Below, piece after piece: positions 1 to 61,374 of a stretch of 61,374 nt of DNA. The notes under the pieces were generated by a model. It was not told where the DNA came from, did not search any database, and worked only from the letters and a program-made list of their open reading frames with translations. The stretch comes from an uncultured Clostridia bacterium (GTDB taxonomy: Bacteria; Bacillota; Clostridia; TANB77; CAG-508), in contig CALXUT010000039.1 in NCBI GenBank assembly GCA_944391755.1, positions 1-61,374 on the forward strand, in the 5' to 3' direction. The translations under genes were made by a program, and so were the position numbers. Positions within the stretch are counted from its first letter, which is position 1. Each line of letters begins with the position of its first letter.

Positions 1-89
1 AAATAGCACAAATATTTTCCTACTCGCAATTGAATTTCATAAATTAAAAAATAAAAAAAATTGAAAATAAAAATTTTCAATTTTAAAAT

Positions 90-575
90 TTAGAATTTTT
101 TGTGTCTTAATTGTACCTTATAATCATTAGCAGAAACAACTGCTATAGCTTTTAACATATCATTAACACTTAAAGTTTCAGTTGTATCTAACCAAATTTG
201 AGAACCGCCCATACTAGCAGCATTTTCACTACATGGTATTTGCGTATCAAGTGTTATTTTGCCAGAATCTAAAGCTTCCATAATAAGTAATAGACTCATT
301 ATTTTTGTTACACTCGCAGGATGTAATTGTTCATGAATATTATATCCATAAAGAATTTCGCCACTATTTTGTTCTATTAAAATGGCAGAGCCAGCTTCTA
401 AGGAAAGTGAATTATTATCTATTATTTCAGAATTTGTATTTATTGAAGAAGAAGTTTCTATAGAATTATCTAATGTTGTCCATGTATAATTATTTGAAAA
501 ACAATAAGATTGTATTGTAATTGCGCATAAAGTTATAATTAATAATATTGATAAAAAAATTTTTGATTTTTGCAT
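90..575 (-). pseudogene. dacF: D-alanyl-D-alanine carboxypeptidase (DacF-like, peptidase S11), 5' part only, truncated after SAND
   Basis: Signal peptide, SxxK motif (PASVTK), MGGSQIWL and SxN motif (SAND). The ORF then ends in an unrelated tail (YKVQLRHKKF*) at 161 aa, against roughly 380-400 aa for the family. Confidence 0.8.
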
Positions 576-601
576 ATATTTCCTCCAATGATATTTTTAT
601 A

Positions 602-629
602 AGTATATGCAAATTTTTTGAAATTATGA
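602..629 (-). promoter_or_regulatory. Possible sigmaE-type sporulation promoter for dacF
   Basis: Minus strand reads TCATA-15 nt-CATATACT; the spacer is one base short of the usual value. Confidence 0.3.
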
Positions 630-723
630 ATCTCAGACTTTGGGGACGGTCCTTGAATCGGAAAATAGGGACAGACTTTTTGGTTCATGTTAAGCTCTGT
701 GGTTTTATTGTGTGAGATTAAAA
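628..723. repeat. REP-like intergenic element with two GGGAC(A/G)G(T/A)C(C/T)TT units
   Basis: ggggacggtcctt at 642-654 and gggacagacttt at 668-679, flanked by aatctca...tgagatt. The same motif recurs at 7286, 24159, 30253 and 30285. Confidence 0.6.
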
Positions 724-1011
724 GTTTTTGTTCTTATCGTTAATTAGATAAATTAAAGTTAGAAAAAAATGTTATCTATAAATGCCTTATGCTATTATCA
801 GTTTTCATAAAAGCAATTTGCTAACAATAAATATCAACATTCATATTCACCTAGAACACTTGCTTTTCATGTCTATTTTTGATATATTTTGGATAAAAGA
901 TTTCATTAAGTTATCTAATTAACGAAAATCTTATTGAAAACCAAAGCAATATATATTATAATAAAATTGTGCATATAAAAAATATACGCACATAAAGAAC
1001 GAAGGAAGAAT

Positions 1012-4000
1012 ATGAAGGGGTTACAATTCTATAAAAGTGAAAAAAAAGAAAAGGGAGCAATTACACTATTTGTGTTATTAGCTTGCTTATTTTTTGTATT
1101 TATATTAACAGGAGTCTATTTATCATTATTAAATAGAGCCCAAGTACAAGAACAGGAAGTACAACAAATACATGACAATTATGCAAAAGATTTAGATCGA
1201 GTAGATGAAATATATGAAGAATTAGCAAAATCAACAATTGTAACATTAAGGCAAGATCCAAGTAATGGAACATGGACGAAAGATAATTTATATGGAGAAA
1301 TTACATTAGATACAAGTGTAACAGGGAAGGCTGTAGAGAAATATCAGTATTCAGAAAATGGAGTAATATGGAAAGATATACCTGGAAAACTTGAATTAAA
1401 TTATACAACGACATTTCCTATGTCAGGAAATAAACCAGAATGGATAAGTGAACCTAAAAGTGATAGTGATTATTATTTTGAGATAGATGAAAGCACAAAT
1501 TCATTGAAACCAAATAACTCAGGAATACATAATTCAACAGCAGAAAGTTATTTTGAAATAGATTTGACTGATTATCCAGAAGCAGAATTAGAAATAACTA
1601 TAAATGCAACAATTTCATGTGAAATAAATTATTATGATTATGGAATAGCTGCTATAATAAGTGAAGATACAGAACAAGAAATAATAAGAGTATGTGGAGA
1701 AACAATGACAGATGATTATACAACCACAATAAAAGGAGGAGAGAAATATTATTTATATATAGGATATATAAAAGATTCAATTGATGAAGAAGCATTTCAA
1801 GACACATTTACAATAAATAAAATAACACTAAAATCAGAAGAAATAGGAGATGGAATAAGATTTAATAATTATGCAAAAACAGATAATAAGGTAGTATTTA
1901 CATTAAATAATGATATAGAAAAAGAAATATATTTAAGAGCAGTATATACAGACAGTACTACAAGTAAATATGGAGATAAAACATCAATAAAGATAGATAA
2001 AAAAGAACCAGTAATAGAAAAAGCAGAACCAGTAATAACATCAAAAGAAGAAGCAAAAATAGAAGTAAAAGCAACAGATAAAGGCTCAGGATTAAAAGGA
2101 TATTATATAAGTACAGAAGATACACCTCCAACAGAAAGTAGTAATTGGATAGAACAAACAATGAATGAATTTACTATTGAAGATTTAATAACAAATACAA
2201 CATATTATTTATGGACTATAGATAAAGTAGGAAATATATCTCAAAGACAAGATATAGTAATAGGAATAGCAAATTATTTAGTAGATTATAGAATAACAAC
2301 AGAAACACTAGCAGAAGCAATAACGGTGGCATCAGATGGATCAATAATAAAATTATTAGGAGATTATACAGATACAAGTACAGCAACATTTAATAAAAGT
2401 GTAACATTTGATGTGCAAAGCTATACATTAACGAGAAGTTCAACCATAACAGTAAGTAGTGGTAAAACGGTAGAAATAACAGGAACAGGAAAAATAACAA
2501 GTGGAACAAGTAGTATATATACTATAACAAATAATGGAACATTAACAGTAAGTAATAGTATAACAATAGAGAATAATTCTACATCAACAAGTTATGCACC
2601 AATATACAACAACTATAGTTCAGCAATCATTAATATAGATGATAATGTACAAATCAATGGTTACTATAGAGGAATTTATAATTATAATGGAACATTAAAT
2701 GTAAATGGAGGAAAGATAGAAGCAACATATTCAAGTAGTAGCGCATATGGAATATATAATTATAGTAGAACAACTGTAAAACTATATATAAATGGAGGAG
2801 AAGTTAAAGGATATTATGGAGTATATAATGGAAGTTCTTCAACTATGGAAATGACAGGAGGAAAAGTAATAGGAACAGGAGCATATGGAGTATATGCATA
2901 TGGAACGACAAATATATATGGAGGAAGAATAGAAGGAAAGACATATGGAATATATGGATATTCATCAAATAAGATAACAATAGGAAGACAGGAAGACGGA
3001 TTAAGTGTTACAAATCCAGCAATCTATGGAGAAACATATGGAGTTGGTATGGGCAATTCTAATTATAATTTTAATTTTTATAATGGAGTATTAATAGGAA
3101 ATACAAGACAAACAACTTATAATGGAAGTATAATTCCAAGAACAGAATATATGCCATATACATATTTTACAGAAAATGATACAAAGTATCATACGATACT
3201 AGCAAAGGCAGTAGAAAATATAACAATGGAAGCAACACCAATTGAATTTACAAATGGAGATGTAACAGTAACTATAACATATCCATATAATAATGATACA
3301 AAACAGTATAGTGAAGATGGAATAGCATGGCAAGATGCAGACCAATATATGCAAGAAGTAATCATAACAGAAAATAAAAAAGTATATGCAAGGACACTAA
3401 ATGAATCAGGAGTAGTAACAGATGAAGAACAAATAGAAATAAATAATATAGATAAAGAAAAACCAACAGCAAGTGTATCGACAACACAAACAAATTATGT
3501 AGTAACAAATTCAAATGGAACGATAGATTTAACATTAACACTTACGGCAAATGATACAGGAGTAAGTAGATTAGATAAAGTACAATATGCATGGGCAGGA
3601 GAAGGAGAAGAAATAAAATATATAGATTTTGAAAGTACAGGAACAACAATAACAAAAAATAGTTTAGGAATAGGGCAATATAATTTATATTTTAATGTGA
3701 CAGATAAAGCAGGAAATAAAGCAGATTTCCAACAAATAAGATATAATGTAAAATATGAAGAACCAGTATGTAAGATAGGAAGTATAACATATACAACAGT
3801 ACAAGCTGCAGTAGATGCATGTAGTAAAACAGCAGGAGATACACAAACGACAATAGAAATGTTAAAAAGTACAGATGAAGAATTTGAAACATATGAAGGA
3901 CAAAATATCATATTAGATTTAAAAGGATATACAGTAGGAAGCTCAAATGCAGAAATACCTCTCTGTATAAACAATGGAACATTTACATTAGGAGATAATA

Positions 4001-7000
4001 GTACAGAAATAGAATATGATCTACCAACAATCTATGGATATAAAGTAGGAATAGAAAATAACAATATATTTAATTTCTATGACGGTAAGATTCAAGGAAT
4101 AACAGCAATACAGGGTGACGCAACAAATACACCAGAAGGATACGGACCAGTATCTACAGGGTATGAAAATGAAATAACAACTGTCCAATTAGGAGTTATA
4201 GAAGGATATGAAGCGAGAATAGAATGGGTATATTATACAAAAGTACAAGAAGCAGTAAATGCAACAAAAAAGTATAGTAATGAGTATAAAGATACTGTAA
4301 CAATAATAAAAGATATACAATTAAAGGAAACTTTAGAAGTAAATGAAAATAAAGATATAATATTAGATTTATGTGGTTATACATTAACTATATCTCCAGG
4401 TAATAATACTTTAGTAAATAATTATGGGAATTTGGAGATAACAGATAGTAGTATAGAACAAACCGGAAAATTAACAATAGATTCGACAAGTAACACTTAT
4501 GGAATCTATAATAATGATATTGGGAATATAAAGATAACAGGGGGAACAATAAATTGTAATAGTTATGGAATCTATAATAGTGGTATAGGAAATATAATAA
4601 TAGAAGGAGGAACAGTAAATAGTGCCTCTTCTGGAATCTATAATAATAATATAGGGAATATACAAATAATTGGTGGAGTAATAAATAATAGTGGTAGTTC
4701 TGGGATTTATAATAAAAGTACAGGAAATGTAAAAGTAATAGGAGGAACAATTAGTGTACACTATTCTGGAATTTATAACTATAGTACAGGAAGTATTGAA
4801 GTAACAGGAGGGATAATAAGCAGTAATACAAGTGGTGTTAGTTCTAGTAAGGGGATTTATAATCATAGTTCGGGAACAGTAACTGTTACAGGAGGAAACA
4901 TAAATAGTAGCAATGCTAGTGGTAATAGTTATGGAATATATAATAGTAATAATGGAAACATAATAATAGGAATAAAAGGAGATGAAATAGTATCTCAAGA
5001 AGAACCATATATAAAAGGAGAGTATACGGGAACATCAACTAATAGTGTTGGATACGGAATATATAATACAAAAGGTAAACTATATTTTTATGATGGAAAA
5101 ATAGAAGGAACAACTAAGGCTATATATGAATTGATAACAGAATATGAAGATAAGACAACTCTAAATTATAATGAAAATGAAACTATACTAACATTATCAA
5201 CGACATTAATACCGGTGGCACAAATAGGAACAACTACATATTTAACATTAGAAGATGCAATAAATGCAGTAGGAAATGAACAAACAACAATTGATCTATT
5301 AAGGAGTATAGTTTATACCGAAAATGATAAGATAATAACAATACCTAATACTGATAATATAGTATTAAATCTAAATGGCTATAGTATAACCTCAGATATG
5401 AAAGAAAAAACAATAGAAAATAATGGAATATTAGAAATAATAGATACAAGTGTAGAGCAAACTGGAACTATAGTTGCAACAAGTGAAGAAACTTTAACAA
5501 ATTTAAACGGAGGAAAATTAACAATATCAAGTGGAATAATAGAAAATAGGACAAAAACGGTAATATATAATGAAGGAGAACTCATAGTGAGTGGAGGGAA
5601 TGTAGATAGTTGTTCTAATTCTTCTAACTATAGTTATGGAATTTATAACAATAGTACGGGAAGTATAAAAGTATTAGGAGGAACGGTAAATGGTAGTAGC
5701 AATACTATTAACAGTAGTTATAGTTATGGAATTTATAATAATGATGAAGGCATAATAGAGATAACTTCGGGAACAGTAAGTAGTGTATGTAATAGTAATA
5801 GATATGGAAGAAGTTATGCTTTATATAATAATAGTATTGGAAATATAAAAATAACTGGAGGATTAGTAAGTAGTAGTTGTATTGTTAAATAGTACAGGCA
5901 ATGTAGTAATAACATCTGGAGAAATAAGTAGTAGTGGAGGCGTTGCTAGTTATGGAATATATAACAATAATATAGGAAATATAATCTTAGGAGTAAAAGA
6001 CGATGGAATAATATCTCAAGAAAATCCAAAAGTAACAAGTGGAATACATAATAATTCTGGAAAATTATTTTTTTATGATGGAAAAATAACAAGCACATCT
6101 AATACAATAATAGGAGATATAGTTGAAATAGAGAATTATACAGAAATAAATATAACTGATGAAATAACAAATAAAGTATTAACATTGCAACGAACAACAA
6201 CAAATGCAGCAAGAGTAAACGGGACAGAATATGACTCAATACAGAAAGCAGTAATTGCATGTGGAACGGAAGAAAGTACGATAGAAATATTAAGAGATTC
6301 AGATCCAGGAGCGACTGTAATAATTGAAGAAAATCAGAATATAACAATAGACCTAAACGGATATATAATCAACAATTACACAGAAATGCAAAATAAAGGA
6401 ACATTAACAATAAAAGATAGTTCATCTGGAGTATACAATAGTGTAAGTGGAACCGTAAATGTAGAAAGTGGAACAGTTAGTTCAAATACATACGGAATAT
6501 ATAATTATTCAAGTTCATCAACAGCAAATGTGAATGGAGGAACTATTTCATCAAATACATATGGAATTTATAATGCCGGAGGAACAACCAACATAAAAGA
6601 AGGCGCAGAAATACAATCAGATATAGGAATATATGCAGCAGGGGGAAGAATCAACATAGGAGAAACAGGAACAATGAATTCGAACAGTCCAATAATTACA
6701 GGAGAAACATATGGGTTATCAGTAACAACAGCTGGAATAGTATATATGTATGACGGTCAAATCAAAGGAAAAACAGGAGCAACCCAAGGATTTATCACCT
6801 ATACAGAAAGTGGATATGCAGTAGCGAATAAAATAGAAGGAGAATATTTTGTAGACTATTTGGCATTAGCAGGAACAGTAAACACAGTAGCAGAAGTAAA
6901 TGGAGTAAGTTATTCAAACCTACAATCAGCAATCAATAGTATCATAGGAGAAGAAACACAAACTATCAAATTAACAAATATTGATGCAACAGGAAGTGGA

Positions 7001-7267
7001 GTAGGAAAAATAACAAGTACAACCGGAACAGCTATTATAAATAGTGGAACATTAACATTAGGACAAGATGATGGAACAGTAAATCAAGACTTCATTACCA
7101 TAGAAGGACGAATATATGGAATAGAGACCACAGGAGAATTAAACTTCTATGATGGAACCATCAATGGAAGTTCAGCAGTAAGTGGAACAGTAACAAATAG
7201 ACCCTCTGGATATGTCATCAGAACAACGACAGTAAATGGAAAAGAAAGATATTATTTAACTATCTAA
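1012..7267 (+). CDS. Giant surface protein (~2084 aa if joined): pilin/PilX-like N-terminal helix, Ig/Fn3-like domains, beta-helix (YGIYN/TGG) repeats; split by a +1 frameshift into ORFs 1012..5892 and 5882..7267
   Basis: N-terminus KEKKG-AITLFVLLACLFFVFILTGV and many YGIYN..GG repeats. Removing one A at 5887-5889 gives the continuous reading SSSC-IVNSTGNVVITSG. Confidence 0.75.
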
Positions 7268-7285
7268 TTTTAAAATTTAAAAACA

Positions 7286-7328
7286 GGGACGGACCTTTTC
7301 GTAAAAATTTTACAGAAAGGTCCATCCC
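7286..7328. terminator. Bidirectional hairpin built from the REP-like motif, between convergent genes
   Basis: gggacggacctttt ... aaaggtccatccc inverted repeat. Confidence 0.65.
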
Positions 7329-7340
7329 TAAAATTAAAAT

Positions 7341-7970
7341 TTAAAAAAGCAAAGTAATTTTATTACCATTTTTCTTAATAAAACCCTCGTCGATAAGAAG
7401 TTTTAGCTCTCTCATCATAGCACTTCTATCAATACTCAAAAAATCAGCCAAGTCTGTATAAGAAAAAGGTATAGAAAAAGTTTTATGCAAAGAACGTTTG
7501 GAAAGTATATCAAAATAGGAAAGAATCTTACCTCTAATATTTCTTTTTGTTAAAAGTTCAATACGCAAATTCAAATTAATAATTTGATCTAAAAATAATT
7601 CACTTAAACTATTCACAAGGTTCTTATGAAAATCACAATTACGTCTACATTTATTAAAAAGAGAGTCATATGTAAAGAATAAAACTTCTGAATTTCTTTT
7701 AGCGACAACAAAAAGTTCATTGTTTGTATTAGCTGGATAAAAAACTTCTCCAAAAATATCATTTTCTTCAAAATTACCAATAATGGTTTTATTTCCATTA
7801 AAATCATATCGGATTAATTCAACTTTTCCAGTCAATAAAATACATATTTGATTACGTTTTTCAATATAGGTAGTAACCGTTTCTCCTTTTACAAATTTTT
7901 TTATTTGAACTTTATTGCAACTATGTTTAAAATTTTCTATAAAAATTTTTTTATCAAAATTAGTATCCAT
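7341..7970 (-). CDS. Crp/Fnr family transcriptional regulator
   Basis: cNMP-binding-like domain (LLTGKVELIRYD..GNKTII...DIFGE) and C-terminal HTH (LADFLSIDRSAMMREL). Start placed at the ATG at 7970, behind GGAGG. Confidence 0.9.
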   Translation of the reverse strand: MDTNFDKKIFIENFKHSCNKVQIKKFVKGETVTTYIEKRNQICILLTGKVELIRYDFNGNKTIIGNFEENDIFGEVFYPANTNNELFVVAKRNSEVLFFTYDSLFNKCRRNCDFHKNLVNSLSELFLDQIINLNLRIELLTKRNIRGKILSYFDILSKRSLHKTFSIPFSYTDLADFLSIDRSAMMRELKLLIDEGFIKKNGNKITLLF

Positions 7971-8019
7971 AAAATAACCTCCAAAATTATCAAAAACTAG
8001 CCTCTCTAAATGTACAAAA

Positions 8020-8026
8020 TTCGACA
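8020..8026. promoter_or_regulatory. Spo0A box (TGTCGAA on minus strand) upstream of the Crp/Fnr gene
   Basis: Exact TTCGACA heptamer in the intergenic region. Confidence 0.4.
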
Positions 8027-8077
8027 TAATTATTATACGAAAGATTATGAAATTTCAACAAAATTATATTTCATTTT

Positions 8078-8093
8078 TGTTGCTTTTGCAACA
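8078..8093. promoter_or_regulatory. Crp/Fnr (HcpR-type) palindromic site TGTTGC-N4-GCAACA
   Basis: Perfect 6-4-6 palindrome between the divergent crp/fnr and nrdD genes; TATAAT lies at 8114-8119. Confidence 0.65.
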
Positions 8094-8236
8094 GTTTTTT
8101 AAAAAATTAAAGATATAATTAGGACAGAAAAAGCAAATAAAATTTTTAAAAAATGTGTCTTAAAAATTAAAATTTGCAATTTTATTCTAAAGCGTAACTT
8201 GACCGAAAAGTAGTTAAATCAAGTGGTTGAGTGAAT

Positions 8237-8246
8237 CAATATATTG
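8237..8246. promoter_or_regulatory. Putative NrdR box core
   Basis: CAATATATTG palindrome ~70 nt upstream of the nrdD start; matches the CwAtATaTwG core. Confidence 0.55.
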
Positions 8247-8316
8247 CCCTTAATAAATTTTAAGTACAATTTTAGAGCTTAAGAAGAATGAAAAGAAAAT
8301 CGAAGGAGGAAATGTA

Positions 8317-10443
8317 ATGAAAGTAATCAAAAGAGATGGGCGAATTATTGACTTTGACAGGTCAAAAATCGAAATTGCAATCGAAAAAGCAAACAAAGAA
8401 GTAAGAGGAAAAGAAAGAGCTACTAAAGAGGAAATTAAGGAAATTATAACCTATATAGAGGACTTAGATAAAAAAAGAATATTAGTAGAAGATATTCAAG
8501 ACATCATTGAACAAAAACTAATGGAGGTTGACAAATATGAATTAGCTAAAAAATACATTGTATATAGATATACAAGAGCATTAGTTAGAAAATCAAATAC
8601 AACAGATGAATCTATATTAGGATTAATAAGAAATGAAAATAAAGAATTAGCTGAAGAAAACTCAAATAAAAATACAATGTTAGCTTCAACACAAAGAGAT
8701 TACATAGCAGGAGAAGTATCAAGAGATTTAACAAGAAGAATATTATTACCAGAAAAAATATCAAAAGCACATGAAGACGGAATCTTACATTTCCATGACG
8801 CAGATTACTTTGTACAACCAATTTTCAATTGTTGTTTAATCAATATAGGTGATATGTTAGATAATGGAACAGCAATGAATGGAAAAATGATAGAAACTCC
8901 AAAAAGTTTCCAAGTTGCTTGTACAGTTACTACACAAATAATAGCAGCAGTAGCAAGTAACCAATATGGTGGACAATCTGTAGATTTAAAACATCTAGGA
9001 AAATATTTAAGAAGAAGCCATGATAAATTCAAGAAAAAACTTACAGAAAAATATGGTGGAAAAGTATCAAAAGATATCATTGAACAAATGGTAAATGATA
9101 GAGTAAAAGAAGAACTATCAGCAGGGGTTCAAACCATACAATATCAAATAAATACACTTATGACAACTAATGGACAATCACCATTTGTAACACTATTCCT
9201 ACATTTAGAACCAGATGATGAATATATAGAAGAAAATGCTATGATTATAGAAGAAGTTCTAAAACAAAGAATACAAGGAATAAAAAATGAAGCAGGTGTA
9301 TATGTAACACCAGCATTTCCAAAGCTAGTATATGTTTTAGATGAACATAACTGCCTAAAAGGTGGAAAATATGATTATTTAACAAGATTAGCTGTAAAAT
9401 GTTCAGCTAAAAGAATGTATCCTGACTATATATCAGCTAAAAAAATGAAAGAGAACTATGAAGGAAATGTATTTAGTCCAATGGGATGCAGAAGCTTCTT
9501 AGCACCATGGAAAGATGAAAATGGAAATTACAAATTTGAAGGAAGATTTAATCAAGGTGTAGTAAGTATAAACTTACCACAAATAGGAATTATTGCAAAG
9601 GGTGATGAAGAAAAATTCTGGAAACTATTTGATGAAAGACTAGAAATTTGTAAAGAAGCATTAATGTGTAGACATTATGCATTATTAGGAACATCATCAG
9701 ATATATCTCCTGTTCATTGGCAAAATGGAGCAATCGCTCGTTTGAAAAAAGGAGAGAAAATTGATAAATACTTATTTGGAGGATACTCAAGTATATCACT
9801 AGGATATATAGGAATCTATGAATTGACAAAATTAATGAAAGGTGTATCTCATACAACAAAAGAAGGACATGATTTTGCTGTAAAAGTTATGAAACATCTT
9901 GAAGAAACCGTAAATAGATGGAAAAAAGAAACCAATATTGGATTTGCATTATATGGAACACCAGCAGAATCTTTATGCTATCGATTTGCTCGTATTGATA
10001 GAGAAAAATTTGGAGATATTCCAGATGTAACAGATAAAGGATATTATACAAACTCATACCATGTGGATGTTAGAGAAAAGATTGATGCATTTAATAAACT
10101 AAAATTTGAAAGTGAATTCCAAACATTATCAAAAGGTGGAGCTATCTCTTATGTAGAAATACCTAATATGAGAAATAATATAACTGCTTTAGAAGAAGTT
10201 GTTAAATTTATATATGATAATATTCAATATGCGGAATTTAATACAAAATCAGATTATTGCCATGTGTGTGGATATGATGGAGAAATGATTATCAATGATA
10301 AGAATGAATGGGAGTGCCCACAATGTGGTAATAAAGATCATAGCAAAATGAATGTTGTTCGTCGTACATGTGGATATTTAGGAGAAAATTTCTGGAATGT
10401 TGGAAAAACAAAAGAAATAAAATCAAGAGTTATGCATTTATAA
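8317..10443 (+). CDS. nrdD: Anaerobic ribonucleoside-triphosphate reductase (class III) with N-terminal ATP cone
   Basis: VIKRDG ATP cone, MGCRSFL, CHVCG/CPQCG zinc site and RRTCGYLG glycyl-radical motif. Confidence 0.97.
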   Translation: MKVIKRDGRIIDFDRSKIEIAIEKANKEVRGKERATKEEIKEIITYIEDLDKKRILVEDIQDIIEQKLMEVDKYELAKKYIVYRYTRALVRKSNTTDESILGLIRNENKELAEENSNKNTMLASTQRDYIAGEVSRDLTRRILLPEKISKAHEDGILHFHDADYFVQPIFNCCLINIGDMLDNGTAMNGKMIETPKSFQVACTVTTQIIAAVASNQYGGQSVDLKHLGKYLRRSHDKFKKKLTEKYGGKVSKDIIEQMVNDRVKEELSAGVQTIQYQINTLMTTNGQSPFVTLFLHLEPDDEYIEENAMIIEEVLKQRIQGIKNEAGVYVTPAFPKLVYVLDEHNCLKGGKYDYLTRLAVKCSAKRMYPDYISAKKMKENYEGNVFSPMGCRSFLAPWKDENGNYKFEGRFNQGVVSINLPQIGIIAKGDEEKFWKLFDERLEICKEALMCRHYALLGTSSDISPVHWQNGAIARLKKGEKIDKYLFGGYSSISLGYIGIYELTKLMKGVSHTTKEGHDFAVKVMKHLEETVNRWKKETNIGFALYGTPAESLCYRFARIDREKFGDIPDVTDKGYYTNSYHVDVREKIDAFNKLKFESEFQTLSKGGAISYVEIPNMRNNITALEEVVKFIYDNIQYAEFNTKSDYCHVCGYDGEMIINDKNEWECPQCGNKDHSKMNVVRRTCGYLGENFWNVGKTKEIKSRVMHL

Positions 10444-10451
10444 TAAAAATG

Positions 10452-10481
10452 AAGAAAAAAGGGAATTATCTCTTTTTTCTT
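10452..10481 (+). terminator. nrdD intrinsic terminator
   Basis: aagaaaaaaggga-attat-ctcttttttctt hairpin right after the stop codon. Confidence 0.6.
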
Positions 10482-10484
10482 TTT

Positions 10485-10573
10485 AAATAAAAGAGGTGGT
10501 TGCAATGAACCACCTATAAAGTCTTATATTCTGTAGGTACTAATATCAAAGATATTGCACTACTGAGTTATAA
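10485..10573 (-). ncRNA. Candidate ~90-nt small RNA downstream of the PemK-like gene
   Basis: Has its own TTGACA/TATAAT promoter, a 5' hairpin GUAGUGCAAUAUC-UUU-GAUAUUAGUACCUAC, a terminator AGGUGGUU-CAUUGC-AACCACCU-CUUUU, and no ORF. Confidence 0.55.
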
Positions 10574-10577
10574 CTTT

Positions 10578-10607
10578 ATTATAATATATTTTATGCAAAT
10601 TTGTCAA
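10578..10607 (-). promoter_or_regulatory. Consensus sigma70/sigmaA promoter just after the PemK-like stop codon
   Basis: TTGACA (10607-10602), 18-nt spacer, TATAAT (10583-10578). Confidence 0.7.
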
Positions 10608-10619
10608 ATATTATTCAAA

Positions 10620-11330
10620 TTATTTTATAAAAAGTTCCTTAATTTTTGCATCAATTAAGTCTAATGTGTTACTAGAAACTCTTAAATTTGCAAGTATATC
10701 ATTAGATGTTTTGGGGTCATATATTCTTTGCTTACTTATTGTAGTAATTTGAGATACTAAAGCAATACTTCCTTTTTTCATCTTTAAGATTTCTTTTTCT
10801 ACCTTTTTTATATACTTAAAATCGGTATTAAATTGTTCTACTTTTTCAGCAGGTAATTTCCATATGTTTTCATATTTCTTTGATAACTTTTGGGACATTT
10901 TGTCACATATTACTTTTAAATTTAAATAAATTTCATCGCCTAAATTAAGAGTAGAGCTATTATACTTTTTGTTTTCTTTTATTGAAGTTAATGGAATTAC
11001 TGTTAAGGTGCCAGATGATAATGCATTGTTTTTATCTAAAACGATACAATAATGTAATCCTCCTTCTTCATTTCCAACATTAAAACCTAAATTAGCTTTT
11101 ATTATACTACCACGTTTATATTTTTTTAAAAGTTTGGGATTAAAATTTTCTTCAGCTAAATTATATTTAGCAAAGTCTTCAAACCAAAAAGATAATAAAT
11201 TTGCTTTTTTTAAATTATTATTTTCTATATGATAGGTTAATAATGAGTCTAATTGATTTAATACTAATTGTTTGTGAGCTATAGTATTGATATATTCAGT
11301 TTTATTTTCTTCAATTTGTTTTTCCTCCAA
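10620..11330 (-). CDS. PemK/MazF-like toxin family protein, long form (~236 aa)
   Basis: RGSIIKANLGFNVGNEEGGLHYCIVL, TLTVIPLTS and ALVSQITTISKQRI match PemK/MazF motifs. TTG start at 11330, 8 nt after AAGGAG. Confidence 0.8.
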   Translation of the reverse strand: MEEKQIEENKTEYINTIAHKQLVLNQLDSLLTYHIENNNLKKANLLSFWFEDFAKYNLAEENFNPKLLKKYKRGSIIKANLGFNVGNEEGGLHYCIVLDKNNALSSGTLTVIPLTSIKENKKYNSSTLNLGDEIYLNLKVICDKMSQKLSKKYENIWKLPAEKVEQFNTDFKYIKKVEKEILKMKKGSIALVSQITTISKQRIYDPKTSNDILANLRVSSNTLDLIDAKIKELFIK

Positions 11331-11401
11331 TAATAACACTCCTTAAACTATATAATCTTTGAAAAAATAATTTTTATATATTTATATATTAAGAACTTTT
11401 G

Positions 11402-21247: not shown

Positions 21248-22726
21248 TTATAATATAATACAAATTAGTCCGCCACTACCTTCATTAACAATGCGTTCCA
21301 ATGTTTCTTGTAATTTCATTTGCGCTTCTACAGGCATTTTGGCAAGTTTTGTTTGTAAACCTTCATTAACAAGTTCATTTAAGCTTTTTCCAAAGATGTT
21401 AGAACTCCAAATACTCGTAGGATCATTTTCAAAACCAGAAAGTAAGTAATTCACAAGTTCTTCAGATTGTTTTTCAGATCCAACAATAGGAGAAACTTCT
21501 GTTTCAATATTGGCACGAATCAAATGGATGGAAGGAGCTGTTGCGCGAAGTCGAACACCGAAGCGAGAACCTTGTTTTACCATTTCAGGTTCGTCTAAAA
21601 CAAGTTCATCAATAGAAGGTGTAACAATTCCATATCCTTTTGTTTTAACTTCTTCTAAAGCATTTGCTATTTTGTCGTATTTCTTTTTGGTACTTGCTAA
21701 ATCACTCATAATAGAGAAAAGTTCTCCTTCATTTGTAATTTCCATGCCTGTGATTTGGGATAATACAGTATAAAATAATTCATCTTTCAATTGAATAGAT
21801 ACACAGACTTTTCCTGTGCCTAGCATAATTTGATTTATAAAGGTTTTAGAAATGATATCTGTACTATCAATAGAAGAAATGCAACTAGAAATATCTTTTA
21901 ATGCAGAAACATTTGCAAAGGCAGTTTTAATTTGTTCAAATAATTTTGTTTTTAAAGGATGTGAAAAATCTAAACCATCCATCCACTTTGGAAAACAAAT
22001 TTGTATTTCTTCAACAGGAAACTCATAAAGTAGATTTGAAAACATCGTATTTATGTCTTCTGCTGTTAAGTCTTCACAGTTAATCGGCATAACAGTTGTA
22101 TGATATTTTTCAGATAATTGTGTAGATAATTCTCTAGCTTCAGGAGAAGATGGGGTTGCACAGTTTAATAAAATGATGAATGGCTTATTTAGGGCACGAA
22201 GTTCCCCAACAACTCTTTCTTCAGCATTAACATAATCTTCACGAGGGATGTCTGTAATAGAACCATCTGTGGTAATTAAAATTCCAATTGTTGAATGTTC
22301 TTCAATAACTTTTTTTGTGCCAATTTCAGCAGCAGTTTCAAAAGGGATTTCTTCTTCAGACCATGGAGTTTTTACCATCCTTGGCATGTCATCCTCTAGA
22401 TAACCAATTGCATTATCTACTAAGTAACCAACACAATCGACTAAACGCGTTTTTAACTTTAAATTTTTATCTATTGTAATTTCAACAGCTTCATTTGGAA
22501 CAAATTTTGGCTCAGTCGTCATGATTGTACGACCACCAGCACTTTGAGGAAGTTCATCTTTAGCCCTTTCTTTTTTGTACTCATTATCTATATTGGGAAT
22601 AACCAATAAATCCATAAACTTTTTTATAAAAGTAGATTTACCAGTTCTCACAGGGCCAACAACACCAATATAAATATCGCCATCAGTTCGTTTTGCTATA
22701 TCCTGATATAAGCCTACATTTTCCAT
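21248..22726 (-). CDS. spoIVA: Stage IV sporulation protein A
   Basis: GDIYIGVVGPVRTGKSTFIK, DELPQS, MTTEPKF and C-terminal GSGGLICIIL; 492 aa. Confidence 0.98.
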   Translation of the reverse strand: MENVGLYQDIAKRTDGDIYIGVVGPVRTGKSTFIKKFMDLLVIPNIDNEYKKERAKDELPQSAGGRTIMTTEPKFVPNEAVEITIDKNLKLKTRLVDCVGYLVDNAIGYLEDDMPRMVKTPWSEEEIPFETAAEIGTKKVIEEHSTIGILITTDGSITDIPREDYVNAEERVVGELRALNKPFIILLNCATPSSPEARELSTQLSEKYHTTVMPINCEDLTAEDINTMFSNLLYEFPVEEIQICFPKWMDGLDFSHPLKTKLFEQIKTAFANVSALKDISSCISSIDSTDIISKTFINQIMLGTGKVCVSIQLKDELFYTVLSQITGMEITNEGELFSIMSDLASTKKKYDKIANALEEVKTKGYGIVTPSIDELVLDEPEMVKQGSRFGVRLRATAPSIHLIRANIETEVSPIVGSEKQSEELVNYLLSGFENDPTSIWSSNIFGKSLNELVNEGLQTKLAKMPVEAQMKLQETLERIVNEGSGGLICIIL

Positions 22727-22773
22727 CTATAATACCTCCTTGAATTTTCATATTTAAGACAAACTTTTATTAA

Positions 22774-22803
22774 TATATATGGAGTATTTATTAAGAATAT
22801 GAC
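22774..22803 (-). promoter_or_regulatory. sigmaE-type promoter of spoIVA
   Basis: TCATA-16 nt-CATATA on the minus strand; spoIVA is a known sigmaE target. Confidence 0.5.
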
Positions 22804-22896
22804 AGCCTTTTAAGAAAAACTTGCTAAAAAAAAATAAATGTGATAGAATAGCAATGTTGAAATGCATATAATATACTAAAATTGACATAAAGGAGA

Positions 22897-24153
22897 ATGA
22901 TAATGGATAAATTACAAGATGCAATTGATATTTTAAAAGAATATCATCAAGACCATATTATTAGATTATTAGAAAAATTAGATGAAAAACATAAACAAGA
23001 ACTTATTGATCAAATACATAGTATAGATTTTCATCAAATCATGGAATTATATAACAATACAAAAAAAGAAATAGAATTTAAAGAAAGCAAAATAGAACCA
23101 TTAAAATATTTAGATAAAGCAAAATTGACAGAAAAACAAAGAGCTAGATTTGATGAACTTGGAGAAAAAATTATTAGAAATGGTAAATATGCAGTTGTTA
23201 CAATGGCAGGAGGACAAGGGACAAGATTAGGGCATTCCGGACCAAAAGGAACTTTTAAATTAGATGTATATGGAAAAGGAAAATATTTATTTGAAATTTT
23301 AGCAGAAAATTTAAAAGAAGCAAATGAAAAATATCATACAACCATTCCTTGGTACATCATGACAAGTAGAGAAAACAACAAAGAAACAGTAGAATTTTTA
23401 GAAAAACATAATTATTTTGGATATGATAAAAATTATGTGACCATATTTACACAAAGTGAATTACCATTAGTAGATGAAGATGGCAAATTATTAATAGAAA
23501 AGGACTATAAAATAAAAGAAGCTTCTGATGGTAATGGAGGAACTTATTCCTCATTAAGAAATTCTGGTGCTTTAGCAGATATGAAAGAAAGAGGAATTAA
23601 ATGGGTATTTATTGGTGGCGTAGATAATGTACTATTAAAAATGGCAGATGTCACATTATTGGGAATGGCAAAAGAAAAAAAAGTACAAATTGCTTCCAAA
23701 TCAGTAGTAAAGGCAAATCCACATGAAAAAGTTGGCGTATTCTGCAAAATGAATGGTCATCCAAAAGTAATAGAATATGCTGAATTACCAGAAAAGATGG
23801 CAGAAGAGGTAGACAGAAAAGGCGAATTAAAATATGGAGAATCTAATATTATATGTCATTTATATACAATAGAAGCACTTGAGAAAGCAAGTAAAGAAAT
23901 ATTAATGTATCATAGTGCCCACAAAAAGAATTCTTATATAGATGAAGAAGGAAAAGAAGTGATTCCAGATAAACCAAATTCCTATAAATTTGAATCATTT
24001 ATATTTGATGCATTTGAATTTTTTGATGATATAGCAATTTTAAGAGGAAAAAGAGAGGATGATTTTGCGCCTGTAAAAAATAAAGAAGGTGTAGATAGTC
24101 CTAAGACAGCTAAAGAATTGTATGAAAAGTATTGGAACAAAAGAAAAAATTAA
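22897..24153 (+). CDS. UDPGP-family sugar-1-phosphate uridylyltransferase (eukaryotic UAP1/AGX-like UDP-GlcNAc pyrophosphorylase)
   Basis: MAGGQGTRLG..GPKG, DGNGG, VDNVL, EYAEL, YKFESFIFD and FAPVKN. Confidence 0.85.
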   Translation: MIMDKLQDAIDILKEYHQDHIIRLLEKLDEKHKQELIDQIHSIDFHQIMELYNNTKKEIEFKESKIEPLKYLDKAKLTEKQRARFDELGEKIIRNGKYAVVTMAGGQGTRLGHSGPKGTFKLDVYGKGKYLFEILAENLKEANEKYHTTIPWYIMTSRENNKETVEFLEKHNYFGYDKNYVTIFTQSELPLVDEDGKLLIEKDYKIKEASDGNGGTYSSLRNSGALADMKERGIKWVFIGGVDNVLLKMADVTLLGMAKEKKVQIASKSVVKANPHEKVGVFCKMNGHPKVIEYAELPEKMAEEVDRKGELKYGESNIICHLYTIEALEKASKEILMYHSAHKKNSYIDEEGKEVIPDKPNSYKFESFIFDAFEFFDDIAILRGKREDDFAPVKNKEGVDSPKTAKELYEKYWNKRKN

Positions 24154-24180
24154 CAAAAGGGACAGTTCTTTTTGTTAATT
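24148..24180. repeat. Terminator-like hairpin carrying the REP-like GGGACAGTTCTT unit
   Basis: aattaacaaaaggga-cagt-tctttttgttaatt. Confidence 0.55.
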
Positions 24181-24235
24181 TTTGAAACTTAGACTAAAAA
24201 TTGAAAGATTAAATAGTCTATAGAAAGGATTATAT

Positions 24236-24901
24236 ATGGAAGAATGCAAAATTAAAAATTTATATAATTTAGAAGAAACAATAGCAAAGCCTTTGTTAGA
24301 GAATCTAACCTATCCTTGGGAGGCATTGCCAAAAATAAATGATTTTATTATAGAACTTGGAAATTCACTTGATACAGAAATATATGAGCAAAAAGGTGAA
24401 AATATATGGATAGCTAAAAGTGCAACAGTTGCGCCAACAGCATATATTAAAGGCCCAGCTATTATTGGAGAAAATGCAGAAATCAGACATTGTGCTTTTA
24501 TAAGAGGAAAAGCGATAGTTGGAAATCATGCAGTTGTAGGAAATTCAACAGAATTAAAAAATGTCATATTATTTAATAATGTGCAAGTACCACATTATAA
24601 TTATGTGGGAGATTCCATTTTAGGATATAAATCTCATATGGGTGCTGGTTCTATTACTTCCAATGTAAAATCAGATAAGAAATTAGTCATTGTAAAAAAT
24701 GGAGAAAAAAACATAGAAACAGGATTAAAGAAATTTGGAGCAATGATAGGAGACAATGTAGAAGTGGGTTGTGGTAGTATTTTAAATCCAGGAAGTGTTA
24801 TTGGGAAAAATACCAATATTTATCCATTATCTTCTGTTAGAGGTGTTATACCAGAAAATAGTATTTATAAAAATCAAAATGAAGTTGTAGATAAAATTTA
24901 A
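24236..24901 (+). CDS. Stand-alone hexapeptide-repeat acyltransferase, GlmU C-terminal-like
   Basis: Left-handed beta-helix repeats, PHYNYVGDSILG and GDNVEVGCGSILNPG. Confidence 0.8.
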   Translation: MEECKIKNLYNLEETIAKPLLENLTYPWEALPKINDFIIELGNSLDTEIYEQKGENIWIAKSATVAPTAYIKGPAIIGENAEIRHCAFIRGKAIVGNHAVVGNSTELKNVILFNNVQVPHYNYVGDSILGYKSHMGAGSITSNVKSDKKLVIVKNGEKNIETGLKKFGAMIGDNVEVGCGSILNPGSVIGKNTNIYPLSSVRGVIPENSIYKNQNEVVDKI

Positions 24902-24985
24902 AAATAAGATATAACTATTTTTTACAGAAAACATATTTCAGTTTTTAAATATGTTCTGAAAATAAATAGTTATATCTTATTTTTT
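24901..24985. terminator. Long (~85 nt) near-perfect hairpin between convergent genes
   Basis: aaaataagatataactatt...aatagttatatcttatttt with an inner acatattt/aaatatgt stem. Confidence 0.65.
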
Positions 24986-25002
24986 GTTAACCTTTTAATG
25001 AA

Positions 25003-25374
25003 TTACATTTCTTGGTTTCCGGGTATGAAGTAATCTATTACACCATATATTAATGCGCCAATGATAGCAGCTATCCAAGAAATTGAATATCCAGCTACAA
25101 AGAATTGAGTAACATATAATGTAATGGCAGCTAAAGCAAATCCAACAAAACCTTTTCCAAAAGGACTTGCATGTAGACCTGTAAATTTAACAATTAAATA
25201 ATCCATTACAGTTAAAACAACTGCAGCAATTGCTAGAGTCCATATATTGTTTATAGTAAAACCAGGTGTAAAAAACGCTGTAATCGCTAAAACAATAGCA
25301 GCTGTAATTAATCTACCAACAATTTGCCAAACTGTAGAAGTACGATTGGCACTATTACTTTGAGTATTTGACAT
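25003..25374 (-). CDS. Four-TM 'phage holin family' (YvlD-like) membrane protein
   Basis: TPGFTI and ASPFGKGFVGF motifs with four hydrophobic segments; no phage genes nearby. Confidence 0.75.
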   Translation of the reverse strand: MSNTQSNSANRTSTVWQIVGRLITAAIVLAITAFFTPGFTINNIWTLAIAAVVLTVMDYLIVKFTGLHASPFGKGFVGFALAAITLYVTQFFVAGYSISWIAAIIGALIYGVIDYFIPGNQEM

Positions 25375-25431
25375 ATCAAAACCTCCTTATTTATTAGTTG
25401 TATTGAACATATTTTTTCAAGGTTATATGAA

Positions 25432-25460
25432 TAGTATTTACAACAAAAATTTTATTATGC
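25432..25460 (-). promoter_or_regulatory. Possible sigmaG/sigmaF forespore promoter
   Basis: GCATA-17 nt-AATACTA on the minus strand upstream of the YvlD-like gene. Confidence 0.35.
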
Positions 25461-25521
25461 AAAAATCGTATAAATAACTAAAAAATGTAGAAAATAAAAA
25501 TGAAAAACAGGAGGAAAAATA

Positions 25522-26202
25522 ATGTTAATAACATTTTTTAGAGCGATCGTTTTATACATTTTGGTATTAATTGTAATGAGGTTAATGGGAAAAAGAGAAA
25601 TCGGACAATTACAACCATTTGAATTGGCAATTTCCATAATGATAGCAGATTTAGCTGCAGTTCCAATGGCAGAAACGGGTGTTCCTATTACTAATGGGAT
25701 TATGCCAATATTAGGATTATTAGTGATGCATTTGACAATTTCAATCATAAATATAAAAAGTACAAAAGCAAGAGAAATTATTTGTGGAAAGCCATCTATA
25801 CTAATTTTTAGAGGGAAGATTGATGAAAAAGTATTAAAAAAGGAAAGGTTTACAATAAACGAACTTGAAGAAAGATTAAGAGATAATAATATTTTTAACA
25901 TTGGGGATGTAGAATATGCCATTTTAGAAACAAGTGGACAAGTAACAGTAATACCAAAACCTGAAAAGAAATCTGTAACACCGGAGGATTTAAATATAGA
26001 ACCCAAATATGAAGGTATAGCTTATGATTTAGTTGTTGATGGGAAAGTAATGTATCAAAACTTAGAAAAAATAGGTAAAAATTATATTTGGCTAAAAAAA
26101 CAAACTGAAAAGTTTGGAATAAAACCAGAAGAAGCTCTAATTGTTACAATGGATGGTGAAAGTAAATTTTTTTGCCAAGCATTAGAAAAGAAAGGAAAAT
26201 AA
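25522..26202 (+). CDS. DUF421 (YetF/YrbG-like) membrane protein
   Basis: RLMGKREIGQLQPFEL, GKPSILI and AILETSGQVTV. Confidence 0.9.
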   Translation: MLITFFRAIVLYILVLIVMRLMGKREIGQLQPFELAISIMIADLAAVPMAETGVPITNGIMPILGLLVMHLTISIINIKSTKAREIICGKPSILIFRGKIDEKVLKKERFTINELEERLRDNNIFNIGDVEYAILETSGQVTVIPKPEKKSVTPEDLNIEPKYEGIAYDLVVDGKVMYQNLEKIGKNYIWLKKQTEKFGIKPEEALIVTMDGESKFFCQALEKKGK

Positions 26203-26203
26203 T

Positions 26204-26587
26204 ATGTTTAAAGAACTTATCATTAGTATTGTTATTATCATTTCAATATTTTCACTAGATATGTTTACACAGAATTATACAGAAAAATCTGTTGAAAGAA
26301 TAACAGAGCAATTTTCTAATCTTAAAAAATATATATCAGATGATAATGCTGAAAATATTCAAAATACGATAAAAAATATTGATGATGATTGGGAAAAAAT
26401 ACATGATAAATTAGCATATTATATAGAACATGATGAATTAGAAAAAGTGGATACAGCAATTATTACGATGAAAAGTTATATTGAGTCAAAAGATTATTCT
26501 TCCGCAATTGCAGAATTAGATGAGGGAAAATTCGTACTTGAACATATTCAAGAAAAAAATTCATTCAACTTGCAAAATATATTTTAA
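26204..26587 (+). CDS. DUF4363 family protein
   Basis: W...LAYYIEHDELEKVD motif; usual partner of DUF421. Confidence 0.8.
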   Translation: MFKELIISIVIIISIFSLDMFTQNYTEKSVERITEQFSNLKKYISDDNAENIQNTIKNIDDDWEKIHDKLAYYIEHDELEKVDTAIITMKSYIESKDYSSAIAELDEGKFVLEHIQEKNSFNLQNIF

Positions 26588-26680
26588 ATGACAAAGCACT
26601 TACTATCATAAGTGCTTTTACTTTTTTGCTTTAATACCTTGATTTTATTAGAAATATATATTATAATACTTAAAGTTATT

Positions 26681-26756
26681 GCTTCCATAGCTCAGTAGGT
26701 AGAGTGCCACCTTGGTAAGGTGGAGGTCACGGGTTCAATTCCCGTTGGAAGCTCCA
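26681..26756 (+). tRNA. tRNA-Thr(GGT)
   Basis: Cloverleaf with anticodon arm ccacc-ttGGTaa-ggtgg, GGTTCAATTCC T-loop and encoded CCA. Confidence 0.97.
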
Positions 26757-26780
26757 GTAATAAAAAAAGGAGAGATGATT

Positions 26781-28286
26781 ATGCAAGAAAACAATAATCA
26801 AAATCAAGAAGTAGAACTAGATGAAAATCACTTAATACAAATTAGAAAAGAAAAATTAAGAGAATTACAAGAACAAGGTAAAGATCCATATGAAATTACA
26901 AAATTTGATAGAACAAATTCAGCAGGAGAAATAAAAGCAAATTATGAAGATTTTGAACAAAAAGATGTGGCCATTGCAGGAAGAATTATTGCAAAAAGAA
27001 TTATGGGAAAAGCATCATTTTGTACAATATTAGATAGTGACGAAAAAATACAAAGTTATGTAAGTATCAATGACTTAGGTGAAGAAAGCTATAAAGCTTT
27101 TAAAACATGGGATATTGGAGATATAATAGGAATAAAAGGATTTGTATTTAAAACAAGAACAGAAGAAATATCTGTACATGCAAAAGAAATAATATTACTT
27201 TCTAAATCTTTAAGACCATTACCAGAAAAATTCCATGGATTAAAAGATATTGATTTAAGATATAGACAAAGATATGTGGACTTAATCATCAATCCAGAGG
27301 TAAAAGAAACATTTATAAAAAGAAGTCAGATTATCAATGAAATAAGAAATATCTTAAATGAAAAAGGATATTTAGAGGTTGAAACACCAATATTAAATAC
27401 AATATCAGGAGGAGCAACAGCTAGACCATTTATTACACATCATAATACATTAGATATTGATATGTATTTAAGAATTGCAACAGAATTAAACTTAAAAAGA
27501 TTGATTGTTGGCGGATATGATAAAGTATATGAAATTGGAAGAATATTCAGAAATGAAGGTATGGATATAAGACATAATCCAGAATTTACATCTATAGAAT
27601 TTTATGCAGCATATCAAAATTACCATGATATGATGGATATTACAGAAGAAATTTTCCAAAGATGTGCCATGAAAGTTTGTGGAACAACCAAAATAACATA
27701 TCAAGGAACAGAAATTGATTTAGGTGGAAAATGGAAAAGAATTAGTATGATTGACAGTATAAAAGAAGTAACAGATGTTGATTTTAATGAAATCAATACA
27801 GATGAAGAAGCTGTTGCTTTAGCGAAAGAAAGAAAAATAGAAATTCCAAATGGAAAAGAAACAAGAGGAAATGTCATCAGTTTATTCTTTGATGAATATG
27901 TTGAAAAAACATTAATACAACCAACATTTATATATGATTATCCAATCGAAATTTCACCACTTGCTAAAAAATCTAAAAAGGATCCTCGTTTAACAGAAAG
28001 ATTTGAAGCATTTATAGATGGTAGAGAATATGGAAATGCTTTCTCAGAGTTAAATGATCCAATTGATCAATATGAAAGATTTAAAGAAGAAATAAGAGCT
28101 AGAGAAAATGGTGATGAAGAAGCAGGAATGATGGATGAAGACTTTGTTAATGCTCTTGAATATGGAATGCCACCAACTGGGGGAGAAGGTATAGGAATCG
28201 ATAGATTAGTCATGTTACTTACAGATTCAGCATCAATAAGAGATGTATTACTATTCCCAACAATGAAACCATTAAACGAAAGATAA
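26781..28286 (+). CDS. lysS: Lysine--tRNA ligase (class II)
   Basis: GKASF, LRYRQRY, EVETP, YLRIATE, FRNEG and YGMPPTGG. Start moved to 26781 behind AGGAGA. Confidence 0.98.
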
Positions 28287-28308
28287 GAGGGGAAGATAGG
28301 AGAATTTT

Positions 28309-29046
28309 ATGTTTGGATTTAATTTTGACAAAAAAAGTTTATATATTATAATAGGTATACTTGTAGTACTTTCATTATTATCCTATGGAACGGACAGTTT
28401 ATTTGGATTAGTTCTATCCATCCCTGCAGTTTTATTAGCAATAACTGTACATGAATTTGGTCATGCTTTTGCAGCTTATAAGCTTGGGGATGACACACCA
28501 TTAAGACAAGGAAGATTAAGTTTAAATCCATTAGACCATATTGACCCTCTAGGATTAGCAATGTTATTATTTGCTCATATTGGATGGGGAAAACCTGTAC
28601 AGATAGATCCAAGAAATTACAATAGAAACATATCTGTAGAAAAAGCAGATGCAATCGTATCATTTGCAGGACCATTAATGAATTTTATTACAGCAATCGT
28701 ATTTGCATTAATATATTGTGCTATATTCAAATTTGCAAGTGCAACATTTATCTTAAGCAATATAGGAATTATTATTATTCAAATAGTAGGGTATATTGTT
28801 ACATTAAATATAGGATTAGGAGTATTTAACTTAATCCCATTACCACCATTAGATGGTTCAAAAATATTTTTACCAATATTGCCATATAATGCAAAATCTT
28901 GGTTTATAGACCATGAACAAATATTTTACATTGTATTTTTAGTAATATGGATAACAGGAATTGCAGGAAGATTAATATCACCTATTATTTCACAAATTTC
29001 TGATTGGATATTAGGATTTGCCATGTCTATATTTGGATTACAATAA
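28309..29046 (+). CDS. Site-2 protease family (peptidase M50)
   Basis: HEFGH, AGPLMN and FNLIPLPPLDG. Confidence 0.92.
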   Translation: MFGFNFDKKSLYIIIGILVVLSLLSYGTDSLFGLVLSIPAVLLAITVHEFGHAFAAYKLGDDTPLRQGRLSLNPLDHIDPLGLAMLLFAHIGWGKPVQIDPRNYNRNISVEKADAIVSFAGPLMNFITAIVFALIYCAIFKFASATFILSNIGIIIIQIVGYIVTLNIGLGVFNLIPLPPLDGSKIFLPILPYNAKSWFIDHEQIFYIVFLVIWITGIAGRLISPIISQISDWILGFAMSIFGLQ

Positions 29047-29052
29047 ACTTAA

Positions 29053-29215
29053 TATGATTTATGATTTAATAATTTCTTAAAAAATTGTAGATATATTCCT
29101 ATTTTTGGTCAAAAACATAGCTGGGGTCTTCCTATAGGTCTTTGACTGCAAAATAGGAATATATCTACATTAGAAATAATTATGATAAATAAATAACAAA
29201 TCATAACAAAATCAT
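29053..29215. repeat. Long intergenic inverted repeat (~160 nt fold-back)
   Basis: tgtagatatattcctattttt-ggtcaaa (29086-29113) pairs with tttgactgcaaaataggaatatatctaca (29141-29169); imperfect outer arms extend it. Confidence 0.7.
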
Positions 29216-29252
29216 TTATACCTTATTGTAAGGAAGGAACGAAATAAAAAAA

Positions 29253-30239
29253 GTGAAAGATATAGTCGTTTTAGGAATAGAATCAAGTTGTGATGAGACC
29301 TCTGTAGCCGTTGTAAAAAACGGCCGAGAGGTTTTATCCAATATTATTGATACACAAATAAAAATTCATGAGCAATTTGGAGGAGTCGTACCAGAAATTG
29401 CATCAAGGAATCATATAGAAGCAATATCAAGAGTAACAAAACAAGCGTTGGAAGGAGCAAAAATACAGTTTGAAGATATAGATGTTATTGCACCAACATA
29501 TGGGCCAGGTCTAGTAGGCGCATTACTTGTAGGTGTATCTTATGGTAGAGGATTAGCATATGCCTTAAATAAACCATTAGTAGGGGTAAACCATTTAGAA
29601 GGACATATAGCAGCAAACTACATTACACATCCTGATTTAAAACCACCATTTATATGTATGTTAACATCAGGGGGAAATACACAAATTGTATATGTAAAAG
29701 ATTATTGTGAAATGGAAGTTTTAGGAAGAACTAGAGATGATGCAATAGGTGAAGCATTTGACAAGGTTGCAAGAGTTGTTGGCTTAGGATATCCAGGAGG
29801 ACCTAAAGTAGATAAACTTGCTGAGCAGGGTGAACCAACAATAGACTTTCCAAAAACTCATTTTGAAAACTTAGATTTTAGCTTTAGTGGAATAAAAACA
29901 GCAGTTATCAATTTGCATCATAAAAATCCTGAAGTAAAAAAAGAAGATTTATGTATGAGTTTTGAAAAAGCAGTTACAGAAGTCCTTATAGAAAACATAA
30001 CAAAAGCAATAGAGCAAACAGGAATAAAAAAGATTGTTTTAGCAGGAGGCGTTTCAGCGAATACATATATAAGAAGAGAGTTTATGAAATTAGAAGATAA
30101 AGGAATAAAAGTATATCAACCAGACTTAAAATTATGTACAGACAATGGCGCTATGATTGGAGCGGCAGGATATTATAGATATCTTAATGGTGATCTTTCA
30201 AGTTCTACATTAAATGCAGTGCCAAATTTAAAAATTTAA
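29253..30239 (+). CDS. tsaD: tRNA N6-adenosine threonylcarbamoyltransferase TsaD
   Basis: [41 protein letters not shown] and CTDNGAMI. Confidence 0.97.
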
Positions 30240-30252
30240 TTTCGCGGAATTT

Positions 30253-30327
30253 GGGGACAGTCCTTTTTGTTCAATTTGAACTTTGGGGACAGACCTTAAA
30301 ATTAAAATTGAACAAAAAGGAACGTCC
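30253..30327. repeat. REP-like hairpin element with three GGGAC-motif units
   Basis: ggggacagtcctttttgttcaattt ... ggggacagacctt ... aaattgaacaaaaaggaacgtcc. Confidence 0.7.
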
Positions 30328-30349
30328 TTAAAGTAAAAGGAGAAAAAAT

Positions 30350-31054
30350 ATGTCAATATTTGTAATAGGAGATTTGCACCTATCTTTTAATAATACAAAG
30401 CCAATGGATATATTTGGAGAGAATTGGTCAGGTCATGAAGAAAAAATTAAAAAGAATTGGATGGAAAAAGTAAAAGAAAATGATTTAGTAGTTTTGCCAG
30501 GAGATTTTTCTTGGGAAACCTATTTAGAAAATACGAAATTAGATTTTGCGTATTTAAATAATTTACCAGGTAAGAAACTGCTATTAAAAGGCAATCACGA
30601 TTATTGGTGGACAACTCTTACAAGTATGAGGGCTTTTTTGAAAGAGAATAATTTTACAAATATTGATTTTTTATATAATAATAGTTATGAATTTGAGAAT
30701 AAAATTTTGTGTGGTACAAGAGGATGGAGCATTGTAGATGAAGAAATGGATAAAAAGCTTATTAAAAGAGAATTGATAAGATTAGAATTATCTATAAAAG
30801 ATGGTATCAGTAAATTTGGAACGGATAAGGAAATAATCGTATTTATGCATTATCCTCCCATTACAAAATCTAAAATGCTTACAAGTCAAGAAACAGAGTT
30901 TATAGGAATGATGAATACATATCATATTAAAAGATGCTATTATGGTCATTTACATGGTTCTTCAATACATGATGCAGTTGAAGGAACTATAAATGGAATA
31001 GAATTAAAATTGATTAGTGCAGATGGACTAGATTTTGATTTAATAAAAATATGA
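30350..31054 (+). CDS. Calcineurin-like metallophosphoesterase
   Basis: GDLH, PGD, GNHD, MHYPP and GHLH motifs. Confidence 0.92.
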   Translation: MSIFVIGDLHLSFNNTKPMDIFGENWSGHEEKIKKNWMEKVKENDLVVLPGDFSWETYLENTKLDFAYLNNLPGKKLLLKGNHDYWWTTLTSMRAFLKENNFTNIDFLYNNSYEFENKILCGTRGWSIVDEEMDKKLIKRELIRLELSIKDGISKFGTDKEIIVFMHYPPITKSKMLTSQETEFIGMMNTYHIKRCYYGHLHGSSIHDAVEGTINGIELKLISADGLDFDLIKI

Positions 31055-31129
31055 AAACAAGAATTATTTTAAAATTCTTGTTTTTTTATATCGAATATAG
31101 TAAAATAGACACATAGAAAGGGGGAAAAT

Positions 31130-33175
31130 ATGTTAGATTTAAATAAAGATGTGAAATATGTAAAAACTGTAGGACCCAATAGAGTAAAATTATTAAATAA
31201 GTTAAATATATATACATTAAAAGATTTAATAACATATTTTCCACGAGATTATGAAGATAGAAGCAAACCGAAAAACTTATATGAATGTGTGGATGGAGAA
31301 GAAGTGCTAATAGAAGCAATGGCAGCAGGAAAGATGAATGAAATGCATAAAGGGAGAATGACAATCAGCAGATTAATTGTAAAAGATCAAACTGGAACTT
31401 GTTATATAACATGGTTTAATCAAGGATATTTAAGAGATAAATTTCAACCAGGCAGGATGTATCGCTTTTTTGGAAAAATATCTGTAAAAAATGGAAGAAT
31501 AGAAATGAATTCTCCTGTATATGATGAAATAGACCAAAGCAAAAATACTGGAAAAATCATACCAATCTACCCATTAACATATGAATTAAAACAATCCACA
31601 TTAAGAAGAATCATAGAAAATGGGTTAGCAGAGGTGAAAGGTCAATTACCCGAAACACTTCCAGAATATATATTAAAAGAATATGATTTATGGGAAATCA
31701 ATAAAACAATAGAAAGAATCCACTTTCCAATCGATTTTTCGGATTTTAATAAAGCACGAGAAAGATTGGTATTTGAAGAATTACTTACAATGCAATTAGC
31801 TTTATTAAAATTAAAAAATCATTATGAACATGACAAAAATGGAATACAATTTAGCAGAGATGTACATATGTCAGATATTATCAATATATTACCATTTCAA
31901 TTAACAAAAGCACAATTACGAGTATTAGAAGAAATTGATAGAGATATGGAAAGCACTAGACCAATGAATCGATTATTGCAAGGAGATGTTGGCTCTGGAA
32001 AAACAGTAGTAGCGATGATTGCTGCATATAAGGCTGTAAAATCAGGGTACCAAGCAACGATTATGGCACCAACAGCAATACTAGCAAGTCAACATTTAGA
32101 AAGCTTTCAATCTATTTTATCAAAATTTGGTATCAGATGTGAACTATTAATATCCAATATCACCAAAAAGAAAAAAACAGAGATATTAGAAAAGCTACAA
32201 AATGGAGAAATCGATATCTTAATAGGGACACATGCAATATTAGAAGAAAATGTCGTTTTTAAAAATTTAGGTTTAGTCATAACAGATGAACAGCATAGGT
32301 TTGGAGTAAAACAAAGAAGTACAATTGCTTCAAAAGCTCAAAATCCTGATATTATCGCTATGTCAGCAACTCCCATACCAAGAACGCTAGCATTAATTTT
32401 ATATGGAGATTTAGATATATCCATTATAGATGAACTTCCACCAAACAGAAAGAAAATAGAAACTTATGCAGTCAGAAAAAATATGGAAGAAAGACTAAAT
32501 GCTTTTATAAGAAAACAAATTGATGAAGGCAGGCAGGCATATATTGTATGTCCATTAGTAGAAGAAAACGAAGAAATGGAATTAAAATCTGTTATAGAAC
32601 TTGCAGAAAAATACCAAAAAGAAACCTTTAGTAATTATAAAGTGGCATATTTACATGGAAAAATGAAACCAAAAGAAAAAGATGAAATTATGCAAAGATT
32701 TAAAGAGGGAGAAATTCAAATTCTAGTTGCAACTACGGTTATAGAAGTTGGGGTGAATGTGCCAAATGCAAGTATCATGGTAGTAGAAAATGCAGAAAGA
32801 TTCGGCTTAGCACAATTACATCAATTAAGAGGAAGAGTTGGAAGAGGAGAATATCAATCCTATTGTATATTAAAATACGAGGGAAATGGAGAAACAACAA
32901 GACAAAGAATGAAAGTTATGTGTGATACAAATGATGGATTTATCATATCAGAAAAAGACTTAGAATTAAGAGGTTCAGGAGATTTCTTTGGAACAGAACA
33001 ACATGGATTACCAGAATTTAAAATTGCGAATTTGTTTGAAGATATAGGAACTCTAAAAAAAGTTCAAAAATTGGCAATCGATATTATGGAAAAAGATCCA
33101 ATGTTAGAGGATGAAAAAAATAAGAAATTAAATGAATTAGTAAAAGAAAAATTTAATTCAAGAATTGAAATTTAA
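31130..33175 (+). CDS. recG: ATP-dependent DNA helicase RecG
   Basis: LQGDVGSGKT, DEQHRFGV, MSATPIPRT, AERFGLAQLHQLRGRVGR and DLELRGSGD. Confidence 0.98.
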   Translation: MLDLNKDVKYVKTVGPNRVKLLNKLNIYTLKDLITYFPRDYEDRSKPKNLYECVDGEEVLIEAMAAGKMNEMHKGRMTISRLIVKDQTGTCYITWFNQGYLRDKFQPGRMYRFFGKISVKNGRIEMNSPVYDEIDQSKNTGKIIPIYPLTYELKQSTLRRIIENGLAEVKGQLPETLPEYILKEYDLWEINKTIERIHFPIDFSDFNKARERLVFEELLTMQLALLKLKNHYEHDKNGIQFSRDVHMSDIINILPFQLTKAQLRVLEEIDRDMESTRPMNRLLQGDVGSGKTVVAMIAAYKAVKSGYQATIMAPTAILASQHLESFQSILSKFGIRCELLISNITKKKKTEILEKLQNGEIDILIGTHAILEENVVFKNLGLVITDEQHRFGVKQRSTIASKAQNPDIIAMSATPIPRTLALILYGDLDISIIDELPPNRKKIETYAVRKNMEERLNAFIRKQIDEGRQAYIVCPLVEENEEMELKSVIELAEKYQKETFSNYKVAYLHGKMKPKEKDEIMQRFKEGEIQILVATTVIEVGVNVPNASIMVVENAERFGLAQLHQLRGRVGRGEYQSYCILKYEGNGETTRQRMKVMCDTNDGFIISEKDLELRGSGDFFGTEQHGLPEFKIANLFEDIGTLKKVQKLAIDIMEKDPMLEDEKNKKLNELVKEKFNSRIEI

Positions 33176-33182
33176 GTTAAAA

Positions 33183-33204
33183 TGGCACTGGTTCCTAAGA
33201 CCAG
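33183..33204 (-). repeat. Exact 22-nt inverted copy of the tRNA-Leu anticodon arm
   Basis: tggcactggttcctaagaccag is the reverse complement of 33585-33606. Confidence 0.9.
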
Positions 33205-33231
33205 TGATAAAGGAAAAGGATGTAGATAAAT

Positions 33232-33420
33232 ATGTTATGGATAATTTTAAGATTAATAGGAGCATTAATAGCGCTTGCAGGAGTTATTTTAATATATGAT
33301 GCAAGAATTATTACCAAAAAAGCATTTGGATTCGGAGATCAAAATGAGGCCACTAGTGGTTTGAAAATAGTAGGTACTATACTTAGCTGTATAGGAGCGT
33401 TAATTATATTTTTTTGTTAG
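33232..33420 (+). CDS. Small two-TM hypothetical membrane protein
   Basis: 62 aa with two hydrophobic helices; purine-rich RBS upstream. Confidence 0.7.
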   Translation: MLWIILRLIGALIALAGVILIYDARIITKKAFGFGDQNEATSGLKIVGTILSCIGALIIFFC

Positions 33421-33508
33421 TGAATGAATTTTGAAAAAATATCTGATTTTAGAAAATCATAGTTTCAAAAAATGAGTTCAAAAAATTAATAAAAAAGGTT
33501 AAAAATTA

Positions 33509-33537
33509 TTGACAATGTATTTTAATTATGGTATTAT
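33509..33537 (+). promoter_or_regulatory. sigmaA promoter of tRNA-Leu
   Basis: TTGACA-17 nt-TATTAT with extended TG. Confidence 0.7.
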
Positions 33538-33557
33538 ATACATTGTCAATAATTTTT

Positions 33558-33641
33558 GCGGATGTGGCGGAACTGGCAGACGCGCTGGTCTTAGGAACCA
33601 GTGCCAACGGCGTGGAGGTTCGAGTCCTCTCATCCGCACCA
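33558..33641 (+). tRNA. tRNA-Leu(TAG)
   Basis: Cloverleaf with long variable arm, anticodon arm ctggt-ctTAGga-accag, GGTTCGAGTCC and CCA. Confidence 0.97.
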
Positions 33642-33768
33642 ACTTAGTATCAAGCAACAAAATGACTTGATACTTTATTTATTTTTCACAGTGATTTAAA
33701 TCAACAAATTAATTCTTAAAATTTACTTAGTTAACCCAAAAAATTAAATATATAAAGGAGGAATAGCT

Positions 33769-34275
33769 ATGAAAACAAACTTAGCTAATTTAATGAACAT
33801 CGTTGTTGATGAGGAGAAAAGATTTTCATCACTTGGATATGACATAAAAGATCATGCTTACAGTGTTTCTGCACAAGAATTAGACGGAAGAACAACTATT
33901 ATAGAAGACTATCAAGAAGACTTTACAAAAGAATTTGAAGAATACAAAAAAACACAAGAAAAAATTACAAAAATAAAGGCAACCATCTATGAGAAAAACA
34001 ACACATTTAAATTACCAGATGGAAGAACAATTCAAGAAGCTATTGTAGATAATACAAATTTAAGAAAAATGAAGACAATATATAATTATCTAATATCTCA
34101 GAGAGATAGCAAAAGAAGAGTTACAGAAGTCAATAATTCCTATTTTGAATGTAAAACGGTGAATTATGATGTAAACAAATTGAAACAAGAATATGATAAA
34201 CTAGAGAAAAAAATACAAGATACAGACTTTGAAATATCAAAACTAAATTCCATAGAATTTGACATAAATATATAA
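33769..34275 (+). CDS. All-helical coiled-coil protein resembling the DIP1984/DUF6847 family
   Basis: TIQEAIVD, V(N)YDVNKLKQEYDKL and DFEISKLNSIEFDI echo the family pattern; 168 aa; RBS aaggagg. Confidence 0.6.
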   Translation: MKTNLANLMNIVVDEEKRFSSLGYDIKDHAYSVSAQELDGRTTIIEDYQEDFTKEFEEYKKTQEKITKIKATIYEKNNTFKLPDGRTIQEAIVDNTNLRKMKTIYNYLISQRDSKRRVTEVNNSYFECKTVNYDVNKLKQEYDKLEKKIQDTDFEISKLNSIEFDINI

Positions 34276-34570
34276 AATATAGGTGCTTACAAAGGTATTC
34301 AGTAAGGTAAATGTGAAAGAACAAACAGCCTATCCTATCTTTTCATATTCTATATTGGTGAAAATTATTTGTTAAAAAGATGAGCAAATATAAGTATTGA
34401 GCCTGTTAGGGTATTTGCCAATTTACAAATTATTGATTGTTTATAAATTATAATTTACAATATATATTTTAATTAATATATAAATAAAATGAATGGATTT
34501 AAAATTATTTTTTAATATATGAAAAGATAGGTCAGAGGAGCATATTGTTTTTAGGAATAATATGCTTCTT
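34276..34570 (+). ncRNA. Candidate structured 3' RNA (~290 nt) downstream of the DIP1984-like gene
   Basis: Long-range stem 34334-34347/34517-34531, inner hairpin 34384-34418, and terminator ggagcatatt..aatatgcttc at ~34536-34570. Confidence 0.45.
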
Positions 34571-34607
34571 TACTTTTTATGTTAATATAAACTTTTTGTG
34601 GGGAAAA

Positions 34608-34636
34608 TTGACAAAACAACATGTGCATGATAAAAT
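34608..34636 (+). promoter_or_regulatory. sigmaA promoter of rlmD
   Basis: TTGACA-17 nt-TAAAAT with extended TG. Confidence 0.7.
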
Positions 34637-34739
34637 ATTACTTGTAAAACAAGCGGCACATTACTTTGGCTAATGTGTCGTTTAAGCTAAATATAGAGTA
34701 TAAATGCAATGTCATTTAGAAACAATAAAAGGAGAAAAG

Positions 34740-36104
34740 ATGGAAATCAAAAAGAATCAAGAATATATAGTAGATATAATAGACAATGGGTTTGAAGGAG
34801 AAGGAATTGCCAAAATAGACAATTTCACAGTATTTATTCCTGGAGCTATAAAAGGAGAAAAAATAAAAATCCTAATTGTAAAAGTATTATCTTCACATGC
34901 ATTTGGAAAAATTTTAGAAATTTTAGAAAAATCAGAAAAAAGACAAGATGCAGACTGTATTACTTATAAGAGATGTGGTGGATGTAATTTAAGACATATA
35001 CAGTATGAAGAAACTTTGAAGATGAAACAAAATGCAGTCCAAAGTTTAGTAAATAAAACTTTAAAAAATAAAATTCAAGTAGACAAAACTATTGGGATGG
35101 ATAAACCATATCATTACAGAAATAAAGCACAATATCCATTAGGAATTGATAAAAATGGAGACCCAGTAATAGGTGTTTTTGCAAATAGAACGCATGAAGT
35201 AATTCCAATGGAAAACTGTTTCATTCAAAATCCACAATCAGAAGAAATTGCAAAATATGTTTTACAATTTATAAAACAAAATCATATAAGTATTTATAAT
35301 GAAGAAACACAAAAAGGACTATTTAGGCATATCGTCATAAAAGTGGGAATAAAAACAAATGAAATTATGTGTATATTTGTTATAAATGGTAAAAATATTC
35401 CAAAAGAAAACGAACTAAAAAGTGCTTTAGTACAAAGATTTTCCAATATAAAAACCATTGTAAAAAATATCAATACAAAAAATACAAATGTGATTTTAGG
35501 AGAACAAAATATAAATATATTTGGAAATGGTTATATAGAAGATATTCTAGGGGAATATAGATTCAAAATTTCTCCACTATCTTTTTTCCAGGTAAATCCT
35601 ATTCAAGCGGAGAAACTATATAATATTGGGGTAAAGGCTGCGAATATTTCAAAAGATGATGTTGTATTTGATTTATATTGCGGAATTGGTACAATTTCAT
35701 TATTTATGGCGAAATTTGCTAAAAAAGTCTATGGAATTGAAATTGTAAAAGAAGCGGTAGAAATGGCAAAAGAAAATGTGAAAAATAATCATATTGAAAA
35801 TGTTGAATTTTACGATGGGGATGTCGAAATTGTTCTAGAGGATATGATACATAATAAAAAGATTATTCCGGATATTGTTATGTTTGATCCTCCTAGAAAA
35901 GGATTAGATAAAAAGAGTATCCATAATATTTTGAAAATCAAACCTAAAAAAATAGTGTATATTAGTTGTAATCCTGCTACTTTGATTAGGGATTTATCTG
36001 ATTTTGAGGACTTATATGAAGTAAAATCTATTACGCCTGTTGATATGTTTCCTTTTACCAGCCATGTGGAGTGTGTGGCAGTTTTAGAACTAAAGAATTT
36101 CTAA
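34740..36104 (+). CDS. rlmD: 23S rRNA (uracil-C5)-methyltransferase with TRAM domain
   Basis: TRAM domain, CxxxxxCGGC, YRNK, SFFQVN, DLYCGIG, DPPRKG, YISCNP and DMFPFTSHVE. Confidence 0.96.
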   Translation: MEIKKNQEYIVDIIDNGFEGEGIAKIDNFTVFIPGAIKGEKIKILIVKVLSSHAFGKILEILEKSEKRQDADCITYKRCGGCNLRHIQYEETLKMKQNAVQSLVNKTLKNKIQVDKTIGMDKPYHYRNKAQYPLGIDKNGDPVIGVFANRTHEVIPMENCFIQNPQSEEIAKYVLQFIKQNHISIYNEETQKGLFRHIVIKVGIKTNEIMCIFVINGKNIPKENELKSALVQRFSNIKTIVKNINTKNTNVILGEQNINIFGNGYIEDILGEYRFKISPLSFFQVNPIQAEKLYNIGVKAANISKDDVVFDLYCGIGTISLFMAKFAKKVYGIEIVKEAVEMAKENVKNNHIENVEFYDGDVEIVLEDMIHNKKIIPDIVMFDPPRKGLDKKSIHNILKIKPKKIVYISCNPATLIRDLSDFEDLYEVKSITPVDMFPFTSHVECVAVLELKNF

Positions 36105-36283
36105 TAATTACTAAATTTAATAGCAAATAGAATACACTAAAAAATTTTAAGTAAAGTGCCTTGTAAAATAGGTACTTTTTTTGGATCAAGATTTCAATTT
36201 ATTAAGTATGAAGTTTAATGAATTTATTGAGGAAAATGTAAATTTGTGATATAGTGTAGACAGAAAATTAGAGGTGTAAGAAT

Positions 36284-36709
36284 ATGAAATTAATTTGTAA
36301 GATAACAGATGAAGATGTTGGAGAAAAAAGTATGAATATGGATAATCCTAAATTAAGATTAGGAGCAAGAGGGATTGTTATAAGAGAAGACGGGAAAATT
36401 GCTATATTTAACAAGAGTAAGAAAAATGAGTATAAATTACCAGGAGGAGGATTAGAAGGAGAAGAAAATCCAGAGGAAGCATTCAAAAGAGAAATACTAG
36501 AAGAAACTGGTTGCGAAATAAAAATAATAGAAAATTTAGGAACAACAGAGGAATATAAGTCATTAAATAATTTTAAGCAGATTTCTTATGTATTTGTTGG
36601 TAAAGTTTTAAAAGATACGAAGCAATTAAATGCGACGAAAAAAGAAAAAGAAGAAGGTGCTAAATTATTGTGGGAAACTCCTGAAAAAGATTATAAAGTT
36701 CAAAAGTAG
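36284..36709 (+). pseudogene. NUDIX hydrolase, probably C-terminally truncated
   Basis: PGGGLEGEENPEEAFKREILEETG; ends abruptly in ETPEK-DYKVQK*. Confidence 0.65.
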
Positions 36710-36829
36710 AGTGAACTTGAAAATGTTATTTTTATAATTTCTTCAAAAGTAGAAAAAATGAGTTTAAAAAAAGGGGATGATAAATAAAGATAGTAGTTTT
36801 ATGAAAAAGTGTTTAGTGGAGGTGAAAAT

Positions 36830-37240
36830 ATGGGAAAAGTTTTAAAAGTGAGGGAAGTAGGAGATCCAATACTTGAAAAAATATCAGAAGATGTGGATAT
36901 AAAAAATATAGATAATAAAATTTTAGACATTATAGAAGACTTAACGGAAACATTAAAATTTGGAACTGGACTAGGAATAGCAGTACCTCAAATTGCTGTA
37001 AATAAGAGAATTATTGTGGTAGGAGCAAAAAAGGAAAACATAAAATATAATGATGCAGAAGAAATACCAATAACAGCAATGATAAATCCGACTTGGAAAA
37101 AGTTATCCGAAGATACAGATACACAATATGAAGGATGTATGAGTGTACCTAGTATAAGAGGAAAAGTAAAAAGATATAAGAATATAGAATTAACTTATTA
37201 TAATGAAAATGAAATTAGAAGATTTAAAAATAAAATATGA
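36830..37240 (+). pseudogene. def: Peptide deformylase, truncated
   Basis: GLGIAVPQI and EGCMSVP are present; the HExxH metal motif is absent and the 3' end runs into the UDG gene. Confidence 0.8.
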
Positions 37241-37868
37241 TAAATTGCAGAAAAAATACGGAGCAAAAGAATTGGATTCCATTTATAACGGAGGATGCAC
37301 CAATAATCCAGATATATGCTTTGTATTCATGAATCCAACAGGAAAAAATATAGCATCATCAAAAGAATGGAAAGGAATAAAATCTCCTTGGATAGGAACT
37401 AAAAATATTTGGGATTTATTTTATCAATTAAATTTGATGAATGAAGATATTTATAAAGAAATAAAAATAAAGAAAAGTAGTGAATGGACAGAAAAATTTG
37501 CAGATAAAGTATATGAAGATGTAAAAGTACATAAATACTTTATAACAAATCTAGGAAAATGTACGCAAGTAGATGCAAGAGAACTGCCAGATAGTGTTTA
37601 TAAAGAATATTTAGATTTGTTAAAACAAGAAATAGAAATTATAGATCCGAAAGTAATCGTTCTATTTGGAAATCAAGTTAGTTCTATTGTTCTAAACCAA
37701 AAAATATCTGTTTCACAAAGTAGAAAAAAATTATTTAAGTATGATATTATGGGGAAAGAATATAAGTTTTATTCTGTTTATTATCCAGTAGGAAATGGGA
37801 GATTTAATATTGATAAATCTATTGAAGATATAAAATGGATTATAGAGAATGAAAAATGGAGGATATGA
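37209..37868 (+). CDS. Uracil-DNA glycosylase superfamily protein
   Basis: FVFMNPTGKN, ITNLGKC, IIDPKVIVLFG and YYPVGNG; UDG-like fold pattern. Confidence 0.7.
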   Translation: MKLEDLKIKYDKLQKKYGAKELDSIYNGGCTNNPDICFVFMNPTGKNIASSKEWKGIKSPWIGTKNIWDLFYQLNLMNEDIYKEIKIKKSSEWTEKFADKVYEDVKVHKYFITNLGKCTQVDARELPDSVYKEYLDLLKQEIEIIDPKVIVLFGNQVSSIVLNQKISVSQSRKKLFKYDIMGKEYKFYSVYYPVGNGRFNIDKSIEDIKWIIENEKWRI

Positions 37869-37954
37869 AATATATATTATAACAATTGGAAAACAATAAT
37901 TATAAAATAAACTATGAAATAAACGATTTATTAGAACTAAAAAATATATTATAA
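37865..37954 (+). pseudogene. Gene remnant (start MKYIL and end YEINDLLELKNIL* retained)
   Basis: GGAGG plus ATG coupled to the UDG stop, an in-frame TAA, then a C-terminus typical of HAD hydrolases. Confidence 0.4.
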
Positions 37955-37969
37955 ATTCGGAGGAACAAA

Positions 37970-38539
37970 ATGGAAGAAGTTGTATTTGTAACACATAATA
38001 AAGGAAAAATTGAATCAGCTAAAAAACAATTAGAAGAGATAGATTTTCAAATATTTGAATATGAACTAGAAGAACCAAGAAGTGATGACATTAAATATAT
38101 ATCAAAACATAAAGTGATGGAAGCCTATAAATTAGTAAACAAGCCATGTATTTCTTTAGATTGTGGTTTTTGGATAGATGAATTAGATGGATTTCCAAAA
38201 GCATTTGTAAACTTTGCATTAGAAACAATAGGAATACAAGGAATATTGAAATTAATGGAAGGAAAAGAAAATAGAGATTGTAGATTTACGGAATGTTTAT
38301 CTTATTATGATGGAAAAGAATTGCATCAATTTATGGGAAAACATGAAGGAACACTATCGAAAGAAATTCTAGGAAAAGACACAAATAAGAAATGGTCAGA
38401 TTTATGGTACATATATAAACCCCTTGGATACAATAAAACATTAGCAGAGATGACAGATGAAGAAAGAGCAACAAGAGTCAAATATAAATCTGTGGATTCT
38501 ATGAGAGAATTTGCGAAATGGTACAGAGAAGAAAAATAG
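37970..38539 (+). CDS. Non-canonical purine NTP pyrophosphatase (HAM1/RdgB-like)
   Basis: VFVTHNKGK, DCGFWIDELDGFP and HEGTLS. Confidence 0.8.
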   Translation: MEEVVFVTHNKGKIESAKKQLEEIDFQIFEYELEEPRSDDIKYISKHKVMEAYKLVNKPCISLDCGFWIDELDGFPKAFVNFALETIGIQGILKLMEGKENRDCRFTECLSYYDGKELHQFMGKHEGTLSKEILGKDTNKKWSDLWYIYKPLGYNKTLAEMTDEERATRVKYKSVDSMREFAKWYREEK

Positions 38540-38603
38540 ATTTTAATTGAGAAATTAATGAGCTTATGGTATATTATGTATGTAAAATTTGAGGTGTGTT
38601 GAT

Positions 38604-39017
38604 ATGAAGAAATTAAATGTAATATTAGTTTATAGTAACGAAGAAAACAAAATATTGATGTGTAAAAGAGAAAAAGAACCATATAAGGGAAAATTAAATT
38701 TAGTCGGAGGAAAAGTAGAACAAAATGAAGACGAATTACATGCTGCATATAGGGAATTACAAGAAGAGACAGGAATAACAAAGAGCGATATTGTATTAAC
38801 ACATATTATGAATTTTCAATACAAAATGTCAAATATGGAATTAGAAGTATATGCAGGTAAATTAAATAAAGATGTGCAATTAAAAGAAGAAATAAACAAA
38901 TTATATTGGATAGATAAAAATGAAAACTTTTTTGATGTGGACAAATATGCAGGAGAAGGAAATATAGGACATATGATACGACAAGTAGAAATCAATAAAA
39001 ACAAATTATTTTTATAA
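38604..39017 (+). CDS. NUDIX hydrolase (MutT-like)
   Basis: KEPYKGKLNLVGGKVEQNEDELHAAYRELQEETG. Confidence 0.9.
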   Translation: MKKLNVILVYSNEENKILMCKREKEPYKGKLNLVGGKVEQNEDELHAAYRELQEETGITKSDIVLTHIMNFQYKMSNMELEVYAGKLNKDVQLKEEINKLYWIDKNENFFDVDKYAGEGNIGHMIRQVEINKNKLFL

Positions 39018-39035
39018 AAAATATAAGGAGGAAAA

Positions 39036-39611
39036 ATGGAAGAACTAAAAGAACAAATAGAAAAATATCAACCATATAATGAACAAGAATAAAAAGACAA
39101 ACAAATTATGCTAAAATACATAAATAGCTTTGATAATGTACTTACAAGAGATAATGAATTTGGACATTTTACAGCATCATCGTGGGTAGTAAACAAAGAA
39201 AAAACAAAAGTGCTAATGATATATCATAATATATACAAATCATGGACATGGACAGGAGGACATGCAGATGGAGAAACAAATTTATTAGGCACAGCTATTC
39301 GCGAATTAAAAGAAGAGACGGGAATTAAAAATGTAAAAGTACTAGATGATAATATATTTTCATTAGAAATTATATGTGTAAATGGACATGTAAAAAGAGG
39401 AAAATATGTGGGTTCTCATGTACATCTAAATGTAACTTATCTTTTAGAAGTAGATGAAAAAGAAAAACTAAGCATAAAAGAAGACGAAAACAGTGGTGTG
39501 AAATGGGTTGATATAGAAGATATAGAAAAAGTATCAAGTGAAGAATGGATGATAGAAAGAGTTTTCAAAAAATTATATGAAAAGTTAGAAAAATATGAAA
39601 TGAATTGTTAA
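39036..39611 (+). pseudogene. NUDIX hydrolase with in-frame TAA at codon 19
   Basis: GGAGG plus ATG at 39036 reads MEELKEQIEKYQPYNEQE*KDKQIM; then GHFTAS and GGHADGETNLLGTAIRELKEETG. Confidence 0.8.
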
Positions 39612-39653
39612 ATATAAGCTAACTATAATATATCAAAATAGAGAGGAAATGAA

Positions 39654-40304
39654 ATGATGATTATAGCAATAGATGGATTAGCAGTAAATGGTAAAACCAC
39701 TCTAGCTAAAATGATTTCAAAGAAATTAAATTTTAAGAATTTTAATACAGGAGCGATATATAGATGTATGGCATTAGAGATGATAAATAAAAATTTAGAC
39801 ATAAATCATATTGAAACTGTTATAGAGCATTTGAAAAATATAGATATAAATTTTGAAGGAACAAAAGTCATATTAAATGGAAAAGATGTTAGTGAAGAAA
39901 TTCGAACAGAAAAAATATCGTTATGTTCAAATAAATGGGCGACAAATGAGCAAATAAAAGAGATAGTAAGAAAAAAACAAAAAGAGTTTATTAGTAAATA
40001 TGATACAGTAATAGAAGGACGAGATATAGGAACAAGAATAGCTCCAAATGCGGATATAAAATTCTATTTATATTCTGATTTTGAAACTAGAGTAAATAGA
40101 GCATGGAATCAAGATAGAACAGCACCTATAGATAAAATAAGAGAAAATATAAGAAAAATAGACGATGTGGATATTTATGGTGGTAATTTTATAAAGCCAC
40201 AAAATGCAATAGAAATAAAAACAGATGACAAAACAATTGAACAAGTATATGATATTATGATGGATAAAATAATGAGTTACATGGGAAGCAATGAGAAAGA
40301 ATGA
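39654..40304 (+). CDS. cmk: Cytidylate kinase-like protein
   Basis: IAIDGLAVNGKTT, NTGAIYR, EGRDIGT and ADIKFYL. Confidence 0.8.
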   Translation: MMIIAIDGLAVNGKTTLAKMISKKLNFKNFNTGAIYRCMALEMINKNLDINHIETVIEHLKNIDINFEGTKVILNGKDVSEEIRTEKISLCSNKWATNEQIKEIVRKKQKEFISKYDTVIEGRDIGTRIAPNADIKFYLYSDFETRVNRAWNQDRTAPIDKIRENIRKIDDVDIYGGNFIKPQNAIEIKTDDKTIEQVYDIMMDKIMSYMGSNEKE

Positions 40305-40339
40305 TATAATTAATGAGATAATTATTAAGGAGAATATAT

Positions 40340-41740
40340 ATGGAATATTTTGATGTATTAAATGAAAACGGAGAATTTACAGGAAAAATAGAATCACGAG
40401 AAGAATGTCATAAAAAAGGACTATGGCATAGAGCGGTATATGGATTTATATTTAATAAAAATGGAGAAGTTTTACTACAAAAAAGAAGTAAAAATAAAAA
40501 ATTATGGCCTAATTTATGGGATGTAACAGTAGGAGGTCATGTTTTATCAGGAGAATTTGGAAAGCAAGCATTAATAAGAGAAACAAAAGAAGAACTTGGA
40601 ATTGTAATAAAAGAAAATGAAATCCAATATTTAGTTGGTTCTACATCTAGTAATATAAAAGGAAATATCATTAATAACCACTTTAATGAATGTTATATTA
40701 TTACAAAAGATATAGAAATATCACAAATACAATTACAAGAAGATGAAGTAGAAGAAGTAAGATGGTTTCCAAAACAAGAAATATTGGCTAGAATAAATGA
40801 TAATTTTAATGGTATAACAGAAAAAACAGGACCATGGAATTTTCTAAAAAAGTATTATGAAACATTAGATAAAATTATCATAGAAGTTGGCTCTACATGT
40901 ACAAAAATAGATAAGTATGATGGAAAAAATGTAGAAAGAATAAAAGAGATAACCATAGAATTTAAAAGACATTATGCAGAAGATAAAAAATTAAGAGAAA
41001 AAGATGTAGAAAAGCTTATATCAGAAATTAATAAGATAAAAGATATTTCAAAAAATATATATGTGTGTGGTACAAGTATTTTTAGAAATCTAGAAGAAAA
41101 AGAAAGAAAAGAATTTTTAGAAAAATTTAAAAAAGAAACAGAATTAGATTTTCATATTATTTCTCAAGAAAGAGAAAATGAATTAACCGTTTTCGGAGCA
41201 ACTAGATTTGTAAATAAAAAAGTATGTGTATTTATAGGAGGAGGCGGTTCTACAGAGATTTCTATTTATGATAAAAAAATAGTAGAAACAGCCAATACAA
41301 AAATCGGCGTTATTGATATCATGCAAGAATTCAAAGATTTAGGAGAAGATTTTGCAACAACAGATGTAGAAACAGTAAAAAAATACATAAAACAAAAACT
41401 AAATTTACCAAAACACAAAGCAGATATATTAATATTAGCCGGTGGAGGACATGAAAAATTTGCAAGACTTTCAGGAATAAAATATGAAAAAAACACATTA
41501 TATGAAGACAATGCTTCACCAATTATGATGGATATAGACACTAGAAAAAAAGAAACAGAAAGATATTATAAAGAAATATCATTAGATGAAATAAGAAATA
41601 AAGTAGATGATCCAGATTGGTGGTATGCAACAAGAGCAATGTGTGCATTTGTATTAGTAGTAGCAGAAGAAATTGGAGCAAAATATATTGTTCCAACAGA
41701 TATTGCAATGGTATATGGATTATTAAATAATAAAGAATAA
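40340..41740 (+). CDS. Fusion: IDI-like NUDIX domain plus Ppx/GppA-like (ASKHA) domain
   Basis: N-terminal WDVTVGGHVLSGE...RETKEELG; C-terminal IEVGSTCTK, GTSIFR, RENELTVFG and IGGGGSTEI. Confidence 0.7.
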   Translation: MEYFDVLNENGEFTGKIESREECHKKGLWHRAVYGFIFNKNGEVLLQKRSKNKKLWPNLWDVTVGGHVLSGEFGKQALIRETKEELGIVIKENEIQYLVGSTSSNIKGNIINNHFNECYIITKDIEISQIQLQEDEVEEVRWFPKQEILARINDNFNGITEKTGPWNFLKKYYETLDKIIIEVGSTCTKIDKYDGKNVERIKEITIEFKRHYAEDKKLREKDVEKLISEINKIKDISKNIYVCGTSIFRNLEEKERKEFLEKFKKETELDFHIISQERENELTVFGATRFVNKKVCVFIGGGGSTEISIYDKKIVETANTKIGVIDIMQEFKDLGEDFATTDVETVKKYIKQKLNLPKHKADILILAGGGHEKFARLSGIKYEKNTLYEDNASPIMMDIDTRKKETERYYKEISLDEIRNKVDDPDWWYATRAMCAFVLVVAEEIGAKYIVPTDIAMVYGLLNNKE

Positions 41741-41751
41741 GGAGATAAAAA

Positions 41752-42345
41752 ATGAAGATATTATTTGCAACAACAAATCCAGCAAAAGTAGAAAGATATG
41801 TGCCTAAATTACAAGAAAAAGGTGTAGAGGTTTTAACACTTAAAGATATAGATAAAAATATTCATGTAGAAGAAACAGGAAAAAATGCTTTAGAAAATGC
41901 ATATATAAAAGCGAAAGCCTATTATGATATTACAAAAATAACAACCATTGGTATGGATAATAATTTATTTATAGAAGAATTACCAGAGGAAAAACAACCA
42001 GGTACCCATGTAAGAAGAGTAAATGGTAGAACTTTAAATGATGATGAGATGATTGACTACTACACTGGTTTAGTAAAAGAATATGGTGGAAAGTTGACAG
42101 CCAAATGGGTATATGGAATGGTAATATATAACGGAAAAGAAACAAAAGAATATACTTGGAATAAAAACCATTTTTATTTTATAGATAAAGTTTGTGAAAA
42201 GAGAAATCCAGGTTATCCATTAGATTCCATATCCATAGCTCCAGAATATCATAATAAATATTTTGTGGAATTAACAGAACAAGAAAAAAACAGTAAAGAA
42301 AGTAATGTAGATAATGTGATTCAGTTTATAATGGAAAATATATAA
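41752..42345 (+). CDS. Second HAM1/ITPase-like NTP pyrophosphatase
   Basis: KILFATTNPAK, EETGKNALENAYIKA and DNNLFI...PGTHVRR. Confidence 0.8.
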   Translation: MKILFATTNPAKVERYVPKLQEKGVEVLTLKDIDKNIHVEETGKNALENAYIKAKAYYDITKITTIGMDNNLFIEELPEEKQPGTHVRRVNGRTLNDDEMIDYYTGLVKEYGGKLTAKWVYGMVIYNGKETKEYTWNKNHFYFIDKVCEKRNPGYPLDSISIAPEYHNKYFVELTEQEKNSKESNVDNVIQFIMENI

Positions 42346-42371
42346 GTAAAAAGAAGGTAAAGGAGAAACAT

Positions 42372-43259
42372 ATGCAAGAATTTATCCCACAATTTCTTAA
42401 AGAAATGCTTTTAGAACAATATGGAGAAGATTTAACAAGCCAAATAATAAATGGATATCATGAAAAAAGATTGGTTACATTACGAATCAATACAATAAAA
42501 GCAACAAAAGAGAAAATATGTGAAAAATTAAAAAAAGCAGGAATACATTTTAAAATAGTAACATGGTATAAAGATGCACTCATCATAGAAAATGCAAGAG
42601 AAGAAGAAATAAAAAAATTAGAAATGTATGATAATGGAGAAATCTATTTACAAAGTTTATCTTCTATGATTCCACCGATTATACTAGAACCAAAAGCAGG
42701 TGAAAATATATTAGATATGGCTGCAGCACCAGGAGGAAAGACAACTCAAATTGCAGCAATGACAAACAATAGAGCAATGATCACAGCTTGTGAAAAAAAT
42801 AAAATAAGAGCTGAAAGATTAAAATATAATTTGCAAAAACAAGGAGTAGGATGTACCAATATTATGATAGAAGATGCTAGAAAATTAAGTGATTTCTTTT
42901 CATTTGATAAAATATTATTAGATTCTCCTTGCAGTGGAAGCGGGACAGACAATGTAAAAAATAAAGATTTTTCAAAAGAATTAATTGAAAGGTCTACAAA
43001 AATACAAGAAGAACTTTTAAGAAAAGCATTAAAATTATTAAAAAAAGGCAATGAAATGATATATTCAACATGTTCTATACTTAAACAAGAAAATGAGAAC
43101 ATACTAAAAAAAGTAATTACTAAAAGTAATGCAGAAATCATTCCAATAGGAAACATAGACGGGATTCCATTATTGCCAGTAACTATAAAAGGAACAATTT
43201 GTGTATGTCCTACGAATGAATATGAGGGATTTTTTGTGGCTAAAATTAGAAAATTGTAA
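42372..43259 (+). CDS. RsmB/NOP (RsmF-like) RNA m5C methyltransferase
   Basis: QSLSSM, LDMAAAPGGKT, ILLDSPCSG, YSTCS and EGFFVA. Confidence 0.92.
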   Translation: MQEFIPQFLKEMLLEQYGEDLTSQIINGYHEKRLVTLRINTIKATKEKICEKLKKAGIHFKIVTWYKDALIIENAREEEIKKLEMYDNGEIYLQSLSSMIPPIILEPKAGENILDMAAAPGGKTTQIAAMTNNRAMITACEKNKIRAERLKYNLQKQGVGCTNIMIEDARKLSDFFSFDKILLDSPCSGSGTDNVKNKDFSKELIERSTKIQEELLRKALKLLKKGNEMIYSTCSILKQENENILKKVITKSNAEIIPIGNIDGIPLLPVTIKGTICVCPTNEYEGFFVAKIRKL

Positions 43260-43277
43260 TGATAGGAGGAATAATAG

Positions 43278-44054
43278 ATGGGAATAGCATATGGCTTATT
43301 AATTCCTTTTTTAGGAACTGCACTTGGCTCTGCAATGGTAATCTTTTTAAAAAACGACATAAAAGAAACAATAAAAAAGTTATTATTAGGATTTGCAGCA
43401 GGTGTAATGATAGCAGCATCCATTTGGTCACTAATGTTACCAGCGATAGAGATGTTAGAAGAGCAAGGAAAAATAGAATGGTTAATACCTGCAATTGGTT
43501 TTTTATCAGGAATATTATTTTTGCTTATTTTAGATAGTATCATACCACACTTGCATTTAGATAAAGAAAAGCCAGAAGGTATTAAATCAAAATTACAAAA
43601 GACCACAATGCTTGTTTTAGCTGTAACTTTACACAATATTCCAGAAGGAATGACAATGGGTGTAGTATTGGCAGGAGCTTTTATGGAAAATACAGGAATT
43701 ACCATAGCAGGAGCTTTCGCTTTAGCAATAGGTATAGCTATACAAAACTTTCCAGAAGGAGCAATTATATCTATGCCTTTAAAAACGGAAGGAGTATCAA
43801 AAGGAAAAGCATTTTTATATGGTACATTATCAGGCATTGTTGAACCAATTGCAGCCATTATAACAATATGTTTGACAAATCTTATAGTACCTATATTACC
43901 ATTTTTATTATCATTTGCAGCAGGTGCAATGATGTATGTTGTAGTAGAAGAATTAATACCAGAATCACAAATGGGAGAACATTCTAATATTGGTACAATT
44001 GGAGTTGCTGTAGGTTTTGTGATTATGATGATATTAGATATTGCTTTAGGATAA
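43278..44054 (+). CDS. ZIP family metal transporter (ZupT-like)
   Basis: LHNIPEG, IQNFPEG and VVEELIPE. Confidence 0.93.
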   Translation: MGIAYGLLIPFLGTALGSAMVIFLKNDIKETIKKLLLGFAAGVMIAASIWSLMLPAIEMLEEQGKIEWLIPAIGFLSGILFLLILDSIIPHLHLDKEKPEGIKSKLQKTTMLVLAVTLHNIPEGMTMGVVLAGAFMENTGITIAGAFALAIGIAIQNFPEGAIISMPLKTEGVSKGKAFLYGTLSGIVEPIAAIITICLTNLIVPILPFLLSFAAGAMMYVVVEELIPESQMGEHSNIGTIGVAVGFVIMMILDIALG

Positions 44055-44107
44055 AATATAAAAACATTTACAAATAAAAAAAGTTTGTAAATGTTTTATT
44101 TTTTATA

Positions 44108-44136
44108 TTGACACATACCCTATAGGGGTATATAAT
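44108..44136 (+). promoter_or_regulatory. sigmaA promoter with CsoR operator in the spacer
   Basis: TTGACA-17 nt-TATAAT enclosing ATACCCTATAGGGGTAT (C-tract/G-tract CsoR site). Confidence 0.85.
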
Positions 44137-44154
44137 AACGATGAGGTGATAAAG

Positions 44155-44469
44155 ATGAGTGATAATGAAAATATATCATGTTGCAATAATAAACAAAGAA
44201 AAACATATAGAACAGATGAAAAAAAGAAAGAGTTATCAAAAAGATTAAACATTATAGAAGGACAAATTAGAGGAATCAATCAAATGATAACTGAAGATAG
44301 ATATTGTGATGATGTATTAATACAAATAGCAGCAGTCAATAGTGCATTAAAAAGTTTGGGAAATAACATCTTAGAAGACCACCTAAAAGGATGTGTTGTT
44401 CGTGACATACAAAATGGAGATTTAGACATAATAGAAGAAGTCATGAAATTAATAAAAAAATTACAGTAA
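44155..44469 (+). CDS. csoR: CsoR family copper-sensing repressor
   Basis: RLNIIEGQIRGI, YCDDVLIQ and HLKGC. Confidence 0.9.
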   Translation: MSDNENISCCNNKQRKTYRTDEKKKELSKRLNIIEGQIRGINQMITEDRYCDDVLIQIAAVNSALKSLGNNILEDHLKGCVVRDIQNGDLDIIEEVMKLIKKLQ

Positions 44470-44482
44470 AAGGAGGGAGAAA

Positions 44483-46993
44483 ATGCAAAAAGTTAAATTT
44501 GATATTCAAGGAATGACATGTAGCAGTTGTTCAGCACATGTAGATAGAGCAGTAAATAAGCTTGAAGGAGTAAAAACTGTTAATGTAAACTTATTATCCA
44601 ATAATATGATGGTAGAATTTGATGAAAAAATGACCAATATAGATAAGATTATAAAAGCTGTTGTAGATGCAGGTTATGGTGCAACTGTTTCTGATGAAAG
44701 AAAAAAAGAAACATCCAAAAAAGAAAAGAAATTAAATAATGAAGATGTTATAAAATCAATGAAAAAACGATTAATAATATCTATCTGTTTTTTAGTACCA
44801 CTTATGTATATAGCCATGTATCATATGCTAAATGAATGGTTTGGAATACCAATACCATCCATTGTAAACTCATTATTTCATGGAACAGAAAATGCAATCA
44901 CATTTGGATTTACTCAATTTTTGTTATTATTACCAATTGTATATGTAAATAGAAATTATTTTATTGTTGGATTTAAACGACTATTGAAAGGAAGTCCTAA
45001 TATGGATTCTTTAATAGCAATCGGTAGTTCAGCAGCAATTGTATATGGTATATTTGCTATTTATATGATAGGATATGGCTTAGGGCATAATCAAATAGAA
45101 CTTGTACAAAGATATTCTATGGATATCTATTTTGAATCAGCAGGAACCATATTAACATTAATAACGGTTGGAAAATATTTAGAAACAAAATCAAAAGGAA
45201 AAACAAGTGATGCCATCAGTAAATTAATGAATTTAGCACCAAAAACAGCCGCTGTTATAAAAGAGGAAAAAGAGATAGAAATACCTATAGAAGAAATTAT
45301 GATAGGAGATATCATAATTATAAAACCAGGAGGAGGTATACCAGTAGATGGAGTTATTATAGAAGGAAATTCGTCTATTGACCAATCAAGTATTACAGGA
45401 GAAAGTATACCAGTTGAAAAAACAATAGGAGATAAAGTTGTTTCCGGAACAATAAATAAAAATGGACATCTAAAAATAAAAGCAACAAAAGTAGGAAATG
45501 ATACAACATTATCACAAATCATAAAATTAGTAGAAGAAGCTAGTAACTCAAAAGCACCAATTTCAAAACTTGCAGACAAAGTAAGTGGAATATTTGTACC
45601 AGTTGTCATTACAATAGCGATATTAGCAACTATATTTTGGGTATTACAAGGGCAAAGTTTTGAATTTGCATTAAGCACAGGAATAGCTGTTTTAGTAATA
45701 TCATGTCCGTGTGCATTAGGATTAGCAACACCAGTAGCAATCATGGTTGGTACTGGTAAAGGTGCTCAAAATGGTATTTTAATTAAATCAGCAGAAAGTT
45801 TAGAAGTATTACATACGGTAAATACAGTAGTGCTAGATAAAACAGGTACTGTAACAGTAGGAAAACCAAAAGTTACAGATATTATTTCTGTTATTGATCA
45901 AAATGAATTATTAAAAATAGCAGGAACACTTGAAAAGAATTCTGAACATCCTTTAGCAGAAGCCATTATGCAAAAAATAGAAGAAGAAAAAATTTTAATT
46001 ACAAATGTGGATAATTTTGAGGCTATATCAGGTAGAGGAGTTAAAGGAAAGATTGATGGAGAATATTACTTTGGTGGTAATATAGCTTTTATGCAAGAAA
46101 ATCATATTGATATTGAGCAAATGCAAAAAGAAAGTCAAAAATTATTAAATAGTGGAAAAACAGTATTGTACTTTGCAAATAAAAATCATATCATTGGAAT
46201 AATAGCAGTTGCTGATACCATTAAAGAAACAAGTTATCAAGCAATTAAAGAATTGAAAAAAGAAAATATAGAAGTTGTAATGCTTACAGGAGATAATAAA
46301 ACAGTTGCTGAAAATATAGGAAAAGAACTACACATAGATAAAGTTATTGCAGAAGTACTACCACAAGACAAAGAAAAAGAAGTTGCAAAATTACAGGCAG
46401 AAGGAAAAAAGGTTGTATTTGTAGGTGATGGAATAAATGATAGCCCTGCACTAGTTAGAGCAGATGTAGGTTTAGCAATTGGTTCTGGAACAGATATTGC
46501 AATAGAGTCAGCAGATGTTGTTTTAATAAAAAATAGTTTATTAGATGTAGTAACAGCTATTGATTTAAGTAAAGCTGTTATCAGAAATATAAAAATGAAT
46601 TTGTTTTGGGCATTTTTCTATAATATAATAGGAATTCCAATAGCAGCAGGCGTATTTTATCTATCTTGGGGACTAAAATTAAACCCAATGATAGGAGCTG
46701 CAGCTATGAGTTTAAGTTCTGTATGTGTAGTTACAAATGCTTTAAGACTTAAGAATTTTAAAACAAGTTATAAGGAGGAAAATCGTATGATGACAAAAAC
46801 AATTAAAATTGAGGGGATGCAATGTAATCATTGTAAAATGAGTGTTGAAAAAGCACTAAATTCAATTGAAGGAGTAACAAAAGTAGATGTTAGTTTAGAA
46901 AATAAAACAGCTACTATAGAATCACAAAAAGAAATAGAGAATGATAAAATAAAAGAAGTTATAGAAGAAGCTGGATTTGAGGTAAAAGATTAA
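44483..46993 (+). CDS. copA: Cu(I)-translocating P1B ATPase with N- and C-terminal HMA domains
   Basis: GMTCSSC, TGES, CPC, DKTGT, HP, GDGIND, YN/MSLSS and C-terminal GMQCNHC. Confidence 0.96.
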   Translation: MQKVKFDIQGMTCSSCSAHVDRAVNKLEGVKTVNVNLLSNNMMVEFDEKMTNIDKIIKAVVDAGYGATVSDERKKETSKKEKKLNNEDVIKSMKKRLIISICFLVPLMYIAMYHMLNEWFGIPIPSIVNSLFHGTENAITFGFTQFLLLLPIVYVNRNYFIVGFKRLLKGSPNMDSLIAIGSSAAIVYGIFAIYMIGYGLGHNQIELVQRYSMDIYFESAGTILTLITVGKYLETKSKGKTSDAISKLMNLAPKTAAVIKEEKEIEIPIEEIMIGDIIIIKPGGGIPVDGVIIEGNSSIDQSSITGESIPVEKTIGDKVVSGTINKNGHLKIKATKVGNDTTLSQIIKLVEEASNSKAPISKLADKVSGIFVPVVITIAILATIFWVLQGQSFEFALSTGIAVLVISCPCALGLATPVAIMVGTGKGAQNGILIKSAESLEVLHTVNTVVLDKTGTVTVGKPKVTDIISVIDQNELLKIAGTLEKNSEHPLAEAIMQKIEEEKILITNVDNFEAISGRGVKGKIDGEYYFGGNIAFMQENHIDIEQMQKESQKLLNSGKTVLYFANKNHIIGIIAVADTIKETSYQAIKELKKENIEVVMLTGDNKTVAENIGKELHIDKVIAEVLPQDKEKEVAKLQAEGKKVVFVGDGINDSPALVRADVGLAIGSGTDIAIESADVVLIKNSLLDVVTAIDLSKAVIRNIKMNLFWAFFYNIIGIPIAAGVFYLSWGLKLNPMIGAAAMSLSSVCVVTNALRLKNFKTSYKEENRMMTKTIKIEGMQCNHCKMSVEKALNSIEGVTKVDVSLENKTATIESQKEIENDKIKEVIEEAGFEVKD

Positions 46994-47075
46994 AACAGAA
47001 ATTAGTCTATTGGGACTTTTTACTAAATAAGAATACACTTACTTAATATAAGCAAGTGTATTCTTATTTAAAAAA

Positions 47076-47402
47076 TCATAGTGAATCAATATCCATTTTT
47101 GATAGTCCTGTTAATTCCATTATTTCATTTATAGGCATATTTTTTAATTTCATTTTTTTAGCTATTTCTATTTTTTCTTCAGCCTTTCCTTCAGCGAGTC
47201 CATCAGCTTTTCCTTTAGCCCTTCCCTCAGCTAATCCTTGAGCTATACCTTCGGCTCTTCCATCTATTAATGCTTGTTTTTTCATATTATACATATCTTT
47301 TAAAAATCCAGCTCGAGCATCTACTAAGCGTTGAAAATCTGGATCACCGCTTAAATAAGATAATTCTTTTTTGGCTTGTCGTAAAAATCTATTTTCTCTC
47401 AT
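47076..47402 (-). CDS. Candidate internal small protein (RpnS-like, 108 aa), in frame with the Rpn C-terminus
   Basis: Internal AAGGAGGT at 47420-47413, 10 nt before the in-frame ATG at 47402. Confidence 0.55.
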   Translation of the reverse strand: MRENRFLRQAKKELSYLSGDPDFQRLVDARAGFLKDMYNMKKQALIDGRAEGIAQGLAEGRAKGKADGLAEGKAEEKIEIAKKMKLKNMPINEIMELTGLSKMDIDSL

Positions 47403-47978
47403 AAGTTTTTCTACCTCCTTATTTTCTGGATTTTCAATAAATTTTAACCATTGAGCTAATTCGTCATTTTTTAAAATTTCATAATTTTCAATTTTAGGTA
47501 TTTCCAGTATATGCATTTCTATATTATCTGTAAGGATAGTACTTGAATAAAATTTCTCTCTTAAATTCCAAATGGTGTGATAATTAGGGATATATTTTAA
47601 TTGTTCTAGTTTAAAATTTGCAATTAATATTGAAATTGATGGCTTTAAGACAGAATAATCATCGCCAGAATGAATTTTCATATCATACATTCCACTCCAA
47701 TATTCTAACATTCTTTCTGCCATATATGCATATGGTGCAACTTGAAGTTCAATATTACAATCTTCACCATTATTAAATTTTACTCTAACATCTAATCTAC
47801 AAGTTTTGGAATCTTGATTGTCTTTAAGCATTCGCTTGTTTGCATCTAAATTTACATCAGATATTTCTCGATTAAGAATTAAAGATAGAAGATGTCTTGT
47901 TATAAGACTATTTTTCTGAGTTCCAAAAATTTTTTGAAATACTAAATCATTTTTTAGTTCTAATAATTGAATGGACAA
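47076..47978 (-). CDS. Rpn family recombination-promoting nuclease / PD-(D/E)XK putative transposase
   Basis: KNDLVFQKIFG, LDVRV..NIELQ, HILEIPK and C-terminal (A/L)EG repeats. TTG start at 47978 behind GGAGG. Confidence 0.9.
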   Translation of the reverse strand: MSIQLLELKNDLVFQKIFGTQKNSLITRHLLSLILNREISDVNLDANKRMLKDNQDSKTCRLDVRVKFNNGEDCNIELQVAPYAYMAERMLEYWSGMYDMKIHSGDDYSVLKPSISILIANFKLEQLKYIPNYHTIWNLREKFYSSTILTDNIEMHILEIPKIENYEILKNDELAQWLKFIENPENKEVEKLMRENRFLRQAKKELSYLSGDPDFQRLVDARAGFLKDMYNMKKQALIDGRAEGIAQGLAEGRAKGKADGLAEGKAEEKIEIAKKMKLKNMPINEIMELTGLSKMDIDSL

Positions 47979-48200
47979 TTTTTCACCTCCTATTATACAA
48001 ATTTTTTCTTTGTTTTGCAATATTTTATTGGATTTGAATTCATAAATTTGTACAATTAGAAAAATGAAATTATTTAGAAGATAAAAATAAATTTTTTCGA
48101 ACTGAATATCTAAATGATGAACAAAACTTTTATGAAATAAATGCAATACTTATTGCAAAAATATTATACAACAATTTTAAACAAATTGCAAGAAAAATAT

Positions 48201-48207
48201 TTCGACA
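48201..48207. promoter_or_regulatory. Spo0A box upstream of rpn / the ABC-F gene
   Basis: TTCGACA followed by a degenerate TTCGCAG 10 nt later. Confidence 0.4.
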
Positions 48208-48310
48208 AAATTCGCAGGTATTGTAGTAGAAATGAATAATTGACAAATCTATAGTTTTATAATAATATTATCATGCATAAACGAAAAACAAGAAATAGGA
48301 GAGAATAAAC

Positions 48311-49792
48311 ATGTCAATGATACAAGTTAGTAATTTAACATTTGGATATGACGGAAGTTTGATAAATATTTTTGAAAATGTATCATTTCAATTAGATACA
48401 GATTGGAAGTTAGGATTAATCGGTAGAAACGGAAAAGGAAAAACAACTTTTTTTAAATTATTACTTGGAAAATATAAATATCAAGGTACAATATCCAAAA
48501 ATGTTGAATTTGATTATTTTCCATTTGAAGTAAAAAATAAAAAGAAAATGGCAATAGAAATTGTACAAGAAATTGCTCCAAATGTAGAAGATTGGGAAAT
48601 TATTAAAGAATTAAATTTATTAAATTCAGAGGCGGATATTCTTTATAGAGATTTTGAGTTGTTAAGTGGAGGAGAACAGGTCAAAATACTTTTAATTAGT
48701 TTATTTTTAAAGGAAAATAATTTTTTACTGATAGATGAGCCGACAAACCATTTGGATATGGAAACAAGAGAAAACTTGATAACATATTTGTATAAAAAGA
48801 AAGGATTTATTATTGTTTCTCATGATAGAATCTTTTTAGACAGAATCGTAGATCATATTATTGCTATTAATAACACAAATATAGAAATACAAAAAGGAAA
48901 TTTCAGCTCATGGCAAGAAAACAAAAATAGAAAAGATAATTTTGAACTTGTACAAAATGAAAAACTAAAAAAAGATATCCATCGATTAGAAATTGCTGCC
49001 CAAAATACTTCAAATTGGTCTGATAAGATAGAAAAAACGAAAAATAATACAACAAATTCAGGTTCAAAAGTGGATAAAGGATATATTGGACATCAATCTG
49101 CTAAAATGATGAAAAGATCAAAAGTAATGGAAAAAAGAATAGAAAAAAGTATAGAAGAAAAAAGTAACTTATTAAATAATATTGATAGAAATGATAGTTT
49201 AACAATAAAACCATTAGAAAATAAGAAGAATCCATTAATATGGATAGATAATTTACAAATAAAATATGATAATAAAACTATATTTACACCAATCTCTTTT
49301 GAAGTAAATAATGGTGAAAGAGTTGCCATTATAGGAAGAAATGGGATTGGAAAATCCAGTATCTTAAAATTACTATTAGGAGAAAATATAACATTTCAGG
49401 GAAATATAAAAATTGCAAACAATTTAAAAATATCTTATGTATCACAAAATACAGATGATTTAAAAGGTACTTTAAAACAATTTGCTAGAGATAGTGAAAT
49501 TGATGAAGGAATCTTTAAAGCCATGTTATCAAAAATGGGAGTTTCAAGCATAGAATTTGAAAGAGATATGAGTGAATTTAGTGAAGGGCAGAAGAAAAAA
49601 GTATTAATAGCCAAAAGTATTACAGAATCTGCAAATATATACATTTGGGACGAACCACTAAATTATATAGACATTTTAACGAGAATACAAATAGAAGAAG
49701 CGATTATGAAGTATAAACCAACATTAATATTTGTTGAACATGATGAAACATTTGTAAAAGATATTTCAACAAAAATCGTTAAAATAAGTTAA
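48311..49792 (+). CDS. ABC-F ribosomal protection protein, Lsa-like
   Basis: IFENVSFQLDTDWKLGLIGRNGKGKTT, two ATPase domains, inter-domain linker DKGYIGHQSAKMMKRSK, no TM segments; 493 aa. Confidence 0.8.
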   Translation: MSMIQVSNLTFGYDGSLINIFENVSFQLDTDWKLGLIGRNGKGKTTFFKLLLGKYKYQGTISKNVEFDYFPFEVKNKKKMAIEIVQEIAPNVEDWEIIKELNLLNSEADILYRDFELLSGGEQVKILLISLFLKENNFLLIDEPTNHLDMETRENLITYLYKKKGFIIVSHDRIFLDRIVDHIIAINNTNIEIQKGNFSSWQENKNRKDNFELVQNEKLKKDIHRLEIAAQNTSNWSDKIEKTKNNTTNSGSKVDKGYIGHQSAKMMKRSKVMEKRIEKSIEEKSNLLNNIDRNDSLTIKPLENKKNPLIWIDNLQIKYDNKTIFTPISFEVNNGERVAIIGRNGIGKSSILKLLLGENITFQGNIKIANNLKISYVSQNTDDLKGTLKQFARDSEIDEGIFKAMLSKMGVSSIEFERDMSEFSEGQKKKVLIAKSITESANIYIWDEPLNYIDILTRIQIEEAIMKYKPTLIFVEHDETFVKDISTKIVKIS

Positions 49793-49849
49793 ATAAAGAT
49801 GTACAAAAATAAAAAATAGTGATATAGTATCACGAGAGAGGAGGTAGGT

Positions 49850-50818
49850 ATGTCTGAAAAGGACAAAATGTTAGCAGGAGAAATTTATGATGCAAATTAT
49901 GATGAGGAATTAATTGCAGAAAGGACAAAAGTAAAAGACCTATGTTATGCGTATAATCATTTAAAACCATCCAATATGGATGAAAGAAAACAAGTAATGA
50001 GAAAAATAGTAGGAAAAATTCATGGGGATTTTTTAATAGAGCAACCATTTACTTGTGATTATGGCTATAACATAGAAATAGGTGAAAACTTTTATGCTAA
50101 TCATAATCTAATCATTTTAGATGCGAACAAAGTTAAATTTGGAGATAATGTTTTCATTGCACCAAACTGTGGATTTTATACTTCTGGACATCCACTAGAT
50201 GCACAAACGAGAAATCAGGGATTAGAATATGCGTATCCAATAGAAATTGGAAACGATGTCTGGATAGGTGGAAATACGGTAGTTTTACCAGGAGTAAAAA
50301 TTGGAGATAATTGTGTCATTGGAGCAGGAAGTATTGTGACAAAAGATATTCCAAGCAATAGTATTGCTGTTGGAAATCCATGTAAAATAATAAAAACAAT
50401 AAGAAAATATAAGAATGAAGATTTAGATTCCATCATGGAAATATGGTTAGATGGAAATATAAAAGCACATGAATTTATCGAAAAAAACTATTGGAAAAGT
50501 AAATTTGAATATGTAAAACAGATATTGCCAAAATCTGAAATATATGTTTATGAGAAAAAAGGAACAATTAGAGGATTTATTGGTTTGGATAAGGAACATA
50601 TAGAAGGGATTTTTGTAAAAGAAAAATCAAAAGGAATAGGAAAAGAACTGATAGATATAGTAAAACAAAATAAAAACGAATTAAGTTTACATGTATATCA
50701 GAAAAATAAAAGAGCAATAGATTTTTATAAAAAACAAGGATTTCATATTACAGAAGAATCTGTTGATGAAGCAACAAATGAAAAAGAATATTTAATGAAA
50801 TGGGTAAAGGAGAGATAA
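49850..50818 (+). CDS. Fusion: maltose/sugar O-acetyltransferase (Maa) plus YjaB-like GNAT domain
   Basis: EKDKMLAG, CDYGYNI and VAVGNPC-type motifs, then IRKYKNEDLD..W, KGIGKELI and AIDFYKKQGF. Confidence 0.85.
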   Translation: MSEKDKMLAGEIYDANYDEELIAERTKVKDLCYAYNHLKPSNMDERKQVMRKIVGKIHGDFLIEQPFTCDYGYNIEIGENFYANHNLIILDANKVKFGDNVFIAPNCGFYTSGHPLDAQTRNQGLEYAYPIEIGNDVWIGGNTVVLPGVKIGDNCVIGAGSIVTKDIPSNSIAVGNPCKIIKTIRKYKNEDLDSIMEIWLDGNIKAHEFIEKNYWKSKFEYVKQILPKSEIYVYEKKGTIRGFIGLDKEHIEGIFVKEKSKGIGKELIDIVKQNKNELSLHVYQKNKRAIDFYKKQGFHITEESVDEATNEKEYLMKWVKER

Positions 50819-50820
50819 TT

Positions 50821-51186
50821 ATGAAAAAACAATTAATTATTAAAAAATGTAATCATTGTGGAGGAATGGTAGAAGTCATAAAAGACTGTAAAATAAAATG
50901 TTGTGATGAAGAAATGGTAACATTAGTACCAAATACAGTAGAGGCAGCGATTGAAAAACATATACCAACATATGAAAAAACGACTGAAGGAATATTTATA
51001 AGAGTAAATCATGTTATGGAAAAAGAACATTATATAGAATGGATAGCATTAGTAACAGATAATAAAGAATATAAAGTAACACTATATCCAGAACAAAATG
51101 CAGAATGTGAATTTCCATATGTACCAGGATCTACACTTTATGCATATTGCAATAAACATGGACTTTGGAAACAAACTGTAGAATAG
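50821..51186 (+). CDS. dfx: Desulfoferrodoxin (superoxide reductase)
   Basis: CxxC...CC N-terminal site, EKH, HxMxxxH and CNKHG. Confidence 0.9.
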   Translation: MKKQLIIKKCNHCGGMVEVIKDCKIKCCDEEMVTLVPNTVEAAIEKHIPTYEKTTEGIFIRVNHVMEKEHYIEWIALVTDNKEYKVTLYPEQNAECEFPYVPGSTLYAYCNKHGLWKQTVE

Positions 51187-51499
51187 AAATGATTGATTAA
51201 AATAGCAGAAAAAACTTCTGCTATTTTTGATTTTCTCTATAATTATTTCCCCATACTACCATAGAATCTAAAATGGGGTTTAGACTCCTGGATTTATTCT
51301 GTTTTGTGAGATTAAATTTTCAATAATTCTCTTTACCTTTCTTTTTATAATATAATCTTTAACTTTAAAATTAGATATTACTTTCGACGCTTTTCTACAT
51401 ATACACTCATACATATTACTTTTTCTAATAGTATAGAATAATTTTCTTTTTTATGATATATATTAAGAAAAACGAAATCATTCAAGGAGAAGCATATTC

Positions 51500-52162
51500 A
51501 TGAAAACAATATTAGTAGTAGAAGATGATATGGACATTCATAACTTAATAAGAGAAATGTTAGAAAAAGAAAATTATCGTGTACTCAATAGTTATTCTGG
51601 AACAGAAGCTTTACTGTTGATAGAAAAAGAAAAAATAGATTTAATCTTATTGGATTTAATGTTACCTGGATTAAATGGAGAAGAAATTATAAAAAAAGTT
51701 AAAAAAACGCCTATTATTGTAATAAGTGCCAAAATTTCTCCAGAAGATAAAGTAAATGTATTGCTTAATGGAGCAAATGATTATATAACAAAACCTTTTG
51801 ATACAAAAGAACTTCTTGCAAGAGTAAAAGTTCAATTGAGAATAAATGAAAATGCAGTAGAAAATAAAGAATTAACATACAAAGATATGAGATTAGACGA
51901 AGATAGTCATGCATTATATATCAAAGAAAAACAAATCTATTTAACAAAAACAGAATATGCAATCATAGAACAATTATTATTAAATTCTAAGCAAGTTGTT
52001 ACTAAAACAAAATTATTAGAACGAATCAGTTATGATACATTAGATTGTGATGAGAATTCTTTAAAAGTCCATATTAGCAATATAAGAAAGAAAATTAGAA
52101 ATATAACAAAAGAGGAATATATAGAATCTGTATGGGGAATAGGGTTTAAAATTCATGAATAA
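51500..52162 (+). CDS. OmpR-family response regulator
   Basis: VVEDD, LDLMLP, GANDYITKPF and winged helix SVWGIGFK. Confidence 0.95.
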   Translation: MKTILVVEDDMDIHNLIREMLEKENYRVLNSYSGTEALLLIEKEKIDLILLDLMLPGLNGEEIIKKVKKTPIIVISAKISPEDKVNVLLNGANDYITKPFDTKELLARVKVQLRINENAVENKELTYKDMRLDEDSHALYIKEKQIYLTKTEYAIIEQLLLNSKQVVTKTKLLERISYDTLDCDENSLKVHISNIRKKIRNITKEEYIESVWGIGFKIHE

Positions 52163-52165
52163 AAA

Positions 52166-52211
52166 CTTAACGAAATCTTTATTGTTTCTTAACCGATTTC
52201 TTAACGATTTC
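52166..52211 (+). promoter_or_regulatory. Direct-repeat OmpR-type binding array upstream of the ABC genes
   Basis: CTTAAC (52166), CTTTAT (52177), CTTAAC (52188), CTTAAC (52200), spaced 11/11/12 bp. Confidence 0.6.
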
Positions 52212-52242
52212 ATAGTAAAATGACTTCAGAAAGGAGGAGGTT

Positions 52243-53157
52243 ATGGAATATATTTTAGAAACACATAATCTAGAAAAAAGATATAAACATTTTAAAGCAA
52301 TCAGTAATTTGAATATGCATATCCCAAAAGGTTCTATCTATGGACTTATAGGAAAAAATGGAGCAGGAAAAACAACACTTATTAGAGTAATTTGTGGACT
52401 ACAAAAGCCAACATCAGGAACCTATTCTATTTATGGTATTTCAAATGAAAATAGAAAAATTACAGAAGCAAGAAAAAGGATAGGAGCAATTATTGAATCT
52501 CCATCCATTTGTCTTGATATGACAGCAGAAGATAATCTAAAAGAACAATATAAAGTAATAGGACTTCCTAGTTTTGATAATTTACAGGAAATACTTAGAT
52601 TTGTCGGATTAGAAGAAACAGGGAAAAAAACGGCAAAGAACTTTTCCTTAGGAATGAAGCAAAGATTGGGATTAGCAATCGCATTAGTAGGAAATCCAGA
52701 TTTCCTTATTTTAGATGAACCTATTAATGGATTAGATCCAGAAGGGATTATCGAAATCAGAGAACTTATTTTAAAATTAAATAAAGAAAAAGGAATTACA
52801 TTTTTAATTTCCAGTCATTATTTAGATGAATTATCTAAAATTGCAACTTGTTATGGATTTATAGATAAATGCAGAATTGTCAAGGAAATTCGTAGTGACG
52901 AATTAGAACAAAAATTTAAAAAGAGAACACAAATCCATGTGAACAATATAAAGGAATGTGTGAAATATTTAGAAGAAATTAAAATACCTTATAAAGTAAT
53001 TTCTGAAAACATAGTCGATATTTATGAAAAAATCAATGTTTCAGATATTGTCATTGCACTTTCTAAGAGAAATTGTATCGTAAATGAATTTCATGAAAAA
53101 GGAGAATCTCTTGAAAATTATTATTTGAATTTGATAGGAGGTGCAGACAATGTATAA
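52243..53157 (+). CDS. ABC transporter ATP-binding protein (BcrA/lantibiotic-type)
   Basis: GKNGAGKTT, FSLGMKQRL, LILDEP and SSH. Confidence 0.95.
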   Translation: MEYILETHNLEKRYKHFKAISNLNMHIPKGSIYGLIGKNGAGKTTLIRVICGLQKPTSGTYSIYGISNENRKITEARKRIGAIIESPSICLDMTAEDNLKEQYKVIGLPSFDNLQEILRFVGLEETGKKTAKNFSLGMKQRLGLAIALVGNPDFLILDEPINGLDPEGIIEIRELILKLNKEKGITFLISSHYLDELSKIATCYGFIDKCRIVKEIRSDELEQKFKKRTQIHVNNIKECVKYLEEIKIPYKVISENIVDIYEKINVSDIVIALSKRNCIVNEFHEKGESLENYYLNLIGGADNV

Positions 53158-53966
53158 ATTACTAAAAGCAGGATTTTTTAGATTAAGAAAAGAAATTATA
53201 TTTTGGTTATTTATCTTTATGACTATTGGAATTACAGGATATACTTTATATCGATATAGTACAAATAGTGGAGCAATATTAGATGCATTTGTAAATGAAT
53301 TTGTCATGTATATTGGACTTTTTATTGCTATATTTGTAAGTATATATGTAGGAAAAGAACATTCAGAGGGGATTATTAGGAATAAAATCATTGTCCGGAC
53401 ACAGTAGAATATCTATTTACTTATCAAATCTTATCATTAGTGTTATAACCTCTGTATTTTGCGAATTCATTTATTTAGCAATCGTGTTATTAATTGGAAC
53501 TCCTATGTTTGGAAAACTACAAATGCCATTTGATCAATTTTGTATGAGTGTTTTAAATGTCATATTGATTATTATCGCCTATTGTTCTATTTACAATTTT
53601 ATTGCCATGATATGTTCGGAAATAACCATTTCTACAACCATATGTATATTGTTATTTATTGCCATGTTTATAGCACAAGGTTCATTTGGATTAATTGCCG
53701 ATACATCTCCATATATAACACATACTTCGATTGATGAAAATGGTAACAGACAGATTATTAGTCAGGAACCAAATCCTAATTATCCAGGAGAACAAAAAGT
53801 AAAAATAGCTAGAACCATTTATCTTTTCATACCACAAGGACAAGCTCAAGAAGTAGAAAGCAATAATACAGAATATGCATATCAAATGCCAATCTACTCT
53901 ATCATCTTGATAAGTATTGTCAATATAGGAGGAATCTATTTGTTTTCCAAAAAAGAATTAAAGTAG
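53150..53966 (+). pseudogene. ABC-2 permease split by a +1 C insertion (271 aa if repaired)
   Basis: att gtc Cgga cac agt aga: removing one C at 53395-53396 restores IIVGHSRISIY. Confidence 0.8.
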
Positions 53967-53975
53967 GAGGAAAAT

Positions 53976-54869
53976 GTGAATATTGGATTTTATATTATGA
54001 TAATTATATTGTTTTTAGTTTGTATTTTACTAATCATGAAGATATATACAATGAAAAAATATATAAGAGAAATTGAAAGAGAATTAAATGATATATTAAA
54101 ATCAGATACAAATCATTTAATTACCATATCTTCATCAGATAAAAGTATCAAAAATTTAGCTAATAGTTTAAACTCTGAACTGAAAGAATTAAGAAATCAA
54201 AAATTACAATATGAAAATGGCAATCAAGAACTAAAAACATTAATAACCAATATTTCTCACGATATGAGAACTCCACTTACGGCAATAAGTGGATATATAG
54301 ATTTTATGAAAGAAAGTGAAGAAGAGAAAACACAAGAATATATTGAAATAATAGAAAGAAAAACAAATGATTTAATAGCACTTACCAATCAATTATTTGA
54401 TTTTTCGAAAACCATGGATATAGGAGTGAAGTTAGAAAAACAAAAATATTGTATAAACGAAATTTTAGAAGAAACTTTAGCGAATTATTATAGCATTTTT
54501 AAAGCAAATAAAATAGAACCACAAATTGATATATGTAAAGAAAAAATTTATAGAAGTTTCGATAAAAATACAATCATAAGAGTTTTTGAAAATATTTTAT
54601 CAAATATAAGTAAATATAGTAATGGAGATTTTCATGTGATATTAGCGAAAGATGGAAAAATTACTTTTTCTAATGAAGCTACATCATTAGATGCAACAAC
54701 TGTACAGAAGATTTTTGATAGATATTTTACAGTTGAAAATGCTAAGAAATCCACAGGGCTAGGACTTTCGATTGCAAAACAATTAGTAGAATTAAATAAT
54801 GGAAATATATCGGCAAAATATATAGATGGTAATTTAATGATAGAAATAGAATTTGAACAAAAGGAATAG
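53976..54869 (+). CDS. Sensor histidine kinase
   Basis: NISHDMRTPLT, FENILSNISKY, FDRYF and GLGLSIAK. Confidence 0.93.
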   Translation: MNIGFYIMIIILFLVCILLIMKIYTMKKYIREIERELNDILKSDTNHLITISSSDKSIKNLANSLNSELKELRNQKLQYENGNQELKTLITNISHDMRTPLTAISGYIDFMKESEEEKTQEYIEIIERKTNDLIALTNQLFDFSKTMDIGVKLEKQKYCINEILEETLANYYSIFKANKIEPQIDICKEKIYRSFDKNTIIRVFENILSNISKYSNGDFHVILAKDGKITFSNEATSLDATTVQKIFDRYFTVENAKKSTGLGLSIAKQLVELNNGNISAKYIDGNLMIEIEFEQKE

Positions 54870-55007
54870 GCAAATAAATAATAACAGGTAATAGGTAAGT
54901 ACTTTACAAAAAGATTATATCATAATATAATGCATTTGTAACTATTTTTTGGTAGGATGATGAACTATAAAAACATTCATTATCTTAATGTAAGGAGGAA
55001 TTTTAAA

Positions 55008-55574
55008 ATGAGAAAGAACATTAAAACTTCAGAAGCAATATTTCCAATGCCTGTATTAATGATTGCAACATATAATGAAGATGGAAGTGTTGATGTAATG
55101 AATGCAGCTTGGGGAACAATGCTAAGCAGAAATCAAGTAATATTAAATTTAACAGAAACACATAAAACTGTTAAAAATATTAAAAAGAGAAAAGCTTTTA
55201 CAGTAAGTATTGCGGATAGCAAACATGTTGTAGAAGCAGATTATTTTGGAGTAGTATCAGGAAATAACACTCCTAATAAATTTGAGAACAGTGGATTGAC
55301 GGCAACGAAATCAGAAAATGTAGATGCACCAATCATAAATGAATTTCCTATTTGTCTTGAGTGTGAATTTATAGAATATCAAGATGATGAATATGGCTGT
55401 GGAGTAATAGGAAAAGTAGTAAATGTAACTGCTGATGAAAGTGTTATGAATGGAGAAAATGTTGACATTGAATTGGTTAATGCAATTGCATTTGATCCAT
55501 ATACTCATGGGTACTATAAAGTTACACAAAGAGTAGGAGAGGCTTTTAAGGACGGGCTACAACTAAAAAAATAG
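55008..55574 (+). CDS. Flavin reductase-like FMN-binding protein
   Basis: FPMPV, MNAAWG, HKTVKNI...FTVS and APIINEFPICLEC. Confidence 0.88.
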   Translation: MRKNIKTSEAIFPMPVLMIATYNEDGSVDVMNAAWGTMLSRNQVILNLTETHKTVKNIKKRKAFTVSIADSKHVVEADYFGVVSGNNTPNKFENSGLTATKSENVDAPIINEFPICLECEFIEYQDDEYGCGVIGKVVNVTADESVMNGENVDIELVNAIAFDPYTHGYYKVTQRVGEAFKDGLQLKK

Positions 55575-55699
55575 AAATAAAAAGATTAGAAGAAATAAGA
55601 ACAGCAATGAGAGTAATTATATTGATAATTACTCTCATTTATGATATTATGAAACCAATAAAAATAATGATTTATAGAAGTAACTTATGGGAGAAGATT

Positions 55700-56434
55700 A
55701 TGGAAAAGATTAAAAAAAGTATACTTTTGTATACAATTATCTATTTAATAATATATGTAACACTATATTTTATATTAAAAGCTTTTAATCTTACTTTTTT
55801 AGCATGGGTAAAAAATATATCTATATTAGCAATATCTATAGGAACAATTACTGGGTTTATTCAAATAGCAATCAATATAGATGGAGATAAAAAATTTAGA
55901 AAAATAATAGTGCATCTATTTATTATTTTTTTAACTTTTATCCTTTTTCTGATTAATGCTTTTTATTTTATGTTTATAGCAAATTCAGAAGAACAAACAG
56001 TATATGAAGGGTTCAATATGATTAAAGAAACAAGACAAGTATTGAAATCAAATTATATTAAATATTATGATTATATGAATCCATTCATAAGGAACATACA
56101 AGAAAGAGTATACATAAATTATGATGATACAATTTCAGAAGATGAATATGGAGGAACATATTATTATAATAAAGATGGAAAAGAAGTGGAAGATATAGAA
56201 GGTACTGAATTTATAGATTTAAGCAATTTAAAAAAATATGCTAGTGAGGGAAGTGCAACTTATGAGAATGTACAAGAACTTATAGAAGAGCTTTATCACA
56301 ATTATGAGGGAAATATTTATAAAGTAGACACATCAGACAATTATTTATTTATATATTTAACAGAAGTTCCAGAGAAACTTGTTGTAGAAGAAACAGATAG
56401 AAAATTCAAAGGAATACAAGGAGAAAAGTTATGA
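55700..56434 (+). CDS. Hypothetical membrane protein
   Basis: Three TM segments then an acidic soluble region; RBS gggaga before the ATG at 55700. Confidence 0.65.
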   Translation: MEKIKKSILLYTIIYLIIYVTLYFILKAFNLTFLAWVKNISILAISIGTITGFIQIAINIDGDKKFRKIIVHLFIIFLTFILFLINAFYFMFIANSEEQTVYEGFNMIKETRQVLKSNYIKYYDYMNPFIRNIQERVYINYDDTISEDEYGGTYYYNKDGKEVEDIEGTEFIDLSNLKKYASEGSATYENVQELIEELYHNYEGNIYKVDTSDNYLFIYLTEVPEKLVVEETDRKFKGIQGEKL

Positions 56435-56484
56435 AATTAATATTTCTATCAAGCACATTCAAATATATCCAATAGGAGGTTAAA

Positions 56485-56997
56485 ATGATAATTTTAATAA
56501 CAGGAAGTTCGCATACAGGAAAAACAGTATTAGCACAAAAATTATTAGAAAAATATAAATATCCCTATTTATCAATTGATCACTTAAAAATGGGACTTAT
56601 TAGAAGTAAAAATACAAACTTAACAGTAGAAGATGATGAAAAACTAACAGAATATTTATGGAAAATTGTAAGAGAAATTATAAAGACGAATATAGAGAAC
56701 AAACAAAATATAATCATAGAAGGATGTTATATACCTTATGATTGGAAGAAAGATTTTGATGAAAATGATTTAAAAGAAATAGAATTTATCTGTCTAATAA
56801 TGACAGAAAAATATATAAGAAATCATTATGATGATATTATAAAATATGAAAATATTATAGAGCAAAGAAAAAAACAAGAAAATATAAATATAACAGAACT
56901 TATAGAAGAAAATAACGATAACTTAGAAATGTGTAAAAAGTACAAAAATAGATATATTTTAATTGACGATAAGTATGATATTGATTCGTGTATATAG
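56485..56997 (+). CDS. P-loop nucleotide/2-phosphoglycerate kinase-like protein
   Basis: ITGSSHTGKT, SIDHLKMGLIRS and IIEG. Confidence 0.75.
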   Translation: MIILITGSSHTGKTVLAQKLLEKYKYPYLSIDHLKMGLIRSKNTNLTVEDDEKLTEYLWKIVREIIKTNIENKQNIIIEGCYIPYDWKKDFDENDLKEIEFICLIMTEKYIRNHYDDIIKYENIIEQRKKQENINITELIEENNDNLEMCKKYKNRYILIDDKYDIDSCI

Positions 56998-57046
56998 TAA
57001 TACAGTTACAGATATTAAAATAAGGAAAAATAAAAGGGGGAAAGAA

Positions 57047-57805
57047 ATGATTAAAGTTGAGCATGTAACAAAAAAATTTGTTAGAAATAAGACTAAAAGA
57101 GAAAAAGAAGAATTTTATGCAGACAAAGACATTTCCTTTGAAGCCAAAAAAGGAGAAATTATAGGAATACTAGGACCAAATGGAGCAGGGAAAACAACAT
57201 TATTAAGAATGATAGCAGGAATATTAGAACCAACAGAAGGAAAAATCACATTTGATGAATTAGACTATAAACATAATGAAATAGAAATCAAACAAAAAAT
57301 AGCCTATTTATCTGGGAATACAAAGATATATGATACTTTATCAACATATGAACTACTAAAAATGTGTTGTGATATATATGGGATTTCTAAAGACGAAAGT
57401 GAAAAAAGGATAAAAGAAATTACAGATGTTTTGAAAATAGAATCATTTTTATACAATAAAATTGCAAATTTATCAACAGGACAAACGCAAAAAGTAAATT
57501 TAGCAAGATGTCTTGTACATCATCCACAATATTATATTTTAGATGAGGCAACAACAGGGCTAGATATAATATCTAGTCAAATTATATTAAATTTTATCAA
57601 AGAAGAAAGAGATAAAGGAAAAACGATTTTATATTCTACACATTATATGGAAGAAGCGGAAAATATTTGTAATAGAGTTATTATGATTAATAAAGGAGAA
57701 ATTATCAAAACAGGAACACCAGAAGAAATAAAAAAAGATACTAATACAACAAATTTAAGAGATGCTTTTTTTACAATGATAGGAGGTGTTTCAAATGAAG
57801 AATAA
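57047..57805 (+). CDS. ABC transporter ATP-binding protein (NatA-like)
   Basis: GPNGAGKTT, LSTGQTQK, DEATTGLD and STHYM. Confidence 0.9.
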   Translation: MIKVEHVTKKFVRNKTKREKEEFYADKDISFEAKKGEIIGILGPNGAGKTTLLRMIAGILEPTEGKITFDELDYKHNEIEIKQKIAYLSGNTKIYDTLSTYELLKMCCDIYGISKDESEKRIKEITDVLKIESFLYNKIANLSTGQTQKVNLARCLVHHPQYYILDEATTGLDIISSQIILNFIKEERDKGKTILYSTHYMEEAENICNRVIMINKGEIIKTGTPEEIKKDTNTTNLRDAFFTMIGGVSNEE

Positions 57806-58943
57806 TTTATGGAATATATTAAAAAAGGAATTACGAGAACTATTTAGAGATAAAAAATCATTAGCAATGATGTTAATCATACCAATATTTATACCACTTC
57901 TAGTGATTGGAATGTCAGCTTTATTTGAAGCTCAAGTTAGTAAAGATGTGAGTGAATATAACAAAATAGGATTTGCTTATGAAATGTCAGAAATAGAAAA
58001 AAGCATTGCTGAAGAAATGAATATTGAAATTATAAATGGAAATGAAGAAGAATTAAAACAGAAATATGATGAAGGCGAAATTGATCTTTATATTACAAAG
58101 CAAGATAACAAATATGTTATAAATACAGATGGTTCAGATAATAGTACATTTGCAAGTGGTTTAATGGAAACATATTTTAATACATATAAACAATATTTAC
58201 AACAAAGCTATTTACAAGAAAATAGTATAAATCCAGATGAAGTGTTAAGTATTATAACAGTTGAAGAAAATGTGCTTGAGCAAGATAATTATTTTGCAAA
58301 TTACATTAAAAACTATGCTTTTCTTTTTATCATGATGGCGATAACTGTTTCAGCAACATACCCAGCAACAGACACAACAGCAGGTGAAAGAGAAAGAGGA
58401 ACACTAGAAACATTATTGACATTTCCAATAAAAAGTAAAGACATTATTATAGGAAAATTTTTAGGAGTGACCGTATCTTCAATTATTACAGGTATCATTA
58501 GTTTGATTTTAGCTATAATAGCTTTAATGGTTACGAAAAATATGTTTTCAATATATGAAGGTGTAGATACGATGTTCTCACCAATTACAATCATATTTGC
58601 AGTCATTGTCATCATTGCATATTCATTCTTTATCAGTGGATTATGTATTGCTATCGCAAGTACATCAAAGACATTTAAAGAAGCACAAAGTGCGTTGACA
58701 CCATTAACATTTATATCATTTTTCCCTGGTATGATTGCATTTATGATGGGAATAACAACAACACCAATACTTTCAATCGTCCCATTTATAAATTTTACAT
58801 TGATATTTACAGATATTAATAATGGCACGATAGATGTATGGAATATATTGCTAATGGCTATATCTACGATTATTTATATAAGTTTAGTCTTTGCATATAT
58901 TATAAAACAATACAAGTCAGAAAAAGTATTATTTGCAAAATAG
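57795..58943 (+). CDS. ABC-2 permease (NatB-like)
   Basis: KKELRELFRDKK, TAGERERGTLETLL, IIGK and KTFKEAQ. Confidence 0.9.
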   Translation: MKNNLWNILKKELRELFRDKKSLAMMLIIPIFIPLLVIGMSALFEAQVSKDVSEYNKIGFAYEMSEIEKSIAEEMNIEIINGNEEELKQKYDEGEIDLYITKQDNKYVINTDGSDNSTFASGLMETYFNTYKQYLQQSYLQENSINPDEVLSIITVEENVLEQDNYFANYIKNYAFLFIMMAITVSATYPATDTTAGERERGTLETLLTFPIKSKDIIIGKFLGVTVSSIITGIISLILAIIALMVTKNMFSIYEGVDTMFSPITIIFAVIVIIAYSFFISGLCIAIASTSKTFKEAQSALTPLTFISFFPGMIAFMMGITTTPILSIVPFINFTLIFTDINNGTIDVWNILLMAISTIIYISLVFAYIIKQYKSEKVLFAK

Positions 58944-58974
58944 AAATTATAACAAAGTCGATAGGGAGGTACTT

Positions 58975-59508
58975 ATGGATAGTATTATAATATATGGTTC
59001 TCAGTATGGAACAACAAAAATGTATGCAGAGGAGTTATCAAAAAGAACAAATGTAAAAGCTCTTTCTTTTGAAAAAATAGATGATATAAATAAATATAAT
59101 AAAATAATTTATTTAGGTGGACTATATGCAGGTGGAGTATTAGGGATGTCAAAAACATTCAAAAAATTAAATGACATGAATAACAGAAGAATTATATTAG
59201 TAACAGTTGGACTTGCAGATCCAAAAAATGCAGAAAATATTAATAATATAAGAAATGCAATAAAAAGGCAATTATCCAAAAACATTTTAGAAAAAATAAA
59301 AATTTTTCATTTAAGAGGTGGAATCGATTATTCAAAGTTGAATTTTGTTCACAAAACATTGATGAACTTATTATACAAAAAAGCAAAGAATTTACCAGAA
59401 GAAAAGAAAACAGTAGAAGATAAAGCAATCATAGAAACATATGGTAAAAAAGTTAGCTTTATAGATTTTTCTGATTTAGACGGGATTGTAAGTGAATTTA
59501 GTAAGTAA
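58975..59508 (+). CDS. Flavodoxin-domain protein (HemG/Flavodoxin_5-like)
   Basis: YGSQYGTTKMYA, GGLYAG and FHLRGGIDY. Confidence 0.85.
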   Translation: MDSIIIYGSQYGTTKMYAEELSKRTNVKALSFEKIDDINKYNKIIYLGGLYAGGVLGMSKTFKKLNDMNNRRIILVTVGLADPKNAENINNIRNAIKRQLSKNILEKIKIFHLRGGIDYSKLNFVHKTLMNLLYKKAKNLPEEKKTVEDKAIIETYGKKVSFIDFSDLDGIVSEFSK

Positions 59509-59585
59509 TATTAATATAGGAAGCTACTGTGGAAAATTAATAATGTATATGAGAGCATTTATTTATTAGAAGAGGAGGTAAGAAG

Positions 59586-59753
59586 ATGTATAAAACAGTT
59601 GTTATAGAATATGCACCAAAGGCAGATAATATGGCAGAAAAAATAGAAGAAAAAGCAAATGCAATGTTACAAAATGGATATGAGTTAGTCACAATGTCAA
59701 TTACAGGAACAGCAAAAGCAATTTTAGTATTTAAGAATAGTGACAAATTATAA
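59586..59753 (+). CDS. Small hypothetical protein (55 aa) missing from the ORF track
   Basis: AGGAGGT RBS, then MYKTVVIEYAPKADNMAEKIEEKANAMLQNGYELVTMSITGTAKAILVFKNSDKL*. Confidence 0.7.
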   Translation: MYKTVVIEYAPKADNMAEKIEEKANAMLQNGYELVTMSITGTAKAILVFKNSDKL

Positions 59754-59824
59754 TTTTTGTTTAGACAGGAAATGTTCGAATATGGCTAATGAGAGCAAAA
59801 AAGATATATAAAGGAGATTTTGTT

Positions 59825-60454
59825 ATGGTAAATATTCTAGTTCATGGACTTGGACAAGATGAAACAAGTTGGAATGAAGTAATAAATCAATTAAAAAATA
59901 GTAAAATAAATGCTGAAACACCTAATTTATTTTCTATTGTAAAAAATTATCAGGTGAATTATCAAAATATGTATAAAACATTTGCTGATTATTGTAATAA
60001 TTTTAATGAAAAAATAAATTTAGTGGGACTTTCTCTTGGTGGAATACTTGCCATTGATTATATAGTAGAATTTCCAGAAAAGGTAAATTCAGTAATACTT
60101 ATAGGAACACCCTACGAGATACCAAAGACTATATTTACTTTACAAAATATTATTTATAAGTTTATGCCTAAAAGGATATTTGAAAAAATAGGTTGTCCAA
60201 AAAAAGATATGATTAGATTATTAAAATCAATGAGTGAATTATCTACTCCAGAAAAAGCACCAAATATAAAATGTAATGCACTACTTATATGTGGAGAAAA
60301 AGATAATATAAATATAAAAAGCGCAAAACAGTTAAATAAAGTAATACAAAATAGTAAATTTAAGATTATAGAAGGTGCAGGACACGAAGTAAATATTGAT
60401 AATCCAAAAGAACTTGCTTATACAATCTATGACTTTTGGAAAAATAATCAATAA
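59825..60454 (+). CDS. Alpha/beta hydrolase
   Basis: VHGLGQ, GLSLGG, CGEKD and GAGHEVN. Confidence 0.9.
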   Translation: MVNILVHGLGQDETSWNEVINQLKNSKINAETPNLFSIVKNYQVNYQNMYKTFADYCNNFNEKINLVGLSLGGILAIDYIVEFPEKVNSVILIGTPYEIPKTIFTLQNIIYKFMPKRIFEKIGCPKKDMIRLLKSMSELSTPEKAPNIKCNALLICGEKDNINIKSAKQLNKVIQNSKFKIIEGAGHEVNIDNPKELAYTIYDFWKNNQ

Positions 60455-60523
60455 CAAAATTACAATCTAGTAAAATCTAGTAATTAGTAGAAAAAACAGC
60501 AATTTGAAAATAGGAGGTAGTGT

Positions 60524-61374: not shown

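Follow-up and report, generated by a model that had tools for sequence, protein, structure and literature searches.

A 22-nt inverted copy of the tRNA-Leu(UAG) anticodon arm behind recG in an uncultured Clostridia bacterium, a probable template-switch relic

In the genome of an uncultured gut Clostridia bacterium, the short spacer between recG and a small membrane-protein ORF carries a perfect 22-nt reverse-complement copy of the anticodon arm of the tRNA-Leu(UAG) gene lying downstream. This copy is inherited and lineage-specific, occurring in one small clade and one neighbouring species. The explanation that we favour, and consider probable, is that the copy is an inherited relic of a template-switch error that would have written the complement of the tRNA-Leu(UAG) arm into the spacer, and that its product is now a plain stem-loop in the transcript of recG and the small ORF. 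Mutations of this type are already known, and the copy is a tidy example of them.

The whole stretch of DNA that was analysed, referred to here as the window (61,374 nt), belongs to a 1.48-Mb genome of 51 contigs (G000), and the features relevant to this analysis are collected in Table 1. The sequence of 33183-33204 is TGGCACTGGTTCCTAAGACCAG, and it is, as the initial annotation had stated, the exact reverse complement of 33585-33606, encompassing the anticodon stem-loop and TGCCA. The copy starts at the eighth base after the recG stop codon (33173-33175), leaving 7 nt between them, and it ends 27 nt before the ATG of the small ORF. The two arms are 380 nt apart and enclose the 62-aa ORF, the tRNA promoter and the 5' part of the tRNA, again in agreement with the original description. 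When up to three mismatches were allowed, these two segments were the sole matching sites in the 61-kb window, and the same two were the only sites of the 22-mer genome-wide; 100 dinucleotide shuffles returned no match to the 22-mer. The borders of identity are abrupt, with the bases just outside the copy on either side failing to match the tRNA and no tRNA-like sequence found beyond the 22 nt in the window flanks in either orientation.

Table 1. Coordinates of the features discussed, given as positions in the window
Feature	Position	Strand	Basis or remark
recG helicase gene, 681 aa	31130..33175	+	ORF; Pfam RecG_wedge/DEAD/Helicase_C/RecG_dom3_C on identical products
22-nt inverted copy of tRNA-Leu(UAG) nt 27-48	33183..33204	+	22/22 reverse complement, sharp borders
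Hairpin of copy and 2 flanking nt, CACTGGT / TCCTAAG / ACCAGTG, 7 bp/7 nt	33186..33206	+	fold
Small membrane ORF, 62 aa, two hydrophobic helices, FGFGDQNEATSG linker	33232..33420	+	
Perfect 20-nt palindrome around tRNA-Leu promoter	33501..33557	.	conserved in relatives
tRNA-Leu(UAG) gene	33558..33641	+	ARAGORN; Rfam 56.7 bits
Source arm: anticodon stem-loop (nt 27-43) and TGCCA (nt 44-48)	33585..33606	+	

Exact look-ups of the small protein returned seven ENA metagenome contigs originating from varied samples and assemblers, and it is these look-ups that supplied the independent assemblies, an exact 34-nt junction scan of metagenome contigs having given none. In six of the seven contigs recG is 99.9-100% identical to that of the window, and the identical 22-mer occupies the same position; in the seventh (L056), at 95.6% recG nucleotide identity, the copy reads TGTCAC... 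and matches at 21/22. Because independent assemblies generated with different assemblers carry the same sequence in the same species, the copy is not an assembly artefact, which the initial annotation had named as a possible refutation. The 22-nt inverted repeat is real and is not due to chance.

The gene order recG, small ORF, tRNA-Leu is ancestral in the genus and the small ORF following recG is conserved genus-wide; no Pfam family scored above cut-off in the 62-aa ORF. The segment preceding its start (window 33214-33234), with the motif AAAAGGATGT(A/T)GAT, shows genus-wide conservation well beyond a ribosome-binding site, and has an in-frame ATG 12 nt upstream that is followed by TAG in the window (a start-stop) and by TTG in many relatives. 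The tRNA-Leu promoter is of the form TTGACA-17-TATTAT (33509-33537; -35 at 33509-33514, -10 at 33532-33537), and the palindrome surrounding it has a left arm, AAAAATTATTGACAATGTAT, that contains the -35 TTGACA, and a right arm, ATACATTGTCAATAATTTTT, that reaches from the -10 box to the beginning of the tRNA. The palindrome core (TTGACAATGTAT/ATACATTGTCAA) is present in L060 and L063, at 85-94% recG identity, and absent in L069/L070; the palindrome could be an operator or a two-way promoter. Downstream of the tRNA, the segment corresponding to window 33642-33768 is polymorphic: the window and L060 run directly into a DUF6847 gene, and in close relatives (L056, L067/L076, L063/L075, L069/L070) the tRNA is followed by 2.4-4.7 kb of small unknown genes, the block of L075 also containing an Endonuclease_NS_2 gene with a small neighbour. 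Considered as a source of the copy, this block was rejected as a deletion/insertion polymorphism without an integrase or a long tRNA repeat at its ends, where only a short ACCA repeat was found. Several metagenome contigs break within or shortly after the tRNA, the cause probably being this downstream polymorphism.

Relatives gathered through recG homologues form a graded series, with 22/22 matching positions in the window and six further contigs, 21/22 in L056/L067/L068, 20/22 in L060 and 17/22 in L061/L062; the copy is absent from lineages at or below about 85% recG nucleotide identity. A maximum-likelihood tree of recG nucleotide sequences places all bearers of the spacer copy except L097 in one clade with 99-100% support, and L097 in an adjacent unresolved polytomy; ancestral states rest on these few lineages and on that polytomy. 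In a sample of 338 genomes of the genus, the hairpin type (...CAGTG) was found only in G000 and G300 (the L097 genome), a third match, in G092, being a partial-tRNA att scar and not a hairpin. Across 200 other species, each match to the arm was the tRNA itself (...CCAGCG), with no spacer copy.

The copy has diverged at about the same pace as recG (2/22 over a recG path of 0.08; 5/22 over 0.22), and the tRNA-Leu arm is identical across copy-bearing lineages, the contigs of L061/L062 ending before the tRNA-Leu gene. The same C>A change arose independently in L060 and L061, and L097 carries a loop C>T; these changes re-register or lengthen the plus-strand helix and reduce complementarity to the tRNA. 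The 7-nt loop TCCTAAG is unchanged in four lineages (window, L056/L067, L060 and L061), and the single loop change in L097, a C>U in the transcript, leaves a G.U pair with the anticodon loop still possible. The copy of L097, GCACTGGT-TTCTAAG-ACCAGTGC, matches at 19/22, and its hairpin is kept at 20/21 positions over a recG path of about 0.28, with spacer flanks that are otherwise unalignable; the hairpin is invariant in 10 contigs of the L097 species. Such preservation argues for a measure of constraint, for recurrent re-templating or for a separate origin. The L097 species (L291-L300) also has two sortase genes inserted between the small ORF and tRNA-Leu, some of its strains carry an additional 94-aa minus-strand ORF in the same interval, and in L296 a large serine recombinase gene lies just past the tRNA.

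In relatives, the spacer following recG contains unrelated hairpins, intrinsic terminators, GC-rich hairpin repeats or nothing, and a spacer alignment reveals that the relatives' hairpins fall at the same columns, between shared flanks. GC-rich hairpin repeats occur in the post-recG spacers of L024 (G021), L029 (G006) and L102/L103, for instance as tandem GTCCCCACTGGTTCCGGGTTTAAATGGGGAC or as arrays of GGGGTCGGTCCC.../GGGACCGACCCC; the G021 (L024) repeat unit shares 10 nt, CACTGGTTCC, with the tRNA-Leu complement, a likeness that was treated as chance. Each of 55 distinct spacers was compared with 46 anticodon arms, and a shuffle that preserves hairpins served as the control; under it, 0.05 matches of at least 15/17 were expected per replicate and none of 16/17 was seen in 20 replicates. 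Two kinds of spacer only stood above this control, the Leu type and L095. A direct-orientation likeness of the L086-group spacers to the tRNA-Leu arm was not above background in Smith-Waterman comparisons with all arms, and an apparent direct tRNA remnant at the 3' flank of the copy (6/9 match) was due to the AAAGG ribosome-binding region conserved in all relatives.

The element of L095, GAGTA-CAGGC-TTAGAAG-GCCTG-TGGTC, starts at the 13th spacer base, as in the window, and fits nt 22-48 of that genome's own tRNA-Arg(UCU), the gene for which is on a different contig from the spacer element (3554-3580 = G219/G135 C21:5388-5410). The fit reaches 25/27 when the 7-nt loop is taken as its reverse complement and the stems and flanks are read directly; the two arms are exact reverse complements of each other. 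This pattern of spacer inversion and arm homogenisation is the known footprint of intra-hairpin template switching, as set out in PMC8604942. In L228, whose recG is 97.9% identical to that of L095, one stem pair and the central loop base have already been lost, and L063/L082 present a more decayed version of the L095 element; among the 147 genus genomes at least 95% complete, only the L095 genome has an Arg-type element. Since the flanks AGTA ... TG.TCA are common to L061, with a Leu core, and L095, with an Arg core, the spacer is homologous, with an overwritten core. Furthermore, the 5' flank reads TGGCA in the sub-clade of the window and AAG(T/C)A in L061, L097 and L095, and these two or three changes, all toward the tRNA-Leu complement, suggest a second templated extension. 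In L095 the entire tRNA-Leu unit (promoter, gene and downstream flank; 3855-4440) is inverted relative to recG, and the small ORF is separated from the tRNA by an inserted 101-aa ORF that is GC-rich and looks foreign.

For the hairpin formed by the copy (Table 1), ViennaRNA predicts an extra U.G pair, which brings the stem to 8 pairs and the loop to 5 nt; for the 71-nt context the folding energy is -12.6 kcal/mol, with the hairpin present in both the MFE and the centroid structure. No intrinsic terminator was called on either strand and no U-tract lies 3' of the hairpin, and an Rfam cmscan of 32900-33900, with E up to 10, detected the tRNA only, with no T-box and no known sRNA. A search for a family of anticodon-arm copies in G000 elicited 12 12-mer matches against a shuffle expectation of 13.9, the long match being located at the recG spacer only, so that the genome holds a single non-tRNA copy and not the many copies of REP-type elements. 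The stem-favouring derived changes, together with how well the hairpin has been preserved in L097, may indicate weak selection on hairpin stability. By analogy, the structure could persist under weak constraint as an RNA hairpin of the REP-like intercistronic sort and might, for example, protect the 3' end of recG, as REP-type stem-loops do.

Template switching produces reverse-complement copies of nearby sequence and makes perfect hairpins in one step (PMC8794818), and it is further described as repairing or lengthening existing stems, homogenising and expanding inverted-repeat arms and inverting spacers (PMC8604942, PMC13100816). Under the explanation that we favour, the spacer between recG and the small ORF would have held an older hairpin with stems resembling the tRNA-Leu arm complement (C.GG./.CC.G), and in the ancestor of the small clade this hairpin would have been overwritten from the tRNA gene 380 nt downstream by a replication template switch of the quasipalindrome type. 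In the lineage of the window the identity tract was probably lengthened again, from about 17-19 nt to 22 nt, and the stem-loop would since have persisted between the cistrons, drifting. The copy is an exact reverse complement of a nearby donor with sharp borders, as such an event would leave it, and a single event may underlie a tree in which copy-bearers define one clade, apart from L097 in the polytomy, with outgroup spacers sharing the flanks and differing in the core. Several observations count against this account, among them the preservation of the L097 hairpin described above. The donor distance of 380 nt (2.5-2.9 kb in L097, where the two sortase genes are inserted) is larger than in most documented short-range events; two different tRNA-derived hairpins at one spacer are more than a single random accident would predict; and, for a plain relic, the loop is conspicuously stable across lineages.

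Several alternatives, some of them raised in the initial annotation, invoke DNA recombination. The repeats could bracket an invertible switch in which inversion of 33205-33584 would turn off tRNA-Leu(UAG) and the small ORF, and a promoter-containing segment between perfect inverted repeats (22/22, 380 nt apart) is indeed what such a switch would require. The genome also encodes one large serine recombinase and four tyrosine recombinases, two or more of which are Xer-sized, but the corresponding PF00589 and PF00239 matches are on other contigs (C49, C40, C10, C21 and C8); neither family has a match within the 61-kb window, as had been remarked at the outset, and no dedicated recombinase adjoins the repeats. 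Moreover, all contigs with both arms (20/20) show one orientation, the junctions J1 and J2 predicted for the inverted state (AAAATGGCACTGGTTCCTAAGACCAGCGCGTCTG, CTTTATCACTGGTCTTAGGAACCAGTGCCAACGGCGTG) are absent from every locus and from the genome, and in relatives the repeat has decayed. In a complete genome of the genus there are 35 tRNAs, and the Leu anticodons across all tRNAs collected in the genus are CAA, UAA and UAG only; tRNA-Leu(UAG) must consequently read all CUN codons, of which recG alone has 12, and splitting this sole CUN-reading tRNA should be lethal. We reject the invertible switch, the probability of which we regard as close to nil. Integrative-element att sites in tRNA genes are said to include an anticodon-loop crossover class, reportedly set out by Williams in 2002, and relatives do carry elements in the same tRNA. 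In G107 (L052/L167, C42) a 398-aa tyrosine integrase adjoins the intact tRNA next to recG, and at a distance of 10.8 kb, beside rlmD, a partial tRNA copy spans the anticodon loop through CCA. G051 (L168) and G196 (L169) have a similar arrangement, and in all three the displaced original 3' part of the tRNA is retained at the element's far end; only for G107, whose element includes a DUF3800 gene, was the integrase confirmed. The scars in these relatives are direct, about 52-57 nt long, and bound elements of 10-17 kb in G107, G051 and G196, and that of G092 (L173), at a contig end, is a displaced 3' part of the tRNA from nt 27. The original remark that island scars are direct and not inverted was thus borne out at this very tRNA. 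The 22-mer, in contrast, is inverted, covers nt 27-48 only, without reaching the tRNA 3' end, has unrelated flanks, and bounds 380 bp of ancestral chromosome in which the small ORF and tRNA promoter are arranged just as in relatives that lack the copy, in place of integrase-bearing foreign DNA. An integration scar is therefore rejected; the proposal of a scar of an old event survives insofar as the copy is an inherited relic, probably of one origin, but not as an integrase scar. A related possibility is that the copy is a pseudo-attB, or another footprint, of a tyrosine integrase using the tRNA-Leu(UAG) anticodon arm as core site. The elements in the same tRNA, the G092 scar beginning exactly at nt 27 (flank GCA before CTGGT) and a hairpin geometry resembling a core site, with symmetric arms around a 7-bp overlap, would agree with it. 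Recombinase crossovers, however, create no new copies, true scars take the direct form just described, and it would be a coincidence for an event at a secondary site to fall 380 bp from the primary one; G000 furthermore lacks such an element, a scar or a close integrase homologue (best 29% identity), and a G107-type integrase was discarded as the cognate enzyme. We consider this reading quite improbable.

The remaining alternatives concern the tRNA itself or its pairing with the transcript. The copy could be the remnant of a second tRNA gene, or of a tRNA-gene fragment brought by a mobile element, in the spacer between recG and the small ORF, the rest having been lost and the arm flipped in place. 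L043 (G087 C3:190793-191238) carries tRNA-Leu(UAG) twice, once after the small ORF and once, as a complete additional gene, in exactly this spacer, and the L095 element, with direct tRNA-Arg flanks and only the loop flipped, would suit such a history. Yet G087 is a distant species, nothing outside the 22 nt in the window resembles the tRNA in either orientation, the 5-nt extension TGGCA fits the inverted reading only, and no tRNA-Arg was found near recG in about 200 recG-region loci of relatives, which makes this origin unlikely. It is likewise rather unlikely that the hairpin is a selected tRNA-pairing RNA, the loop of which would kiss the anticodon loop of tRNA-Leu(UAG), or of tRNA-Arg(UCU) in L095, or the 22 nt of which would act as antisense, either tuning how the message of the small ORF or recG is translated, processed or degraded, or titrating the tRNA or its fragments. 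Several features are consistent with this role: the complementarity is perfect in the window, the loop is constant in the four lineages named above and its change in L097 conserves a G.U pair, both tRNA-derived hairpins present on the mRNA strand a loop complementary to an anticodon loop, and the L097 hairpin is better kept than its own flanks. Outside the loop, however, complementarity decays (22, 21, 20 and then 17 matching positions out of 22 among sister lineages) although the tRNA arm does not vary, so that of the antisense proposal in the initial annotation the complementarity is real and its maintenance by selection is not seen. The changes in L060, L061 and L097 draw loop bases into the stem, the Arg-type loop lost the central codon base in L228 at 2% recG divergence, and the remaining species of the 338-genome sample, which share the order of recG, small ORF and tRNA, lack the element. 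The m1G37 and U34 modifications would weaken pairing between the hairpin loop and the anticodon loop. A T-box, with a Stem I specifier loop and a T-box/antiterminator detectable through Rfam, or any other Rfam family besides the tRNA, was not found by cmscan at the locus. A more ambitious version, which we hold to be improbable, is that the spacer would host a selected, swappable 'anti-anticodon' hairpin, with a loop exactly complementary to the anticodon loop of a chosen tRNA, installed and refreshed by templated copying from the tRNA gene, and that loop-loop kissing would couple expression of the small membrane protein or recG to how abundant that tRNA is or what state it is in; the chosen tRNA, within that same improbable proposal, would be tRNA-Leu(UAG) in the clade of the window and in L097, and tRNA-Arg(UCU) in L095. 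If true, a tRNA-pairing hairpin would be a minimal tRNA sensor of a new kind, with no relation to T-boxes.

Taken together, these data suggest that the template-switch relic represents a clean natural case in which templated copying from a neighbouring tRNA gene would have placed a ready-made hairpin in an intergenic spacer, where it has since decayed, with graded intermediates in wild strains. Together with the second case found at this position, in which a fragment of tRNA-Arg carries a flipped loop, this makes the locus useful for studies of template-switch mutagenesis and of the birth of RNA hairpins. The locus also cautions against taking every perfect inverted repeat that involves a tRNA gene for a recombination site.

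Compared with known systems, the copy shares with invertible switches such as fimS, hin and the shufflons the inverted repeats around a promoter-bearing segment, but it has no neighbouring cognate recombinase and no second orientation in any assembly, its repeats are not conserved, and its inverted state would destroy an essential tRNA. With attL/attR scars in tRNA genes it has in common the same tRNA and the same anticodon-arm sub-site, as carried by G107, G051, G196 and G092, and differs from them in orientation, in ending at nt 48 instead of the CCA end, and in enclosing 380 bp instead of 10-17 kb. As in the T-box specifier loop or the E. coli thrS operator, an mRNA hairpin loop is related to an anticodon loop, here displaying the cognate codon CUA; unlike those leaders, the locus has no Stem I, T-box or antiterminator architecture and no Rfam match, the hairpin complements the arm rather than mimicking it, is not conserved, and is not upstream of an aminoacyl-tRNA synthetase or amino-acid gene. 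REP-like intercistronic stem-loops are similar in being stable hairpins without a U-tract between co-oriented genes, and relatives have hairpins or repeats at this spot, but the hairpin described here is single-copy in its genome and its mRNA-stabilising role is putative. Relative to documented template-switch mutations (quasipalindromes, Ripley model; Monttinen & Loytynoja 2022, PMC8794818), the copy differs in that its donor, a tRNA gene, lies at a distance of 380 nt instead of a few to tens of nt, in that the piece copied was already a complete hairpin, and in that its mechanism is read from sequence patterns alone. The correspondence with these mutations nonetheless extends to the reverse-complement copying of a nearby segment, the sharp borders and a putatively single origin, to the creation of a perfect stem, and to arms that would later have been homogenised and extended, with the loop flip and arm homogenisation of L095 matching what is described in PMC8604942 and PMC13100816.

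What the first reader, a model, noticed from the sequence alone, without database searches (positions are those of the whole stretch)
33769..34570. DIP1984-like coiled-coil gene with a ~290-nt structured 3' RNA
Seen: after the stop come ~290 non-coding nt closed by a strong terminator. They contain a 14/15-nt long-range stem (cctatctttcatat 34334-34347 with atatgaaaagatagg 34517-34531) enclosing a hairpin (gcaaata...cct-gtt-agg...tatttgc) and low-complexity tttacaa/ttataaat repeats. The unit sits between tRNA-Leu and rlmD. The family assignment is by eye and its function is not established. Inference: a protein-plus-RNA module, such as a helical oligomer binding its own 3' RNA, possibly linked to RNA stress or repair.
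Basis: partly seen in the sequence, partly recalled or inferred. Interest (0 to 1): 0.7.

Follow-up and report, generated by a model that had tools for sequence, protein, structure and literature searches.

The report
New folded RNA partnering DUF6847 gene
Directly behind a small gene of unknown function (DUF6847/DIP1984 family) lies a real, abundant, roughly 250-300-base folded RNA that follows this gene in about 80 related gut bacteria and some phages and matches no catalogued RNA family, which points to an undescribed protein-RNA pair.

Summary
ORF 33769-34275 passes Pfam's DUF6847 cut-off, and its confident model matches only 3KDQ (DIP1984). The ~300 nt after the stop are a conserved structured RNA, not a plain 3' UTR.

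- **Structure:** a three-helix 5' domain (P0/P1/P2) and a perfect 15-bp long-range helix, closed by a terminator. The helix encloses a hairpin and UUAYA units phased at 7 nt.
- **Conservation:** a covariance model of the 5' domain hits 81 of 86 homolog sources, always just after the stop codon. It finds nothing in 56 related genomes that lack the gene.
- **RNA, not DNA:** the helices covary. G.U outnumbers A.C 68 to 9, so the pairing is in + strand RNA, not a DNA inverted repeat.
- **Expression:** eight gut metatranscriptome runs from four studies hold a discrete contig within 34291-34541. The CDS is rarely assembled and the flanking genes never.

Rfam 15 and the searched literature hold nothing on it. 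More typical DUF6847 genes elsewhere in Bacillota carry their own conserved downstream stretch. In phage contigs the module lies between tRNA arrays and an RNA ligase.

My best reading is a dedicated ribonucleoprotein. Binding and function are inferred, not shown.

The parts
33558..33641 (+). tRNA-Leu(UAG), immediate upstream neighbour. It is context, not shown to be part of the unit. It has its own promoter (TTGACA-17-TATTAT at 33509-33537) and a weak terminator-like hairpin at about 33647-33690.
   Evidence: ARAGORN; Rfam tRNA at 56.7 bits; promoter scan. A same-strand tRNA directly upstream recurs in L032, L034, L059, L061 and L072.
33769..34275 (+). DUF6847/DIP1984-family gene of 168 aa, with ribosome-binding site AAGGAGG at 33755-33761.
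   Evidence: ORF list. Pfam PF20935 at 41.6 bits against cut-off 27. NCBIfam DIP1984_fam at 45.3 bits against cut-off 70. AlphaFold2 pLDDT 95.3. Foldseek PDB matches only 3KDQ, probability 1.0, TM 0.6. 1100 homologs in metagenomes.
34229..34258 (+). Promoter-like site inside the end of the CDS (TTGAAA-18-TAGAAT). It could start the RNA at about 34265. Unproven.
   Evidence: Consensus scan. The -10 hexamer is kept in 20 of 25 clade-A species but only 16 of 49 clade-B species, and codon usage can explain that. One contig of unknown library type starts at 34263.
34279..34333 (+). 5' domain of the RNA, a three-helix junction.
- P0: 34279-34283 pairs with 34329-34333.
- P1: 34286-34290 pairs with 34302-34306, with a conserved 11-nt loop AAAGGUAUUCA at 34291-34301.
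- Linker: GUAAAU at 34307-34312.
- P2: a short helix, about 34312-34314 with 34321-34323.
   Evidence: Model R1 scores 62.7 bits here and hits 81 of 86 sources. P1 is 99.7% paired, with compensatory changes at all 5 pairs. The third P0 pair is UA 26, GC 25, AU 15. The basal P2 pair is GC 29, AU 19, UA 19. RNAalifold recovers P0 and P1.
34334..34348 (+). 5' arm of the long-range closing helix (CCUAUCUUUUCAUAU). It abuts P0 directly.
   Evidence: Perfect 15-bp complement. An equivalent helix with a different sequence occurs in relatives. 13 pairs are recovered by RNAalifold.
34384..34418 (+). Internal hairpin (GCAAAUA...CCU-GUU-AGG...UAUUUGC). A hairpin at this position recurs in clade A.
   Evidence: MFE and constrained folds. 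By eye, relatives show AAUC/GAUU against AGUC/GACU. Not tested statistically.
34422..34465 (+). Array of three UUUAYAAWUUAU-like units (34422-34433, 34440-34451, 34454-34465) that carry UUAYA motifs phased at 7 nt. Proposed protein-binding platform.
   Evidence: Lag-7 autocorrelation z = 9.1 over 58 loci. UUACA is enriched 6.4-fold. TTACA occurs 102 times against 10 for its reverse complement. Distance 7 is seen 57 times against 1.8 expected.
34517..34531 (+). 3' arm of the long-range closing helix (AUAUGAAAAGAUAGG).
34534..34580 (+). Intrinsic terminator: 17-pair stem at 34534-34571 followed by a U-rich tail.
   Evidence: A terminator follows the 3' arm within 0-5 nt in most relatives.
34291..34541 (+). 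Extent of the RNA actually recovered as discrete contigs in gut metatranscriptomes. The true ends probably lie some nucleotides further out.
   Evidence: Contigs 34291-34531, 34295-34541, 34295-34537, 34291-34541, 34300-34537, 34307-34521 and 34307-34529 were found in 7 of the 8 runs laid, from 4 studies. The eighth run (X2) holds a strain-variant contig 34135-34494 that crosses the stop codon. A word search lists 12 metatranscriptomic runs that hold it.

Best explanation
The locus is a two-part cassette. A DUF6847/DIP1984-family protein gene is followed at once by a dedicated structured non-coding RNA of roughly 250-300 nt, which accumulates as a separate, stable and abundant species.

**Architecture.** A three-helix 5' junction (P0/P1/P2) abuts a 15-bp closing helix. 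That helix encloses a hairpin and a single-strand-like array of UUAYA units phased at 7 nt. An intrinsic terminator closes the RNA.

**Proposed mechanism (inferred).** Protein and RNA form a ribonucleoprotein. Several protein subunits, or one oligomer, read the evenly spaced UUAYA units. The 5' junction and closing helix give specificity and protect the RNA from exonucleases.

**Biogenesis is unresolved.** The RNA is made either by processing of the gene's own transcript or from a promoter embedded in the last codons.

**Likely role (context only).** RNA or tRNA transactions in host-mobile element conflict or RNA damage. The cassette is accessory and mobile, and in phages it lies between tRNA arrays and an RNA ligase gene.
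For: **Shown**
- Family and fold of the protein.
- The 5' domain model hits 81 of 86 homolog sources, always just after the stop, with no other hit in 660 kb. Across 61 related genomes it hits only G000 and G035, behind three DUF6847 genes, and nothing in the 56 genomes without the gene. Two divergent gene-bearing relatives fell below the stricter genome-scan filters.
- Covariation in P0, P1, the basal P2 pair and the long-range helix.
- G.U 68 against A.C 9 inside the long helices, compared with 253 against 177 in permuted pairs, Fisher p = 1.7e-7. This places the pairing in + strand RNA.
- Strand-specific UUAYA units with 7-nt phasing.
- Discrete contigs within 34291-34541 in 7 of 8 metatranscriptome runs laid, from 4 studies. 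The CDS is assembled in only two runs and recG and rlmD in none.
- Its contig depth is about 0.1 to 0.6 that of the same genome's tmRNA.
- DNA-like runs cover the CDS and the RNA evenly.
- The protein C-terminus is conserved at the amino-acid level, with free synonymous change.
- The protein and RNA are lost or damaged together in L042/L005 and L084.
- More typical DUF6847 genes in other Bacillota families, and divergent phage copies, also carry a conserved downstream non-coding stretch.

**Inferred**
- Physical binding, stoichiometry and function.
Against: - No experiment or computation here shows that the protein touches the RNA.
- The protein is mildly acidic (pI 5.4) and has no known RNA-binding fold.
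- Predicted accessibility of the UUAYA units is no higher than the rest of the interior: 0.438 against 0.44.
- Contig ends cannot fix the RNA's true ends, and Logan contigs carry no strand information.
- Co-location alone would also fit an RNA that regulates the gene or neutralises the protein.
- The link to repair or tRNA is contextual. It is absent in the window's own genome, which has no Ro60 and only an unlinked RtcB.
Confidence: 0.55

Rival explanations
1. Toxin-antitoxin or abortive-infection-like pair. The RNA, made in excess, neutralises an otherwise harmful DUF6847 protein. Loss of the RNA or a phage trigger frees the protein.
For: - The RNA is far more abundant than the CDS message.
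- The RNA carries repeated short motifs.
- The cassette is patchy and mobile: 5 of 61 relatives, 21 of 401 Bacillota genomes, and present on phage contigs.
- About 30 loci have their own small HTH regulator upstream.
- Where the RNA is deleted or truncated, the protein is altered as well (L042/L005, L084).
Against: - The fold is unlike any known toxin, and Foldseek finds only 3KDQ.
- PADLOC gives no hit better than E = 0.1.
- The gene order is the reverse of ToxIN-type systems, and the units are 7 nt, not about 36-nt tandem repeats.
- In L004 the protein has an in-frame stop while its RNA is intact. A pure antitoxin would then be dispensable.
Confidence: 0.15
2. Cis-acting 3' UTR element. The structure stabilises or autoregulates the gene's own mRNA, and the discrete RNA is only a nuclease-resistant decay remnant.
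For: - The element starts 3-20 nt after the stop codon in every locus.
- One strain-variant contig runs from the CDS into the RNA (34135-34494), so co-transcription occurs.
- The internal promoter is not clearly conserved.
Against: - About 300 nt, with a conserved junction, a periodic motif array and covariation kept across proteins only 50% identical, is far more than a stabiliser needs.
- The RNA accumulates to within about ten-fold of tmRNA while the CDS is mostly unassembled.
- Different DUF6847 clades keep different but equally elaborate RNAs.
Confidence: 0.12
3. The RNA works on its own, as a sponge, decoy or base-pairing RNA for another factor such as a ribonuclease or tRNAs. It is merely co-expressed with DUF6847, which has a separate or accessory role.
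For: - Motif arrays are typical of sponge RNAs.
- The module lies next to tRNA genes and a phage RNA ligase.
- The UUAYA units have no complementary partner within the RNA: TTACA 102 against TGTAA 10.
Against: - The RNA is never found without the gene in about 90 Mb of relatives, which argues for direct dependence.
- Two paralogous cassettes in one genome (G035) each keep their own RNA type.
Confidence: 0.1
4. DNA-level element. The 15-bp inverted repeats are recombination sites of an invertible switch, or the ends of a miniature transposable element.
For: Perfect 15-bp inverted repeats flank 168 bp of AT-rich DNA that holds promoter-like hexamers.
Against: - G.U is tolerated but A.C is not (68 against 9), which is RNA logic on one strand.
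- The arm sequences differ between species.
- There is no second copy in the genome, only a 72-nt match at 78% identity in another AT-rich stretch.
- All contigs of the metatranscriptome and DNA-like runs laid show the same orientation and no strand-change joints.
- No recombinase gene was noticed in the neighbouring-gene clusters of the 79 loci; not searched for specifically.
Confidence: 0.02

Closest known systems
DIP1984 family / Pfam DUF6847 (crystal structure 3KDQ, Corynebacterium diphtheriae; function unknown; called 'septicolysin' or 'DIP1984 family protein' in some Acinetobacter plasmid annotations, PMC10889530)
   Same: The protein passes the Pfam cut-off. Its confident model matches only 3KDQ.
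   Different: It is a divergent branch. It scores 41 bits, whereas typical Bacillota members score 145-190 bits, and it falls below the NCBIfam cut-off. No partner RNA for this family turned up in the two literature searches run (terms DUF6847, DIP1984, PF20935 and septicolysin) or in Rfam 15.
Ro60 (Rsr) with bacterial Y RNAs (YrlA/YrlB, Rfam RF02553)
   Same: A protein gene is paired with an adjacent, modular, abundant structured RNA whose ends are joined by a helix. Both occur in bacteria and phages and are sometimes near RNA-repair genes.
   Different: The protein fold is unrelated, and the genome has no TROVE domain. The RNA gave no Rfam match at all at E <= 10, RF02553 included. The periodic UUAYA array has no Y RNA counterpart (my own knowledge).
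Type III toxin-antitoxin systems (ToxIN/AbiQ, CptIN, TenpIN)
   Same: A protein plus an adjacent repeat-bearing RNA with a terminator. Both are mobile and phage-associated.
   Different: In those systems the RNA repeats (about 34-36 nt, tandem) lie upstream of an endoribonuclease toxin that processes them (my own knowledge). Here the RNA lies downstream, the units are 7 nt inside a larger fold, and the protein has no nuclease-like fold.
TRAP and HutP: oligomeric proteins that read evenly spaced triplets in RNA
   Same: Short motifs at a fixed spacing suggest one motif per subunit of an oligomer.
   Different: Those sites lie in 5' leaders of regulated operons and the proteins have other folds (my own knowledge). 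Here the array is inside a stand-alone stable RNA. This is an analogy of mechanism only.
3' UTR-derived small RNAs that share the terminator of the parent mRNA
   Same: The RNA lies in the 3' UTR, uses the gene's terminator and outlasts the mRNA.
   Different: It is much larger and more ornate, and it is strictly tied to one protein family across very different genomic contexts.

Membership tests
Pfam DUF6847 (PF20935) | Score above the curated gathering cut-off | tested here: met
   41.6 bits against 27, residues 49-160 on profile positions 28-136. The whole-genome search gives the same place at 41.1 bits.
NCBIfam DIP1984_fam (NF038048) | Score above the curated cut-off (70 bits) | tested here: not met
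   45.3 bits, E = 9.5e-12. It is homologous but outside the curated subfamily.
DIP1984 fold (3KDQ) | Structural similarity of a confident model | tested here: met
   pLDDT 95.3. Foldseek gives 3KDQ chains C and A at probability 1.00, TM 0.59-0.66, with no other hit at E < 0.6. The sequence profile against PDB is only E = 0.026.
Any Rfam 15 RNA family | Covariance-model match to the 3' region | tested here: not met
   No hit at E <= 10 in 34276-34580. No hit at E <= 0.1 behind seven typical DUF6847 genes.
Ro60/Y RNA system | TROVE-domain protein in the genome and a YrlA-like RNA | tested here: not met
   PF05731 is absent from the genome, which is 88% complete. No Rfam family, RF02553 included, matched at E <= 10.
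Type III toxin-antitoxin | Tandem ~34-36-nt RNA repeats upstream of an endoribonuclease toxin gene | tested here: not met
   Repeat search and the sequence show 7-nt-phased units downstream of the gene. No PADLOC or nuclease-fold match. Toxicity was not testable here.
Retron | Reverse transcriptase gene next to an ncRNA flanked by inverted repeats | tested here: not met
   No RT among neighbours in 79 loci. An RNase H-like (RVT_3) plus wHTH gene follows the RNA in one sub-clade only.
Invertible DNA switch (inverton) | Both orientations present in sequence data; a recombinase; arms conserved as DNA | tested here: not met
   Only one orientation is seen, with no strand-change joints, in 12 runs. 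The G.U over A.C asymmetry has p = 1.7e-7.
Dedicated protein-RNA particle (general kind) | Physical association of the two gene products | not testable with these tools
   Only co-occurrence, co-loss and expression data are available.

The most novel reading that the evidence does not exclude
DUF6847 proteins and their cognate RNAs form a widespread, so far unrecognised ribonucleoprotein of bacteria and phages that acts on tRNAs. The protein assembles on the 7-nt-phased array. The units of that array (U-UAY-A and U-ACA-A) are complementary to positions 33-37 of the tRNA-Tyr(GUA) and tRNA-Thr(UGU) anticodon loops. They could therefore capture, shield or present tRNAs during the host-phage conflict over tRNA cleavage. 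That would explain why phages place the cassette between their tRNA arrays and an RNA ligase.
Probability: 0.07. Interest if true: 0.95.

Novelty: categorically new. Interest (0 to 1): 0.78.

Why it matters
- **A possible function for an orphan family.** A protein family with a solved structure (3KDQ, released 2009) but no function would gain an obligatory RNA partner. That makes its function testable at once by pull-down, gel shift and cryo-EM.
- **An overlooked abundant RNA.** This RNA is among the few of this uncultured gut bacterium that assemble from metatranscriptomes, which is unusual for an RNA absent from Rfam. It is strictly coupled to the gene in the roughly 80 gut Bacillota species examined. 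Differently built downstream stretches accompany more distant family members and phage copies.
- **A concrete binding hypothesis.** The evenly spaced short motifs suggest one protein subunit per unit, which can be tested directly.
- **A possible new player in RNA conflicts.** The phage context, between a tRNA array and an RNA ligase, hints at a role in RNA damage or tRNA-centred host-virus conflict.

For this scan it is a further instance of a pairing that earlier notes reported from other genomes. This time it comes with direct expression evidence for the window's own sequence.

Tried and rejected
- **Rfam cmscan** at E <= 10 on 33000-35200 found only the tRNA.
- **PADLOC and PHROGs** gave nothing significant for the protein.
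- **tblastn against 50,697 GenBank phage records** found no match. IMG/VR gave four contigs.
- **Mobile repeat:** the 305-nt region is single-copy in the genome. The only other match is 72 nt at 78% identity in an AT-rich stretch.
- **Invertible switch:** rejected (see rivals).
- **Internal promoter as the source of the RNA:** inconclusive. Synonymous sites vary freely. The -10 hexamer is kept in 20 of 25 clade-A species but 16 of 49 clade-B species.
- **Pseudoknot between the P1 loop and the 3' interior:** in the window, AUUCA at 34297-34301 could pair with UGAAU at 34491-34495. A few relatives looked compensatory by eye, but the pattern is not consistent across loci. Not claimed.
- **Accessibility of the UUAYA units:** base-pair probabilities show no difference from the rest of the interior.
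- **Abundance against RNase P RNA:** unusable, because short conserved words shared with other organisms swamp the depth. tmRNA gave organism-specific contigs and was used instead.
- **Small ORF inside the RNA** (GTG, 34283-34375, 30 aa): not conserved. Alignments show indels that are not multiples of three.
- **Raw-read or stranded runs** to fix the RNA ends: none were offered, only Logan contigs.

Full report
**1. The observation**

The window is low-G+C DNA from a 1.48-Mb, 51-contig metagenome-assembled genome. Close relatives are gut Clostridia and Bacilli MAGs.

- ORF 33769-34275 encodes 168 aa behind a strong ribosome-binding site.
- About 296 non-coding bases follow, up to a 17-pair intrinsic terminator at 34534-34571.
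- The long-range stem is a perfect 15-bp inverted repeat, 34334-34348 with 34517-34531.
- The enclosed hairpin (34384-34418) and the tttacaa/ttataaat repeats (34422-34465) are present.
- The flanks are tRNA-Leu(UAG) and RlmD, with RecG further upstream.
- The + strand folds better than shuffles (z = -3.4).
- A fold constrained to the conserved helices costs almost nothing: -64.5 against -65.2 kcal/mol.

**2. The protein**

- Pfam DUF6847 is met: 41.6 bits against a cut-off of 27.
- The NCBIfam DIP1984 subfamily is homologous but below its cut-off: 45.3 against 70 bits.
- An AlphaFold2 model built on 71 homologs is very confident (pLDDT 95.3). It shows four long helices plus two beta-hairpins, not a simple coiled coil.
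- Foldseek against the PDB finds only 3KDQ, the DIP1984 structure (probability 1.0, TM about 0.6), and nothing else below E = 0.6.
- BFVD holds only uncharacterised phage proteins of this fold.
- The protein is mildly acidic (pI 5.4). It has 13 conserved basic residues and strongly conserved polar motifs: KNN, DGRTIQ, TEVNNSYF and TDFEISKLNS.
- A full-text search found no functional work on DUF6847 or DIP1984. The name appears only as an annotation on Acinetobacter plasmids.

**3. The RNA is conserved with the gene**

The gene is accessory. It occurs in 5 of 61 related genomes and in 21 of 401 Bacillota genomes.

A scan of species-representative genomes gave 80 loci encoding proteins 50-79% identical. 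In nearly all of them the stop codon is followed within 3-20 nt by the same element:

- a closing stem P0 (NNNGG...CCNNN);
- a hairpin P1 with a conserved 11-nt loop;
- the linker UUAAAU;
- a variable hairpin P2;
- the motif AGCC.

Next comes a 10-20-bp long-range helix whose sequence differs between species. Its 3' arm ends 200-285 nt after the stop, and a terminator follows directly.

A covariance model of the 5' domain (R1) matched 81 of 86 sources, always at that position, with no other hit at E <= 1 in 660 kb. Over 61 related whole genomes it matched only G000 and G035, behind three DUF6847 genes. It matched nothing in the 56 genomes that lack the gene. Two further gene-bearing relatives with more divergent RNAs fell below the stricter genome-scan filters.

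Exceptions are informative:

- In L042/L005 one deletion removes both the RNA and the protein's C-terminus.
- In L084 the 5' domain is lost and the C-terminus is altered.
- In L004 the protein has an in-frame stop but the RNA is intact.

**4. It is RNA structure, not a DNA repeat**

- P1 is paired in 99.7% of cells, with compensatory changes at all five pairs.
- The basal P2 pair is GC 29, AU 19, UA 19.
- The whole structure exceeds all 500 column shuffles and every slid register.
- With the correct register, the third pair of P0 is UA 26, GC 25, AU 15.
- The long helix scores a median 26, against 17 when 5' and 3' regions of different loci are paired.
- With strand-neutral scoring, the helices hold 68 G.U but only 9 A.C. 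Permuted pairs hold 253 against 177, Fisher p = 1.7e-7.
- RNAalifold on 16 full-length clade-A sequences recovers P0, P1 and 13 pairs of the long helix on its own.

This asymmetry, the single orientation in all sequence data and the single copy per genome exclude an invertible switch or a miniature transposon.

**5. The periodic array**

- Interiors of 58 loci show a lag-7 autocorrelation peak (z = 9.1).
- UUACA is the most enriched pentamer (6.4-fold). It is strongly strand-specific: 102 occurrences against 10 for its reverse complement.
- Pairs of UUAYA lie exactly 7 nt apart 57 times, against 1.8 expected. Minor peaks fall at 11, 14, 18 and 25 nt.
- In the window, three UUUAYAAWUUAU-like units lie at 34422-34465.
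- Predicted accessibility of the units does not differ from the rest of the interior.

**6. Expression**

Eight gut metatranscriptome runs were laid, from four studies (chicken gut, faeces and gut). Seven of them hold one discrete contig, 99-100% identical to the window, lying within 34291-34541.

- The CDS is assembled in only two runs. In one it has four-fold lower depth. In the other (X2) the only contig, 34135-34494, comes from a strain variant and crosses the stop codon.
- recG and rlmD are never assembled.
- A word search lists 12 metatranscriptomic runs that hold the RNA.
- In runs that look like DNA, the CDS and the RNA have equal depth.
- Organism-specific tmRNA contigs in the same runs have depths 16.5, 108 and 30.8. 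The RNA has 10.6, 10.6 and 5.9.

Contig depth is a rough measure. Even so, the RNA is within roughly an order of magnitude of tmRNA and far above the mRNAs.

Contigs lose the extreme ends, so the true RNA probably runs from about 34265-34285 to the terminator.

Its origin is open. A promoter-like TTGAAA-18-TAGAAT lies in the last codons, but synonymous sites vary freely and the -10 hexamer is not kept in the more distant clade. Co-transcription with the CDS occurs at least in one strain.

**7. Context**

- Neighbouring genes differ from locus to locus, so the two-part cassette moves as a unit.
- About 30 loci carry a small HTH-like gene directly upstream. One sub-clade has an RNase H-like (RVT_3) plus winged-helix gene right after the RNA. 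Neither is in the window's genome.
- A same-strand tRNA gene lies directly upstream in the window and in five other loci.
- In three IMG/VR phage contigs from two lineages the order is: tRNA array (7 or 18 tRNAs), ORF156, DUF6847, about 300 nt non-coding, dUTPase, RNA ligase. Their non-coding stretch has a different 5' hairpin but again a long-range helix that encloses UUACAA repeats.
- Typical DUF6847 genes from other Bacillota families are followed by a different conserved ~200-230-nt stretch. By eye it has a GGUAGC...CUACC helix, a T-arm-like hairpin and a GUGAGGGUGGG-N4-GGGGA tail. It also has no Rfam match.
- The genome has no Ro60, and its RtcB is unlinked.

**8. Interpretation**

- **Shown:** a real, expressed, conserved, structured RNA that is strictly coupled to a DUF6847 gene.
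- **Inferred:** the two form a ribonucleoprotein in which the protein reads the phased units.
- **Rivals:** a toxin-antitoxin-like pair, a cis-acting UTR element, or an RNA that acts on another factor. None of these is excluded.
- **Suggested by context only:** a role in tRNA or RNA repair.

Earlier notes of this scan report the same pairing in other phyla. I treated them as leads and re-derived each point from the window, its relatives and public reads.

Noticed in passing
L035-L089, about 80-150 nt upstream of the DUF6847 gene (e.g. L041:2160-2528): A ~122-aa protein with a weak Cro/C1-type HTH match and the conserved motif DRKLFSKIR. It precedes the DUF6847 gene on the same strand in about 30 of 79 loci, all in the more distant clade. 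It is absent from the window's genome and is probably the cassette's own regulator.
   Followed up: partly
L025:4810-5541, L029:4799-5545, L042:611-1339; also L004 and L005: An RNase H-like (Pfam RVT_3 at 26.9 bits, RNase_H at 24.2 bits) protein with a C-terminal winged-helix or RepL-like part. It starts right after the RNA's 3' arm, with no terminator between, in one sub-clade.
   Followed up: partly
L091:1-7600, L092:1-7700, L093: Phage contigs keep a conserved order: large tRNA array (7 and 18 tRNAs; ARAGORN also calls a tmRNA-like gene in L092), ORF156, DUF6847, about 300 nt non-coding, dUTPase, RNA ligase (PF09414 with a PHA02142 OB-fold domain).
   Followed up: partly
L096-L113, first ~230 nt after each DUF6847 stop codon: Typical DUF6847 genes of other Bacillota families are followed by a different conserved non-coding stretch. 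It has a GGTAGC...CTACC long-range helix, a tRNA T-arm-like hairpin (GGTTCRANYCC) and a GTGAGGGTGGG-N4-GGGGA tail. No Rfam match at E <= 0.1.
   Followed up: partly
G035 (L004/L027 and L008/L082): One related genome carries two paralogous cassettes (69% and 51% identical proteins), each with its own RNA type. The closer copy has an in-frame TAG at codon 133.
   Followed up: no
window 34105-34211 against 34276-34540: A strain variant seen in two runs differs at about 20 positions within the last 110 nt of this CDS stretch but at only 3 positions in the ~260-nt RNA, none of them in a helix. This points to recombination, or to stronger constraint on the RNA.
   Followed up: no
window 34608-34739: rlmD has its own near-consensus promoter (TTGACA-17-TAAAAT with a TG extension, 34608-34636). 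Its ~100-nt leader holds a hairpin (34651-34663 with 34671-34683).
   Followed up: no
window 33647-33690: A weak, AT-rich terminator-like hairpin (AGTATCAAG...CTTGATACT plus a T-run) lies between tRNA-Leu and the DUF6847 gene. The consensus scan missed it because it has fewer than 3 G-C pairs.
   Followed up: no

Follow-up and report, generated by a model that had tools for sequence, protein, structure and literature searches.

A variable, co-directional array of second-copy nucleotide-processing genes downstream of rlmD in a gut Clostridia genome

Gene content of the locus

The window, by which we mean the whole 61,374-nucleotide stretch of contig CALXUT010000039.1 (assembly GCA_944391755.1), comes from a metagenome-assembled genome of 88% completeness. 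Positions 36284-42345 of its plus strand carry four NUDIX domains, one of them fused to a Ppx/GppA domain, two HAM1/ITPase-like genes, a divergent gene of the uracil-DNA glycosylase (UDG) superfamily and a (d)CMP kinase paralogue. This one-strand inventory had been given in a preliminary description of the locus, and the Pfam and NCBIfam profile searches on which our domain calls rest agree with it. The same array was found, 99.7-99.98% identical, on contigs from three other metagenome samples. Its features and flanks are as follows.

34704-36104, plus strand: rlmD/rumA (23S rRNA m5U methyltransferase), left boundary; Pfam TRAM and tRNA_U5-meth_tr in the identical gene of locus L028
36153-36178, plus strand: terminator-like hairpin and T-run after rlmD, the sole plus-strand terminator-like site in 35900-44200
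36227-36255, plus strand: promoter-like site ahead of the array, TTGAGG-17-TATAGT with TG extension; consensus match only
36284-36709, plus strand: NUDIX1, 141 aa; Pfam NUDIX, 55.1 bits
36689-36754, plus strand: 3'-terminal remnant of an AAA_21 ATPase gene; 84% identity with the corresponding part of a 275-aa gene in locus L020
36809-37240, plus strand: peptide deformylase (def) paralogue, probable start 36830; Pfam Pep_deformylase
37203-37868, plus strand: UDG-superfamily protein, 221 aa; 30.9 bits against a cut-off of 24.3
37970-38539, plus strand: HAM1a, archaeal-type ITPase-like, 189 aa; Pfam Ham1p_like, 78.4 bits
38589-39017, plus strand: NUDIX2, MutT-like, 137 aa, probable start 38604; Pfam and NCBIfam
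39108-39611, plus strand: NUDIX3, open reading frame of 167 aa, ancestral start 39036; Pfam NUDIX
39654-40304, plus strand: second-copy (d)CMP kinase paralogue, 216 aa; TIGR00017, 157.8 bits against a cut-off of 135.55
40340-41740, plus strand: NUDIX4-Ppx/GppA fusion, 466 aa; Pfam and NCBIfam
41752-42345, plus strand: HAM1b, divergent RdgB/HAM1-like, 197 aa; Pfam Ham1p_like, 62.3 bits
42372-43259, plus strand: RsmB/F-like RNA m5C methyltransferase, right boundary in several species; Pfam and NCBIfam

Promoter-like matches such as the one listed are no commoner in this AT-rich region than in shuffled sequence, and no riboswitch was found at the array.

The closest PDB match of HAM1a is the M. 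jannaschii pyrophosphatase (1b78/2mjp, E 1.5e-22), and HAM1b weakly matches E. coli RdgB/YggV. Both deviate from the canonical phosphate-binding motif in alignments read by eye, and the array enzymes all score below NCBIfam equivalog cut-offs, so their activities could differ from those named. Over 160 residues, NUDIX3 closely matches PDB 3fcm (E 1.8e-57), a structural-genomics entry for an uncharacterised NUDIX hydrolase. In the fusion protein, residues 1-175 form a YfcD/IDI-like NUDIX domain and residues 176-466 a Ppx/GppA-type ASKHA phosphatase (Pfam Ppx-GppA match at 207-406), in which we read an intact GGGSTE motif; most relatives encode the two parts in separate genes, of which either may come first.

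The UDG-like protein shares the alpha/beta UDG fold with family-4 UDG (T. thermophilus 1ui0, S. tokodaii 4zbx), UdgX and MUG/TDG. Foldseek searches with its AF2 model (pLDDT 81.7) returned family 4, UdgX, TDG and MUG at TM 0.5-0.6 and E 2e-8 to 1e-6. We rejected a family-4 identity: motif A reads FMNPTG rather than GE(A/G)PG, motif B reads YYPxGNG rather than HPS/HPA, and the four-cysteine Fe-S set of family 4 is missing from the protein. The Asn in motif A is of the MUG/SMUG type. Both motifs are invariant, and among more than 100 distinct clusters formed at 90% identity the protein remains 81-87% identical. The family is confined to the host's order and was present in 3 of the 300 genomes sampled from the class.

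Clustering and redundancy within the genome

Ten NUDIX domains are encoded in the 1.48-Mb genome, four of them inside 4.4 kb of the array. Over 2 million trials of random placement, four NUDIX domains fell within 4.4-6.2 kb at a frequency of 2.5e-5 to 5.8e-5 (p ~3e-5); for two of the three HAM1 copies to lie this close, p was ~0.018. Canonical cmk (C29:25378-26055, 38.5% identical to the array paralogue), rdgB, family-4 udg (with GEGPG, HPAALLR and CxxC), def (adjoining priA) and dut are located elsewhere in the genome, and the array genes are therefore extra copies.

Damaged members of the array

Three of the nine array open reading frames carry lesions. NUDIX1 is a C-terminally truncated chimera, in which ~135 aa of a 181-aa family are followed by six foreign codons and a stop; its homology to full-length 181-aa relatives (L015 and L044) ends at 36687-36693, and the tail of the AAA_21 gene begins at 36689 (the 275-aa counterpart in L020 is itself a Pfam AAA_21 protein). 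The deformylase paralogue matches profile positions 2-119 of 156, ends after about residue 134 and has lost the HExxH metal motif, whereas 181-198-aa versions in relatives keep HECDH. It is homologous to those versions only as far as 37211, the start of the UDG block, and is probably a pseudogene. In NUDIX3, an in-frame TAA (39090-39092) removes an N-terminal extension of ~24 residues, also the part by which it falls short of 3fcm; a strong ribosome-binding site precedes the start at 39036, L014 encodes an intact 189-aa version and genome G003 has an independent nonsense codon in the same gene. With a third of its reading frames damaged, the local array is partly decaying rather than selected. 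A HAD remnant suspected earlier is rejected, as no intergenic frame contains one; that DNA holds the truncated deformylase and the AAA_21 tail instead.

Recurrence in related genomes

We collected ~45 related loci by searching with NUDIX4, Ppx and UDG, so that these three look more frequent than they are. The same families appear there at 60-87% identity in varying order and combination, and array homologues co-occur in many related species and, within the order, in further genera and families. Nearly every species has its own gene order and membership, with homology blocks the size of single genes. The frame from rlmD to the RsmB-like gene is kept in L013, L014, L031, L034, L059 and L066. Four loci illustrate the reshuffling.

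L033: HAM1b-UDG-Ppx-..-NUDIX4-YjjX-NUDIX2
L040: NUDIX1-..-HAM1b-rSAM-YfbR-..-HAM1a-NUDIX4-Ppx-NUDIX-UDG
L059: rlmD-HAM1b-rSAM-UDG-..-YjjX-NUDIX2-dGTPase-RsmB
L066: rlmD-..-GNAT-NUDIX-YjjX-UDG-HAM1-RsmB

Neighbouring genes in these loci are overwhelmingly further nucleotide-processing families. Recurrent neighbours include NTPase_I-T (YjjX), Ham1/RdgB, CMK-like proteins, YfbR-like HD nucleotidases, dGTPase-like HD proteins, IU_nuc_hydro fused to a HAD-like domain, HAD, Q_salvage, Nuc_deoxyri_tr2, GNAT and RelA_SpoT small alarmone synthetases; def, GNAT, Ser_hydrolase, Sel1, FeoAB and MutL represent non-nucleotide genes in the interval. Across species, dN/dS is 0.13-0.24 in all array families, including def and NUDIX1 (rlmD, 0.17), and the families are thus under purifying selection.

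Because the slot in relatives holds reshuffled picks from the same families, the clustering is real and themed, and is neither a fixed module nor a classic mobile island. The preliminary description had argued for a selected module rather than random cargo and proposed comparing gene neighbourhoods across genomes. In that comparison the island families co-occur repeatedly, their content is not random, and this recurrence, the nucleotide-processing neighbours and the purifying selection bear out the view that the genes are not random cargo. As for a selected module, recurrence and selection uphold it in part, but the variable order and membership and the local lesions do not fit a fixed one.

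Alternative explanations

It had also been stated that the 3' end of rlmD is an integration hotspot in Bacillota. Serine-integrase ICEs of Streptococcus and C. difficile (CTn5) do target rumA, but they insert inside the gene, swap its 3' end and encode an integrase and conjugation functions (PMC4701971, PMC4320837). In the host's genus, indels do concentrate immediately behind rlmD: the breakpoint between the close relatives G003 and G004 (96% identical) falls at the rlmD stop codon, and some species hold large serine recombinases there (in G015 and G016, 10-12 kb downstream of the gene). The landmark gene is shared with the ICEs, but the window lacks a rumA insertion, 3' replacement, integrase or conjugation genes. 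Its rlmD is intact, aligning through its stop with at least 13 orthologues without 3' exchange; Pfam and NCBIfam detected no integrase between rlmD and the RsmB-like gene, no direct or inverted repeats (flanking, intergenic or att) were found at the array, and its GC content equals that of the flanks. Array genes also occupy the same frame in many recombinase-free species. Integration at the rlmD 3' end is largely refuted for the host genome, and we consider it highly improbable that the array is the site-specifically integrated cargo of a mobile element. Redundant small hydrolase paralogues could also pile up at a recombination-prone, low-cost site and decay slowly without a joint function. 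The three lesions and the separate NUDIX3 nonsense codon fit such a history, as do the multi-piece deletion remnants of G003 relative to G004, a purC fragment just downstream of rlmD in G015 and the canonical copies elsewhere in the genome. However, purifying selection extends to every family, the UDG-like protein is strongly conserved, and the thematic enrichment is hard to account for without selection; we find this account distinctly unlikely.

The array might instead be an anti-phage or counter-defence toolbox that degrades phage nucleotides (dUTP, hm-dNTPs, dZTP, dITP) or immune signalling nucleotides. Like defence islands and nucleotide-depletion systems (dGTPase, dCTP deaminase, Kongming KomB), the locus is hypervariable, with large serine recombinases, Bro-N and an AAA_21 ATPase in some species; a dGTPase-type HD protein in relatives scores 176 bits on the PADLOC dGTPase model, HAM1a aligns with the HAM1-like KomB chain (PDB 8zsg) at 58 bits, the NUDIX proteins match PADLOC candidate PDC-S07, and UDG-like homologues lie between serine recombinases on IMG/VR contigs. 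Yet the PADLOC matches are to generic domains and do not add up to any known defence system, nothing specific ties the array to phage-modified dNTPs or nucleoside analogues, and effector, sensor and toxin partners are all missing from the array in the window. IMG/VR contains no relatives of HAM1b, and a neighbouring radical SAM protein resembles viperin over the generic SAM core only. The genes that accompany the array families in relatives (Q_salvage, nucleoside hydrolase, HAD nucleotidases, deoxyribosyltransferase-like and FolC-like proteins) suit salvage better, and a defence role seems unlikely to us. We also doubt strongly that the fusion and its neighbours serve mainly to degrade (p)ppGpp, (p)ppApp or polyphosphate rather than to clean dNTPs. 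The intact GGGSTE motif, small alarmone synthetase genes ~3-5 kb from Ppx in L033, L035 and L039, and an HD_4 protein adjoining NUDIX4 in L054-L056 are consistent with such control, but the synthetase is missing from the window's array, and the idea covers no more than one or two of the nine genes, with HAM1, UDG and CMK as misfits.

A proposed sanitation and salvage array

The host order comprises uncultured gut Clostridia with small genomes (1.2-2.4 Mb, ~27% GC). Each of purC and purH is absent from the host genome and from 23 of 24 relatives searched, a survey that included many genomes 97-100% complete. By this gene content, the host lineage lacks de novo purine synthesis and must import preformed bases, nucleosides or nucleotides. 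We favour the reading, at a probability of roughly 0.6, that the locus is a flexible chromosomal, co-directional array of accessory second-copy genes for nucleotide sanitation and salvage, set in a variable interval specific to the lineage. A single promoter immediately behind the rlmD terminator would probably drive the array, which would act as an enzyme battery on the imported and recycled nucleotide pool. HAM1a, HAM1b and the NUDIX enzymes may convert non-canonical or surplus (d)NTPs to monophosphates, and the fusion may act on polyphosphorylated nucleotides or polyphosphate by removing their terminal phosphates. The additional CMP kinase could return pyrimidine monophosphates to the pool, and the divergent UDG-like protein could take a misincorporated base out of DNA.

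House-cleaning NTP pyrophosphatases (MutT/NUDIX, HAM1/RdgB/ITPase, YjjX, Maf and MazG) are a concept reportedly due to Galperin and colleagues in 2006, and to our knowledge their genes are scattered through known genomes as single copies. The array shares superfamilies with them and presumably the job of hydrolysing non-canonical (d)NTPs before incorporation. Unlike the scattered genes, it packs extra, sub-equivalog copies into one variable locus. Among these enzymes, Maf is specific for m5UTP, m5CTP and pseudo-UTP (PMC3899018).

The array also resembles chromosomal integrons in its short, co-directional, single-gene units of variable order and membership, with NUDIX, GNAT and small hydrolases among them. 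The cassettes of Vibrio integrons include GNAT, NUDIX and the house-cleaning iMazG. In contrast to integrons, the array has no attC-like repeats or adjacent integrase, and several of its spacers are only 12-50 bp. Its junctions fall inside genes, a pattern that speaks for deletion or illegitimate recombination and against the site-specific capture of cassettes. Genes would most likely be exchanged when arrays of two species recombine at the genes they share, with deletions adding to the changes.

Nine co-directional genes downstream of rlmD

The interval from the rlmD stop codon (36104) to an RsmB/F-like methyltransferase gene (42372-43259) holds nine ORFs, all co-directional. The preliminary description had listed here four NUDIX domains, two HAM1-like pyrophosphatases, a UDG-family protein, a CMK-like kinase, a Ppx/GppA-like domain and a possible HAD remnant. 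Pfam and NCBIfam searches bore out all but the last: no spacer contains a HAD-like frame, and the DNA is a peptide deformylase (def) fragment with the tail of an AAA_21 gene.

ORFs of the array (coordinates, strand, assignment)
36284-36709, +, NUDIX1: NUDIX (Pfam, NCBIfam)
36809-37240, +, def fragment: truncated peptide deformylase (Pfam, NCBIfam)
37203-37868, +, UDG-like: UDG superfamily (Pfam, NCBIfam)
37970-38539, +, HAM1a: Ham1p_like (Pfam, NCBIfam)
38589-39017, +, NUDIX2: NUDIX (Pfam, NCBIfam)
39108-39611, +, NUDIX3: NUDIX (Pfam, NCBIfam)
39654-40304, +, CMK paralogue: (d)CMP kinase, exceeds TIGR00017 cut-off
40340-41740, +, NUDIX4-Ppx: NUDIX and Ppx/GppA fusion (Pfam, NCBIfam)
41752-42345, +, HAM1b: Ham1p_like (Pfam, NCBIfam)

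The four NUDIX domains scored 51.8-72.2 bits against a gathering threshold of 21.1 (Pfam PF00293). Read from the translations against the pattern Gx5Ex7REUxEExGU, the Nudix box is canonical in NUDIX1 (GGLEGEENPEEAFKREILEETGC), NUDIX2 (GKVEQNEDELHAAYRELQEETGI) and NUDIX4 (GHVLSGEFGKQALIRETKEELGI), and NUDIX3 has one additional residue ahead of RE (GGHADGETNLLGTAIRELKEETGI). Matches to the MutT, RppH, NudB and IDI equivalogs of NCBIfam were all far under cut-off (for example, MutT 43 versus 97.9 and IDI 81 versus 127); the CMP kinase is the only array enzyme to exceed an equivalog cut-off in that collection. NUDIX2 has a weak likeness to MutT, and NUDIX3 lies near structure 3fcm, an uncharacterised protein. 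NUDIX4 is similar to YfcD, IDI and DR0079, yet its Nudix box is of the hydrolase type; judged by eye, it lacks the catalytic Cys context of IDI.

HAM1a and HAM1b scored 78.4 and 62.3 bits against a gathering threshold of 22.5 (Pfam PF01725), with equivalog scores that were too low (NF011396, 123.6 versus 203; NF011399, 69.4 versus 267). Alignments revealed that both lack the canonical phosphate-binding motif GxPGxYSxR, with GFPKAFVNF in HAM1a and QPGTHVRRV in HAM1b in its place; the canonical RdgB of the same genome (contig C45) has GEPGVYSARY. The nearest characterised relatives of HAM1a are the archaeal ITPases Mj0226 and PH1917, and HAM1b matches E. coli RdgB weakly. HAM1a also matched KomB, a HAM1-like chain carrying the annotation of a non-canonical purine NTP pyrophosphatase (PDB 8zsg; 58 bits), less well than it did the archaeal ITPases (84 bits). 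KomB is a component of the Kongming defence system; no Kongming partner was found among the annotated array genes (Pfam, NCBIfam).

The UDG-like protein reached 41.2 bits against the family-4 cut-off of 125.3 (TIGR00758), and with three Cys residues it lacks the four-Cys Fe-S cluster of that family. Invariant FMNPTG and YYPxGNG replace the family-4 motifs GE(A/G)PG and HP(S/A). Its UDG-superfamily fold was confirmed by Pfam and by Foldseek on an AF2 model (pLDDT 81.7), which gave TM scores of 0.5-0.6 to family 4, UdgX, TDG and MUG. More than 5,000 homologues belong to this family, a good number of them 81-87% identical; in a sample of 300 genomes from across the class it was present in 3, all members of this bacterium's own order. 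The CMK paralogue matched TIGR00017 at 157.8 bits against 135.55 (profile positions 3-216 of 217) and has the P-loop GLAVNGKT. The Ppx/GppA domain matched PF02541 at 61.7 bits against 27 (positions 21-218 of 285) and keeps the GGGSTE motif, with a TIGR03706 score of 60.4 versus the equivalog threshold of 307. The def fragment stops after motif 2 (EGCMS) and has lost the metal-binding HExxH, the deformylase motif HECDH being found in full-length relatives only.

The array genes are accessory and clustered

The array genes are accessory rather than housekeeping: wherever one of them has a housekeeping counterpart, the genome also carries the canonical copy at another site. These include cmk on contig C29, which makes the array CMK a second copy, a family-4 UDG on C8 (with GEGPG, HPAALLR and CxxC) and def on C1, adjoining priA. 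A pyrF-type gene is also present, and so is dut (on C27), whose presence rules out dUTPase loss as the cause of the extra UDG and NUDIX copies. The genome assembly comprises 1.48 Mb in 51 contigs and is 88% complete; the window, its contig C39, has about 27% GC. The genome encodes ten NUDIX domains, four of them in the array, and random placement put four within 4.4-6.2 kb in 2.5e-5 to 5.8e-5 of two million trials. Two of the three HAM1 copies also lie in the array (p about 0.018). On contigs of three other metagenome samples the island was 99.7-99.98% identical, indicating that it is stable within the species.

The same families recur in relatives in shuffled order

In 40 relatives, we determined where rlmD and the RsmB-like gene lie and retrieved the sequence that follows rlmD. 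Related records are MAGs of uncultured gut Clostridia, whose animal hosts include humans, goats, sheep and rabbits. Across the genus the interval after rlmD is hypervariable, and in several species the variable genes stand in an rlmD to RsmB-like frame (loci L013, L014, L031, L034, L059 and L066). Homologues of the array genes, with 60-87% protein identity, recur in nearly all orders and combinations, and DNA homology blocks correspond to single genes plus or minus about 30 nt, with differing neighbours.

Examples of gene order in relatives' genomes (G) and fetched loci (L)
G003, G004: HAM1a-NUDIX3-HAM1b
G016: NUDIX1-NUDIX-def
L033: HAM1b-UDG-Ppx-..-NUDIX4-YjjX-NUDIX2
L037: UDG-YjjX-Ppx-NUDIX4-NUDIX2
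L040: NUDIX1-..-HAM1b-rSAM-YfbR-..-HAM1a-NUDIX4-Ppx-NUDIX-UDG
L059: rlmD-HAM1b-rSAM-UDG-..-GNAT-..-YjjX-NUDIX2-dGTPase-RsmB
L066: rlmD-..-GNAT-NUDIX-YjjX-UDG-HAM1-RsmB

Gene content is thus not random cargo: the families recur together in many relatives, so that the lack of co-occurrence which would have refuted the preliminary description was not seen. Besides the loci downstream of rlmD, 30 were gathered via the NUDIX4-Ppx protein and further ones via the UDG-like protein; as a caveat, NUDIX4, Ppx or UDG served as bait for most loci. Nucleotide enzymes again predominate among the remaining recurrent occupants: NTPase_I-T (YjjX), canonical-type HAM1, an inosine-uridine nucleoside hydrolase with a fused HAD-like domain, a CMK-like kinase, two YfbR-type HD 5'-nucleotidases, a dGTPase-like HD protein, Q_salvage, a deoxyribosyltransferase-like protein, several HAD phosphatases and RelA_SpoT small alarmone synthetases. 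Non-nucleotide occupants comprise GNATs, def, Ser_hydrolase, Sel1, YjbR, ASCH, a radical SAM protein and, occasionally, large serine recombinases. Clustering extends in looser form beyond the genus, to a second genus of the family and to a second family within the order.

The radical SAM gene, missing from the window, encodes about 357 aa and was found in L031, L032, L040, L042, L059 and L016 (for example, L059:8879-9952), next to YfbR-like HD, NUDIX4, HAM1b or UDG genes. Against viperin (43-50 bits over about 90 residues), MoaA and SPASM models it matched the generic SAM core only, and we rejected its assignment as a viperin (pVip). Locus L015 encodes a 344-aa NUDIX-GNAT fusion (4877-5911), confirmed by Pfam, and L070 encodes a 328-aa protein matching NUDIX3 (6699-7685) and a 474-aa protein matching the RdgB type (18464-19888); arrays of this type seem to fuse domains often, the window's NUDIX4-Ppx being a further case. 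The frame genes make m5U and m5C in RNA, and in two species the region upstream of rlmD contains Maf, an enzyme that hydrolyses m5UTP and m5CTP (PMC3899018); the shared theme is suggestive but speculative. An 8-kb contig labelled viral in IMG/VR (L061, IMGVR_UViG_3300006131_000392) carries HAM1b-like (46% identical) and UDG-like (81%) genes at 3879-5542, flanked by two large serine recombinase genes, which hints that some array-type genes travel with recombinase-bearing elements.

Borders, transcription and alternative explanations

A terminator-like hairpin of rlmD (36153-36178) is followed by a promoter-like site (36227-36255), and no other + strand terminator-like site was found up to 44200. 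The array could therefore be transcribed as one unit together with the RsmB-like and ZIP genes. A perfect sigma-70 consensus promoter, TTGACA-17-TATAAT (44108-44136), lies directly upstream of a csoR-copA copper-resistance pair and marks the end of this possible long unit. No riboswitch or known RNA element was detected at E <= 1 besides a tRNA-Leu upstream of rlmD and a mir-1012 match inside the rlmD coding region, which was sub-threshold and taken as chance.

The preliminary description placed the island at an integration hotspot, the 3' end of rlmD/rumA. That hotspot is real in the literature, where serine-integrase ICEs insert within rumA and swap its 3' end (PMC4701971, PMC4320837), but the locus in the window is different in kind, and this genome contains no integrated element there. 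Domain scans of the genes separating rlmD from the RsmB-like gene turned up no integrase, there are no direct or inverted repeats at the island borders or in the spacers, island GC equals flank GC, and rlmD aligns with its orthologues through to its stop, with a conserved 3' end. An integrative element at the rumA/rlmD att site was rejected because integrase and flanking direct repeats are missing and the rlmD 3' end is unaltered, and it is highly improbable that the array is cargo of an rlmD-targeting element. An integron cassette array was likewise rejected: there is no attC-like or shared intergenic inverted repeat, some spacers are just 12-36 bp, and junctions cut genes. We also rejected a phage origin, since HAM1b has no relatives in IMG/VR and the IMG/VR matches of the UDG-like protein adjoin serine recombinases instead of phage structural genes. 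A toolbox for anti-phage activity or counter-defence is unlikely, as PADLOC returned only generic single-domain matches on the array (PDC-S07, VakA at E 1e-4, mad2) and no defined system; were it right, variable loci for immunity or counter-immunity would gain a new type.

We considered it quite unlikely that the array is a decaying set of redundant paralogues. Pairwise Nei-Gojobori dN/dS against orthologues, with synonymous sites near saturation, was 0.13-0.24 for all island families (rlmD, 0.17; RsmB-like, 0.25), which argues that they are kept by selection; these values were taken between species, contigs of the same species (99.7-99.98% identical) being too close for the damaged genes. Lesions are nevertheless present. 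NUDIX1 ends about 45 residues early, its last six codons and the following 45 nt being the 3' tail of an AbiEii/OLD-like AAA_21 ATPase gene (36689-36754, 66 nt, in frame with the truncated NUDIX1), which is intact, with 275 aa, at L020:4113-4940 in genome G020. The def gene is cut at 37211, the exact start of the UDG homology block. The ancestral NUDIX3 start (39036) lies behind a strong AAGGAGG RBS and is followed 18 codons on by an in-frame TAA (39090-39092); G003 (L013) independently acquired a stop a few codons further on, and G004 (L014) is intact. These stops look like parallel inactivation or N-terminal shortening. Three multi-kb indels separate the 96% identical relatives G003 and G004, and one of these indels has left remnants in several pieces; the rlmD stop codon is the site of one breakpoint, and the junctions show no visible repeats. 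Genes therefore seem to be turned over by recombination together with deletion rather than by site-specific cassette capture. The higher DNA identity of island genes than of rlmD was set aside as a sign of recent transfer, the difference in pS (0.46-0.53 versus 0.58) being small and near saturation. An alarmone and polyphosphate unit centred on the NUDIX4-Ppx fusion is very unlikely. Most species encode NUDIX4 and Ppx separately, with either gene first; the window has them fused, and in L031 they read as one stretch.

A candidate sanitation and salvage locus in purine-dependent bacteria

The best-supported reading, to which we give a probability of about 60%, is that the array is a flexible nucleotide sanitation and salvage locus. 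The extra hydrolases would turn non-canonical or surplus (d)NTPs into monophosphates, the NUDIX-phosphatase fusion would act on polyphosphorylated species, the kinase would return nucleotides to the pool and the glycosylase would deal with abnormal bases that had slipped into DNA, the whole set serving organisms reliant on scavenged nucleotides. We infer the substrates, co-transcription and exchange mechanism of these genes. If this reading is correct, the locus records abnormal nucleotides that matter to gut scavengers.

More tentatively, and in our view rather doubtfully, the rlmD-RsmB interval could be an order-wide, dedicated nucleotide-hygiene locus, in which about 25 families are swapped gene by gene among purine-auxotrophic gut Clostridia to give species-tuned repertoires. 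The shared pool would comprise NUDIX, HAM1, YjjX, HD nucleotidases, dGTPase-like, HAD, UDG-like, kinases, Ppx and alarmone synthetases, tuned to what each species encounters, be it foreign, damaged, modified or phage nucleotides or toxic nucleoside analogues. Such a locus would be a small-molecule counterpart of a defence island.

Studies of house-cleaning enzymes usually treat them as conserved genes that stand alone, one copy each. In this case an entire uncultured, purine-dependent gut lineage packs many extra divergent copies into one fast-reshuffled locus. The array enzymes belong to known superfamilies; a limited literature search found no description of such a reshuffled, themed array. 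On the sanitation and salvage reading and the phage-related one alike, the locus illustrates thematic gene pooling without recognisable cassette machinery, and the locus offers a compact uncharacterised enzyme set, with a new UDG-superfamily branch, two atypical HAM1 types and a NUDIX-Ppx fusion.

Both purC and purH are missing from the genome, and each is also missing in 23 of the 24 relatives searched, many of them 97-100% complete; the same search detected both in control genomes. With these genes absent in the lineage, purines must be imported. Genome G015, otherwise without purine synthesis, retains a purC (SAICAR synthetase) fragment (44 bits, with a stop codon inside) just downstream of rlmD (G015:C6:67670-67801), possibly the remains of a pur operon that this site has lost.
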